A DNA stretch of 64,000 nucleotides, from contig CAJFCJ010000021.1 in NCBI GenBank assembly GCA_904063045.1, forward strand, positions 124,001 through 188,000. Direction: 5' to 3'. The position numbers and the translations under genes are program-made. This DNA is from Dimorphilus gyrociliatus (lineage: Eukaryota; Animalia; Annelida). Shown piece after piece: positions 1 to 64,000 of the stretch (position 1 is the first letter of the stretch; every line of letters starts with the position of its first letter). The notes under the pieces are model-generated. The model did not search any database, had not been told where the DNA came from, and was given only the letters and a program-made list of their open reading frames with translations.

Positions 1-788
1 AACGATGTAAATATCAATTTTTTTCTCTCTCTGTTTTTCTCTCTATCTTTCTTTTATTTTTTATTAAAATAGGCGGTAAATGGTCGGATTTCGCATGGAT
101 TGTGAGCTTATAATCCTATCATAATTGTCGTTTTGTAAATTTCAGCAGGAAAAAATGCAATTTTTCGGCCAATTTGAATTTTTATACAGAATTTAGACGT
201 CGAATGGAAAAAACGTATAGGACGCCGTTCACTTGACCCAGTTGTTCGAAAGAGTGAAAGGAGTCCTAAGGGCATGCTTGAACGGTAGCCGCCGAACGCG
301 AATTTGCTCCGTTCACACGTTTCATTTGTTCTGCTCGTGTTGTCACCGTTAATAATCTCATTCGACTCGCTCAAGATCTCTATAATCAAAATCTACGCTA
401 TCGGAAACCTGCGTTCCCGAGACATTCCGATCAAATTATACAGGAAAAGGTGTAACGGCGTCGGACGAAAAAGCGAGTAATTTAAAAAGGAAAGAAAAGG
501 AGGGAAAGAGGGAGGTATAAAAAAAAAACCCGGTGTACAAACAGATATAAATAGATATAAATCCGTGCTTGTTCATACGTATATGCACACATCATGCAAA
601 CATACAAACACGTCAGCACACACATGTATATACACACGCACGGAGGCAGCATTTAGACAATGATGACTGACGATTGAATAAGGATGGTATAGATTTATAA
701 AAACATTTATAAAAGATAAGATTATAGATTGTTATTGAGTGGTAACATTGTTTGATAAATTTAAATATAATAAAAAAGTGTCACCCAC

Positions 789-1491
789 CTTTACCACAAA
801 TTTTGCAGACAAATGGCCTAGCTCCGGTATGAACTGGCATATGCCTTGTTAAATTATAATGAGCGTTGAAAATTTTGCCACATTCCGGGCAGGTGAATGT
901 TTTGGAGGTGTTCTTTTTGTCGTCTGATCCCTCGTCCTTACTCTTTTCCGATTTGGCGGGAGAAGACTGCGGGGATTCGGAATGTTTAGGAGACGAAGAA
1001 CGATTAGCCGTTGATTTAACCGAAAGGTCCTGAGCTTTCTTGACCACCCCCTGCTGTTCGGGTACTGTTGTATTGGGAACTCCGTATCTGTAGGCCTGTA
1101 CCATGGAAGGTGACACGTAAAAGGCCGGGTGTAAAAAGCTTCCCCTAGTTTGTTCTAAAATTGCCGCCCTCCTCTGACCTTCTGCCAGTAGGTTATGCAT
1201 GTGCAAGTAGGGAAATGCAGATGGAATTTGAAAGGAGGAGTTGGTAGAATTCCTCAATACTTCTCCAGGTTCAATCGTCTTCGGTCTACTAGGTTCCATG
1301 ATTCGAGCAATAGAGAAAGCTAACTTGTTCTTATTCAAATCTGATTTTCCGCTATCCTCCACGTCTATCTCTTCGTCAGACGATAAGCGGCTGTAATCGT
1401 TGCCTTCGTCCATGTTTAGGCTGCCGCTTTCGCTGCTATTACCTTTGCTGCTGTTGCTGGGTGAAGGGGCCTCGGCGAATGAGCTGTTCAT
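789..1491 (-). CDS. FEZF: Fez family C2H2 zinc-finger transcription factor (Fezf/earmuff), first coding exon; gene continues beyond the left edge
   Basis: Translation contains the Eh1 motif [10 protein letters not shown] and the Fezf-diagnostic fingers [39 protein letters not shown]. The donor AAAG|GTGGGT at 789/788 (phase 1) explains why the ORF stops mid-finger. No intact exon encoding FRQASTLCRH is seen in 1-788. Confidence 0.96.
1294..1323 (-). other. Eh1 (Groucho/TLE-binding) repressor motif within Fezf
   Basis: Encodes [10 protein letters not shown], matching the Eh1 consensus FSIxxIL/M known from Fezf proteins. Confidence 0.9.
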
Positions 1492-4400
1492 AATATGATC
1501 AAATAAAAACGGGAAGCGAACTGGCGCTGGCGGCTGATAGGCGAACGGCTGTTAGAAGCTCAACGCCCATTGCTCAAAAGATCAACGTAGCGCTGAAAAC
1601 TGGCCAATCAGCAAAGCTAAGTTAGCTGCGGTTCCCTGCCAGACGGCGTTAACTCCTCCCAACTCATAAACCCTTCTGTCGCTAACAGCCTTTAAGGGGG
1701 ATGCGCATTTGTTATGATAAAACGTCAACTTGCAAAAATTTCTACAATTTTGCTTCATCTTTCTCTCCCCGCTCTGTTTCTCTCTCTTTCTGTCTCTCTG
1801 CCCCTGCCTACATGTTTATATATATCCATATATTTATAAATATATCTACATATTTATACAACATATTTGATCTCTAGTGAGCAAAACACAATTCTGCTTT
1901 CTACCTCTCTTGATTACTCTATCACTCTCTCTCCTTTTGCCCTTGTCCCTTCACACCTCTCCCTCTTTCTCTCTTCCTCCCTCTTTCTTTTATTCTCTAT
2001 AGTATACATCTAAAAATAGTGAAATATTTTTCAATATTCTCATATACTGTCTGTTACAGATAGCTCACTCATTTAATAGCTTTCACCATTCTTATTTCTT
2101 GTTGCAATCATGAATATTTTATGGAAAAAAGCGTCTTACATTTAAAGTTCTATTTGCCATATGACGGAGAATATTAAAGTTTTAAAATTAAAGTTCGTGT
2201 GCGGGCACGTTCGAACTACGAGTGGCCACTCGCCGACTATCGAACAATAGACGGGCACGGTAGTCACTCAAAAATCTATCTCATTATGTCGCCTTGTTCG
2301 AACGACATGTTGACGCGCTTGTTAGCGGCGAGCTAAGAATGTTTCTGGTCGATTCTTTCAAAAGGCTCACCAGGACACCTCTGCCTTCCTTTTTTTTCTT
2401 CATCTTCTCTCTCTTCTTTTACTTCTTTTCTTTTAACCTTTCAAAATCTCTTTCTTCTCTCTCTGCCTCCCTCCCTCGCTCCCTCCCCTCTTCGCCTCTG
2501 CTCTCTCTTTCTCTCCCTCCCTCCAACACCCCTCTACTTTTTGCTCTTATGCTCTATCAATCTCTCACTCTCATACCTCTCCTAATACCCCCTAGACCTT
2601 TTTTTCGCCTCTCAAGATTTTCGATGATAATAGGCTTACGACTTGGAGTGTAAGTTTTCTTGATCCGCCTTTGCATACTAGTAAATTTTATATTAAGTAG
2701 GTGTATATTAGTTTTGTTCACAAAACTCTAACAAAAACACGATCATATTCGTTTCAATATATAAAAACAGCTATAAAAGATTATACAGTAAACCATATAC
2801 AATATTAATATTAAAATTTTTTCCATTGTACTAAGCCTAATTAGAATATGAATATTTATTATTAATATTAAAAAAATCAACTTGATCAATCTGATTTTAA
2901 GTCATAACCTATTTAACTAGTTAAATAATAGATATCGTTTACTTTGAAAAGTTTGTATATTGTTTTGTAATCAGAGGGCCTAATTACGAGTTATGATGTT
3001 TTTCTATAGAAGTTATACAGTATTACAGAGCATTTACCGTATATATACAGTATATATATATTCGTTAACAAATGCTCACTAATGATTAGTTTGTAACATT
3101 GTAGATGTCAATTTTTTACGTCAATTTTTGTATAGGCTGATTGATTGCTTCTCCTTAATATAAGTAAACTTAACCTACATAAATATATACAGCATATACT
3201 ATATAGTACACCTGTTGTATTTATATTCTTGCATATACTGTATATATATATATATGTGTGTGTGTGTATATGCAAAAGTGTATAATAAAAGCATAAACTT
3301 ATTAATAAAAGTGGGTAAATTAATTATATGCTTTATATTTAAGTACTTAATTATTGAAATATTACGAGTTGACAGGGTTATCACCTGATTGTGGAAAACA
3401 ATATATGGATGCGTGTAATTTAGATTGCATTTTGGTAAACGATATAACAATCAACAGCTAAAAAGAAATTATTAATAGAGATATATGATAAAATATCTTG
3501 TATCAATGCAACAGCAGGGAGACAGAGTCGTAGGGTAAAAAAAATAAAAAGAGAAAGAGGATATTCCATAAAATAGGTCATAAAAAGAGATAATATTTAG
3601 ATATCTAGATCATTCTATATTTAATAAAAAAATTTAATTATTTTTTAAAAATCAGTTAAATGATTAAAATAATAAGATAAAGTTCATAAAATTGACATAA
3701 ACCGTTTTTTTTCTTACTACAATGAAAAGATTGTAAACTATTTTATTATACTTTTCCTATTATTACAGAGAAGAAGTACGAGCAATAATTGATTACTCGC
3801 TCTTTTTCGCCTTAGAAGAGATTTTAGTCAATTATAGGCTTATATAGATAAGAAGAATGTAGCACGCGAAATTTCATTAGCATCATTTACCTATCGGTCG
3901 ATCTGAATCGTTTAAAGACGCCTTTAATTCAAAGTGCAATTAGTAGCGCGAAAACCCGGTGAGACGAAGGTGTATATACGTGATCAGATCAAAGAAACGA
4001 ACACTTTCTACAGCTGCATTCTCACACACATATGCGCATATAACACAAAAAAAACTCAGTGTACACCTTTTACATTTAAATTAGTTACTAAATAACGCCA
4101 CCAATTTCAGCAAGGGTGGTCGTTGTTTCAATTATTAATCATCGCCTTCTATTATTGTTTTCAACTAAACACTAAGACGCCGCAATCCTGCTCTTACTAC
4201 TTTTAATTAACTCCTTTTTATTTAAACGTAGTCGTTCGCACCTGCTGAGAGTGAGAGATTTTTTTTTCGGACCGGGCGCGGGAAAATAATAATAATAAAA
4301 TAAAAAAAAACTCTAGTCTATACCATTTATAAATAATCAATAAGGCCTCGTCGGCGTAATTAGACCTTTTCACGCCAAAAATCCCCGTAATTTACCGCCA

Positions 4401-7343
4401 ATTTTATCGGCAAAAAAAATAAGCGGTTCTTGATTGCCGATATTTTTCTCTTCGGTTTTTTTGCCCTATATCAGGGGCGTCTACGTTGTTTTTTTTAATA
4501 CAGGAAATGACGGGCGTCGTTAGACGTCGCCTAGAACCGCCTCTTCGTCACGATCCTCTTCACTTTATAAGATTCCATATTAGACGCTATATATTAATTT
4601 TTTGGAGACATTCAATCCATGTGTGAGATGTCTTTGTAAATATCTACGTTACGTATCTATTTTAAGTCTGTGAATTAAGACTAAATACATACCCGGATGA
4701 GTCAGCTATTTAATGTACCGTAAATGTATTTTAGCATGATTCGTACTTTTACGATAAGAGTAATCTTTCATATAATTTGTATTTTCTTTTCTTGAATACA
4801 AACCTAATTCTTCAGTCTCTTTAATCTTTAACTATAGCTTTCAAGTTTTCCTCTCCTCAAACTACCATACAACGTTCAATAGAGAGTATCGTGTGTTAAA
4901 AATAATCCTCTTCATGCTGCTTAACGTCTATTATATTAGATGCTGGTGCAGGGGCGTCTATTGTGTTTTAACTGCCCATACAACTTTTAATTACTCTTTT
5001 TTTTTTTGAAAAAAAAAAACTGCGCTTGATATCCGCATCCATTACACGTTGTGAAGAGGAGGCTCAAACTGATAACTATTCAATTTCAAGTATACCACCT
5101 ACTTCTTTTTATGTAGTATAGGTTTATTTAACAAAAGATAACTTGTGAATTTTTCCCATAGTCTTTTTCTATTTGATAACTCTTTAGATGAAAGGGTTTC
5201 CCATCTATTAGAAATCTCAATTCAGAGTATTATTCAATTCTTTCTTTTTTTTTATTGGTTATTAGATTCTTTTTTAAACGAAAATTTGTTGAGAAGACAG
5301 AGAAAGAGAAGGAGAGGGAGGAGGGGGAGAAAGGAGGATAAAAAAAAAAACAATTTTTTTGGATTTATTATTCAAAAAAAAAGAGAAATAATGAACAATA
5401 ATAACAAAAAATGGTTTTAAATTAGTTTTTAATAAGGTGTGATGAGAGGAAAATAATCGAGTGTAACTTTTATGAAAAAATTTGAATGTGGAATGTCACG
5501 TGATGAAAATAAAAGTCGACAGTGGAACGACATTTGCGTGACGGCATCTTATTTAAGCGGCGTTTTTTATTTTATTTAGAAAACGATGCGCCTTACTGAA
5601 AGCCAATTATCAATGTCGGCAAGCTTTCTTCTAACATGGACGATTATTCAATTTAATCACTTGGGGTCAGACGAGGTGAAATTTGTGATCATAGCTGGCG
5701 TCACCAAAGAGGCGAGACGTCAGTTCGTTAAAATATTTTCCTTTAACGCCGTTGTAAATTTCGTATAATGATGTCCATTTATGAGGGTTGATGGAGTCAC
5801 ATCTGTTCAAGCCCGCAGTTGGCAATATGCCCTGTACATGTCATTTGCATGTATGCTGTTTTAAAGTTTCCAAACGTGTATTACTAATTACAGAGAGATA
5901 AAGTCTTGTTATCTACTGTTGACAAATCTAGCTCCCCGGAAATCTAATTATCAAGTTTATCTGTTTCAAAATATTGACTTTTCACAAGCAGGTAGTTTTA
6001 AAGGGATAATTCTTGCGTGACAAGTATAAATGAAATAAAGATGAATTAACGGGAGAGAGGGAGAGAAATAGAGAAGAGAGAAGAGAAAGGAATACATCAA
6101 AATTATCGAAACGTAAAGTTTTAATTAATAATTACGATAATTAAAGTTAAAATGAAACATAAATTTTTTTATTTACCCTATCACGTAACGATGGGAAATT
6201 GTACAAACATGATAATTAGTATGAAAATGACTGTGCAATGTTTTATACGACCCGTAAAAAATGACGCTAATTATTTATCCATTAAGAAATCCAATGTTGT
6301 CTCTACGGAAGAGCTATCATTAAAGATATTATGACGCAATAAAATTCTACCCTGTTTCCCCCCCTTTATGCTTCATCATCTGAGCACAAGTGTGTTCAGA
6401 TGTCTCAAGTGTCAGTATTGTTCAAACTTATGCATTATTAATAAACAGTTTTTCTTCAGCCCCGTTTACGCCATTTAGACCGGTCAATGTTCTGAGAAGC
6501 ATTTAATGTCTACATAAATGTATAATATATGGTTTATAATATGTAAATGAATTGAATAAAGAATTTAAATTCACCCTACAAGAAATACTTTACTTGCGTA
6601 TTTATAATTCAAAAGTGGTGTGAAGACAGATAATATTGTTCAAGAGTTATAAATATATATATATATAGTATATAACAGAAGAAAAAAGTCTTTTCTCTGG
6701 AGCTCTTCAAACCTATATAACAATGAAATGGGTTGCTGCATTCCTGTATTGCTGTAATCCACCCCCCACTCCTCTCTCTCCCCCATACAAATTAACTCGT
6801 TAACCTCTTGTTCTTTTTTACAAACAATAGAAAAGAGTCATACTCTTTGCAGGTCGATAGGTATCACTTGAACGTACCTAAGGGAAAAATGAGGGCAAAT
6901 ATACACTATTAATAAAGTAATAAAGAAGAAAAAAGACATTTAATTTCTTTTTTAGCTTTTATAAACAATAATAAATAAAAGGAAATTGAATTTAAAACAT
7001 ATAATAAAATATTATTTCACATATACAGTATTATAGCGAATTAAGCTATATGGCTCGTTTAATTATCTTATGTATCGTATTTCTATGGGTGTACTCATAA
7101 AATACATGTAAAATAATATATAGGATCATACACCTATGAGGGAGGGTGGGAGTGAATAAAACGAAAATTTTACCCTTTTATCTATTGCTTTTTGTTATTG
7201 TTCAAAATATGATGCGTTATCAATGTACTATAAATAACTTTATTTTAAACTGCAATAGATATTTACCACATATGTTCATATTTACTAATATATATAGGTG
7301 ATATGTATTCACCTTTGTCTATTAGTCTATATGCCTATCTATC

Positions 7344-7374
<31 letters not shown>

Positions 7375-9294
7375 CCATTCACTTATCTATCTATCTATCT
7401 ATCTGTCCATTTATCTAAAAAATAGTAATTTAAATGATTATTTCTCTCATTCCTTTTTTTGGTTACACAAATTATCTCTTAGTTCATGAACTGTTTATAC
7501 AAATATTTTTAAAACAAAAATTGTGGCAATCTGTAATTAGTTTTTAAATAAGCTGATAAAATACGGTAAAGGGAATGATGCGGAAATTCTCTAATGCACT
7601 CCGTCTGCCCTACAACATTGCCCATTTTCCAACTGGCGCTCACTTGACCACGTCTATTTTCAGATGAAACAAAAAGAAAGAGAACAATAGCATTATATGT
7701 ATCGCCCACAGAGGACTTTATAATTCAAAAAAATATGATAAATTCAGTGGATGTCGGTGATATTTTCTGTCACATTGCGGGCTCTACGTACTGTATACAC
7801 CCGCACCACTTGAAATGTTCTAGCAAGGTACAATACATGTCACGTGACGTCATGACCGTTATTACACGTCACTGAACGCTTTTAACGAGTTTGAACGCAT
7901 CGAATTGTCCTAGTCATGCGCGGGGATCCCCTTGTAACACCTAGAAGTTTTTACCACAAACCCTTTTTTCTAAAGCACTCAATCAGAATGGATCAGGAAT
8001 CGCTTTTCCCAAGAAAACATAAATTTACTATATAAAACATTTATATACCGTGTGTATTTTTAGAAATCCGGAGAAATACTGTATATATAGTTTTGCGCAC
8101 GATAATGTAAACCCCATATATATGTACGATGAAAAGGAAGCTCGTAACACACCTGTATGCGTCAAAGATAATGACAGATATAAATGATAGTGAGATATAT
8201 ATTTAAGCATATCTAAAAAAAAATAAAAGAATTAATTCGACTGACGCGTGTCACTGTCAATATTAAATGAATTTAGAATTGAACAGGAGTGACGAATGAA
8301 GAAAAAAGTTCGACCACACTACTGCAACATTCATAAGTAGCGTCTAAAGACGTTTTTCATGCTTGAGACGCTCCTTTGTAAGCAGTAGACGGCTAAATCT
8401 GCGTTTTGTGTGACGGTCGACGCCGGGCGTCACGTATAGCTGCGGGCGTTCTGAGTGACTTTCGTTGTTTTTCCAAGCGGCTCTTCGGTACATAGTGTAA
8501 TGTAGAAATGAAAAAGAAGAAAGAAGTTCAGGGGGAAGTGGCACGTGCTGGTCAAACAAAGCGTGTCGTCTCATCCTTTTATCTTAATTGTGCGATCGGT
8601 GTTTGTTTGTCGTCTAATTCCTTTTTCCATCTTTCCCAATGACGTTTAGCTTATTAACAATTCATAGTATTTCATGTAGATAGTTAATTGGAAACTTTTA
8701 TGAAATCCATACGTTTATTATGTTTCGACGGACGAATAGAAGAGAAATGAAAGGAACTGTCTTAGATTGATCGTGCGAGGAACTTAAACGATCAAAGAAA
8801 AATCGGCGGAAGGATAGAGCGATTATGTAACGCGTATAACGTGGGTGGCCATCTTGTGCGTGATTGACGTGCTGCGATGACGATGAGCTTTCATCCTCCG
8901 TCGTTTGACGTCACGCTCACTTTGTATATATTCCCCTTAATTACGTAGACGCTTAACGAACTAATTTTCGCTCGTTTTTTTCCCCCCCCAGTTTCTTGAA
9001 ATGTATACGGATCCAGAGACCGGATGTTGGCTTTTGCTAGTGGCGCCGCTCGCCGTTAATTAGCGGCCAACTTGGTCTAATTGTGAGCACGGCGTTCCCC
9101 TTTATTGCTTTCGGCAAAATGTTTCCGTGGGCGAAGGGCTTTCATCCTCCGTCACGCAGTTATTATAATGACCCATTTTTATAAAGGGTGGTCGGTAGGA
9201 AAACTTGTAAGATCAAAAGGAAAAATATTTCTCATTTTTTCAATAAATTAATATTATATAAAATTCTTAAATGGGCGGTATATATAAGCAAGAG

Positions 9295-9342
<48 letters not shown>

Positions 9343-11937
9343 GAAGGAAGAAGAAGAACGAAATCAATAATAATGAATTATCCAATGTTCAAAGATCTAA
9401 AACAAAATGAAAATGTAAATGAAAAAAAAAACCATCTAAAATTTTAAAAACTTTCCCTTTTTTAGTTGAAAAAATTTCAATAATTTACGTAATTAAATCA
9501 CAGAAAAAGAAATATGTATTGAAAGAAATGATCAGTTAAGAATCTTATCAATAATCCAAATATGAATATATCTATCCATCTATATAATGTATGCACTATA
9601 TATTGTATAATAAACATTACATACATAGATACATATTGAATACATACATATATACATAAATATATATATATATATATATATATTCTCTATAATATATCCA
9701 TTTTTCAGTCCAGCGTCATCGACTGTGAAATATGAAGATAAAAAAATTCCTCGGCCCAATAGATATATTTATAGTTTAAAAGGACAATAACCATTATTAT
9801 AAGCGTGAAAACTTGCTGTCTCTTTTCAATCGGCGTGCAGAGTTATACCCCATGGCAAAAAAAATGCTTTCAATATTTTCTTTTTCTATGTGGTATATAT
9901 ATACTATATATTATATTCCATATACGTCGTAGTATATTCTTTGCGAACTTCTGCTGGTGACGACTAAGTATATTATGTCAATATAAGGGTAAGGTAACGA
10001 GCATGGGTTTTATTATATATGGTTGCACCTTTGTACTCCAGGTTTTAATTGAGCTTAAAGTTAATTTCACTGGTATTGAGATGTGGAGTGGCACATTTGT
10101 AAAAGACAATGGGAGTCTTGTCGAGTAAAAAAGGGAACCGGAGAATGTTTTTGGTAGTATCGATTTAACGAACTACCAAACTGAGAAATTAGCTAAAAAC
10201 CTCGGAGCTGACACGTTCAAGTTCTCACGTCGGAGTCACGCAAAGTTGAAGTATCTTGCTGAGGAAGAGCGTTCCCTGTGCTCAAATAACCACTCAACCT
10301 TTACGCGTCATCTCTCTCTCTCTTCCTTTTTTTATTGGAGCAGCTACGAAATAATTACGACCGAACACACATACATAGCCGGCAGCCACCTTAACTCCGC
10401 CCGTCAACACCCCACTTCTTATTTTCAGCATTGCTCTTAACCATTTTTTTAACGATACACTTTAAACGTTTTTCTGAATAATATAGACAACAACCTCATT
10501 AAGTATCATTAACCGACTCATCACCGAACAGGGTCGCGTGTCCCGGCTAAAGGTTAACAAAGGTCAACCGCGTCCGCGTCATTAGCGCTACGAATGTTTT
10601 CGAACGTCGCCCCTGGTCGTACACATGCCGAATGACTGCTTGAATTACAATAATCGCTGGCTTCGATGATCTTTGACAGTTTTTCCAAGACGTCTAATTA
10701 CTAACGCGTGTTCACAGACGCTAACATATCGACTTTCCTTTATGATAAGCATAAAAAAGGATTGGTAGTTTGAAATGATTTGCATACAGGCAAGAAAAGT
10801 GAAAATAAAAAAAAAACACTTCTCCGAACTCACTTCGCGGACACCCGATTAGGCGGAGAGACATTCTGGTTCGCGCGCGTTAAAAGCACCATACTCCCCA
10901 CTATTCTACAAAGGATTTAATTGATTTTTTATACGCTCGCCACTTGTCAACGCTCTAATTTAGCGCTTTTTTTCAATTCACACCGCCCCGCAGAGTGTAG
11001 GCCTAAATACCGAAACCACCTTATATAAAGACCTTAGAATATATTTACTAACGCTTATTTAAATTCCTAATAGAAAAAATGTTGTTTATTTTTCTTTGGG
11101 CAGATACCTCTGTTACTTGTTTTCTTTTTCTATCCAACAATATATTCCCTTTATATTCTTTAATACTCTCTATTTGCTATGGCGGAAATGGAAAGCGTTA
11201 ATTATAAGGAGCGGCTAAAACACAGACTACAGTTAATTCTATAAACTAGCTTTTAAGCAATCTTTTAGCTCTTACTTTCCACTAAAGAAACCATAAAAAT
11301 CTTTTTTTTATATTGAAAACACATCCTAATGTCGTCCATTTAGGAGAGATAGAAAGAAAAATAATAGAAAAATTGAGAAATCATGAGAGAGAGAAAGAGA
11401 GAGACAGAGAGAGAGACAGACAGACAGATAGACAGAAAGAGAAACAGTCATGCATAGGGAAATAGTAAAACACTTTCCATTCCATAAATGACTTTCGAGT
11501 AGTAGACCACCCGAAAATTCGGAAATTGGAGATAAAAATGAGCTAAATGCTCACGATTCACTCTTATACATTAATATATCGCAAAGCCTAGGCCTATGGG
11601 ATACGTCAACAACAACAAAACAGATGGTAAGATGATTTTAGCGAATAAATATTATTTTATTTACTTAAACTCTATACAAACTGACGTTAAGTCGCAAAGT
11701 TGCCGCAATGTGTATACAAGATAATTATAGAGTAACGAATAATACAGAAAATGATTTTGCCGTGTCAACGAGCAAGGTCAGTTGTAAAAATAAAATAGAA
11801 AACGGTTCTATGGGAAAACTAGGTTATATACAGGGAATATCTCCGCAATTTATAAATCGCACAAATATTACTAACCGAATAAGACCGGATCCGACAATTG
11901 ACAAGCAAATTTGTAATCTATTTATTGTTTTTTATTT

Positions 11938-12865
11938 GGCGCCATCTGTCGTTCTTACCCCCGTTTTTAATAATGGAAGAGGGAAGAAAAAAGAGGGATA
12001 AAAAAAACCAACAAATCAGGAAGAGAAGAGTATAGAAACGTCATCTATATGATGTTATTGGTTTTAATTTTTTTTTTAAAAAAAAAAATCCTAAAGAAAG
12101 AAATTAAGAGCTTTCTAACAAGGAAGATGATAAAAAATTACATCTGTTTTTTTTACTTGTTTTCTTCATAAAAATAGCAACTGTTATGAAAGGAAAAAAA
12201 AAAACAAAATAAACAACAACAACAGGTAAGATAGATAAAACATATAAAACTTGTTTATGAAAATTCCTATACAATAGTGTGTTTTTTTTACCTTTCTTTA
12301 CGTCAACAAGGAATGACTATACAGGTTTATAAATATATAAAATACAAACTAAACATAACTGACATTTCTTCGTTAAAATTTAATATTCATATATACATAT
12401 ACTGTATATACTGAATATATATATATATATATATCGTATATACTGTATATGCAATTGTATAACAGCACAACAATATCATTTCTAAGTCTGTGCAGTGTTT
12501 GCAATAATTGGAACATGTTCATACTGACAGATGACGTATAGTCACTGATAAAATGATAATACTAATCTTTATATTATTTTACATGTTTTTTTTATAGTTT
12601 GGCTTTTTTTTAAAAGAAAATAGATAAGAAAAATAATATTTTCACAGGACTGATGTCTTCAAACAGTTCCGACTTATAATAGACGAAACAAAGGAGAATA
12701 AAATAGTATCATAGGCTATAAATCAAGATTCAACTTCTTATTTCAACTTGAAGATGAAATTGAAGAATGTTTATTCCTTACTTTGAATTTATAGTTGCGT
12801 TGTTTTATTTTAGTTTGCTCCATCTATTATTGTTTTTATTATTAAAATGATACGCCATCTATTAG
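11938..12865 (-). promoter_or_regulatory. Two CTCF-like motifs (reverse orientation) 3' of the FNDC-like gene
   Basis: GGCGCCATCTGTCG at 11938 and CGCCATCTATTAG at 12853 match the reverse complement of the CTCF core CCASYAGRKGGCRS. Confidence 0.5.
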
Positions 12866-12986
12866 ATATTTCGTTTAATAAATAGATTAATAGTCTTTCA
12901 TTGGCATATTTTACTTTTTTGTTTGAATCGTTCAAGAGTTTAATTTTAATGATAATAATCATTGTTAGGTTTTTTTTGTAGAACTA

Positions 12987-13645
12987 TTAAACGGCCTCTC
13001 CAGTTTCATTGTCGCTATCGATTCTTATAAGTTCCACAAAAATATCACTTGCTTCTGATAAGGAATTGCATACGCTATTGCTCTTCCTTAAATTTGGACA
13101 GGACGAAAAGGAAGTTGTTTTTTGTTTACCCTCATCTTCAAAATGAACGCTTGACCTAGAAGAGGATGTAGATCTTTTCGATTTCCTCTTCTTTCTTTTT
13201 TCTTCTCCAGTCAGCTGTGCTGGGCGATCGGAATGTATTGATAATTCCACAAGGGTTGTCAAGGCACCTTTAATGGGCAGAATTGGTGCCGTTTTCATCC
13301 TCTCAAATTTTTTCATCTCCTTCTCCCCACCCTCCAATTGAAGAGAAATATTTGGCATTGTATGCATCCTTTCAAACTGTTTTCTTTGTCTAGCTTGCAT
13401 AGTCCTAGATAAACTTCTTGGTAATGTCCTACAGATGACGCTGTCTTTTGGTTTCTTAACAACCTTGATCTTTTCGAGATTTTTTGGATTGTGTCTATAT
13501 CTTGGTTCGCTTGGTTGGAGGACTCGAATTTTCTGCCATTGATGAATAAATATGACAACGGCAAATATCCAAGCGCATAATACAACGAATATAATAAAGA
13601 TTTCTTCTCCACTATATTGGTAATTCGTTCGGTTGAACGGTGTAG
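12987..13645 (-). CDS. FNDC4/FNDC5-like protein, coding exon 2 (TM helix + cytoplasmic tail)
   Basis: Acceptor ttttattcacag|CT at 13646/13645 is phase-compatible with exon 1 (L-P-A-T-P). The TM segment GEEIFIIFVVLCAWIFAVVIFIHQWQKI resembles FNDC5 GEVLIIVVVLFMWAGVIALFCRQYDII. Joined CDS is 984 nt (327 aa). Confidence 0.85.
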
Positions 13646-16600
13646 CTGTGAATAAAACAGGCAAAATTAACTTACATCCTTTTTTGTCTTTATTTTTTAT
13701 ATTAAATATAGATTTATCAACGTTTACATGTACAGTATATACAATTAAGCATATATATATATAGATATAAAGTAAATTCAGTGATTATGACCAGTTGCAA
13801 ACAGAATAGGATTAATTTCCTTGAATATCGTATTGATTGGAGAAAATAGTAAAAAAACCCAACATACATCAATTAGGGCACTCATGAATAAAAAGTAGGC
13901 CTAATACTACATATTTAACTTTCACAGCGTTTCTAGGTGATTTAGCTCGATTGTAAACAAACGTAAGCCTAGAATTCATTGATATAAACCCAGTCTAAAA
14001 TAACAAAAGTCTTAAGTACAATTGGGTTCATTAAATACTTTCAAATAATAACCTCTAAAAAATATAGATAATTAATACAATTATGTACATTTTTACTCGA
14101 AATGTGTTATCAGATGATAGAGAAAACATAAAGGTATATTATACATAAATGATGGATACTAGAATTCGTTTCGTTGAAGAAAGTAAATATAAAAAAGTAG
14201 GGGATTTAACAATTGTATGGATAAAGTCTGTTAACTGACAACCATTAGAGACGGTTAATACTTTTAAGATTAGATTTTATTTGGCCACTAGAGATTTAAA
14301 TTTCTGGTTTGTTTAGCACAAGCATTTTCGCGGCCGTTTCCCTATCAAAGAGGCACTTGGCTGATGGGATTCAATTGAATTGATTTTGTGCATTGATTTG
14401 GAACAGAGTTCATGCTTTCTTCACTCTGAATCGGTCGATTGGAAAATATTGTGTACGTGCCATATATATATAAGTAAGAGATACATAAGAAAAAACTTTA
14501 CTACAAGTAAATCGAGCGTAAAAAAGCCAATTTTTCTAGATAAATCTTTCCATATATACCATATCATTAATATAAAAAACACTGGTCCATGCTAATAATA
14601 GCATATCAATGTAATACATAGAAGTTATAAAACCTAGCAATAGACTATAAAAGTCCCCAACAATGTAAATTAAAATTGTTAATTATTAATTATTTCAAAG
14701 TGCAAACCACATTCCTATTTTCATTTCTAAATTATTTATCCTTTATAGAAAGCATTTGATCTCAACATTGTTACAGGCCATGGTAAAACTATACTGTTAA
14801 TGGTGTAGATAACAGAGATAAAAGAGAGTTTTTAAAGACACTATTCCTAGAATACAACTGATAAACGAATAACAGAAATGGGGTATTACTGTATATATAT
14901 TTTTCTCTTTATCCTTTATATCTCTCTAAGGAGAATATGCTACTATTTTCTTCACCTTTCCACTCCAATGACATCCTCTACACTGTTTCTATCTTTCTAT
15001 TATTTACTTTTATCTAAAGTTATATAAAATTTAATTAAGCTAATTATTCTTTTTACCTTAAATTAAAGAAACAGGTTTTACCTTTAAATATCTATCTATT
15101 TTAGTCATAGAACAGGTTTCTATCCTATAGAAAACAAGAGAGACATACTGTAAATTTTATTGGACTTAGATTACAAGATAAACACTTATATTATGAAATA
15201 ATAAAGGATAAATGGGAACAAATTTCAATTGTTAGCTCAGTTGATAATTTTCAAAATTCTTATGATATTTATTAACTTTACATTTGAAGTGTTAATAATG
15301 AAAAAGTATTAAAGGGGCGTTGTTTAATAGTTTTAATATAAAAAGAGGAGAAAAAACAAAAAAAATACCTGAACGTAAAAACTTGAAAGTCAGCATAAAA
15401 TAGTTCTTTTAGAATGATTACATGCATATTGAAAAAAATCGATGTTACATCCTTGTAAGCTAATTTAAAATATTGCAAGATATGCATAAATAAACGTATT
15501 ATATTGCATAATGTTTTATGTGCTTTTGCTATATAATATAGTAATTAGTATGTAATTTGTCTGTAGGTAAATAGTTCCTATTTAATGGACTTTTTTCTTT
15601 TTTTTTTTACTATACGAAGAAATTGTTCTATCAGCGTAAAAGAATAAGATTCAGTTAAAAAGGAGGAGAGAAACTGTAACACACCATCTTCTACAGTGAA
15701 TTATTGCGTTGATGGTTTTTATAACATAAATTGAGCTTACTAACAACCGCTTATTCCCGCTAAATATTTTCGGCTTAATAGTTTTTTACGCCTCATTCAT
15801 TCCAACCGTAAAAATAATAGAACATTATACCTTACTAGCTGATTTTATTTATTACGGTTATATATATAAATTAATTCATATTCGACAATAAACGCCCTAT
15901 AAATAATAGGCTAAATCTTTTTAATCAAACTTCTGTACTGTATTAACGATAAAAGTTTATCTTTCTACCGCAGAGGAAAAAAAAGCACACGAAAAGCCCT
16001 CCCTTGGCCAGCTCTCTTCCCCTATTCCAAACACCTACAATTTCTAAAATAATGAGAGAAGGTCAAGGCTATTTCACCTGTATTCCATTCAATGTTCAAT
16101 AAACGTGATGGTATTTAATTAATTATAAGGGAAGTGTTATTGAAAGAACGAGAACAAGGGAATATGATTAAAATCGTCATTTTCTATACATTCAATATGT
16201 CTAATTAGTGATAACATTAATCTACCTAATCAAGTTAGCTGTATGTTGTTTTAAGATATGGGTATGAACAATTTTATATTATCGATTCCGTGTACATCGT
16301 TAAATCCCTTATTATCTCGATAATCGCTAAGTACGAGAGAAAAATTAGGAGAAGATATGCGTAGTATTAAGAAAGAAATGTTTTTTTTTCCTCCCGTTAT
16401 TTTATATTAGAGAGAGAAAGTGTTAGGCCTAATGATGCTAACCGGCAGAAAATTGTTGGAAAAAGCTTACAAAATTATATTTTTTACGTTATAAAGCCTG
16501 TCTACTCTGGTAAACCTAGAATCTTCGCGTGTTTCTTGTCGATTTATGACTAAAATATATAATATTTTTATAAGATTACCGTCCAAGTCGGTTATATACT

Positions 16601-18417
16601 AAAAGGTTTTTCTTAGGCCAAAGTGGACCTTTCTATGCCTTTTTTATGCCTCCAAAAAATTCCGGTAAAGTATTCAGGAAGAAAAAGATGGACGCCCAGA
16701 AAAGAAAGCACTCTACCTAATCGGGCGACTAATAGAATGGATAAATAAAGCTGTAAATTTTGTTCCACCCTTCTCCTATTTCATTTTCCAGTTCAACCCT
16801 TTTTTCCTACTCATTTTCCTTTATTATCCTAGTTTTCTCTTCTCTAGAAAATAGGCCAACATAGAGACGTGACTAGTAATTCATAAATCGCCGTCCGCCA
16901 ATAAAACGATCGACAATAGGAAGGCAGACAAGAAAGTGATTGTGTAGCCATGGTAACAATTTACTCTCCCCATCTACATTGATTTCTATTCAACTATACC
17001 GCTCAAAGAGGTGAAAGATGTTTGCAAACTCTCCAGACCTACTCATTTTCCTCACTAATCTCATATGTAAATAAGGGAAACCTTTCTCTGAAAATTTTTA
17101 TATTAAAGAACAAAATTGACGGAAAGATGACGAGGGGATAAATGATAGCATACGATATTATATATTGTACAGGTGTTATATTTATCAGTCAGTGTGAGAT
17201 GAGAAGAGGGAATTTGTTATTTTCTGGCAGGCAATTAATTAAATCATGTAATAATTCAGGAATAGGAAAGAAATAACAGGAACGAATAATAATTAATTAA
17301 CGAACAAGATACTATTATTTACATAAGCGCTCTCTTTAGCTAAACCCTCATACAACTAGACATTATAAAGCTTCATTCAAAGCTACCCCTCCGACATCAG
17401 AAATATATAAAAGCTCCAGTATACTCGATCAACAATTAATTTAAGACGTTTAAGCAAAGAGTAAGTATGAAAGGCTCGATAGTTCAATCTAGAAGAGAAA
17501 AAGAGCTAGACTTGTTATATTTTTTCCTCTTTCTGGCTATTTGAGTGCTCTTAAAATACTATAGAAACGTTTTACTACTGTAACATTTAAGCCTAACTTC
17601 TAAAAATAATACTGTACCTAATATAAAGTCAATTTTTTTATGAAATTTGATACATTAAACAAAATATAAATAAGGGCGTAGGAAAAACATGTTGGAGATG
17701 TAAGACAAAAGGAGTTGATTAGTAACAACGCTAAACGATAAAAAAAGACAGTAAATTATTCAAAAGAGAAAAAAAATAGAATTTCTCTTCTTTCTATATT
17801 CGTATTAAAGATGATTTGTTAAACTTTAAAATATTTTCTTTCTTACCAATTTGATTAATAGTAAGTTTCTTCTTTGATTGTTTTCTAAAAATACTCTAAA
17901 TTAGTTCTTTGTTTTACTATTTTCCTAGATGTATTTAGCGCATAAACTATGTATGTTTCGTTTTCATTAATAAACGCTTCACTAATATAACTTACACGAA
18001 CAGTATGAAAGAATAATTAACCTTTAGTAAAACTATGAAGGAAGTTAGAATCTTTTGTTGACTAATCAATGATTTCGTGTGACGTTCATGCTGTTTATTG
18101 ATCATAAAATGAGTATTTCAACTTTGAAAGTTAAATATATTGTATAACAATTTTATTACATCATTTTCAAACTCTTAGCATTTTTCAGCTGGAAATTCAA
18201 GTATTTCTTTTATATTATTCAGCGCATTTTAACTATGTTGAAGAGATCAACAGTAATTGATTGCTCCAATGTGTAAAAAATAAAAGGCACAGTATGAAAA
18301 GATCAATAAAATGAAGACTATTTAGAGATTCATTAATGATTCTTTAGTTTAACGACAATAAGACATAACGAGCAAAAAATAACGTAAATCTAAAAGAGTA
18401 ATTAGCTAAAGACTTAC

Positions 18418-18742
18418 CGGGTAAGGTGACGAATGTTATCAATGATTTGTTCCTACTAGGTAATCCTTGGTTATCATAACTGACCAAGTAGACGTAGTAT
18501 TCGGTGGAAGGTAATAACTGTCTGAGAAGTACCCGATCAAATTGCCCCCCTAGTCTAGCAATAACTTGATCGGATTTTTCTGAACGATATCTAATCTCGT
18601 AGGAATGAACCCTTTGATTAGGTGCTATCTTCCACTCGATAACCACAGTATCCGATCCAAGATTACTTATGGTTAAATTTCTAGGCGGCAATAGGCCTAA
18701 TAAACCTTTAACGAAGAGGAGAGTTAGTAGTATAGTTTGCAT
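18418..18742 (-). CDS. FNDC4/FNDC5-like type I membrane protein, coding exon 1 (signal peptide + fibronectin type III domain)
   Basis: Hydrophobic leader MQTILLTLLFVKGLLG, then an FN3 pattern (PPRNLT..V.IEW..Y.I.Y..L..L.PSTEY.V.L..FVT). Donor CCC G|GTAAGT at 18418/18417, phase 1. An acceptor (ttttgcag) 20 nt upstream of the ATG implies a 5' UTR exon further up. Confidence 0.88.
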
Positions 18743-21600
18743 ATGAGAAGTTGTTCATCCAACTGCAAAAAATGTTTGAAACCTAACTCTCTCCCAAACA
18801 GAGAGCTTGCTTGACTGCAATACGCTAATATCGTACTGCTTTTATTCTCGATTTTGCAGTTCGACGCGCCGTCTCGGCGTCAAACCACACCCAATCTCCG
18901 TACCAACTCCTCAAAACTGATAGGTGCTGTAGTAGAGGAAAATCATTAGGTTTCGAATAGAAACTTTTTCTGTTTATATGTTAAATAGAGTGTTGAAAAT
19001 TTCATTACGCAGAAAAATACTTAACAATTGAGTAAAACTATAAATAAAATAGGATAGAATCATAGATAAATGGAAATAGAATGTCTACTAAAGACTATAT
19101 GCTACCTTACATGATTTATGTTCGTACGGAGTTTGCGATTGAATATACGAAGATAGAAATAAAGTTTGTATGTTTAGCATGAAAACATGATAAAATATTT
19201 AATAAATATTTAAAAGTACATATATTTTTATTGTTTATTAGATATACGAATATAGATACTTTATGTATATCTACATATATATATATATGCGTATTAGGAT
19301 ATATAGAAAAAACCAATAATCATCTAATAACGATTCATTAAAAGTTTTACAAATTATACTTTCTTGTAAATGATGAGGCTATTAATCAACTAAGATAATT
19401 ATCAACTAGTTGTATAAAACGCACTTAAGTATTATAACAATTAAATTTTGGCCCTTTTTTTCTACATTATATCAATTTCTATTTACCTCCATTTTCCATT
19501 CATAACGCACATATTGATAGGGGATACGATCGCTGTTTCACCGCTGTCTGTCTCTCAGTTTTTCCCTTCTCTCTCATTCGTCGCCTCTTTCGATCGCCCC
19601 CTCTCTTTTTTCTTTCCTCTCTCTCTCGCTCTCTCTCTCTCTCTATCTCTGTCTCTTTCTATGTGTCGGTCTCTCTCTCTCTCACACCCTCTTCCTATTC
19701 TACCCCCGCTGAGGAAGCTTCTCACTAGTGAAATGAGAAGAACAAAAATATTGTAACGTCACGTGACTGAATAGTAGAATTTTTTCATATTCCTCAACAT
19801 ACTTATTGAAATTAGTTTATGGGTTCTATTAGTCACTAGAAACAAACACATATTCCTATTTGGCTGTGTTCAATTATTGATAAGGCATCTAATGTATGGT
19901 ACTGTAACTCTAACAATGAACTAGACAATCAATCAATACACTAATTGCAAGCATATACATCTAAGACATATGGCGCAATACGGTTGGGATACAATTAAAA
20001 GTCCACATGTTTCCAATCATACAAGCAATAATCTGTGTGGTAAATATTATACATTACAATAAAGGCATATAGTTCACTGCCTACCCTTAATACAAATTTT
20101 GCATAATACAAAAATTGTACAGTCCGTTGTCAGCTTGGTAACAATTGTGTCCGTTGCTTTTAGTATAGAATTATAATTTTATCAATATATATATATATAT
20201 ATATATATGTATACATATATGAACAATATACCCTTTTATGATATTTGTGTATGTATAGCATAATACACAGTTCACAGTTGCCGATAGTTTATTAAATACT
20301 GTTTATAAGCCACGCTTTACATTTATAAGAATATCTAGTTTAAATGTTCAAATACAAAAAGTTGATCTTAGATTGATCCTTCCTCTATCATTAATACTGG
20401 AAATGTACTGTTACGCAAGTCTATACAGAATTATCTTATTTGCTTGTTTAAATGAAAATAGGAAATTATGTTAGCTTATGTAGCATCATTTACTGTATAT
20501 AAGGAAGAAATCTATATAAGCATTGATCTTAGTGGGCCCTAAAGACCTCTGAAAGCGCCTCTGTCTTACGAAAATTACCTGTCAAATCCCTTATCCTCTA
20601 GACCATTCAATTCCGTTGTAGATTTACTGAGTAATCAAACATTCTATTTTTAAAGTTTATAGATATAGATTTACATTAAAAGAATGCCTAAAAAAGATAT
20701 ATCTTTATGTTCTTATAGAATGTTTTACGGCTGATTTTAATAGGCTTCAATCATTACTTTTTGCTTAAGATTTATTTATTTACAAAGCAATCCAAAAATC
20801 ATATAGTATTCTGTAAGATTTTGTTTATTTATTCCTTGTTGTCATCTAATACGTTTAGGAGTTTTTCGCTCAAGGTCTAAATTATAAATCTATTTAATGA
20901 GCACGTTTTTGCCACTAAATAACATTTTAGCAAGTGCTTGTAATAACAATAATAATTAAAAAAATACTCACTCTTTAATGCTAATTTATTATAAAATACA
21001 TTTAAAAAAGAGAGACAGAAGATTAAGCTAGAATATCCACAGATCTTTTAAAATAGGAGAGCACCTGTTTTGTTTATAGGCCTATATGTGTTATTTTTTT
21101 TTTGTTTCTTGATAACTCTTGCTGATGAATAGGTCAAACGCCATCTATATATCACTTCCTTTGGGTAGAGATAGATGCATATAAATATACAATATATGAG
21201 TGCTTTGAGTGCAAGTCAATGATATAGTAATTCTTGTATTGTATTACCAATAAACATGCAATGTTATTAACTCTTATGCAATAAAAGAACTGAACAGGAC
21301 ACAGGAAAAGAGACAGATGAGAAAATACGAAAAGATAAAGAAGCTATGGGTGGGATAAAGTAAATGGAGAAAATGATCTTTTGGAGCGAAAAATATTGAG
21401 ACAAGGGGAATGAAAATTGTGAGTGAGTGGGGGAATGAGTGACTGAGTGAGCAAATGAATCAGTAAGCCAAAAGAAAAAGAAAGAAAGGAAACGGAAGAA
21501 ATAGAGAAAGCGAGAGAGAGAGAGAGAGCGTGTGTCTCTCTATGTGTGTGTATATATATGCGTGTATGTGTGTTTGTATTTATGAGAGCGTATATGCAAA

Positions 21601-21610
<10 letters not shown>

Positions 21611-21658
<48 letters not shown>
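21611..21658. repeat. (AG)n microsatellite, the longest of many
   Basis: Pure AG run. Similar GA/CT tracts occur near 7349, 9300, 19600, 23594, 30928, 33509, 36977, 46150 and 47331. Confidence 0.95.
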
Positions 21659-21661
<3 letters not shown>

Positions 21662-23592
21662 GGAGAGGAGAGGGAAAACAGAAAAAACAAATACAAATGA
21701 TTCATGAATAAATCCCATCATAACTTAGATGGAATATTGTTTATACAAAATTATTAAACGGCTAATCTAAAAATATATAATTTGTATAGAATATATATAT
21801 ATATATATATACAATTTAGAAATTTTTGTATATAGATACTATTAATAACATACGCCATATATAAATATTGTAATATTTATGATATACATGTGTACAACAT
21901 ACATCATGGTGAATTCTTATCAGTAAAATAGAAATTGCTTATCATTGTGGTTCTCTTTCGTCGCTAAAATTGCTGTACTTGATTAATACTTGCTGAATTT
22001 GTAGACTTTAATATCTTTGCATTTGAAATGGTGATAATAATCTGTGTTATTTATATTCTAACTGACAATATCTTTCTCTCTCTTATGTTAGTATATTTCT
22101 TCCTTTTAAGTCTATTTATTCATAAATATTCTATCATCTATATCAATTTGAGTGTATTTTATTTTTGGATTATTCTCTCATAAGTCTATATTTCCTTTAA
22201 CCCCTATTTTAAATTTCCGTTATGAAGTTATTATCTCCAAGAAAAAACTTTTATTTACGATATGAATTTAGAATTTATCATCTAATTGTCGACTTTTGTT
22301 GGGCGTCTATTTTGGTTTCTTTTTTTATATTTATATAAATAGTTTCACGCGTCATTTTTGGTACTTTACACATTTTGGCAGTATTTTTTTTATTCTCATC
22401 TCGTTACACAATTGTTCCTTCGTGTGCAGCCAGTAAAACTCCCAAGAGAGTCTTGGTGTTTAGTGTTTCTTTGCAATTAATTTGTTTCAATAAAAAGTAT
22501 CATAAAAATTTTATATTTAAGAGAGAAGAAGGGGAAATTCAAAGCTTTTAATTAAAAGTAACATTATCTATCACATAATTCTTGGAAAGATAAAAACCTA
22601 AGAGAAATCTATTATTTTATATATATATATATATAAACCATATATGGAACAAAACTATAACGGGCTATTTTACTCCTTTCACTAAAAATTCTCGACAGAG
22701 CAATAATTTTATTTGATTAATTCTCTTTAAGTAATATTCACCGTATCAGACCCAGGGATTAGAAAGGCAGTAAATCGTTCCATAAACTCGGTTAAAATGA
22801 TAAATAACCTCAAATAAGGAATGCGTAAAAAAGATTTATATATATAATACGATATATACTGGAATACTGGAGAATGTTTACACAATACATTCAGCATGTT
22901 CAGTATTATTTTTCTTATAATACAGAATGTATACAGCTGGCAAAATTGTGTATTATTCTGATTTTCTCCTCCTAAAGTGATGTATCCTTTAAACAGGTCA
23001 GTTTTTTTTTTTTTACTTTAATGTGTACTTAATAGACGTTTCCTTGAATTTATTAAATTTTTTCTGATCAAGATAGATATGGATTATTAGGTAACGTAAA
23101 GTACTTAAAAAAAATTAGATAAATCTTATATAATATGTTTTAAAACCTTGTTAATTTGTTACAAAACCTTAGAAACTTTTTCTTAACAACATTTAAATTT
23201 TAATGGTGAGTTACGCCGCGGGAAATTTAGAACTTTTCAAGTTCAAGGATGAAAGTATTTTCGAGCATGATTTCTTTATTTGACTGCCTCTCCTTTCCCT
23301 TCATACACTCCCTTTTCACTCCCACAAGAAATGATCTAATTAAGTTTTTTGGAATAAAATAAGAATACTTGAGAGAATAATAACACACTTTATAAGATTT
23401 AGTTTAGTCTTTCTCTCTTTCTAAAATATGAATAGCACTGTAATTTTTTCAAGGTTCTCTTCATTTTTGGACAGCGTTTTCTATCGTTCGCTACGTCAAA
23501 GCGATAGAAACGAAGAGAAATGATAAAAGAGGGAAAGAGATAGAGAGATAGAGAGAAGTAAAGGAAAAATGAATGAATGAGAGAAAGAGAAA

Positions 23593-23623
<31 letters not shown>

Positions 23624-24256
23624 TTGATGGAGGAATATTTACATATTTAAATACGAGAACTTTCTACTTACATCATCAATTCTCCTTTTTACTGATTAGA
23701 TCGAAAATATTTTTTGAATAAATTTACTAAAAAAGTTAATTAACTGTAAACAGGAAAGATTTACAGATTTAATAGACGAAATCCAATAAACAAACTAATA
23801 AACAAAAAGCGGAAATGTTTCTAAACGGATCAGCTTAATCCATCTTCACTGTATTAGAACAGCTCACTTGCATTAATGATACATGAAATAAATATAAAAT
23901 GTATCTCCGCAAAACAGAATCGTAAAGGGTATTGCTGTTGATCCTATATCTTACTTTCATCGAACTTTACTGTCCATTATCGACTAAGCTTGAAATTCTC
24001 TCTACGACTGTATATTCGCTCTTAATAGAAAATCAACAAATATTACAAATTTATGTATAAACACAGTGAAAACCAGCATTTACTTAAAAATAAACACGAA
24101 AGTACATTTTATTGCAGTATTCCTACTGAATTCATTTTAATAAAAATAGAACATTCAATATACAAATCTATATTCTATTATTTATGTATACAGTATACTT
24201 TATAAATACAGTATATGTATACTTATTCGTTTGTTTCGCTGATAAATATAGATTGG

Positions 24257-24998
24257 TGGCGCCCTCTAGTGTCTTATACTTAGCTAATTATTTGTTATAA
24301 CTATTGACGGAAGGTGTGGAAAGAATTTGCGGAATCTTGCAGTCAGTTAAAAAAAATTAAAAGAAATTTTTTTCAAGTGTGAAAAACTATTTTTATAAAT
24401 TTTAGAATATTTTATATTCTGAATAGCTAATTATATTTGTTAAAAGTAGCCGTTGATGAATAAAAAGGTGCTTGAAAATTCTCCAATTACACCTTTCAAA
24501 CGAAGGCCGTTTTTATTATATTTTTATTAGGTAAAAAAGATTCTTTCAAGGTCGAGAATAGAAGTGTCGAAATAAAAAAAAAGAATATAGGATGCAAATA
24601 ATGGTGTAACAAAATATTCGAATAAGAGAAATTGGTAGAGAGATACTACTAATGAATAATAATAAAGGAAAACAGTTTTAACAAACAAATCCTTGGTCTT
24701 TTAAGATGAAATTCCTAATCTTATTTATTTCGTAAGTCAATCAGTATATTGTATATTTGTAAGTGATAGTGATCATTCAATAAGAAAAATGAATGGATTA
24801 TATAAAGTGTAGTTGGTAGAATCTTAAAAAGCTACGCTATAGAAAATATCTCCTTTTTTTTCATTAGGTTTTATTTTTTGCTTGTTTGCAATTGTCGTTT
24901 TCCAATTAATTCGAGTGTTTCTCTTAAATTTCCTTCCGTATAACATAGAATAATAATTACACGAAGGATATAGAAATTTTTCTACAATAGATGGCGTT
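24257..24998. promoter_or_regulatory. Divergent pair of CTCF-like motifs between the FNDC-like and LRR genes
   Basis: TGGCGCCCTCTAGTG (reverse, 24257) and CAATAGATGGCG (forward, 24985). Confidence 0.55.
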
Positions 24999-25631
24999 GG
25001 TTTTGTACACAATAAGAATCCTAATACTATTTTTTTCCTTTTCCGAGTTGAAAAGTTTCTCTTTTCTCTCTTTCTTTTGGTTAGCCATTTATCCTATATT
25101 TTATTGGTTTAATGAATAATAATAAGATGTTTTTCTCTCCTAAAATAAGTACCGCAATCAGTCTAAAAGCAATCAAATGGAGTAGCAGTTCCTTTTAATT
25201 CGACCCTAAATAATCTTTCATTCTTTTCTATCTGACTAAAAAATAACTTTTAACTAGATAAAAGCGGCTGCCAAGACGGATATACTTTTATCCCGAGTGG
25301 TCTAATTTTGTATATATCTATTCCGTAGGTCCTAAACTAAGAAATACGGCTCGGGTATAGAAAGAAATTGCTTATCCGGGGAATCTTCTTATATATAAAT
25401 CCCTTAGGGATTAATATTTCGTTTTTCACTAGATCGTTGTATTCAGAAGAAGACAACTACGTAAAAAAATAAATAAAATAATATGGCAGTAAAATATTGT
25501 AACTCTTTATCCTTTCTTTTCTTTTAAATCTCCATAGCTTTTCTTTTGGTTAAAAAGAACATAAAACAAAAAAAGAAACATATGATGAAATAAAACAGGA
25601 ATAACATAAAAATGTTGTTATTGCATATACA

Positions 25632-26783
25632 CTAGAAATCCTCCCATTTATAAACCCTTAGTGGACCTTCGTGGTTAATATCTCGTCCTGGAACCAAACT
25701 CATACGATCCCCTTGAACTAAATCAGGCTTGGAATTAGCGAATGTCTTTGTTTTTTGCAAAGTTGAAAAGTATAAAACGTCTTTATCATGTTCATATTTT
25801 ATAATAGAAGGACTTTTGGAATCTTTTCTAGCTTTTCCTTTTTTCCTCCTCCACTTCTTTCTTCTACTCGAACTTATACAATATACAACAGTGGCAACTA
25901 CGCCACAGAGAACTAAAACGCAAGCGACGCTAACGAATACGGTCATCAGGGACACTCTGCCCGTCATTCCTCGACCTTTCCTAACAACCTTGCCCTCCGT
26001 GTACGAAGTTATACTGGGAGTTGTAAATAAATTTTTGCTCATATCCGTCATTTTAGAATCTTCTTTCAGTTCTTCCCTCTCTTCTGCGGGTTGCTCATTA
26101 AGGGATCTCTCTGTGGCTTCGAAGGGTTTGTTAGTAGGTAAGGCTGAAGAGCATTGATTAAACGCCCTAGGAAGAGTACTGTTCATCAAATGGACGTCGT
26201 CAACATCCTTTAAACTTTTCGGTATCCGGAAGTTTTCGGTTGGATTATGGCAGATAATCGAAGCGAATGAATCGATAGCTATAGTGGTTGCAAGAATCCA
26301 TTGCTTGAACCATTTTACATTCGAATCGCACCATAGTCTATTAGAAGTAAACTTAAACATTGATAGATTCGGCAAATCAACCAAAAAGTTTGCGCTGAAT
26401 GTATGCAAATCATTCGAAAGCATTGATAATGATTTCAATGGTCTTAAGCCACTCCTTAAAGTCCTAGAACACATAAGATTCCTGGCAATAGACGGGCTAG
26501 AATCTATTGATAATCTTTCCAAGCGCTTCGTATAATTAAATAACGACTTTCCCATATATATATTGGTCGAGATATAGGACATGGTTAAACGGTTCAGATT
26601 ACGTAATCCCCGGAAAGATTTTGAAGGTAAAGATTGAAGGGGATTTACGGATAATTGTAAAGTTGTAAGATTGTAATTCTCCCTGAAAGTATTTTCCTCG
26701 ATTGTTGTTAAGTTGTTGACGCTAAAGTCGACGTGCTTCAGGTTACGTAAGTTCTTCAAAGCGTTTCCGTCAATTCTCCTTAT
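25632..26783 (-). CDS. LRR transmembrane protein, coding exon 2 (LRRs, LRRCT, TM, cytoplasmic tail)
   Basis: Acceptor caacag|ATA at 26784/26783, phase 0, after a 247-nt intron. Further LRRs, WCD..W..C..P LRRCT, TM VFVSVACVLVLCGVVATVVYCI, basic stop-transfer segment. Joined protein is 721 aa. Confidence 0.93.
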   Translation of the reverse strand: MRRIDGNALKNLRNLKHVDFSVNNLTTIEENTFRENYNLTTLQLSVNPLQSLPSKSFRGLRNLNRLTMSYISTNIYMGKSLFNYTKRLERLSIDSSPSIARNLMCSRTLRSGLRPLKSLSMLSNDLHTFSANFLVDLPNLSMFKFTSNRLWCDSNVKWFKQWILATTIAIDSFASIICHNPTENFRIPKSLKDVDDVHLMNSTLPRAFNQCSSALPTNKPFEATERSLNEQPAEEREELKEDSKMTDMSKNLFTTPSITSYTEGKVVRKGRGMTGRVSLMTVFVSVACVLVLCGVVATVVYCISSSRRKKWRRKKGKARKDSKSPSIIKYEHDKDVLYFSTLQKTKTFANSKPDLVQGDRMSLVPGRDINHEGPLRVYKWEDF

Positions 26784-27030
26784 CTGTTGAGTATATATAT
26801 AGAATAAAAGAAAAGCAGTTATATAAACCTTATATTATATTCATCTTTCGTAAAGCTTTTTACCCTCATCCCTTATCCGGTTTAATGAAATCTCATATAT
26901 TTACACTAAACAAATTAGATTTATTCATTAAACAATTATTACCTTATGCTAAATTGATTCTGATATTATTCTTCTAATAATCCCAACAAAAGGGAAGTTA
27001 TGTAATCTAACATAATTATTATTTACTTAC

Positions 27031-28044
27031 CCTATTTCTATTTAAGGATAACTTCTGAAGATTGGAACCAGGTTGAAAAACGTTCGTAACCTTTCTCACT
27101 AGATTTTCATCCATATATAGTGATCTTAGAGTTGGAGAAAGTGAATCTGGTATTTTTCTCATCAAATTTTTCCCTAAACGTAATTCCTCTAATAGACGCA
27201 ATCTAAGAAATGTATATTTTTCAATATTTTCTAATTTATTCTGATCCATGACTAATATTCTTATGCTAATAAGATGCTTTATGTTTTTCAGGCTTCTGAT
27301 ATTGTTCCTTCTAAGGACGAGGTAATCAATAGTCTTTGGTACATCTAGTGGAATATCATTAATTCCACAATTCGATAGGTCTAAGAAGTTTAAATTTGCC
27401 GATGATGGTATGTTCAATTCTTTCAAATTATCTTTAAGAGGATTATTTCTCAATACTATTGTATTTATAGATTTAAGAGGTTCGAATGCCTTTGCATCAA
27501 TGTCTTTTAAAAGATTTCCGTCCAAATTCAATTTTTCCAATTTGGTTAAAAACGAGAACGTTACAGAAGATAGTCTCTTTAATCTATTATTTTTTAACTG
27601 TAATATTCGTAAATTGGTCAGTAAACCCAATTCCAAGTGGACGATAACGTTCGAGTTTGCTACAAGCGTCCTCAAATTAGTTAGTCCCTTTAGCATTGCC
27701 ATCGACAATTGGTTTAGTTCATTATACGACAAATCTAAGAACTTTAGATCATTTAAATATACGAAGCTACCTTCCACAACTGTTCTAATTCTATTATGAG
27801 ACAAATCTAAACTTTCCACACCACGTATATTGTTCCATAAGGAACCGTATAGCTGTAGTAAAGAATTATGCGCTAGATTCAATCTCTTTGTCCATTCCGG
27901 TAGAACAGGTACAGTTTGCAGTTTTTGTAGTGTACAATTTACAGATGAGTAACGCCTGTGACAAACGCAACTCGTTGGGCACGATAGAGTCCCTAGTAAG
28001 TGTAATAGGCCTACTACTATTATCGGCAACCATATCCGGGGCAT
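27031..28044 (-). CDS. Leucine-rich-repeat type I transmembrane protein, coding exon 1 (signal peptide, LRRNT, LRRs)
   Basis: Signal peptide, CPTSCVC LRRNT cap and many LxxLxLxxN repeats. Donor AGG|GTAAGT at 27031/27030, phase 0. Confidence 0.93.
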
Positions 28045-31000
28045 TATGGCTCCTTAGTAGAATTATCGTGCATAGTTTCACTTTTCTGTTTTCTTTTATT
28101 TAAAATAATTAATCTTTTTTATTTTCGGTAAATTTTCTCTTTATACGATTCGTTTCTGATTCGTTATGAAAACAATCCGTCAGCTCAGGGAAAGTTCTTT
28201 CTCTCGTACGTAAATATTATAGGAGATTGGGTAGGTTAGAAATTGAGAAGCCCTGTAGGGTGAAAAGAAATGTTGATACTGTACAGTATATTCAACAGCT
28301 GTTATATATTTGTCTGTTTTACGTCAAAATAAATGAGTTAACAACGTGTTTATTGTTTGATAGTCGGGAAAAAACCCCTTCTTAGAGGGTTATCCCTATT
28401 CGTAATGTTTCTTTTTAAATTGCCGGAAAGAAACAGAAAGGAGATCTGCCAAATTGTTCTGAAAGGTGAGCGAATGAAAGATAAATGCTAGCAGAAAAAA
28501 AAGAGGAAAAGGGCAAAAATAGCTTGTTAAATAGTTTTATTCCTTAAACACGCCTTTTTAAAATAGACGTATTTAGCCCTTAAGAGCGTGCTCACTCTAC
28601 CTTCTTATCTTTTATAACAAAAAGGAGAAAAGGAAAAAATCTTTCCCTGACCTCTTCAATCCTAAGGGCGTGATCGTCCATCCCCTTAAGTATAAGAGGG
28701 AGCGATTGAACGGTAAAATAAATAAAGAGATTCTATTCTTTCGATTTGCTCATTATAAACTTATTTTTTTCCCAGGAAAGCCTTTTTTCTCATGATTAAG
28801 TAGAGATGTGGGAAAGTAACCTTTTTTTTATAATAACAATTCTTCTTTTTATTCATTCTTCCTAGTGTCCTGCACACCTACTATCCTACCCACCCATTGT
28901 CCATTCTGCTCTTGATTTCTTCCTCTCATTTTACTTTAATGGAAAAAATGCGGTTAAATTGAAAATCTATACAGCTTATCAGCAAATAGGCTATTCACTA
29001 AAGACCTTTTCTTTAGTAAGGTTCGCAGGAGGTGATTGTAACGAGTTACTTTTATAAATTGTTTCCGGCCTATGTATTCGATCCTTTTGACTTTTCTTTG
29101 GGTGGGGTAGAACACTGTCGCCGGAAAAATAACTCGCATACAACGAAAAATTCCATTCATAACTAATATATAAGCTATAGGCCTTCGAAACAAAGAATCT
29201 AATATAAATAATAAATAGAGTATACACGCTATAATATATATATATATATAAATATATATTTATATAACTAACTAGACCTAGGAAGTTTAACTCTTTACAC
29301 TTTATATGGAATGGTTAAAAAGGGTTTTTTGTAAAGGTCTTCTTTGTTCTATTCAAGAATATATATTTACTGCTTTTATTTTATACTATTCAAGTTATGC
29401 CAGCCTGTCTATCTCTTTACTCTCTTTCTCAATTTTTTTTTGACTTGTTCACTCTTTTTTAATACATCGAAAACCTTTTTATCCGGAGTACTTGGCTTAT
29501 TCTGTACGATAATAAAATTTTCTATAGGATTCACCAGTAGAGAGTAGTAGCTTTCTATTGAAGAATTTATAAATATATATATATTTATATATTGAATATG
29601 CCCATTATATAAACGGAACATAGCAGAAAAACACTATAATGAATAAATCGTTTTGTCATTTCTATTCTGTCATCGCCTGCTGAGCTGAAGTCATGGACGT
29701 AACCAAGTTTTTCGATTATGAATTACCTTTTAATAACCCCGATTTCACAGGTTTCCACTTTATATTAACACCATATACAATAGTAATAGGAGCAATAAAT
29801 AGAAAATTATTAACAAATTCAGTTTTATATGGACCTTATTAGCATTATTAGAGAGATAAAAGCGTAAAGAGAATAAAATACATTTATGCTTCTTTTATTA
29901 TATTTGTATGGGAGTGAAGGAAATTTTGTTTTGTAAAGGAGATAACTAATATTGATCCGCATCGTCCCGAAGCGTCATCATAAAGTAAGAACGACGCCAG
30001 AGACAGTGTCCATTCGGCCGTTACAATGGCGCCATTCCTCGGCCTTCTCATGCAATTTGCCGTTGGTCTTTGTTGGCGCGAAATTCGGTTACAAACTGCC
30101 GACTCCTTTACGAATTTGGAATAGGGCTAGCAAAGAAAAATCAAAGAATGTTTACGTTGCAATGAAAGGCGAGATATCCCTTCTATAACCAACCAAGTAC
30201 ACCTGCTTCTTTACGGCGCTTTAGGGATGTGGGCGGCGGTTGATGTAGGGGGCGGGAAACTCAGAGAGATTATAGATTGGGGTCTAATTCTTTCGCCTCA
30301 TTGATTTTTCGAGGGAAAAAATAAAGCTGCGTATGGCGGATAAAAACTTTTTGGGAATAAAAAAATCCCCCATGTTCTATTGTCTCCTAAGTTTTCCCAC
30401 ACTCTTGTCCCTAGCAATATTATAACTTTTTTTACTGATCAATACCCTTTCATCCTACTTTTAGCAGGTACTTAATAGAATTCTTTCCGTTAAATTTTTA
30501 ATTAACCTCGAAAAAGGAGCTAATTTATTCCTCTTAATTATGATTATCTATTTAATTATTAAAATTACCTCCAGGCGGCGCAAATTTTCACATCGAAAAT
30601 TACCCACTTTCCATCACTACACCCTCTTATCCCCTCCCCCACTCGTATAACAAATTAACTCGTCGTAAACTCCGAAATAAGCTCAATTTTATAGAGAATT
30701 AAATGGGCAGCTATTTATTTTTAGGTTTTTGTACAAGTAATATAAACAAAGGAGAGAGAGAAGGAAAACTATCGAACGTAAAGAGAAACGATGAGAGTTA
30801 TAGGTTAAAAAGCATAGCCGACTAAATGGGGCAGAAAAGATCTCCGTAGTCGTATAACAACAGGAAGGAAGAAATTCCGGATCCTTTAAACTCTCTAATT
30901 AACTACTAACTGCCTGAGAGAATGATAGAGAGAGAGAGAGAGAGAGAGAAGGGCAGAAAGATAGATAGAAAGAGAGAATAAGATTGAGAGAAAGGATGAA

Positions 31001-33500
31001 ATATAAATAAATTTCTTCTTTCTTGTATTACTTATTTATAACAATAGATTTTCTTCATGATAATAACACTTGCTAATAAACTTTATTACTTATTGGTGGA
31101 AATTAATTTCCGTAGAGGTTACATAACTTTAGAACATCAATGACGTAATTTTTACAAATGGGGCAATCAATTCTGCCTAATTTCTATCTACAAAGCTTAT
31201 TTTATTGCTTTCAATGTATGTAAGTAAGGTTCTATCTTTGAAACGTTCCAAAAGTTGTATTTAATAGCTTTCTTTCGTTCTTTCGTATAATGGTGTAGTA
31301 CGGACAAATACCGCTATCAACGCTAGAAAACTCCTCTATAATTTTACCCTGGGCGATTGTTAAGAATATTATAACATATATTTATATATAAATATACTTT
31401 ACATTCATATCCACTACAACCTATTTATTAATCGTAAATGTAGATCATTCTACAAAATATACAGTACATATATACTGAATGTATATAATGTATATGTATA
31501 TACTAACATATAAATATATATATTCTTGTCTTTTCTATTGAAGATTCTGCATATGAATAATATTTCTTATTCAATAAGTATAGAATAGAGCATAGGAAAG
31601 GGGAAAAAGACGGAATGTTTCACCTCCAACCTTCTCCTATTCACCCTTTTTACAGAAAACCGTGTAATATCATATGACGTAATACGGTCGATCAAAGACT
31701 ACTTTATTTCTTCCGTCATTCTCTTTCCGCCCATCCATTCATTTTCCTAACTTTCTATTCTTTTCCCCCAACTTCCTTTCATCAATATCCAGTGACCTTT
31801 TATGCCTTTCATAAATGACGTATTACATAATAACGTTAGCGTGTGACTCGTATGAAATCCTTCAATCAACATACTACGCTAACTGACTTAATATATTCCT
31901 TAGACAAATAAAGCCGCTTGTTATCTATGTATGTGTTCTTAACAGCAGTTATACTCCTTTTATTGTATAAAAGTAAATATTATTTTAAGATAAAATGTCT
32001 CGAAAATGAAAAAAAGAGGAAAAAAATGAACTATACCTGAATATTATACTGCATATACTAAATGTACTTGGGAATAATTTCAGTAAGGCATATGGTATAT
32101 ATAAAACCAATTCTATACAAGATAAACAACGGATAACTGGGCATAGACAGAGTTTAGGGCGTATAAAACCGGTGTTAATTAGGACCCCTTTTTCCGGTTG
32201 AATAAGGAATTGATAGGGAACATCGTCTTATATCGGTTTCTTGATGTCAAAAACCTTTTAAAAAAGAAGATCCCTCGGCGAATTAAATCGAGCTTTTGTA
32301 GGTGCGTTTAGGGAGTGTTTTTCTAATAAATGAAAACAAAGAACTGCGGGGGAGTTATCAGGGTCATTTAGAGCATTTAAACAAAATTCAAATTCTCTTA
32401 CTAACATATTGTAAAAAATGTAAATTCAAATTCAAAAGAATTGTAAATACAAAAGAAAATGATTGAAAATAGAGGACGAAGACGTTGGAAAAGCATTTAT
32501 AGAAAGAAATAATCTCTGGGAATGTAGCTTTTCTAAAATTTGTAACATTTTTATTAGATTTATTCATATTGCGTAACGAATCGTTAAATCTGTTCCTTTG
32601 TGAATCGACTTTATTTTCGATTATTCCTGCTCTTTTTTTATATGGAAGATTCCCTCCTCTGATCCTTTATCTTGTTTACAGTGAATACAAATCCTCCCTT
32701 GTTCACTCTTCTTTACATAAGATTCCCATCTTTCTTTTATTATAAATGCATTTACACGCGCGTGTAACGTTTGTCGGCAGGAGATCAGAGAGAGTTAGGG
32801 GGTTATGGAAAAGTTTCCGTTTCAAAAAAATCTCCATATGATTTGCATATAATTTGAATAATTATTTTAACGCTCGAAACCCAGCTCCGAATAAAGAATA
32901 AAGACGAAACGTAATATAGGACCGAAGAAAATAAGTTAAGACAATAAACGCTCATCAAACTCCTGCCTCGTCTCTGTGGCACCATTGCGGACTCTCTCCA
33001 ATAAGGCTTATCGTTTTTCCAGAAACCAGGCATAGGCCTATCAGTAGTATTGGGAAAAATAGAAAGATATAACCGACTTGTCGACGCTATCTAACATTTG
33101 AAGGATGACGCGATTTTCGATATCACGCGGAGCGTCTAATAATAAGGAATTGATGAAGTGCACCATCGCCGGCATCTATAAAAATTAGACGCCTACCGCA
33201 CGTGTGTAAATATGGAACGTTCGTTAAGAACGTCCAGTCCATTAAATCGACTTCCTTATTACAACAGTCTATTTGTTCTCAATTGTCTTTCGCTAAAAAC
33301 CCAATCGACTAACATGCGGAGGAAAAACTAGTGTTTAATAAATAATTCTCAGCACGTACTATCGTTCTTTGCAATCTGTCGAACATTTTGTACAATATTT
33401 TTCACCCTTCAAAAAATTCCTAGAGATTTCTAGACGCCCTTGCTTGCCTCCCTGTCCTCATTCTCATTTTTCTTATACATTTTTTCTTCGCTTTCAACTA

Positions 33501-33536
<36 letters not shown>

Positions 33537-36352
33537 AGTATTCGTACACTCCTCGCTATTTATTTCGTCTCTATACAATCAAATCATTTACATATATTAC
33601 TGGGCATTCTATTAACGAATTTATGCCCCGTAAACACTTCTAAAACAACGTATGAAAGAAAGAATTTTTTCTGGTATATAATGCTTCGAGCAGAATGTTA
33701 GGATAAACTGTTATCTAAGCCTATACCAGCGCTAAAGTCGTTCGTCATTCACGCTTCGACGTAGGCGATTGTTCGCCTTCGAATGCGATAGCGATCAAAA
33801 TATATATTCTTTTTTAACGATCGTTTAGTAGTCGGTGCCTTTTTTTTTGCAGCTGTGGCGACTTCAATGCTTTTGAAGAAAGCACTTCCACCAACTTGAC
33901 GGATTATCGGGATAAATAATCAATTTATGAGTATTTGTCAGAAGGCGCTAAAGTATTGATTCAAAATCTTAATTTCTTATTTGAAAAGAATTAAAGTTAT
34001 TATGAATATTTTGAAGAAGTGGGACGAAAGAGGCGTCAAGGGGAGGAAAGGGAGGAAAGGACGTATAGTAAATAAGTCGCTCTAAAGCGTGCCCTCCGAT
34101 AGTATTTAAGCCATCCTTTATCCACTTGTCGACACGTTCAAAGTATAATATTTCATTTTGATTTTACGTGGATGATAGCCCGGTTCGTGACTAGCCGAAT
34201 TTCTCCTCTACGATTCATCAGTAGGGGTTGAAGTTTATATTATTTTTTAACACAGTATTATTACCAGAACCAAACGCTATTCCTAAGGATAAATTACCCC
34301 TTAGTCCGGTCTCTTTTGATTAATAACAATATATGATTAGTCTCTATCAATTCAATCTTTCTAAACGATTTCATAAACAATATACATGTAAGATTTAATT
34401 GTTAATAAATACAGTTATTCAATAAGGGATTAGAAGACTATATAAGGCTCTTGACTTCCTTTTTTCGGTGATTTCAATACCCTACTGATTGAATTTTTAT
34501 TTATAATGTATCATAAATAGGTAATATGGGTATATTATTACAAAATTTTCAACAGCTAGAGAAAGAACTAGAGAAGACTATTATTTTTTTTTATATTGCA
34601 TAACTTTTAAGTATACCCAAAGGCGAATCTCAACTGTTTTGAGGAGCACGTGCAATGGATTAGATATTTCCTTCGATTATATGTTTCTTTTTGAACATTT
34701 CAATTCGCTTACTCATTGAACAATATATTTACGATACGTATAACCGATTTCGAATGCAAAACACGCATATCTAGGGATTTACTTCTTCTTTCTTCACTGC
34801 TCCCCAAAAAAAACAAAGATAAAAGGGACAAAGAAAGAAAAGATAGATAGAAGAAGGGTTATATATAAAATGAAAGAGGGAAGAGAGTATATATATTTAT
34901 GTATTTATAACTTATCATTATTTTCTTAGTTCTTCATAAAACACAAGTAATAAGATACTAAAGCCTATCTTGACTAACTATTTGTTTTTCGTTCAATCGT
35001 TTTTATGAGCATACATAGAAATTGTTATTAAAAATTTATTAAAAGTAGAAAACTATGTTTTTTTTATTAATAAAATAGTTATCACTTCTATTTATACTTT
35101 TTTTTCCATACATCAACTATAGGGATTAACAAATGAATTTTTTAAACGGGAAATACAATTCTACTATTATTGTTATCATCTCACGCAAGCTAAACAATTT
35201 CTCCCATCAAAACTGCCTGTATTCTTTCTCTCTCTCTCTCTTACTCTCTTTCTATATTTGTCACACTTTTACCTTTCCTCTCATTTCAAATCTGACATAT
35301 ATGTCTATCCGACAGTCACCTCTCTTTACATTTTCTTTTTTTTAACGCTTTTCTCATCTCATGATTAATAATGCTGTTTTACCTTTATTCTTATTATTCT
35401 TATTCAATAAATTTGTTTAAAAATTGATAAATATTTTTATAGGCTTATAAAAAACTTAGAATTTCTACAATATATTATTTTTCGCCCTTACCCTCTAAAA
35501 AAAGTAGAAATATACCTAATCCTTGTTAATAATAATAATAAAAAGTAAGTTTTTTTTTTACAAGTACAAATATTTTGAACGAAAAAGTATACTAAAACAC
35601 AATTGTTAATCAATAAACTGTTCAAAAATAAAGCGTCTATGTATTACTTACCGTATGATACAAAAAAAATCGACTGCTTTCGACTCGGAAGGGAAACGAG
35701 TTATGAGAAAAGAGGTAGGGAGAAATATGACCGCTAGAGGGAGTCTTTTTTTATTTTCTAGTAATAATAATCGCCGTTTGATAAATACCTTTGGTAAACA
35801 CTTGCTACAAATAACAACTATAGAGAAGACACCAATTCTCCGTTATTAATCTTCATAATATTTTTTGTTAGAAAGGCGACAAGTCAGAAGGAAGAAGGTA
35901 ATAAAATATTGGAATGGAAATGGGATAACTAAAATAACGAAAAGGGCAAACGAAAATGATGTTCGGAACGGGTGGTAAAATTCTTTGCAAGCCACTTATA
36001 AATCTATTTTCGGTTGACTTTTTACAACCGTCTTTATAACGTTCATACGTCTCGAATTTCCGATTTTTGAACGGTGGACACGCTTTGAATATTTGTAGGT
36101 GAATAGAACGTGATCTCAACTGTGAAAATGCGTAATGAAGCTTCGATCGAGTCAATAGAACGATCTTTTTAATGAGGGGTCGGGCGTGGAGGAGCAACCC
36201 ATACACAGTTCAGACCCCCTCGTTCACATTTATTTTATCCTATTCAAAAGAATAGTTCCCAGTATTTCTTACCTCATGATTTATGTGAGAAACCGACCTT
36301 CTATTTATACAAACTAGAAATAGGACTCTGAACGGTAATTGCAATAACTGAA

Positions 36353-36362
36353 GCGCATGCGC
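36353..36362. promoter_or_regulatory. NRF1-type palindrome GCGCATGCGC
   Basis: Perfect 10-bp GC-rich palindrome in AT-rich DNA, about 80 nt upstream (minus sense) of a consensus donor GAG|GTAAGA at 36273/36272. Confidence 0.4.
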
Positions 36363-36971
36363 AAATAAAATGAAAAAGTTAGAAAAAGCGAATCGTATCG
36401 TTGTTTACTATAAAAAAAAGAAAAATAAATAAAGAGAACATTCAAAGCTAAAAGAGAACAATAACCGTATATATTCAAATATCAGCGTATAAATATTGGT
36501 TATTCAATATCAGATAGAAGAAGTGCATCTATATAAATCTCATATAATTGCTTTTTAAGAGCTTTTTAGTACATAAAGTTAGATGTTTTTATTGTTACGT
36601 TATTATTAGTTCCTTTGAGAAAGAACATTCAAAAAGAAGAGAATTAAAGAAAAGGGCTACCATTTTGTACAAAACGACGTAACGAATTTTAAAAAGGGAG
36701 GACGTAAAGTAGAGTTTGTTGATTTTATTGACAAAACGTTGTTCAAAGTTGTTGACACCTTGAAAAACTACGCCACCTGGCCGAATCGACTGAAGTGCTC
36801 ATATATACATATACTAAGAATGATTTGAATGAATGATAGAAAAGGAAGAATAGAAAAAAGGAGATAGAAAAATATGAATGAATGATAAAAATCAAAAGAA
36901 GGGCGAATAAACGAGAGCGAGAGGGAGGATATAAGTGAATAACTGAATGATAGAAAGAAAGAAGGAAGGAG

Positions 36972-37013
<42 letters not shown>

Positions 37014-38296
37014 AATATATAAGAAGGAAAGAAAGAGAGATAAAAGAAAATAAGAAGGCTTTTAGTGATTTTATTATTTAGCCTGCTAAACCAATTTATT
37101 TTGCACTTATTACAATTATTTTCAATAAGATATTAATAAATGTATTAAATAGAAAATAAATTAGCGAATTTAAGTCTATTCTTAATAAGGAACTATTCAT
37201 AACCTAACTATTATAACCCCACCAAAGGTATTTAGTAATTACCGAACTTCTTGTATTACATTTTTACAGATCCGGTGGTCGGTATACGCATAGTGGCGGA
37301 GAAATATGTTTATATCGCCTGCAGATAATTAAGGGATCGCGATCGTATAAACAAGTTTCACTTTGGCGGTATCCTGTAGGAAAATATGAAGAAAAGATTC
37401 GATGCAGAAGGCTCTTTCTCCTTCTTCCTCTTCATCCTTTCTTAATATTATTTTTTCTTTTATTTCAACTTTTACTTTTTTCGTTCAAAGGGTAAAGTGG
37501 TTTCTCTCTCTCTCTCTCTTTATCTCTCTCTTTCCTTCTCTCTATCTTTTATTATACTGATCGTTATCCTTTAATAAAAGGAATAGATAGGGGAGGGATA
37601 CGGGAAATTTAAGAAAAGTAAGACAAGTGGAAAGAATGGAGGCGAAGAGATTGATAAAATAAAATACAAAGTATATCGAATTAATTGGAATCCAGTCAAT
37701 GAAAAACTATAAAAGACTAACTTTAGAAAAGATCAGTGAGAATCGAGATTGAAAAAGAAGATAAGAAAAACGAAGTTGTAGTTAGCGATTACTCACGCTT
37801 GAATATCGCGTTATAAATCCTGTAATATCTACTGATCGAAAATATTCTTTTATAAAAGTAATATCCGCTCCTTTTCTACTGATATCGTATTGACTCGATC
37901 CAACTGCACAGGAAATTGTTTGTTTGATATATATTCTATCTACTGACGGTCCGGTAACGCTTCGGCGAACCGTCCCTTTACTTTTGAAAGAAAAGGAAAA
38001 CTGTAATAGATCAACGACCGGAAGAAACAGTTTGCTTTTACTAGTGTATTTATAAAAATTAGCGGACTTAGAAGTGACCAATGTATATAGATTATACGGG
38101 ATAATAGACAAAGTGGCACGATGTCTAATTGATTAAGTGCATCAAGCCAATACCGAATTACTCAGTGTCATAGATATACAAAAGCTCAGCAAAGTGCAGT
38201 TTTACAGTTGACTTCATTCCAACCAAAACTCGGCTAACTACATTTTTTTTCGTTATTTAATTTAACGACATCTCATTTCCTATACAAATGTTCTTT

Positions 38297-38535
38297 GCGC
38301 CATCTGTCGGATTAGCTCTCGATTTCTTCTAGTAGGGAATACGATATCCATCGTGAAGTAAACCTTTTGATAACCTAGGTTTTCGGTATTAGCGAAAAAA
38401 AACGTTCACTAAACATATTCTGCCTATTAAACAAAGTAACGGGATATCTTTTCAAGAAAACAAAGTTAATTTCAAACAGCAGGTGTCGCTTAAACCATTA
38501 AAAGGAGAGATAACGGCACACTCGGCAGATGGCGC
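38297..38535. promoter_or_regulatory. Cluster of three CTCF-like motifs, divergent, just 3' of the DCST gene
   Basis: GCGCCATCTGTCGG (reverse, 38297), ACAGCAGGTGTCGC (forward, 38476), TCGGCAGATGGCGC (forward, 38522). Confidence 0.6.
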
Positions 38536-38643
38536 TAAGATATTAAACCGATTGAATGAAGAATATTTTTGAAACTGATAGAGACGGGAATGTAAAAAAG
38601 AGTACTCAGATTGTAACCCAATTGCAACACTGAAGCTTCCAGT

Positions 38644-40155
38644 TTACAAATAGACTTTATCTGCCCTTAGGACCATCATTTCTTCTTCGTCAGTTAAATC
38701 TCTTCTGACTGGTACGAAACACCTTTCACATAGAGCGCACTTGTTTGACATATCTCTAAAACATTCCTCGCAGTATAAACCGCAGCAATCGGGCGTATTA
38801 CAATCGATGTAACGCCTATCCTCCAATTGCCCGCACGCAAGGCAACGTCTAGAATCGAGCGAAAACGTTTTAAAAACGGGACACGCTCTACTTAGACGTT
38901 TACATAAACCGATCTCCTGTCTTAAATTTCTTTTACGTTGCTCCTCTCGTACCTTAGTTGACAAACTAGAATCGGCTTTCCTCCTCCAATTTAGAAGCTT
39001 CGAATATAAATAAGCCGATCTGACTTTCTGTCTTTCTGGGTAGAAATAAGCAGCCAGTTTAAGGCGAAAACGGAAAATGTAGGCTTTAAATAGGATAGTT
39101 AGAATAAGAACTATATACAGAAGAAACAATATGAAAAGAAAGAGTAATTTAGGCTCTGAAGGTTTTGGTGTACACTTTGATGAATCAACAGCTAATGCAT
39201 ACGCAGAATTCTCCGATGAGTGAAAGGACGATATGAACCTATTGAGTAGGTCGAACAGCGCGCCCTCTCCCATTAGGACATCGTTGGATTTTACCCCGCG
39301 GCTAGTGACTGATCCAGCACTATCGGATATCATTGATAAGATCCAGTAGAGAACGTAGTCGAACATGTATGTTACGAAAGAGATAAGGACATGAAGAAAA
39401 AGGACGCATATGCCGGTAGAATACAGCGTTTCCTCCTCACATGTTAAGTCGGAAGTAGCAGTTGTATCTGCGACATATCTTCTTTCGTGACGTTTTAGCG
39501 GTAGTAGCGTCTCTATTCCAACGTTTCGTCTTCTATCGTCCAAAAGTAACGCTTCCCTAGTTATATAAGAATTATCGAACTTGATATCTACAATATAATT
39601 CTGAAGATATTTCCAAGCCGTAAAAACAAGCAAGATTAAAGAGAGGGGCGCCATCTTGTGTAAAATTATAATTGTTACACGGACAAAATGTGTCTTCTCA
39701 GAAAAATCCCTTTCTATACTTTGCGTAAATGAGATTTGCTTAGAAGAATTCCTTCTCTTCAACAAAATAGGTTCAGCTTTGAAATGTAAAGAATTTCTTA
39801 AATCTTCTATAGCTCTCTGTGTAGCGTTTATTGCTGTTCTTACGGCTACCTTACCGTATTTGGTAGAATGGGAGCATACGCTTAATGAATTGCTTAATAC
39901 CGAACAAACATCGGCTCCTTTCAGAGATTGGCACATCACTTGCGGACGTTTCTTATCCACTTTATCTTTTTTGTCCTTGGCTCGCCGCTTTTCGATACGT
40001 TCGGGTGGTATATTCTTTTGTAGTTTGTCAAAGAAATCCTGAGCATCCTGAACCATACCAGCTATACCTTTAACTAAATCATCACATCGACTCTTAGCTT
40101 CCACTATTCCATTTTTACAGTCTTTATAAGCAGCCGCAACCAATGATCGGCAAGT
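38644..40155 (-). CDS. DC-STAMP domain protein, coding exon B (DC-STAMP domain, TMs, C-terminal C4C4 RING-like finger)
   Basis: Acceptor tcattttatag|ACT at 40156/40155, phase 0. Contains YL..IKFDNSYIT, DYVLYWIL..I, FRLKLAAYFYPERQKVR..YLY and the terminal CLAC..C..C..CEEC..CALC finger (38728-38844). Joined protein is about 809 aa. Confidence 0.92.
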   Translation of the reverse strand, partial: TCRSLVAAAYKDCKNGIVEAKSRCDDLVKGIAGMVQDAQDFFDKLQKNIPPERIEKRRAKDKKDKVDKKRPQVMCQSLKGADVCSVLSNSLSVCSHSTKYGKVAVRTAINATQRAIEDLRNSLHFKAEPILLKRRNSSKQISFTQSIERDFSEKTHFVRVTIIILHKMAPLSLILLVFTAWKYLQNYIVDIKFDNSYITREALLLDDRRRNVGIETLLPLKRHERRYVADTTATSDLTCEEETLYSTGICVLFLHVLISFVTYMFDYVLYWILSMISDSAGSVTSRGVKSNDVLMGEGALFDLLNRFISSFHSSENSAYALAVDSSKCTPKPSEPKLLFLFILFLLYIVLILTILFKAYIFRFRLKLAAYFYPERQKVRSAYLYSKLLNWRRKADSSLSTKVREEQRKRNLRQEIGLCKRLSRACPVFKTFSLDSRRCLACGQLEDRRYIDCNTPDCCGLYCEECFRDMSNKCALCERCFVPVRRDLTDEEEMMVLRADKVYL

Positions 40156-41550
40156 CTATAAAATGAGAATATGAAAGACATTATATTAAATTTTATAGTT
40201 CGTAAAAAAAGAGAAACTAAAGGAACAAAGAATAGAAATAATAAGAATGCAACGAATAATCTTATATAGATTAGACCACCAAAATTTTGGTTAAAATATC
40301 TGCAGTCGCTCAACTTCGAAGTATATCTCAATACTCGCATGTCAGTGTCGATATTATCTTTGAAATTAATTAAAAAATATAAGCTTCACTGAGTATCTAT
40401 GGTCCTAGGCGCATTCTTATTAACTAATTAATAGTATTTGAGTAATCTTACATAAGCTATAATAAACAATATATGCATAAAGTTAAGGGGAAATTTAAGG
40501 GAATGTTAAAAAAATAGATCAAGTACTGTTTGATTGAATCCAATTAGAAGGATATATATATATATAATGTATATGTATATAGAAAGTAGCCTCTTTATAC
40601 AGTATATTATAGACAATTATATATACTGTAGGCTCTCTCTCTTTCTTATCTTCTTAAAGCGATTTAAAAGAAATAGATTCCAAGTAACAAAAAACAGTAG
40701 AGAAAGCGTAAAAAGGTAAAAAGTAATATATTGAGGGAAGAACGAGAGAGAGAGAAAGAGTAAGGAAGAAATTTCCTTCTCTCATTTTGTTTCTTCTCTC
40801 TTTTTTTACGAAGACAAAAAAAGAAATAAAACAAAAGTAAGAATGAAATCTCATGTATTTTTTTGACAGTTTGTACTAAAATCAAGTTCTTTCTTTTATT
40901 TTTGGCTACTGTTAATAAAGCGTTTAAACTGTATACCATATATATATATTTACTGTATATAGTATATTCTTATCGCACTTAATTAATTAAAATCTATTAA
41001 TTTTAGTATTTAAGTGCATTCTGTCTGTCTCTCTTTTTTTTTTATTTTTTAATATTATTCACCTTATTACTAGATGGAGATGAAAAGTATCATCAGATAC
41101 CTTTTGCCCTGTTTTTTCCCTTATATATTTTACCCAATAAAGAGAGGGAAAGAAATAAATATAATACAATATAGAAAATAGTAATATTTTTTTTTCTGCC
41201 AATTTTTTTGTCTTTTATTCCTCTTCTATTCTCTTCTTTTCTCTCTCTGTCTCTCTCTTTATCTCATACGTTTATACACAGATTTGATGGAAAAGATAGT
41301 TCTTGTAAGATGTTTTTTTTTTGTATGGGAAAAAATAAGACTCTTAGTAATTATTCTTCATGTAGGCGGAAAAGACGTAATATATACAGTAGAGAGATTA
41401 AATGATATTCAGCGGTTAAGTTGTAATTTAGTAATTGGTATTCTATTTTGTTAAATTAATTAGTATATTAATAATTACTGTAACTGTCTTAAATTAGAGA
41501 CAACAGTGAAGTATAAATATAATTAAATACAGATAAATATATCAGCGTAC

Positions 41551-42468
41551 CTTAGTTGTTTCTTTCATAATTGCATCCCCATTTCTAAAACTTTTATCAG
41601 CTAGAATAAGAGATTCGTTTAATGGTACGAATCGCCGAGTTATATTATTTGCGGCGCTTTGCAGTTGTCGACTGGTATGATTAAGTTGTTGCATCATAGC
41701 GTCAAACGGTTGTAAGAGTATTTCACTTTGGTTATATGATAATTCCGTTGCACAACTTAAACTTCTGCAAATTTCCCCAACGTTATCATATATGTTTTCA
41801 ATAGGTCCCTTCAATAATAATCCTCCAAGAAGGATCAAACAGGAAATTCGACCCTGACATGTACTGGCTGTCGGTAACATCAAAGCAGTTGTACATCGAA
41901 GAAGACGAGATGATATGAAGAGAATGGTTAAAATGAAAAGTAGAGTCGATGATGTTATAATAGACGTTCTAAGTGAATAATCGAACCAGCTGAACATTAG
42001 GAAAAGGTTTAAACTGGATATGAACAAAGCCGATAGCACGGAACATAAGACGCTACAGGTTCTACTCCTTTTAACGGTAGTTCTTTTATTTCTTCTATTC
42101 CTTGTTTTTTTACCCCTGAAATCTGTCTCCCACACATTTTTCTGATCATTCAGTTCATTTTGACATTGAATCGTAGGACTGGCGACTGAAGTTTTGATCG
42201 GTTTAACCAAAGCAAATTTCTTCAATTGAGTTGTTCTACCACTTTCACTTGATTCTGAACTAGAAGTTGAACTCCTCCGCTCTGGAGTAGCTCGTAATTC
42301 AACAGAATCGGCGGAAATCAGACCCAATTCATTGTTCGTGGAATTTTTGCATAAAATTAACCCATTATCTAATATACGAATTTCTTCAATTAGATCATTC
42401 TCTTCTAATTGTAGATCACCGGCTTGTTGAGCTTGACGAGCATTGAGAACACGGTATCGACGCTGCAT
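41551..42468 (-). CDS. DC-STAMP domain protein (DCST1/DCST2/sneaky/SPE-42 family), coding exon A (SH3-like domain, TM helices)
   Basis: Encodes SRLLRCTTALMLPTASTCQGR..LLLKGPIENIYDN..RSLSCATEL, typical of the DCST N-terminal region. Donor AAG|GTACGC at 41551/41550, phase 0. An acceptor (ttgacag) lies 3 nt before the ATG, so an upstream exon is possible. Confidence 0.9.
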
Positions 42469-45400
42469 GGCCTGTCAATTATTAATTAATATATTGCTAA
42501 TGATTCTTGTGACAATGCAGATGAAGCCTATTATACAGAAATGAATAGTGTTGCAAGGTAAACATATTGTAAGCCGATAATTATCAGAATAGACAATCCG
42601 ATCGTCATTTTTCCTGTTTGTATTATGGTTTTTGTAACATATTTCTCACGCAGAGAAGTTTTATCTTCTTTAATGATAAATTAATTCCGTATAAAAAATT
42701 TAAATAGTCTATTTTTTCTATTTAATTAATAAGCTTTTTCTACAGTTTCTTTTTAGAGTTTTACTTCTAACCTATCGTACATAATTTAAGAAACTATCAA
42801 TTTGTTTAATCACTAAGAGGTCATAGGGGAATTGATGATGCTTAAAGTTATTAGTTAACCACTTATACTACTACTTAACTTGGAATAAAAGATTTCGAAA
42901 ATATGCTTTTTTATGTTTTTAAAGTAATTTCTTATCCTATCCGATGGAATCTAATAAGGGAAGCTATTTTTATACGGCCCAGCCGTTAAAATCTTCCTCC
43001 CCACCCCCTCTGAAGGATAAACATAAACGATATTTTAGAAGCTTAGCTCTCTTTAATTATTATTCGAATTCAAATTGTTTTTTTTTCTTTAATATATATA
43101 TTATATATGTATTAGCGCTATATTTACACACTTTCCTATTATATAAGTGAATATAAAATATACAGAGCATAGTGTCTGTTTATGTATTGGTATGTATATG
43201 AATAAAGCTATCCAAACATCCTATATAGAAAGTCTTTGGAATTTAGACGCACACATAAAGGCTATATACAGTACGTACTATATGTGAATATAGGCCAGTA
43301 TACAACTCATTATTCATTTGGGCGTAATATTTTTTACATTAATTAAGACTAAAAAAAGACGCTGGAAAGCTTTCTATAGAGGTGTAAACCTTAAATTAAA
43401 CATGCTAAAATGCAAAATAAAATAAGTAATAATGGGATTGAGTGAATACATCATCACGATCCTTTTCTTTTAATATTCATTTCTTCTTGCATCGTTAACC
43501 ACCTAGTCTTTTATATATAGCCGTGACTTGGCAAACAAATATCCAGTTTATTTTCCTAGTTTCGCCGCCCCACAAAGTTTCTATAAGCCGACAGGTCGGG
43601 CGTCTATTAGAACGCATTAAACGCTCGGACCGACGCCAAATGCTTCCGTTTGTTGTGTTTAATTGGCATTTGAAAAATTCGACGGATGATTTTTTAATTA
43701 AACTTACTTTATGCATCGATTAATAATTAAAGTACCTTGTTTAAACTGGACTTTGGTACGGGATGAAATTTCAGCTTATTTGATTTTAGCTAATTTGTTT
43801 TAAATAGAGTACTATAACTTAATTAACTGCTACTTAATAACTAAACATTAGAAGTAAGGGTTAAATTAATTTTTTAAGAAATGTAACTTTGAAATAGGAA
43901 ATTGAAAAATATAATATGGCAATCAATAGAAATAAACAAATAAACAACACAATAAATCACCTTATATTCGAGACATTTATTGAAATTTCCCGTTCAACCG
44001 TTAATAAAGACTTATTTCGTAATGTCAAAATTAAAAAGAAAAGTAACAATAATTGAAAAAATTGGGAAAAAAAAACACTTTAAAGTGAACATTGATGAAT
44101 AATAACAGTTATTTAACGGTTAATCCCTTATGTCATGCGGTTATAAATCTTACGAAAAAGCATTAATATTACTTTATAAACTCAATTGACTTGTCTAATA
44201 AAAAATAGCCAAAGCCGGAAAAGAATAATTGGTACATAAATTAGTAATGGTATTAAGTCATGCTAGAAGTAAAAATGCTAAATCGTCTAAATTACTTAAG
44301 TTTAACCTCAAACGGAAGTGCTTTTACATCATTCTCCATTAAATAACCTTATATATTTTGAATAACCTCCCATGTTAAACATAATTACATAGGGCGGAGG
44401 AAAGTTTCTAACCTATTAAATCGGAAACATACATCCTTGTTCGCTAGGTTGTTTCGATCAAAAAAGATTAAATGGAAAGCACATGTTCGATTTATCAAAA
44501 GAAAGAAAAACTGCCTTTTATTTACAACTTGTTGACTGAAATAATGTTAGATTGGAAATTATTTTCAGATCAGCCGAAAAATAGTTAACAAACATGAAAA
44601 CGTTAGTCAACTTTCTTTAAATATCAATAACTTTTCAAAATACATAAGCTCTCTTCTTTCCTACTTTCTAATATAGTTATTATGTTACTTTTTTTTAAGA
44701 TTAACGCCTCTTACTCCTTATTGTTCAAATAGCTAAACTAAAAAAAGGAAGAGAATGAAAATGGTATAAGAGGAGAGTTATTAGAAAATTAGATTTCTTT
44801 GTTTTCTTATTTCAATATATATATTCCGATTTTTCATTATTCTAGGCAAAATACCATGTGGAAATATCTTTTAATGGTCTCTCTTCACTATTTAATTTTC
44901 TCTTTTTCCTCCTAGTCATTTTATTACAGGATATGAAACAAGTGGTTAATGTCTTACCTTCCTTCCGAAGATCGAGATATCGTAAAAAGCTACTGCAGAA
45001 TTTTCCAGTTCTTCTTAGCCTATAGCTGGACCGAATCTGTTTGGCAAACTAGCAGTTAGTACGGTCTGCTTCGAAAATATCTGCATTTCTTCTACAATTT
45101 GAACGTCATAGCGATCTAAGCTTGTTTTAATATGCAGTTTTTACTGGCAATGACGATTATCTATGAGAAAAGGGTAAAGCTAATAAAAAAACTCTTGTAA
45201 AATGCGTTGTTAAAGTTTTTATCAGTCATTTTAAACCATAAATATATAGAAGCCTCTAATTGTAAATACTCTAATTAATAATGTTTTACACCATATGGCA
45301 AAAGAGTGGGTTTTTTTCGTTTAGTAAATAAATACCAAATCAAACAGAGAAAATATGGAAGAGAAAGGGGAGAGTAGGGAACGATGTGGGGAAGAGATTT

Positions 45401-46824
45401 TGAACAAAGATAGGGAAATAAAAGAAGAGAGAAAGAAAGAAAGAGGGACAGAGGGGAAAAGGAAAACGGGGGTGAGATCAAAATAAAACGAGAGTGAGAA
45501 TATTATAGCGTATAGGTCTAATAATAGTTTAGATTAGTTAAATAGCGTGACCGACTTTAATTTTTTTACCGTGTCGCCGATTTTTATGATTCGATCGGAC
45601 TGTTCTGCATTTCAGGCAATCGCATTAATCACTTCTACGCCGGCGAGTTTTTCCATTGATATTTATTTCGTTTTAGGAATTTCGAACGAGACAGCATCTT
45701 TCCGGGACTACGTTATTTATTCTAAGGCTTCTACTGTTATCTTAATACGACCCTACACGCGTATATGTTTTGATAAGGATCCGGCTGGAATTATGCACCA
45801 AATATTATCTTCGATTAATTTGCGTAGTGAGAAAAAAACTCGGTCAACTATGTAATATTATTATTAATAAAAATAATAATTGTTATTCCTAAATTTTCTT
45901 TTTAAAAGAGATAAATAAAGTTTACGTAGAAAAGAAAAAGAAAGGAAGATAATAAACTTTTGTAAACTTGTAGGTTTAATCTTTCAGTTATACTTTCTCG
46001 GCTAAGTGGGTGTGTGTAGGTAAAGTGGGCGGATGGACAAAAAGCAATGTTGAAAAAATAAGAAATAGGAAGAAAGGGCGGAGAGTGGAAAGAAAAGTAT
46101 TATACATATGAAAATGAAAAGAGATGATATACATAAATATACACGTATCATTAGAGAGAGAGAGGGAGGGAAGAAGGCGGATGAAGGTAAGAATGAAGGG
46201 AGGGAGCGAGAATGAAAGAGAGCGAGAGAGAGAGAGAGAGAGCGAGAGGGAGAGAGCGAGAGAGAAAAATAGAGATATAAGCTGTACAGTATCTTCCTTT
46301 ATGTCTAAATGATTTTAGCGTGTGGCTAGTTAATCAGTTAAAGCTTTTCTTGTATAAAAAAGTTCTTTTTTTTCTTCTTTCTCTCTTCGTCTTTTTTAAA
46401 AGAAGGATTAATTTACTTCTTCTTTTTCTTAATAAAAAAGTAATGTTAATCTTATAGTAAAACATGGGATAAAATTAAATTGACTGACAAAATAGCACCT
46501 GTATATGTTTTTGTAAGAATAAGTTTGGAATTACGACTAAATATTATTTCCGGTTAATTCGTTCGATGAAAAAGTTTGGCTTAAGCGTAAAAAAAACTGT
46601 AAAGAATGTTGATAGACACTTTGGAATTTATCGGTACGAGCGATTTTAGTGGCTTAGTCAAAGGTTTTATTGCATCGAGATGTATTTTTCTTGGCATCTT
46701 TGGTCTGGCGTAAATATTACACTAATAATAAAAAGTTTTAAGTAAGAATGAACTATATTAACTTTACTCCAAGTGTTTTATAGTCCGTTTTAATCTAATT
46801 GATTTCACGCTTTCTACCTCACTA

Positions 46825-47869
46825 GCGCCATCTTAGGGAGTACATTTGAATCGTTCTTATCTCTTCTAGATGATTTAAGGGGCAAAGGGTGTAAACCAAA
46901 CAGACCAATTCCATTTTATTATATTTCAAGGAAAAACTCCCTACTGATGTATTTGACCTATACAAAAATAATAGAATAGTTAAAATAAATGCGATAAATA
47001 CGACTACAATAGTAAGGCAGAGAGTGTAAATTAGGTGCATAAGAAGGTGCTTAGAAGAATTTTTCTTTATCTCAAACAGCAAACAATTATCTAAATCAGT
47101 AGACCGAAACCGTAGATACTTTAAAGGAATTATTATTAGACGAAAGTGGAAAAGTTACAGCTACGTTAAAATTAAATGTTAACTTGTATAATATCATATT
47201 ATATTTCTCAAATATCTTCATTTTTCGGAAGAAACGCATCTTAATAATCTATAAATTGTACTTTCTCTGAATTAACTTTAATCAATTTAAGAGATGAAAG
47301 TAAGAATAGAATAAAAAATTAAAATCTCCCTCTGTCTCTCTCTCTCTCTCTCTCTTTAGATTTGGATTATAGATTAAAAGAAAAAATTAAACACATTAAA
47401 ATTCAATCTTTTTAGTCTGGTTAAAACGTTACTCGTTATTTAATATCATTCAACTGTTTGTAGTAGTTTTTTCACCATTAAATAAGAATGTTCTCAAGAT
47501 GTGCCGATTCTGTTTTTATTGTCGAATTAGATGTGGAGAAAATTTATTTTCTCTAAGTAAGTTTCATCAATAAAACCGTAAATTTTATATTTTTTATTCT
47601 ATCACGAATGTCCATTTAAAAGAAGAAATTACTAACCGAGTAATTCTGGATAGTATCAAAAAAAACGAATAAAAAGGTCCATAAACCCTTGTTACAGCCG
47701 CAATATTTCTTCTCTTATTAAACTTTATTACAGCAATTATTCGGCGAAACGTTAAAAAAATCAGTTTAGATTACTTTACGTTACTTAACATACACGTTTA
47801 AGCTATCTAATAGAAACATATTTAATTGCCCCCTATCGAATTTTTGGGTGTATAAGCAGTAGATGGCGT
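46825..47869. promoter_or_regulatory. Divergent pair of CTCF-like motifs between the head-to-head DCST and tetraspan genes
   Basis: GCGCCATCTTAGGG (reverse, 46825; also matches YY1) and GCAGTAGATGGCGT (forward, 47856). Confidence 0.5.
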
Positions 47870-50177
47870 TCTCTGTTAATATCTGATCGTTTACCCTTTA
47901 TTATTGGTCGTCGCCTAAAAGAAACGTTATCCCAAGCTTTTTTTGCAGGTCCTTTCAAAAACGGCTTATAATGTATCTTATTAAAGCTGGCGAAGTGAAG
48001 CGGAAAACCAATGCCCCCCTTCCCTCCTTCCCTCCCTCCCTTTGAGTCGATGAGATAGGGACTCAGTGGAACATTTTGTCTCCCTTCTTTTTATCATTAT
48101 CCAGAGGAAGCGGCCATATCAAGAAAAACAATAGATTTAGATAGCGCTTCCTAAGGAGACGACTAAGTCTGTACAATTTAAGTAAAAAGTACCAAGACAA
48201 TTTGACTTGTTTGTAAATAAGGGAATGACCGGTTACCGTGTTATAGGAACAAATAGAGGCGTCAGAACGACTAGACTATGAAGAATTTGCCTTTTTCCTT
48301 CCTCCATGAGTACTTATTCCACCAACACGTATGGAGGAAAAGCGTTCTATTTTTGACATTTTTTTAGATATTGTTGTAAAATCCTTTTAAAAGTTGATAG
48401 TTTATTCTCTCCTAAAGATCAATTAGGAAGAGTTTTTATAAGGTTATTATTAGATAACATGAAAAAAAATTGAATAAAAGACTCTTTTGTCTTTGGATTT
48501 TCAAAGCTAATTGAATGGGTTAGTATTAAGCCTGTAGAGAATTCAATCTCCTAAATATTTAGCACAATTTCCTTCGTTTTCATCATTTTCTCACCTGTAT
48601 TAATCCTTGGAGATTGAGTTAATATAATAATTGAAAAAAACAGGATGATTAACAGTCAATAACCTGAGACTAAGGAAGAGAAGGAGAGAGAAAAGAATTA
48701 TTTTCAGTGTATATATAAGAATATTTGAATAATAAAACTTGTAGTTTATTTATGCATATTAATTACTTTTTATTTACTATCAAAAGTTCATAAACACTTG
48801 AGGGAAGGGAAAATGGTTAATTACCTAAGTACCAAATGACGATTGATGAAAAGCTTTACTTTCTATTGACTTTATTATATTCAACAGGGAAATGTGCGCA
48901 ATTAGTCATACGTTTTATCATGGAGAGTATATCTGGAATTATTTAACAGTGTATGAGAGATCCAATAAATAACATGATTATCCGACTTTAAAGAAAAAAC
49001 AGGAAGTTTTTAGAAAGGTTAAAATAGAATCGGAAGAATAAAAATTTGTTTAATAAAATACTGAAAGCCTGGATAGGATTAATATATTTAGAGAGAGAAA
49101 TAGGACTTAATAGAAAAGAGCCTTAACGGGCCATGATTCCAACAGAGAACCTCAATAAATACGAATACTCGTCAATGATTCCTCGAAGAATGGGAATGCA
49201 ACCATTAATAACAATCTTATTCCAACCCAGTGGTTACGAAATACGGTACGAGATTGTTGTCTCTTTTAGCAAAAAAGCTTAAGACTGTAATATTACTGAT
49301 TACGGGCGTGATTAGCGGGGATATTCAACTAAAGATTCATTCCTCATTTCGAATAATTTAACAGTAGTTGACAGATAGCCGCTAAAGGTCAACCATAATT
49401 TATGAAATATGTTAATTTCTATACAATGAAGAAAAAAGAGATGCATTTATTGTTAATGGAAATAAGATAAAAATTTGCGGCATCTTTTTGGTTTACTTCG
49501 GCTAAAATCGAATATAAAAACATCAATTTTTTTTACTCCCTTTTGAATTTTCTACGTTATAAAAATGCTTTCTTCTCTTCCATCTTCATTTTTCCTCTCT
49601 TTTAGTCATCAATAATTCATTAACTTGAGAAAACTATTGGGAAGAAACTCTTTCTCTTCGTATCAAGCGTTTTTTTCCTCTTTTAGATCGTCTCTGATTC
49701 TTTTTTCTTTACCAGATTCTCACCCGAAAATAGTAAATTAATGACATGAATCTAGCAGCTTTAAGCTTTCGTATAAGCAAATATCCCTTTACGGCAATTC
49801 CTAGACCGTCTAATCATCCCTATGGACCCCTGGAATATCGTAAATAGGCCTAGTGCAACCGCCTTAGAAGGGTCAAGAAGGATGCCCGATAAATTCTTAT
49901 TTTTTTCTCTAAAGCGTCAATAAAAAAGGGAAAAAAAAAACGGGGGAAAAATTTTTTTCCTTAATAGGGAATGATAGTAAAATATTTCACAACGGATTAT
50001 CTCAGACGAATGATTGAATTCAGATCGAATGAAATTCTAAATAATTAACCACAGTTCTTTTTTTAATATTATATATTGTGCAGTTTGCAGTGTCTATGTA
50101 TGTACTACTGCAAATATATATATATATATATGAACAGTATATATATTACATATTATAATATGTGATTCAACATATGC

Positions 50178-50208
<31 letters not shown>

Positions 50209-51285
50209 TGTTTATTTTATGTTAAATTAATCAATACTGCATAAATGATGTTTCTAAACTTTTCCTTTTTACTCCTCTGCAATAAGGTTTCCATGGTGTC
50301 TTGTAGCAAATTTGACAGTAAGAAAATTGATCCTGAATCTAACAGAATTTCTCACTTAATCGCTCTTATCTATTCCTATTCTTTTCTCTCTTTTCCACTA
50401 CTATCCTTCTCTTTTCTCTTTCTTTTTCAGTGCATGTTACATTTTAATAGGATAATTTCGTATTTCAAATATATATTGTATACAGTGAGAGTTATATAAA
50501 TATCTATATCTATATATACAACTAAATATGGTATCTATGTTTGTATATATATATAGTATATGTATATGTAATAGTAAAGAATGATTGAAGGGATTATCAT
50601 TTGATACTTACAATCGGTTATATTATATATAATAAATTGCGTAAATATCGACAAAACTCGGCAATCTGTTGATAACAGATGGAAATGAACGCCCTGGATA
50701 AAGCACAATCTGGTGCCAAGGTGAAATTACAGTAATATCAGTCGTTCATTAATGAGACATATTTTTTTTTATTATTAAAAACAATATAGTTTTCAACTAG
50801 TTTTTGAATTTCTATGATCGACGACCTTGTTTAAAAAAAAACTGATTTCTTTTGTTTCACCGACAAATAGAACTGTAATAAAAAAAAAAGAATAGACAAA
50901 AAGAGAAACGAAGAAGGGAATTTTTTTAATAAACATAAAAAAAGGAGCTAAAACTTGAAAGGGAGAGAAATGAAGGAAAGGAAGGTTTTAGCAAATAAAT
51001 TGGACGGGCTATAAACGGACTGTAAACTCATGAAGCGTTGAGAGTACGAGTCATAATCTCCTTTGAAAACAATACGTCAAGATCGAAAAACGTCTTATAT
51101 AATTTTTCAGGCCAGCGAACAAGGCATTCGATAGGCCTATAATAGTTCCCCAACAGATGGCATCCGTCGAGCTGGCCCGTACAATCGAGACCGCGCCGCC
51201 AAAGTGCAAAAAAAAGAGAAGGAGAACAAGCCGGTGTTTAGCTTTTAGTAATGTTTCCTGAGTTTGTAGTGGATATGTAAAAGAA

Positions 51286-51700
51286 ATGTATGGAATGGAA
51301 GAAGAATATCCCTCACCTACTTCTAATCGAAGAAACTCGGCCTTTTCCACCTGGCAAGGAGAACAGAGAAGAAATTCTAAAAAGAAAAGACCTGAAGAAG
51401 AACGGATAACTACACCAGTTCGAAAAGCAAGGAAGGAAAGTTCTGTATTCCTAAAAAGGGACGGTAGTGAAGAAAGTATAAAATCGGATTATGACCAAAA
51501 AACGTCTCTAAAAACTAAAAAATCGACACCGGTGGTTTCAAATACAGCAAAATTATCGGTCAGACAGTGGAACATTCTCTTTGCGTTTTGGGATCACGAT
51601 ACGTTCGTCAGGGCTCGTTACGGTGGAGTTTTTTTATCCTTCATGGCAGCTATTTGCGCAATTATTAGTCTGGTAAATGCAGATTGGATAAGATACTCAG
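51286..51700 (+). CDS. TMEM47/PERP/VAB-9-like claudin-superfamily tetraspan, variable exon 1a (long N-tail + TM1)
   Basis: ORF ends in TM ARYGGVFLSFMAAICAIISLVNADW. Donor TCAG|GTACGT at 51700/51701, phase 1. The true start may lie upstream. Confidence 0.85.
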
Positions 51701-53807
51701 GTACGTTACTTGAACTTTAAAGTATTTTGCAAAGAAATATTAAGACTATAAAATAGGAAAAATAAAACAAAAGTGCGAGAATGAAAGTGAAAAAATTAAA
51801 AAAAAAAGAACATAAAACACTCGTAAACAACTTCTTTTGCAAAATTACAGCTTTGAGTAGGCACTTATCCTTTCCACTCCCCCTCCTTCCCCTCTATCTT
51901 TCCTCCTTTTCTTTCTCTTTCATTAATTAATTATAAACCTATTGTATAAAACGCCTCAAATTTTTGGGTATTTCATTCAGAATGATTTTTATCAATAAAA
52001 AACGTATGTAACATTTAACTTTGGTATTATTAATTATTTAAAATTGTAAGATCAATGAATATTGTTTTTTTTTGTCCCTTTTGACTAGAAAAAGTAGGTA
52101 TACATACGGTGGGCTTATGTTTTAACATTTATGCAGTGCTTTTGCATATTTTGTTGTATCAAATGGATGCATTTAAGTAGAGAGCATATGCGCTTTGTTT
52201 TATTATATGTCAGAGATCAATATATAGTATACTGTATATATTACAGTATATTATTTATAATGTACAGTAATTTATAATGTACCATATTTTTAAGTAAATA
52301 ATTTGAAGCATTCAAGTCTTAATAAATACAAGCTGTGTAGTAGCAGGTATATAGCTATGTAAGGGATATGCTATTCCTTTATCCGTATAGTATAAATAGC
52401 TATCCTAATCATATTCTATATATTTTTACATTCCTTCCTTACGTAATATCCAATTTAATATATGACAAGAGCTTATACGGTAATTTAACCCCAAAGCCTA
52501 TATGGCAGGTTGAAAAAAGCGGCTCATTGTATATCTCAATGCCAATACCAACAAATATGAAACTTTTCTGCTCCGTTTCTAAATTTTATCTTATACTTTT
52601 TAAGTACATGAATATAAAAAGAAGAAAATATTATATTATCTATCTACTATATGCTAATAAGGAAGCTAAATATAAATATATTTAAATATTCATTACTTTG
52701 TTTCTTTTCAAGTGTTTTCTCTATATTTTTTATATTGTTTCTTAACAAAAACTTTTTAAATAATAAATTTTATTTTACTATATAGATATGTATTATTGTT
52801 ATTTTTTGGCACATAGGCAGGTGTTGTTTTCTCTTTCTTTAAATACGTAAATATAAATATATTGTATATATTCAGCCTCTATTCCATACTAATATAACAT
52901 AATATACTAACTACATATGTTTTCTATATACGTGTGTGTATGAACTTTTATTTATGTATTTAATTTTCATCCTATATCTGTGAATATAATATTTAAACAA
53001 TACTATTAAAGTTATTAATTTATTACATTATACTTATTTTTATAACTGCTAAAGCTGTTTTTCTGATGTTAATAATGGATATTATTTAATATTTCAAGAA
53101 AATATGCTTTAAAAGAGCGACAACGAATTTTATCGGTCATACATTTTCCATTAGATATTATTATAGAATATATACGACAACGAATATATAAATTAATTTC
53201 CAATTGAGGAGGTTTCGTCCTACAACTAATGACCGTTTATCTTTTAGATGATATTCAAAGAATTCTAGAGTGCAGCTTACCAAAAGAGTTTCACTTTCAA
53301 AAAAATATAACATATGCTTAGTTATTGATGAATAACAACCTGTTGCTGTAAAAAAAGGAAGAGAAATTTTTACTATCTAACCCAATACTAATTATGCGAG
53401 GCTTCATCAGTTCTGTTTCTCGGCTATGAATATTTGATCCCTTATTTAAATATTTAATATTAACTATGCAAGAACTTGTTACTAAAGAGTGAGCGATTAA
53501 TCCATTAATGATTATTCCTTCAACTATCAGTAAACTTTATATACAATAGAATGGGCAAAATATATGGGGAATTCACAGTTTATTACTTGGCTTTTATTCC
53601 ATTTTCCCAAGAGAATAATTAGATGGTCGTCTCTTTATTAATAGTTTATTAGTATCATTCCGTTTCACTTTGTTTCCATTTAGAGGCTTGTTGCTCGCTT
53701 TAGACCCCTCTCGCAAATGCAGTATACACAGTTGACTCGATAGATGACAGCACTGATTATTGTTTATTTAGCCCTTCGATATCTTTATATAAGTGTTCAC
53801 TTTTCAG

Positions 53808-53900
53808 ACACCAATTACGGAGATGTTACTGCTGGACTATGGAAAATATGCTCATCTACCGTTGAAAGAGACAACTGTACGAATTCGCTCGGTAAAAAAG
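53808..53900 (+). CDS. Tetraspan variable exon 2a (extracellular loop 1, GLW-C-C)
   Basis: Acceptor cacttttcag|AC and donor AAAG|GTAAGA, phase 1/1. Encodes DTNYGDVTAGLWKICSSTVERDNCTNSLGKK, which carries the claudin-superfamily W-GLW-C-C signature. Confidence 0.88.
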
Positions 53901-53966
53901 GTAAGAACTGAACGTAAAGTAAGTCGATACGTGTTCAACGTCTCTCCAGTTATCGAAAATCGTACT

Positions 53967-54011
53967 GTCACGTGACTAACTGACTGAGAAGAAATCTCAG
54001 AGTCACATGAT
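53967..54011 (+). promoter_or_regulatory. Candidate internal promoter for tetraspan isoform b (tandem E-boxes)
   Basis: Palindromic GTCACGTGAC (53967) and GTCACATGAT (54002), USF/MiT-TFE-type E-boxes, followed by a CT-rich tract. They lie about 360-400 nt upstream of the exon 1b ATG. Confidence 0.45.
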
Positions 54012-54363
54012 CAACTTTTTCCCCCACCCTCTCTCTATCTCTCGCTCTCCCTCTCATTTTATATGTCTATCTCTATCTCGCCCTCATTCTTCTATCTATT
54101 TACTCCTACATCTCTCCGACATTGTTTGGTCTACGTCTCTATTTCTCATTGACTAACGCTTCTTCTCGCTCTCCCACCCATCCTGTCGACATATCTGTCT
54201 TCTTTAAAAAAAAGTCTCTGAGGTGTCTCCGTCCTCTTCCCACGACAATTGTTTGAAAAAAAAAACAACAAAAGGGAAATGAGCCTAATGGAAAAGAGAT
54301 GCTTATGAAATTTTCATAAACTAACTCATTGAACGCAGCTGAGGTCATGTTTAGAAACTATTC

Positions 54364-54589
54364 ATGCAAACGATTCGCGTCTATTTGCGAACGATGTTGC
54401 AATTCGTCAAGTTCAAACCGTCTACTACGGAGAACATTTACAGCCTGAGGAAATTTTCGGAGGCAGAACAAAGAGAAGAGAAATATCTAAGGAAGCCGTA
54501 TCGGTTAGGAGGAGTATTCAGTGGTTTTTTCGCAATTTGTTTGACCCTTATATCGGTTTCAAATACCTATTGGGCTCAGTTAGAAGCCG
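54364..54589 (+). CDS. Tetraspan variable exon 1b (short N-tail + alternative TM1)
   Basis: ORF ends in TM YRLGGVFSGFFAICLTLISVSNTYW, paralogous to exon 1a. Donor GCC G|GTAAGG at 54589/54590, phase 1. Confidence 0.82.
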
Positions 54590-55469
54590 GTAAGGCATAA
54601 AATAACCTTTTTTATTGAATTATCGTCGGTTAAAGGGTCGGTATAGCCAAATACTTTTGTTATTACAAATTAGATCGCGGGTTTATATGAAATTTTTATA
54701 ATGCGTTTCTCATTAATTTAAGAAGATTAATGTATTCAATAGCATTTTTATTAATTGCTGTAAAGGTAGAATAAAATGTTAAAAGAGATATTTTATATAG
54801 AGAGAATGGAAGCTGTTAACCAAAGAAAGAGACAAAACGATGATAATTTTCGACGCCCCTTATCTATTTAAATTTTTAAATTCATAATTACTAAGAACAA
54901 AGTGACGCTTTAAGACGTTTTTTATTTTAAATGTTAAGACAGTTACTTTATTCTACTTCCATTTGAAAACAATTTGTCATCTGTTGAAACAATCCGGAAG
55001 ATTTAAGTAAGATTACTATACATATCTGTGGCATTTATTACTCTATAATAATTAGAAAATAGATAGACAGACCTTTGTTCTGAATTTATATGCAATAAGT
55101 CATCTTTTGTTACGTTTATTCTTTTACTTTCTATTATACATTTCAATAAGGCACAATATAAAATATTTAAGGCATCTACTAACATGGCCGACTTTTCTGT
55201 AAGCTAATTCGCCATTCAGAGACGACAAACACTTTTATTTGATTGACAAATTCTATAATGAGAATATTAAGTGATGACGATAAAAGAGAAAGCTCGTCAA
55301 ATAATAAGATAAAACTAAAATAAAATATCTCTTATGAAACCGTCCCTTTATCGACCAGTGCATACACTCATTAGCCTGGTTTATAGGACTATAGACACAG
55401 CTAATTATATCACTTCTTCAAGATTCACAGTTCGTAAACCTTTCCCGCATTTTTCTCTATTTAATACAG

Positions 55470-55553
55470 GAGTCAACGTGGGTCTATGGGAGGATTGCTT
55501 CGAAAATGCCACGATATTGCAGTTATCGAAGATTTGCCCGCATTCTAAAACTT
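55470..55553 (+). CDS. Tetraspan variable exon 2b (alternative extracellular loop 1, GLW-C-C)
   Basis: Acceptor tttaatacag|GA. Encodes GVNVGLWEDCFENATILQLSKICPHSKT. The only phase-1 donor found is the weak ACTT|GTAGGG, so the 3' boundary is less certain. Confidence 0.75.
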
Positions 55554-57031
55554 GTAGGGACAATATTTTCGTATATGTTTATAAGATTTACAGGGAATTT
55601 TTATTTCATTCAAACGTTAAGATCGTTAAATAACTTGAAAGTACTTTTATAAATTAAATTCTATAAAAGACCCTATCTTATTATAAGGCATAACTTTTCT
55701 ATCAATCATAGAAGGAAGAAAGGCAATTATTAATAGACAGCAACTCACAGTCTTCTATCCCTTACGAATCAAAAATTATTAATACTCTATGTATTTAAAA
55801 GTTTGATAGATATATTTTCAATGCAACAGTCTAAATCTTATTCCAGTTTTCTCCAAATCTATTCAATGTAGTTAGTATAAAGAAGATACGAAAGAAACGC
55901 TTTCCATAAAAAATATGACTTTGGTCTGATTTATTATCAAAACACGAAATATAAAGGGAAACATAAACATTTCTCTTCTCTTATATAATCCAGTTTATCT
56001 AAAAGGAGTTGTAAATACATCTTAGTTATAACTAATGAGCGTTGTACAATCAGGAAATATTACTAAAAAATTAGACCCTTCCACAAAGAGATTAAGCTGG
56101 TAAACAGAAGCCATTTTTCATAAATGACTAGGTAAATATAGAATAAATTTGTTTAAATAGAAACGCTACATTCTTGATTTGGTCTAAAGCGTTTTCCTTT
56201 TTCTAATTTAATGCAAACCTTATCGTTTAGGCTTCTTTTTAAATGAAATACTGATTCGTATATAAATTAAATTTTTTACTTGTCAATGACGCATTGAAAT
56301 TTCCGGTAACAATTTTTAGTGTTAAATAGTATATTAATGATAAACTATAGAGGATATTTTTATAGCAGATAGTAGAGACTTGATTGAATTCTATTTTTAA
56401 CGATGAAGAAACCTTGTAATCTGAGTTTGGGGAGAAAATGATAAATATTACATATATATCATCCTATTTTCATAGTCGTTAGGAGTAAATAAGGAAAATT
56501 AGTTAAAATAACCTATATACAGCTTTAATAGATGTAATAAGTTAGGGTTAAGGATTGCAGAAAGAGTAAGGGAATAGAGAATGAGGGAAGCGGGGGGGTG
56601 GGGAAAGAGAGTGCGAAGAATGATAGCCGAGGCAAAAGAAACAGTAAGAGACGGAGAAAAGGGGGATAGAAAGGGGAGCACAATTCTATTCGTATAAACG
56701 TCGAATGCAAATGGGACAAATTGCGTTTGTAATCTTATAGAATATAAGGTACAGTAGTTTTTTTTCGAGTACTGGAGAGGCTGACTAGTTTTTTTCTTTT
56801 TCTTTATTCCATTTTTTGCCTATTCGTTGAGTAAAAATTTGATCAACGTAACTTGGTGGATTGGGACAAAAGAGAAAGGGAGCAGGGACGACGGGAGGGG
56901 AGAAAAGAATATAGGAAAAGGAAGGGGAGGAGATAATTTTCCCTTTCTATTGCCTTGTCTATATCCCTTTTCTTCGAAATGTCGCTCTGCTTGGCGAAAC
57001 ACTTTTATTTTTTTGCTTTTTCCGATTACAG

Positions 57032-57181
57032 ATTGGCAGAAAGGCGTTATCGGCCTGCTTATTTTCTCTGTTGCCTTCGGATTTTTGGCTACTATATTGG
57101 CGCTTTGTGGCGTTTGCAGTTTACATTTATCCAAAAAGATATACTACTTTCATTCAGCTGGTGAAATATTTTTTGTCTGTG
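57032..57181 (+). CDS. Tetraspan shared exon 3 (TM2-TM3)
   Basis: Acceptor tttccgattacag|AT and donor TGTG|GTAAGT, phase 1/1. Encodes WQKGVIGLLIFSVAFGFLATILALCGVCSLHLSKKIYYFHSAGEIFFVC, aligning by eye with TMEM47 (DWQ..L.LL). Confidence 0.9.
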
Positions 57182-58567
57182 GTAAGTATAAAGGCCTATT
57201 CAACTTTTAATCGACTGGAAAAGAATCCTTATAAGTTCATTAGGTGTGATATGTACATACTCTCTTCTCCTTTTCCTTTCTTTCTTGTTCTATCATTCTC
57301 TTATTCTCTCATTCTTTTATGTCTTATTTGTCTTTCTCTCAATGTTCCCTTTCTTTCAAATCCACCGCTGTTTAGCCTTAAAGTTTCGTTCATAAGAGAG
57401 AATTCATTTTCTGCCACAGAGAAGAAATAAAAGTTTAATTATGTCGGAGGCGCGGTTCGTTAATCTGTAAATTTATTTTTAAACCTTTGAAATTGTTTTA
57501 GTATAATCTAGGTGTATAATATTATTTTGCAAGGACTTGACAGTTCTTCTACATCATACTATATAAGTAGATATTTTCTAAGTGCTGAATTATAGAAACA
57601 CGGCAACAACAAAAAAAAACACACAGTATACTGTATGCTCATATATATATACATATATATATATACTCATACATGCGTTCACAGTTATGTAGTTGAGTGC
57701 ATTTCTATATTTTCCGTACACATACAGCAAATTAATTTTCAGTCAAGCTTAATACATATTTGCATCCAAATCTTTAGTCACCTCTTCAAAAGGTACGTGT
57801 TTCAAAATGGAAAAGACAATGAGAAAAAGAGAGAAAAATCGATAAATAACTAATCGTTTCTTTTAACAGTCATTTCCTATTATTACGCTTGATTAGGCTT
57901 TTGGTTTATTATCTGACAAACTTTTCTGAAATTTTTTTTTATTACGATAAAAGAGAGTTTGGAAACAAAAATTCTTCGAAAAATAATACACTATTTATAC
58001 AATATATAAATGACCTAGGCCTATACATTAAATAATAAATATTCATAATAATTTTCGTGTTTCTTTGAATAATCAACAAACTAAATCTTGTTGTTTTTTT
58101 AAAAAAAAAGAAGTAACTTATAATTTGCTTATAGTAAATAAAAATACTGTTGTTAAAAAAAAGGATAAAAGTGTAAAAAAATATATAAAAAACAAAGAAA
58201 GAAAGAAAGAGGATATTACTATAAATCATATTATATTACTCATAAGATTTTATACAGTTCAAATTCATCAATCATAAAATCTCTTCATCTTACTATATTT
58301 AGCAAAAAACATTTTTCTATCTTTTTTTTAAAGGGTTTTTTTTTACATTTCTTAACAAGAAAATGTATGTTCTAATGAATATACATAATCATGTTAAGGT
58401 ATAAAATTAAAAGAAGAAATCATCACAGAAAACAGGATTTTAATACATGGTTAAACGTTTAATACATCTTTCGTTTGAGAGTAATAATACTTATGAATAT
58501 AACCTCAAAGGGTTTCTATATATAGAGAAGTCTATTTTTGATAGATAGTTGTCAAACCGTGTATTGA

Positions 58568-59273
58568 GGCGCCATCTCTATACTATAGTTTAGTCAATTT
58601 TAAAATACTATCAAATTATTAATATATTCTTTGTTGTTTTTTTTTCTACAGCTTTAGCAACGATAGTAGCAGTAATTGTCTATCCAGTAGCTATTAATAT
58701 GCAAAAGAAGCTGTTGATAAAGACGTATGGCTTCGGTTATGGTTTAGGATGGGGTGGAGCTTGTTTCTTCCTAGGTTCAGCCTTCTGTATGTGCTTCGAC
58801 AATTTTGTTAGGACAACGAGTAATCTAACGTGTTGCAAACCGCCTATGAATAATCAGCGTTCAGTAGTTTAATTGATAATTAAATGCTTTAAGAGATAAT
58901 AAAGAAAAAGGAAAAGGAATATTACTCTGAAGAATTTGCTCACTATGCTCTAGTCTTGCTAAACTTGTATATACATCATTTAATCTTAAGAAGTAAAAGA
59001 ACGAATATTATGATTTCCTAGTAAAAAATTAGGTCATTAATTATTTCATCTCATAATATATATGTTTAAAAAAAGCGACTAAAAAGGACAGAACAATTAA
59101 GGAAACGAAAGTGATCTTTTTACAATCTGCTTCAATTTTATCACCTCTACTATTATTTCCATCTCTTTAATTCCGATGTCTTGTTTTCTATTCCTTTAAT
59201 TATATCATATATTAAACAAGAAGAGAAAGACTACGTGTTGCATAAAAAAATGTTTAACAGCGCCATCTGTGAA
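58568..59273 (-). promoter_or_regulatory. Two reverse CTCF-like motifs flanking the last tetraspan exon
   Basis: GGCGCCATCTCTAT at 58568 and GCGCCATCTGTGAA at 59260. Confidence 0.5.
58652..58872 (+). CDS. Tetraspan shared exon 4 (TM3 end, ECL2, TM4, C-tail ending in SVV)
   Basis: Acceptor tttttctacag|CT, phase 1. Encodes ALATIVAVIVYPV..YGFGYGLGWGGACFFLGSAFCMCFD..QRSVV*, where YP and GYGLxWG are hallmarks of TMEM47/PERP. Not in the ORF track. Confidence 0.9.
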
Positions 59274-60863
59274 CATTAATATAATTTTTATTCTTATTAT
59301 ATGATCTATTTCGTTGAAATAAAAGAATTTCCATGAGGAGAACTTTGTAACTTTATTTAAAATGTAAATTAAACATCTTTAATTTAATAATTCTAATTCA
59401 AAAATAATAAAATACTAATTAATTAGTTTTTATTGCAAAAAAATGGAAAGTTAAATACCTTTAATACGATAACTTGAAAAACTATTTAATTAGAATGTAA
59501 TATAATTACATAATTAAATATATCTATATAATTTACGAAAATAGGAAGAAATTTCTTATTTTTTTAAAACGACAACAATAATAAAGAATACTACTTGGAA
59601 TATTTTTAATAAGGGAAAAAAGGAGGCCAAAGTATATTCTGTAGCAGCGATTAAACGTTGTTAAAGTGAGAAAAATTCTTAAGCAGTTTTTTTTTCCCTA
59701 CTCTTAGAAATAATACCTTCCCTTTGAAGATGTATTAATAAATTAGGAAAAACAACAACTAACAATAAAAACAACACTCAAAAATTCTTCTGACATCGTT
59801 ATTACATAAAGACAATTATTGAATATGAAGAAACAAACCTATATTTTCTATGTAATAATCAATTAAAGGTAAGGTTTGAAGTTGAGGAAAAATCAAATTC
59901 TCTCGGTCCATAAGTTACTGTTGAAATTTGAGAATAATCTCGTATTTATATTCTAGAGTAAGTTGTCATATTTCTAAAGTACACATTGAAAAGCCATAAA
60001 TAGACACATTGAAATTCAAAGTAGTTGATTAGACGCTAAAAGGTTAATATTGTTTAAGAAAGAAATGTATGATAAATTATGAGAAATTGTATTGCGTGGA
60101 AGAGAAGGACAATAAGAGAAAAAAAATTGCTTATGGTACTTTTATATTCATGTTTATAAATGAGAAATTCAATAGCAATTTCAACTCGAGAGAGACTTTA
60201 ATCTGGCTTTCTACTCAAAGGATACATCATATAACAATAGGTCTCGGTTTTTCCATCAATTGTTATATCTCTTTACTATTCTAAGAACTTAAGAGTCTGT
60301 ATATTTAAGTAAAATTAATGAAGACATTGGTAAGAATTTTGTCAAATACGTTATTTAACAATCCGCCTACTTGGACTGATAAAAAAGAAATAATACATAG
60401 TATTCCCAAGAATTAAACTGATTACATGATAAATTAGTTAATTAGAATAAATTCTATTTTTGAACTATAAGGAGAAAGAAATACTTATTGTCTTTAGTTA
60501 AACATTTTTAATTTAATAGTTCAAGAAACAAACCATTTATGTAACCGAAACAGACATCTAATTGATAGCAGTCTCTTTATCCCAGACGAAATTTATATCC
60601 ATGAAAAGATTCTCTATCAGACTGGAAATTTTCCGACATTCATCGTTTTTAATCGGTCTGAATTGGTACAATGTAAAAAAAATTGGCATAAGCTATTGTT
60701 TGTATACGTTACACTAATTACACGCTTTACTCTTATCAAACAAATAACCGTAGCAGTTTTGGATAACAAATGAGGTACTTGAAAATGATAATTAGATTAG
60801 CATATTATTATAAAGCCTGCCTTTCGTCAGTTGATGTCTCGGTGTCGTATTGGAAAAATAATC

Positions 60864-60944
60864 ATGAGTAAAGCCGTTTGCCTCATCGTTCTCTTTGCCC
60901 TGGCAGCAGTTCACTGTGCCGAAAATTCAAAAGCTAAAGTTAAA
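60864..60944 (+). CDS. Neuropeptide precursor, coding exon 1 (signal peptide)
   Basis: MSKAVCLIVLFALAAVHCA-ENSKAKVK. Donor AAA|GTAAGT, phase 0. A 56-nt 5' UTR intron is plausible at 60775-60830. Confidence 0.85.
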
Positions 60945-61857
60945 GTAAGTTAATTATACTTAATTAAATATCTCCTTTCTATTGCAGTATACTGTAAATT
61001 TTAAAGTTAGAGTTGGTAAAATATTACCTGTAAACTTATTATAGGCTTCTTTTGAAGTAATACTAATTAGTAGTTATAAAAGTATATATGATTTATTAAT
61101 AATCAAAAAAATGACTGAAGAATTGTTTCAACAAACATTTTTAAAAAAAAGAAAAAAGCAAGAGAGACGTTTTATCTTTCTTCTCTTCTTTTTATCAATT
61201 TCCTTGCTGTAAACATTTCCAAGATTTTTTTACTTTTTCTTCAGTTTTTCCTTTTTAAATAATAAAAAAACCTTTAAAAGTAAATGAATTTTTTAAGACT
61301 TTTTTCTAAAATATATATAAAAGTCATTCTATTGAAATTATTGTATAGAATATGACGTTGCCTCATCAGCAACAACCTTTATTCAGGTTGCAAACTGTTA
61401 AGATTTTTCATATTGTGACTTGATTACATATGAAGTGATATTGAACGTGACTATTTCTTTTGCTACTTCTCCTCCTTGCTGAGAAGGGTGATGAAAGTAG
61501 TCATCATTTAGATTACTTGTGCAAAATATATAAATATATATATATATATATTTTATATGCGAGTGCAATTAAATAATTTGAGTATTCCTAATGAACAAAC
61601 GAAACAAATCTCATCTTCGTAATTTTTGGCTTTTTCTATCACTATTACTCAAATATATATAGAAATTGCTAAGTTAATAGAAGAGTAATCTTAATACTCT
61701 AATAGATAAATAAAAAAGATTCATTTCTTTTACTCTTCTTGCCTTATTTAAAATAATTTTTAATAGAAATAAACAATAAAATGTCTAAAATATTTTAATA
61801 AAGTACTAATTTTCACTTATATCTCTACACATAGTTATATAAACAACGTCTTTCTAT

Positions 61858-61860
<3 letters not shown>

Positions 61861-61891
<31 letters not shown>
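61861..61891. repeat. (AT)n microsatellite
   Basis: Pure AT run in neuropeptide intron 1. Similar runs occur near 9660, 20186 and 50177. Confidence 0.95.
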
Positions 61892-61893
<2 letters not shown>

Positions 61894-62313
61894 GTATATA
61901 CAGTATATCTATATCTATATATATATATAAATGGATTTAGCTGTATCTTTAGTAGCTATAATAGTGGAAATAAATGTTTTCAAGTAATTATCAGCTATCA
62001 CAATGCTGGTACATCAATTTATCTTCTCTTAGCGCTATTTTCTTTATTTATCAAATTGTTATTGTATAATATTTTTATGTTCAAATCTTTTACGTTCAAT
62101 TTTAATCTTCTAGTAGTCTTTGCAAGTTCTTGTTCTTTATAGAATTCACTAATTATACAAAAATTTATGTCTAATTTAAATATCTTAATCGTTAACGCTA
62201 CAAATACCAAGAATTTCCATTATAAAAGAAGGTTAAATAATCATCATTTATACATTAGTCTTTAAGGAGAATAGAAAAGACTTTAAAGGTAATTTTAATA
62301 TTTAATTCCGTAG

Positions 62314-62460
62314 AGAGATCTGAATGAAATTGGTGGAGGATATGTTCCATTTGGGTTACGAGATTTAGAAGGGATTGGCGGAGGATTTGTACCGTATAAC
62401 GGAAAAAGAGCTTTAGACGAAATTGGTGGTGGTTACTTGCCTTCATACGGAAAACGAACG
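62314..62460 (+). CDS. Neuropeptide precursor, coding exon 2 (three IGGG peptides; orcokinin-B/FCAP/pedal-peptide-like)
   Basis: Acceptor aattccgtag|AGA and donor ACG|GTACGT, phase 0/0. Encodes RDLNEIGGGYVPFGLR DLEGIGGGFVPYNGKR ALDEIGGGYLPSYGKR T, i.e. repeated peptides with G-K-R amidation/cleavage signals. Confidence 0.92.
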
Positions 62461-62563
62461 GTACGTAAAGAAATAAATAAAAAATGACGAGATAAGGAAG
62501 AGTACGAAAAGAAGAAAAAAAATAGAACATACATCATTAATACTTATACCATTTTGTTGACAG

Positions 62564-62620
62564 GCATTCGCTGTGAGGAAATTAAGAGAGATGGCCAAGA
62601 AACACGATTTAGTGGTATAA
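62564..62620 (+). CDS. Neuropeptide precursor, coding exon 3 (C-terminal peptide)
   Basis: Acceptor ttttgttgacag|GCA after a 103-nt intron, phase 0. Encodes AFAVRKLREMAKKHDLVV*. Whole precursor is 94 aa. Confidence 0.78.
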   Translation, partial: AFAVRKLREMAKKHDLVV

Positions 62621-64000
62621 ACATATATTTATTAAATATGATTAATTAATTATTGCCTTTTTCTTTCCATTTATCTCATTTCTTTTTTATTTTCATTGAC
62701 AGCAAAATTGAAGAGAACAAACGAAAGAAAGAAAAAGTAACAAACGAATATATTGGCTCTATTTGATTTCTTTTTTCAATGAAAAATTAAAAGATCAATT
62801 ATATAACAATTTCATTTTCAAACTTATAAAAGTCATTTATCTTTATTTTATATGATTTTCTATATCCATACATATATACGTATTTATTATGAGGAAAAAA
62901 TTGTGGATACATTAAAGTTCCGTGTAGTAAATGTATCTTCCTCTATTAGATAGACAAAATGATTATGTAATGATCATCCATTATAAACGATAAAGCTACT
63001 ATATTTTAAAAAATTTTTTGTGACACTTATATACTTTTTAATAATCCGGTTCAAAATATTTCCTTCCATATAAAAAGAAATAAATGGAAGTATTTGCATA
63101 CACGCCCTCTAGTTCTTATATAAAAAAAACCCCAGATATTAAATTTATATCATTAAAACTTAGATTTACAATACCAATAAATAATTAATAAAACAATTAT
63201 GATAGGTCACTGTTTAAGGTAATCTTTAAACAAATTGAAAATTCTTTAGTTTTGTAGGGTCTATCTACTCTGTCTAGACAGATAGATTGCAGTTTCACTA
63301 GTAATTATGCTAACATGTTTTGAATAAATCATTGCAAACTCTAAAAGGTAAAAGAAGCTCTAAGGAATGAAAATTTTTGCATAATTCGCAAGAAATAAGT
63401 AAATATTAACTAAAACGGTTAGCATACTTGGAAGTACTTTTAAAACGAAATCATTAAACAAACGTAGATGACTAAAAGTCACATCTCATCTGATTTTCAG
63501 GTAATTTGAGCTAAATAGAAGAATCTGCTGTAAAACATTACAGTTTTCAAGCTTGATGAAACTAAATTCATTCTTGACAGCTCAGATGGTTTATCTTACA
63601 GTTGGTAGAACCTCGAATACAAGAACATAATTTTCTTTTAAAGATTTTCTGAAGGATGTAGTATTATAAATTATAGAGGAATTTTCTCCGAAAGACAGAC
63701 CACGTGCGTTTATAAAAGCTAAGAATGAAAGTAAATGTAGGAGACTAGACTAGATACTCTAAAAGACCTATTTACCTTTTCCTGTCGTCTTCTCTATCGT
63801 GAAAACTTTCTTAACGTGGGCGTTAAAACTAAACTATCTTCTTGAACCGAGATTAATCGTATTTCTGAGTTGATCAATACGTAGTCTAGATTTAATATAA
63901 TTATTTTACAGCTTGGACGTTATAGGATGAGAGATAATTTAACAAAACTTCCAAATTTTAAACGATTAGAGACAGAGGAAAGAAATAGATGTAAATCCTT

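What the first reader, a model, noticed from the sequence alone, without database searches (positions are those of the whole stretch)
51286..58872. Variable/constant claudin-superfamily gene: two TM1+ECL1 cassettes share one C-terminal half
Seen in sequence: the order is [1a TM1 - 2a GLW-C-C loop] - [1b TM1 - 2b GLW-C-C loop] - exon 3 (TM2-3) - exon 4 (TM4, SVV). No TM2-4 exons lie between 2a and 1b. All junctions are phase 1 and both routes give open frames (879 nt/292 aa and 681 nt/226 aa). Identical intron positions imply tandem duplication of a two-exon cassette. The loops have diverged strongly (DTNYGDVTAGLWKICSSTVERDNC vs GVNVGLWEDCFENATILQLSKIC). Established: ECL1 sets adhesion and paracellular selectivity in claudins, and vertebrate CLDN10a/b and CLDN18.1/18.2 swap the TM1+ECL1 region using alternative first exons. 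Inference: this invertebrate TMEM47/VAB-9-like gene evolved the same loop-swapping design independently, giving tissue-specific junctional isoforms. Automated annotation would probably merge or split it wrongly.
Basis: partly seen in the sequence, partly recalled or inferred. Interest (0 to 1): 0.85.

Follow-up and report, generated by a model that had tools for sequence, protein, structure and literature searches.

The report
Claudin-like gene with two alternative fronts
This worm gene for a four-pass, claudin-like membrane protein has two alternative front ends (first membrane span plus first outer loop) ahead of one shared back half; scallop, oyster and lamp-shell genomes have the same layout, but in this worm's RNA only the first front end was seen joined to the back half.

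Summary
All six exons, GT/AG sites, phase-1 junctions and both open frames (292 and 226 aa) are as described.

RNA contigs confirm route a (1a>2a>3>4) at depth about 198. They also show that cassette b is transcribed and internally spliced (1b>2b, depth 71). The predicted 2b>3 junction was not seen. Instead one contig runs unspliced from exon 2b into exon 3.

Both front modules have orthologues in other phyla, long 'a-type' and short 'b-type' proteins. I found the same exon order, [1a-2a]-[1b-2b]-3-4, in a scallop, an oyster and a brachiopod. Oyster transcript contigs encode complete b-type proteins. A tree of the TM1+loop module separates a from b on one branch.

So the two-cassette layout is real and predates the annelid-mollusc-brachiopod split; it is not a recent invention of this lineage. 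It parallels CLDN10a/b and CLDN18.1/18.2. I found no paper describing it.

The family is PMP22/claudin, closest to TMEM47/VAB-9 by leads only. Tissue-specific use, function and productive b splicing in this species remain untested.

The scan's notes hold no earlier finding of this on other DNA.

The parts
51286..51700 (+). Exon 1a. It holds start codon a, a 110-aa cytoplasmic N-terminal tail with conserved basic motifs, and TM1a. It ends in phase 1.
   Evidence: ORF and donor. X2 contig covers 51270-51700 at depth 209 and extends at least 62 nt further upstream. Joint 51700>53808 at depth 198. The module aligns only to a-type proteins, E down to 4e-21.
53808..53900 (+). Exon 2a, the first extracellular loop of isoform a (GLW...C...C). 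Phase 1 at both ends.
   Evidence: Joints 51700>53808 and 53900>57032 lie on one X2 contig at depth 198, both GT..AG.
53901..54363 (+). Putative internal promoter and 5' leader of transcript b. It lies inside the 2a-3 intron, is CT-rich, and has six upstream ATGs downstream of 54021.
   Evidence: X2 contig 54023-54590 at depth 78.7 begins about 54021. Bin arithmetic leaves about zero depth for 53901-54022. uATGs, and an in-frame stop at 54352 with no phase-compatible acceptor, come. A contig end is not a mapped 5' end.
54364..54589 (+). Exon 1b. It holds start codon b, a short conserved N-terminal tail and TM1b, and ends in phase 1. Orthologues begin at the position of the second Met (54394).
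   Evidence: Alignments of isoform b to b-type proteins start at residue 11. Joint 54589>55470 at depth 71.
55470..55553 (+). Exon 2b, the first extracellular loop of isoform b (GLW..C..N-A-T...C). Phase 1 at both ends. The donor CTT|GTAGGG is weak.
   Evidence: The acceptor is used in RNA. The loop aligns to b-type loops of molluscs and annelids. The predicted junction residue is Tyr before WQ, as in several b-type orthologues.
55554..57031 (+). The 2b-3 intron, present unspliced in RNA run X2. Reading through from 2b reaches a stop after 26 codons.
   Evidence: A single X2 contig covers 55469-57059 at depth 37.8. No joint or loose end is listed at 55553. The read-through translation and poly(A)-like signals at 55653, 56142 and 56266 come.
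57032..57181 (+). Shared exon 3: end of ECL1 (WQ motif), TM2, the short cytoplasmic turn and the start of TM3.
   Evidence: X2 contig 57030-57181 at depth 225. The loose end at 57181 reads the first 30 nt of exon 4. Weak PMP22_Claudin match on this piece alone.
58652..58872 (+). Shared exon 4: TM3, ECL2, TM4 and a Cys-rich tail ending in -SVV, then the stop codon.
   Evidence: The loose end at 57181 matches 58652 onward. 33 homologues at E<=1e-3, 13 at E<=1e-10.

Best explanation
This is one gene for a four-pass membrane protein of the PMP22/claudin superfamily, closest by leads to TMEM47/VAB-9. It makes two proteins that share TM2-TM4 and the C-terminal tail. They differ in the cytoplasmic N-terminal tail, TM1 and the first extracellular loop.

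Isoform a (292 aa) starts at a promoter upstream of 51286 and splices 1a>2a>3>4. This is shown by RNA.

Isoform b (226 aa, or 216 aa from the conserved second Met) must start at a second promoter inside the 2a-3 intron, near 54021. Exon 1b has no usable in-frame acceptor, and the species is reported to lack trans-splicing. It splices 1b>2b (shown) and then 2b>3>4 (inferred here; seen as mature mRNA in oysters).

Transcripts from promoter a skip exon 2b. The weak 2b donor may explain both that skipping and the slow removal of the 2b-3 intron; this is inference.

The two-cassette layout is ancestral to annelids, molluscs and brachiopods. By analogy with claudins, swapping the module would change both the outer-loop contacts and the cytoplasmic partners while keeping the rest of the protein.
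For: - Exon arithmetic and splice sites.
- RNA joints 51700>53808 and 53900>57032 (depth 198) and 54589>55470 (depth 71), plus a loose end at 57181 that reads exon 4.
- Exon 1b at depth 79, against 0-16 in the flanking intron.
- An in-frame stop 12 nt upstream of the 1b ATG and no phase-compatible acceptor.
- No trans-splicing reported in D. gyrociliatus (PMC7854359).
- Isoform a aligns to long a-type proteins and isoform b to short b-type proteins over nearly full length. Each variable module hits only its own type.
- The same exon order in Ylistrum balloti, Saccostrea cucullata and Lingula anatina.
- Oyster transcript contigs carry a contiguous b-type ORF that maps as 1b-2b-3-4. Mytilus transcript contigs carry an a-type ORF.
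- Near-identical shared halves in a-type and b-type proteins of related bivalves.
- The a|b split in the tree has support 95/90.
- Orthologues pass Pfam PF00822. The AF2 model of the Pinctada b-type protein matches claudin-19/-15 and MP20. The family profile hits MP20 and claudins.
Against: - No contig joins 55553 to 57032. One contig runs unspliced from 55469 to 57059.
- Exon 3 depth (225) is already accounted for by the a junction (198) plus unspliced RNA (38). That leaves little room for a b junction in that sample.
- The 2b donor is weak, and the putative b leader has six uATGs.
- Only one informative run was available. It consists of assembled contigs, which drop minor variants.
- No protein of this species was in the databases searched.
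- Capitella appears to lack cassette b, so the cassette can be lost in annelids.
Confidence: 0.7

Rival explanations
1. In this species cassette b is transcribed but not productive. Its RNA is spliced 1b>2b, then retains the next intron or ends within it. That would give at most a truncated one-span protein of about 129 aa, or a regulatory or decaying transcript. Only isoform a would be a working claudin-like protein here.
For: There is no 2b>3 joint, and a contig runs unspliced from 55469 to 57059. Depth falls from about 87 entering 2b to about 38 in that contig. Exon 3 depth is explained without a b junction. The donor CTT|GTAGGG is weak, there are six uATGs, and poly(A)-like signals lie in the intron. 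Capitella seems to have lost cassette b.
Against: Both b exons are open, keep phase 1 and keep all their splice sites. They retain the family motifs, two loop cysteines and an N-x-T site, and are 34-41% identical to b modules of other phyla. Roughly one random stretch in a thousand of this length would stay open in DNA this AT-rich (my estimate). Full-length b mRNAs exist in oysters. Contigs show presence, not absence. Long introns are reported to be retained more often in D. gyrociliatus (PMC7854359).
Confidence: 0.22
2. The cassettes are not mutually exclusive. Transcripts from promoter a include exon 2b after 2a (frame preserved, doubled loop), as the Lingula RefSeq model has it.
For: 2a and 2b are both symmetric phase 1-1 exons, so tandem inclusion keeps the frame. 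The Lingula model XP_013410926.1 contains both loops in series.
Against: X2 has no joint 53900>55470, and the 2a donor goes to 57032 at depth 198. Transcript-derived a-type proteins (P0019, P0046, P0047) carry only one loop. The Lingula model is computational.
Confidence: 0.05
3. These are two separate genes, and cassette a has its own TM2-4 half elsewhere.
For: None found.
Against: The joint 53900>57032 at depth 198 links 2a directly to exon 3, and exon 3 continues into exon 4. The same sharing occurs in three other genomes.
Confidence: 0.01

Closest known systems
Vertebrate CLDN10a/10b and CLDN18.1/18.2 (alternative first exons driven by alternative promoters)
   Same: Two promoters each drive an alternative 5' module that encodes TM1 and the first extracellular loop, joined to common downstream exons (PMC12172364; PMC9153115). 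The logic here is the same: the outer loop is swapped and the rest is kept.
   Different: This is a different subfamily (TMEM47/VAB-9-like, not a classical claudin). Each module is two exons, so the internal exon 2b must be skipped by a-transcripts without help from the reading frame. The modules also differ greatly in their cytoplasmic N-terminal tails (about 110 versus about 45 aa here, up to 375 aa in molluscs). The layout is shared by annelid, bivalves and brachiopod. Productive use of the second module has not yet been seen in this species.
TMEM47 (TM4SF10/BCMP1) / C. elegans VAB-9 / Drosophila CG6982 clade of the claudin superfamily
   Same: It is a four-pass PF00822 protein of about 180-230 aa. 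The scallop orthologue is named 'transmembrane protein 47-like' by RefSeq. The nearest language-model clusters to the b-type orthologue are VAB-9 and arthropod TMEM47, both at 0.94. VAB-9 acts at adherens junctions (PMC3879130).
   Different: No TMEM47 or VAB-9 sequence was retrieved by any search here, so orthology is untested. The long a-type N-terminal module has no detectable relative outside Spiralia. I found no paper describing alternative front modules for TMEM47 or VAB-9.
Solved claudin-fold proteins: claudin-15/-19, lens MP20, TARP gamma subunits
   Same: The AF2 model of the Pinctada b-type orthologue (pLDDT 83) matches them at TM 0.6-0.8. The family profile matches MP20 at 3e-9 and claudin-19 at 9e-8.
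   Different: Sequence identity is only 14-20%. The model is of an orthologue, not of the window's own protein.

Membership tests
PMP22/EMP/MP20/claudin superfamily (Pfam PF00822) | Match to the family profile above the curated cut-off | tested here: inconclusive
   The window's protein could only be scanned exon by exon. Exon 3 alone gives 15.6 bits against a cut-off of 26.7. Orthologues that align to it over their full length score 43-58 bits.
PMP22/EMP/MP20/claudin superfamily (Pfam PF00822) | Four membrane spans with a GLW...C...C motif in the first outer loop | tested here: met
   Both loops carry GLW and two cysteines. TM1, TM2 and TM3 were found by hydropathy. TM4 is glycine-rich, fell below my threshold, and was placed by alignment instead.
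PMP22/EMP/MP20/claudin superfamily (Pfam PF00822) | Claudin fold | tested here: met
   Tested on the orthologue P0035 only. The model has pLDDT 83, and its top matches are claudin-19, claudin-15 and MP20. The profile-to-PDB search agrees.
TMEM47 / VAB-9 clade | Groups with TMEM47/VAB-9 rather than with other claudin-superfamily clades in a phylogeny | not tested
   No TMEM47 or VAB-9 sequence was returned. The only support is a RefSeq name and Atlas similarity of 0.94, which are leads.
Alternative-first-exon claudin design (CLDN10/CLDN18 type) | Two alternative 5' modules, each encoding TM1 + ECL1, upstream of shared exons | tested here: met
   The same order is found in three other genomes.
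Alternative-first-exon claudin design (CLDN10/CLDN18 type) | Each module has its own transcription start | tested here: inconclusive
   Exon 1b is at depth 79 against 0-16 around it, and a contig starts near 54021. There is no in-frame acceptor for 1b. No 5'-end mapping is available.
Alternative-first-exon claudin design (CLDN10/CLDN18 type) | Both modules are spliced to the shared exons in mature mRNA | tested here: inconclusive
   Module a is joined. Module b is not seen joined in this species. It is joined in oyster transcript contigs.
Alternative-first-exon claudin design (CLDN10/CLDN18 type) | The isoforms differ in tissue distribution or function | not testable with these tools
   No tissue-resolved data were available.

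The most novel reading that the evidence does not exclude
Lophotrochozoans have kept a single TMEM47/VAB-9-like junction gene with two swappable [N-terminal tail + TM1 + outer loop] modules under separate promoters since before annelids, molluscs and brachiopods diverged. This would be an old, conserved counterpart of the CLDN10/CLDN18 isoform switch that arose separately in another branch of the claudin superfamily. The long a-type tail would be a spiralian innovation. Both isoforms are made in this worm, in different cells or stages.
Probability: 0.6. Interest if true: 0.6.

Novelty: new member of a known kind. Interest (0 to 1): 0.5.

Why it matters
If both isoforms are made, this is a second, independent and very old case of a claudin-superfamily gene that changes its adhesive outer loop by swapping a front module. 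It also changes the cytoplasmic tail. The two modules were kept side by side across several phyla, which argues that they do different jobs. That gives a direct handle, through isoform-specific probes or knock-outs, on how invertebrate epithelia diversify junction proteins.

On the practical side, the locus is mis-modelled in several public annotations: loops merged, modules fused or split, or the loop exon dropped. Orthology tables for this family are therefore unreliable.

Tried and rejected
- Pfam scan of single exons gave only a sub-threshold claudin hit on exon 3. The full spliced proteins have no reference, so I did not type them into any search tool.
- The JGI metagenome scan for the 2b|3 junction found nothing. 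The control scan for exon 3 itself also found nothing, so that collection does not hold this organism and the blank is uninformative.
- Three word-index protein searches and one exhaustive search with exon 4 returned no protein of this species and no arthropod, nematode or vertebrate TMEM47/VAB-9.
- The Atlas search with the a-type N-terminal module gave nothing above 0.84.
- A look-up of the Tubulanus protein found no locus. Its isoforms X1 and X2 differ only at the extreme N-terminus.
- I considered spliced-leader trans-splicing as the source of transcript b. I set it aside because it is reported absent in D. gyrociliatus and other annelids. This depends on the species name, which I did not verify.
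- I considered whether the weak 2b donor is a conserved device. The scallop 2b donor (ATG|GTGAAG) is not notably weak, so that idea is only a local inference.
Full report
**What is in the sequence.**
- 1a: 51286-51700
- 2a: 53808-53900
- 1b: 54364-54589
- 2b: 55470-55553
- exon 3: 57032-57181
- exon 4: 58652-58872

All introns are GT..AG and all junctions are phase 1. Route 1a-2a-3-4 gives 292 aa and route 1b-2b-3-4 gives 226 aa. Joining all six exons breaks the frame. Nothing resembling TM2-4 lies between 2a and 1b.

**RNA evidence (only one read-laying run was allowed, on 51270-57260).** Run X2 has an unrecorded library type. It behaves as RNA: exons lie at depth 80-225, introns at 0-38, and there are spliced joints. 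It holds three joints:
- 51700>53808 and 53900>57032, on one contig at depth 198
- 54589>55470, at depth 71

A loose end at 57181 reads the first 30 nt of exon 4. Isoform a is therefore confirmed end to end.

Cassette b is transcribed and internally spliced, at roughly a third of the level of a. A contig covering 54023-54590 at depth 79 begins about 120 nt downstream of the 2a donor. By bin arithmetic, 53901-54022 carries about zero depth.

The predicted joint 55553>57032 is absent. One contig runs unbroken from 55469 to 57059 at depth 37.8, and no loose end is listed at 55553. Exon 3 depth (225) roughly equals the a junction (198) plus the unspliced contig (38). My estimate is that a hidden b junction can be at most a small fraction of a in that sample.

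There are three caveats. These are assembled contigs, which drop minor paths. Depths are means over whole contigs. Only one sample was informative. Run X1, a coral metatranscriptome, holds this organism's RNA at depth 3-4. It shows the 1a>2a joint and unspliced stretches, but has no coverage of exon 3, so it is uninformative for the question.

**Family.**
- Exon 3 alone gives a sub-threshold PMP22_Claudin match.
- An exhaustive search with exon 4 found 33 relatives.
- The full-length relatives pass PF00822 at 43-58 bits.
- An AF2 model of the Pinctada b-type orthologue (pLDDT 83) matches claudin-19, claudin-15, MP20 and TARPs.
- The family profile hits MP20 (3e-9) and claudin-19 (9e-8) in the PDB.

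Superfamily membership is therefore solid. The TMEM47/VAB-9 label rests on a RefSeq name for the scallop orthologue and on language-model similarity of 0.94. I could not retrieve TMEM47 or VAB-9 sequences to test it.

**Both modules are old.**
- The relatives fall into long 'a-type' proteins and short 'b-type' proteins.
- Isoform a aligns from residue 15 to 282 with a-type proteins, and isoform b from residue 11 to about 216-224 with b-type proteins.
- The variable part of a hits only a-types (E down to 4e-21), and that of b only b-types (E down to 5e-15).
- The two window modules are 37% identical over 43 aa.
- A tree of the TM1+loop module separates a from b on one branch, with support 95/90 and in 93% of bootstrap trees. 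The window's modules fall on their respective sides. That alignment is short (71 columns) and has long branches.

**Same layout in other phyla.** tblastn on fetched loci finds the order 1a, 2a, 1b, 2b, 3, 4 in three other species:
- the scallop Ylistrum balloti (L001; phase-1 sites)
- the oyster Saccostrea cucullata (L009)
- the brachiopod Lingula anatina (L003)

A-type and b-type proteins of related bivalves have near-identical shared halves. Oyster transcript contigs (L004, L005) carry a contiguous b-type ORF that maps as 1b-2b-3-4 on L009. Mytilus transcript contigs carry a-type ORFs.

The residue just before the WQ motif is mostly Asp in a-types and His, Asn, Tyr or Asp in b-types; in oysters it is Gly versus Arg. 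That pattern is expected if the shared exon supplies the last two bases of a split codon (my reading). The duplication therefore predates the annelid-mollusc-brachiopod split.

Capitella has 1a, 2a, 3 and 4 but no detectable b. Paralvinella shows 1b, 3 and 4 within the stretch fetched.

**How it most likely works.** Exon 1b has an in-frame stop 12 nt upstream of its ATG and no phase-compatible acceptor. It can therefore only be a first coding exon. Trans-splicing is reported absent in that species (PMC7854359). Transcript b therefore needs its own promoter inside the 2a-3 intron.

That paper also reports a median intron of 66 bp, larger introns where regulatory elements sit, and more retention of long introns. 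This fits the 0.9-3.1 kb introns here and the retained 2b-3 intron.

Orthologues start at the position of the second Met (54394), so isoform b may be 216 aa. If transcription starts near 54021, the leader holds six uATGs.

Transcripts from promoter a must skip exon 2b even though including it would keep the frame. The weak local donor CTT|GTAGGG may explain both that skipping and slow 2b>3 splicing, but the scallop donor is not weak. The functional consequence is inferred from claudin biology, not tested: different outer-loop contacts and different cytoplasmic partners on a constant TM2-4 body with a -SVV tail.

**Comparison and novelty.** The logic is that of CLDN10a/b and CLDN18.1/18.2. This case differs in four ways: it is in another subfamily, the modules are two exons each, the N-terminal tail is swapped too, and the layout is conserved across phyla. 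Searches for TMEM47 with 'alternative first exon' or 'mollusc' returned no papers, and none of the papers returned for VAB-9, TMEM47 and claudin had a title or abstract on it; I read only the C. elegans review in part. Some RefSeq records carry isoform labels, so the raw information exists in databases.

I rate it a new member of a known kind and of moderate interest. The main open point is whether isoform b is productively spliced in this species.

Noticed in passing
L003 (Lingula anatina) 57107-57205 and 79316-79420: The RefSeq model XP_013410926.1 (P0021) strings the 2a loop and the 2b loop in series and skips 1b. This is either an annotation artefact or a sign that tandem inclusion of both loop exons occurs.
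   Followed up: partly
P0022 (Dreissena polymorpha LOC127881489): The model joins the a-type N-terminal tail (up to the FWEH motif) directly to a complete b module that begins with its own Met. It looks like a chimeric model of the two routes.
   Followed up: no
L002 (Capitella teleta) 4878-6781 and 12588-13813: Exon 1a is annotated as a separate 261-aa gene. Exons 2a and 3 are only about 50 nt apart, and no b cassette was detected, which suggests cassette b was lost in this annelid.
   Followed up: partly
L010 (Paralvinella palmiformis) 10538-10735, 15768-15917: The annotated protein P0098 goes from TM1b straight to the shared WQ exon with no first-loop exon. The short 2b exon was probably missed.
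   Followed up: no
window 54000-54200: This is a CT-rich low-complexity stretch. X2 shows a variant there (54015-54048 replaced by 24 other letters, depth 4) and a contig break. It may be a polymorphic repeat at the putative b promoter.
   Followed up: no
window 51286-51600 and a-type proteins P0043, P0045, P0019, P0029: The a-type cytoplasmic tail has conserved motifs: W.KWS.ERRAS.RRRL, TPVKKARKE..F and W..L..FW.H.F.R.R. They match no Pfam family and no relative outside Spiralia in my searches.
   Followed up: partly
window 51701-58651: The introns of this gene are 880-3131 nt. The median reported for Dimorphilus gyrociliatus is 66 bp, and that paper links unusually large introns to intronic regulatory elements.
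   Followed up: partly
window 51671-54177 (run X1): A coral metatranscriptome holds RNA contigs almost identical to this locus (2 gaps in one contig, 1 differing letter in the other). The worm, or a very close relative, was therefore present in that coral sample.
   Followed up: no
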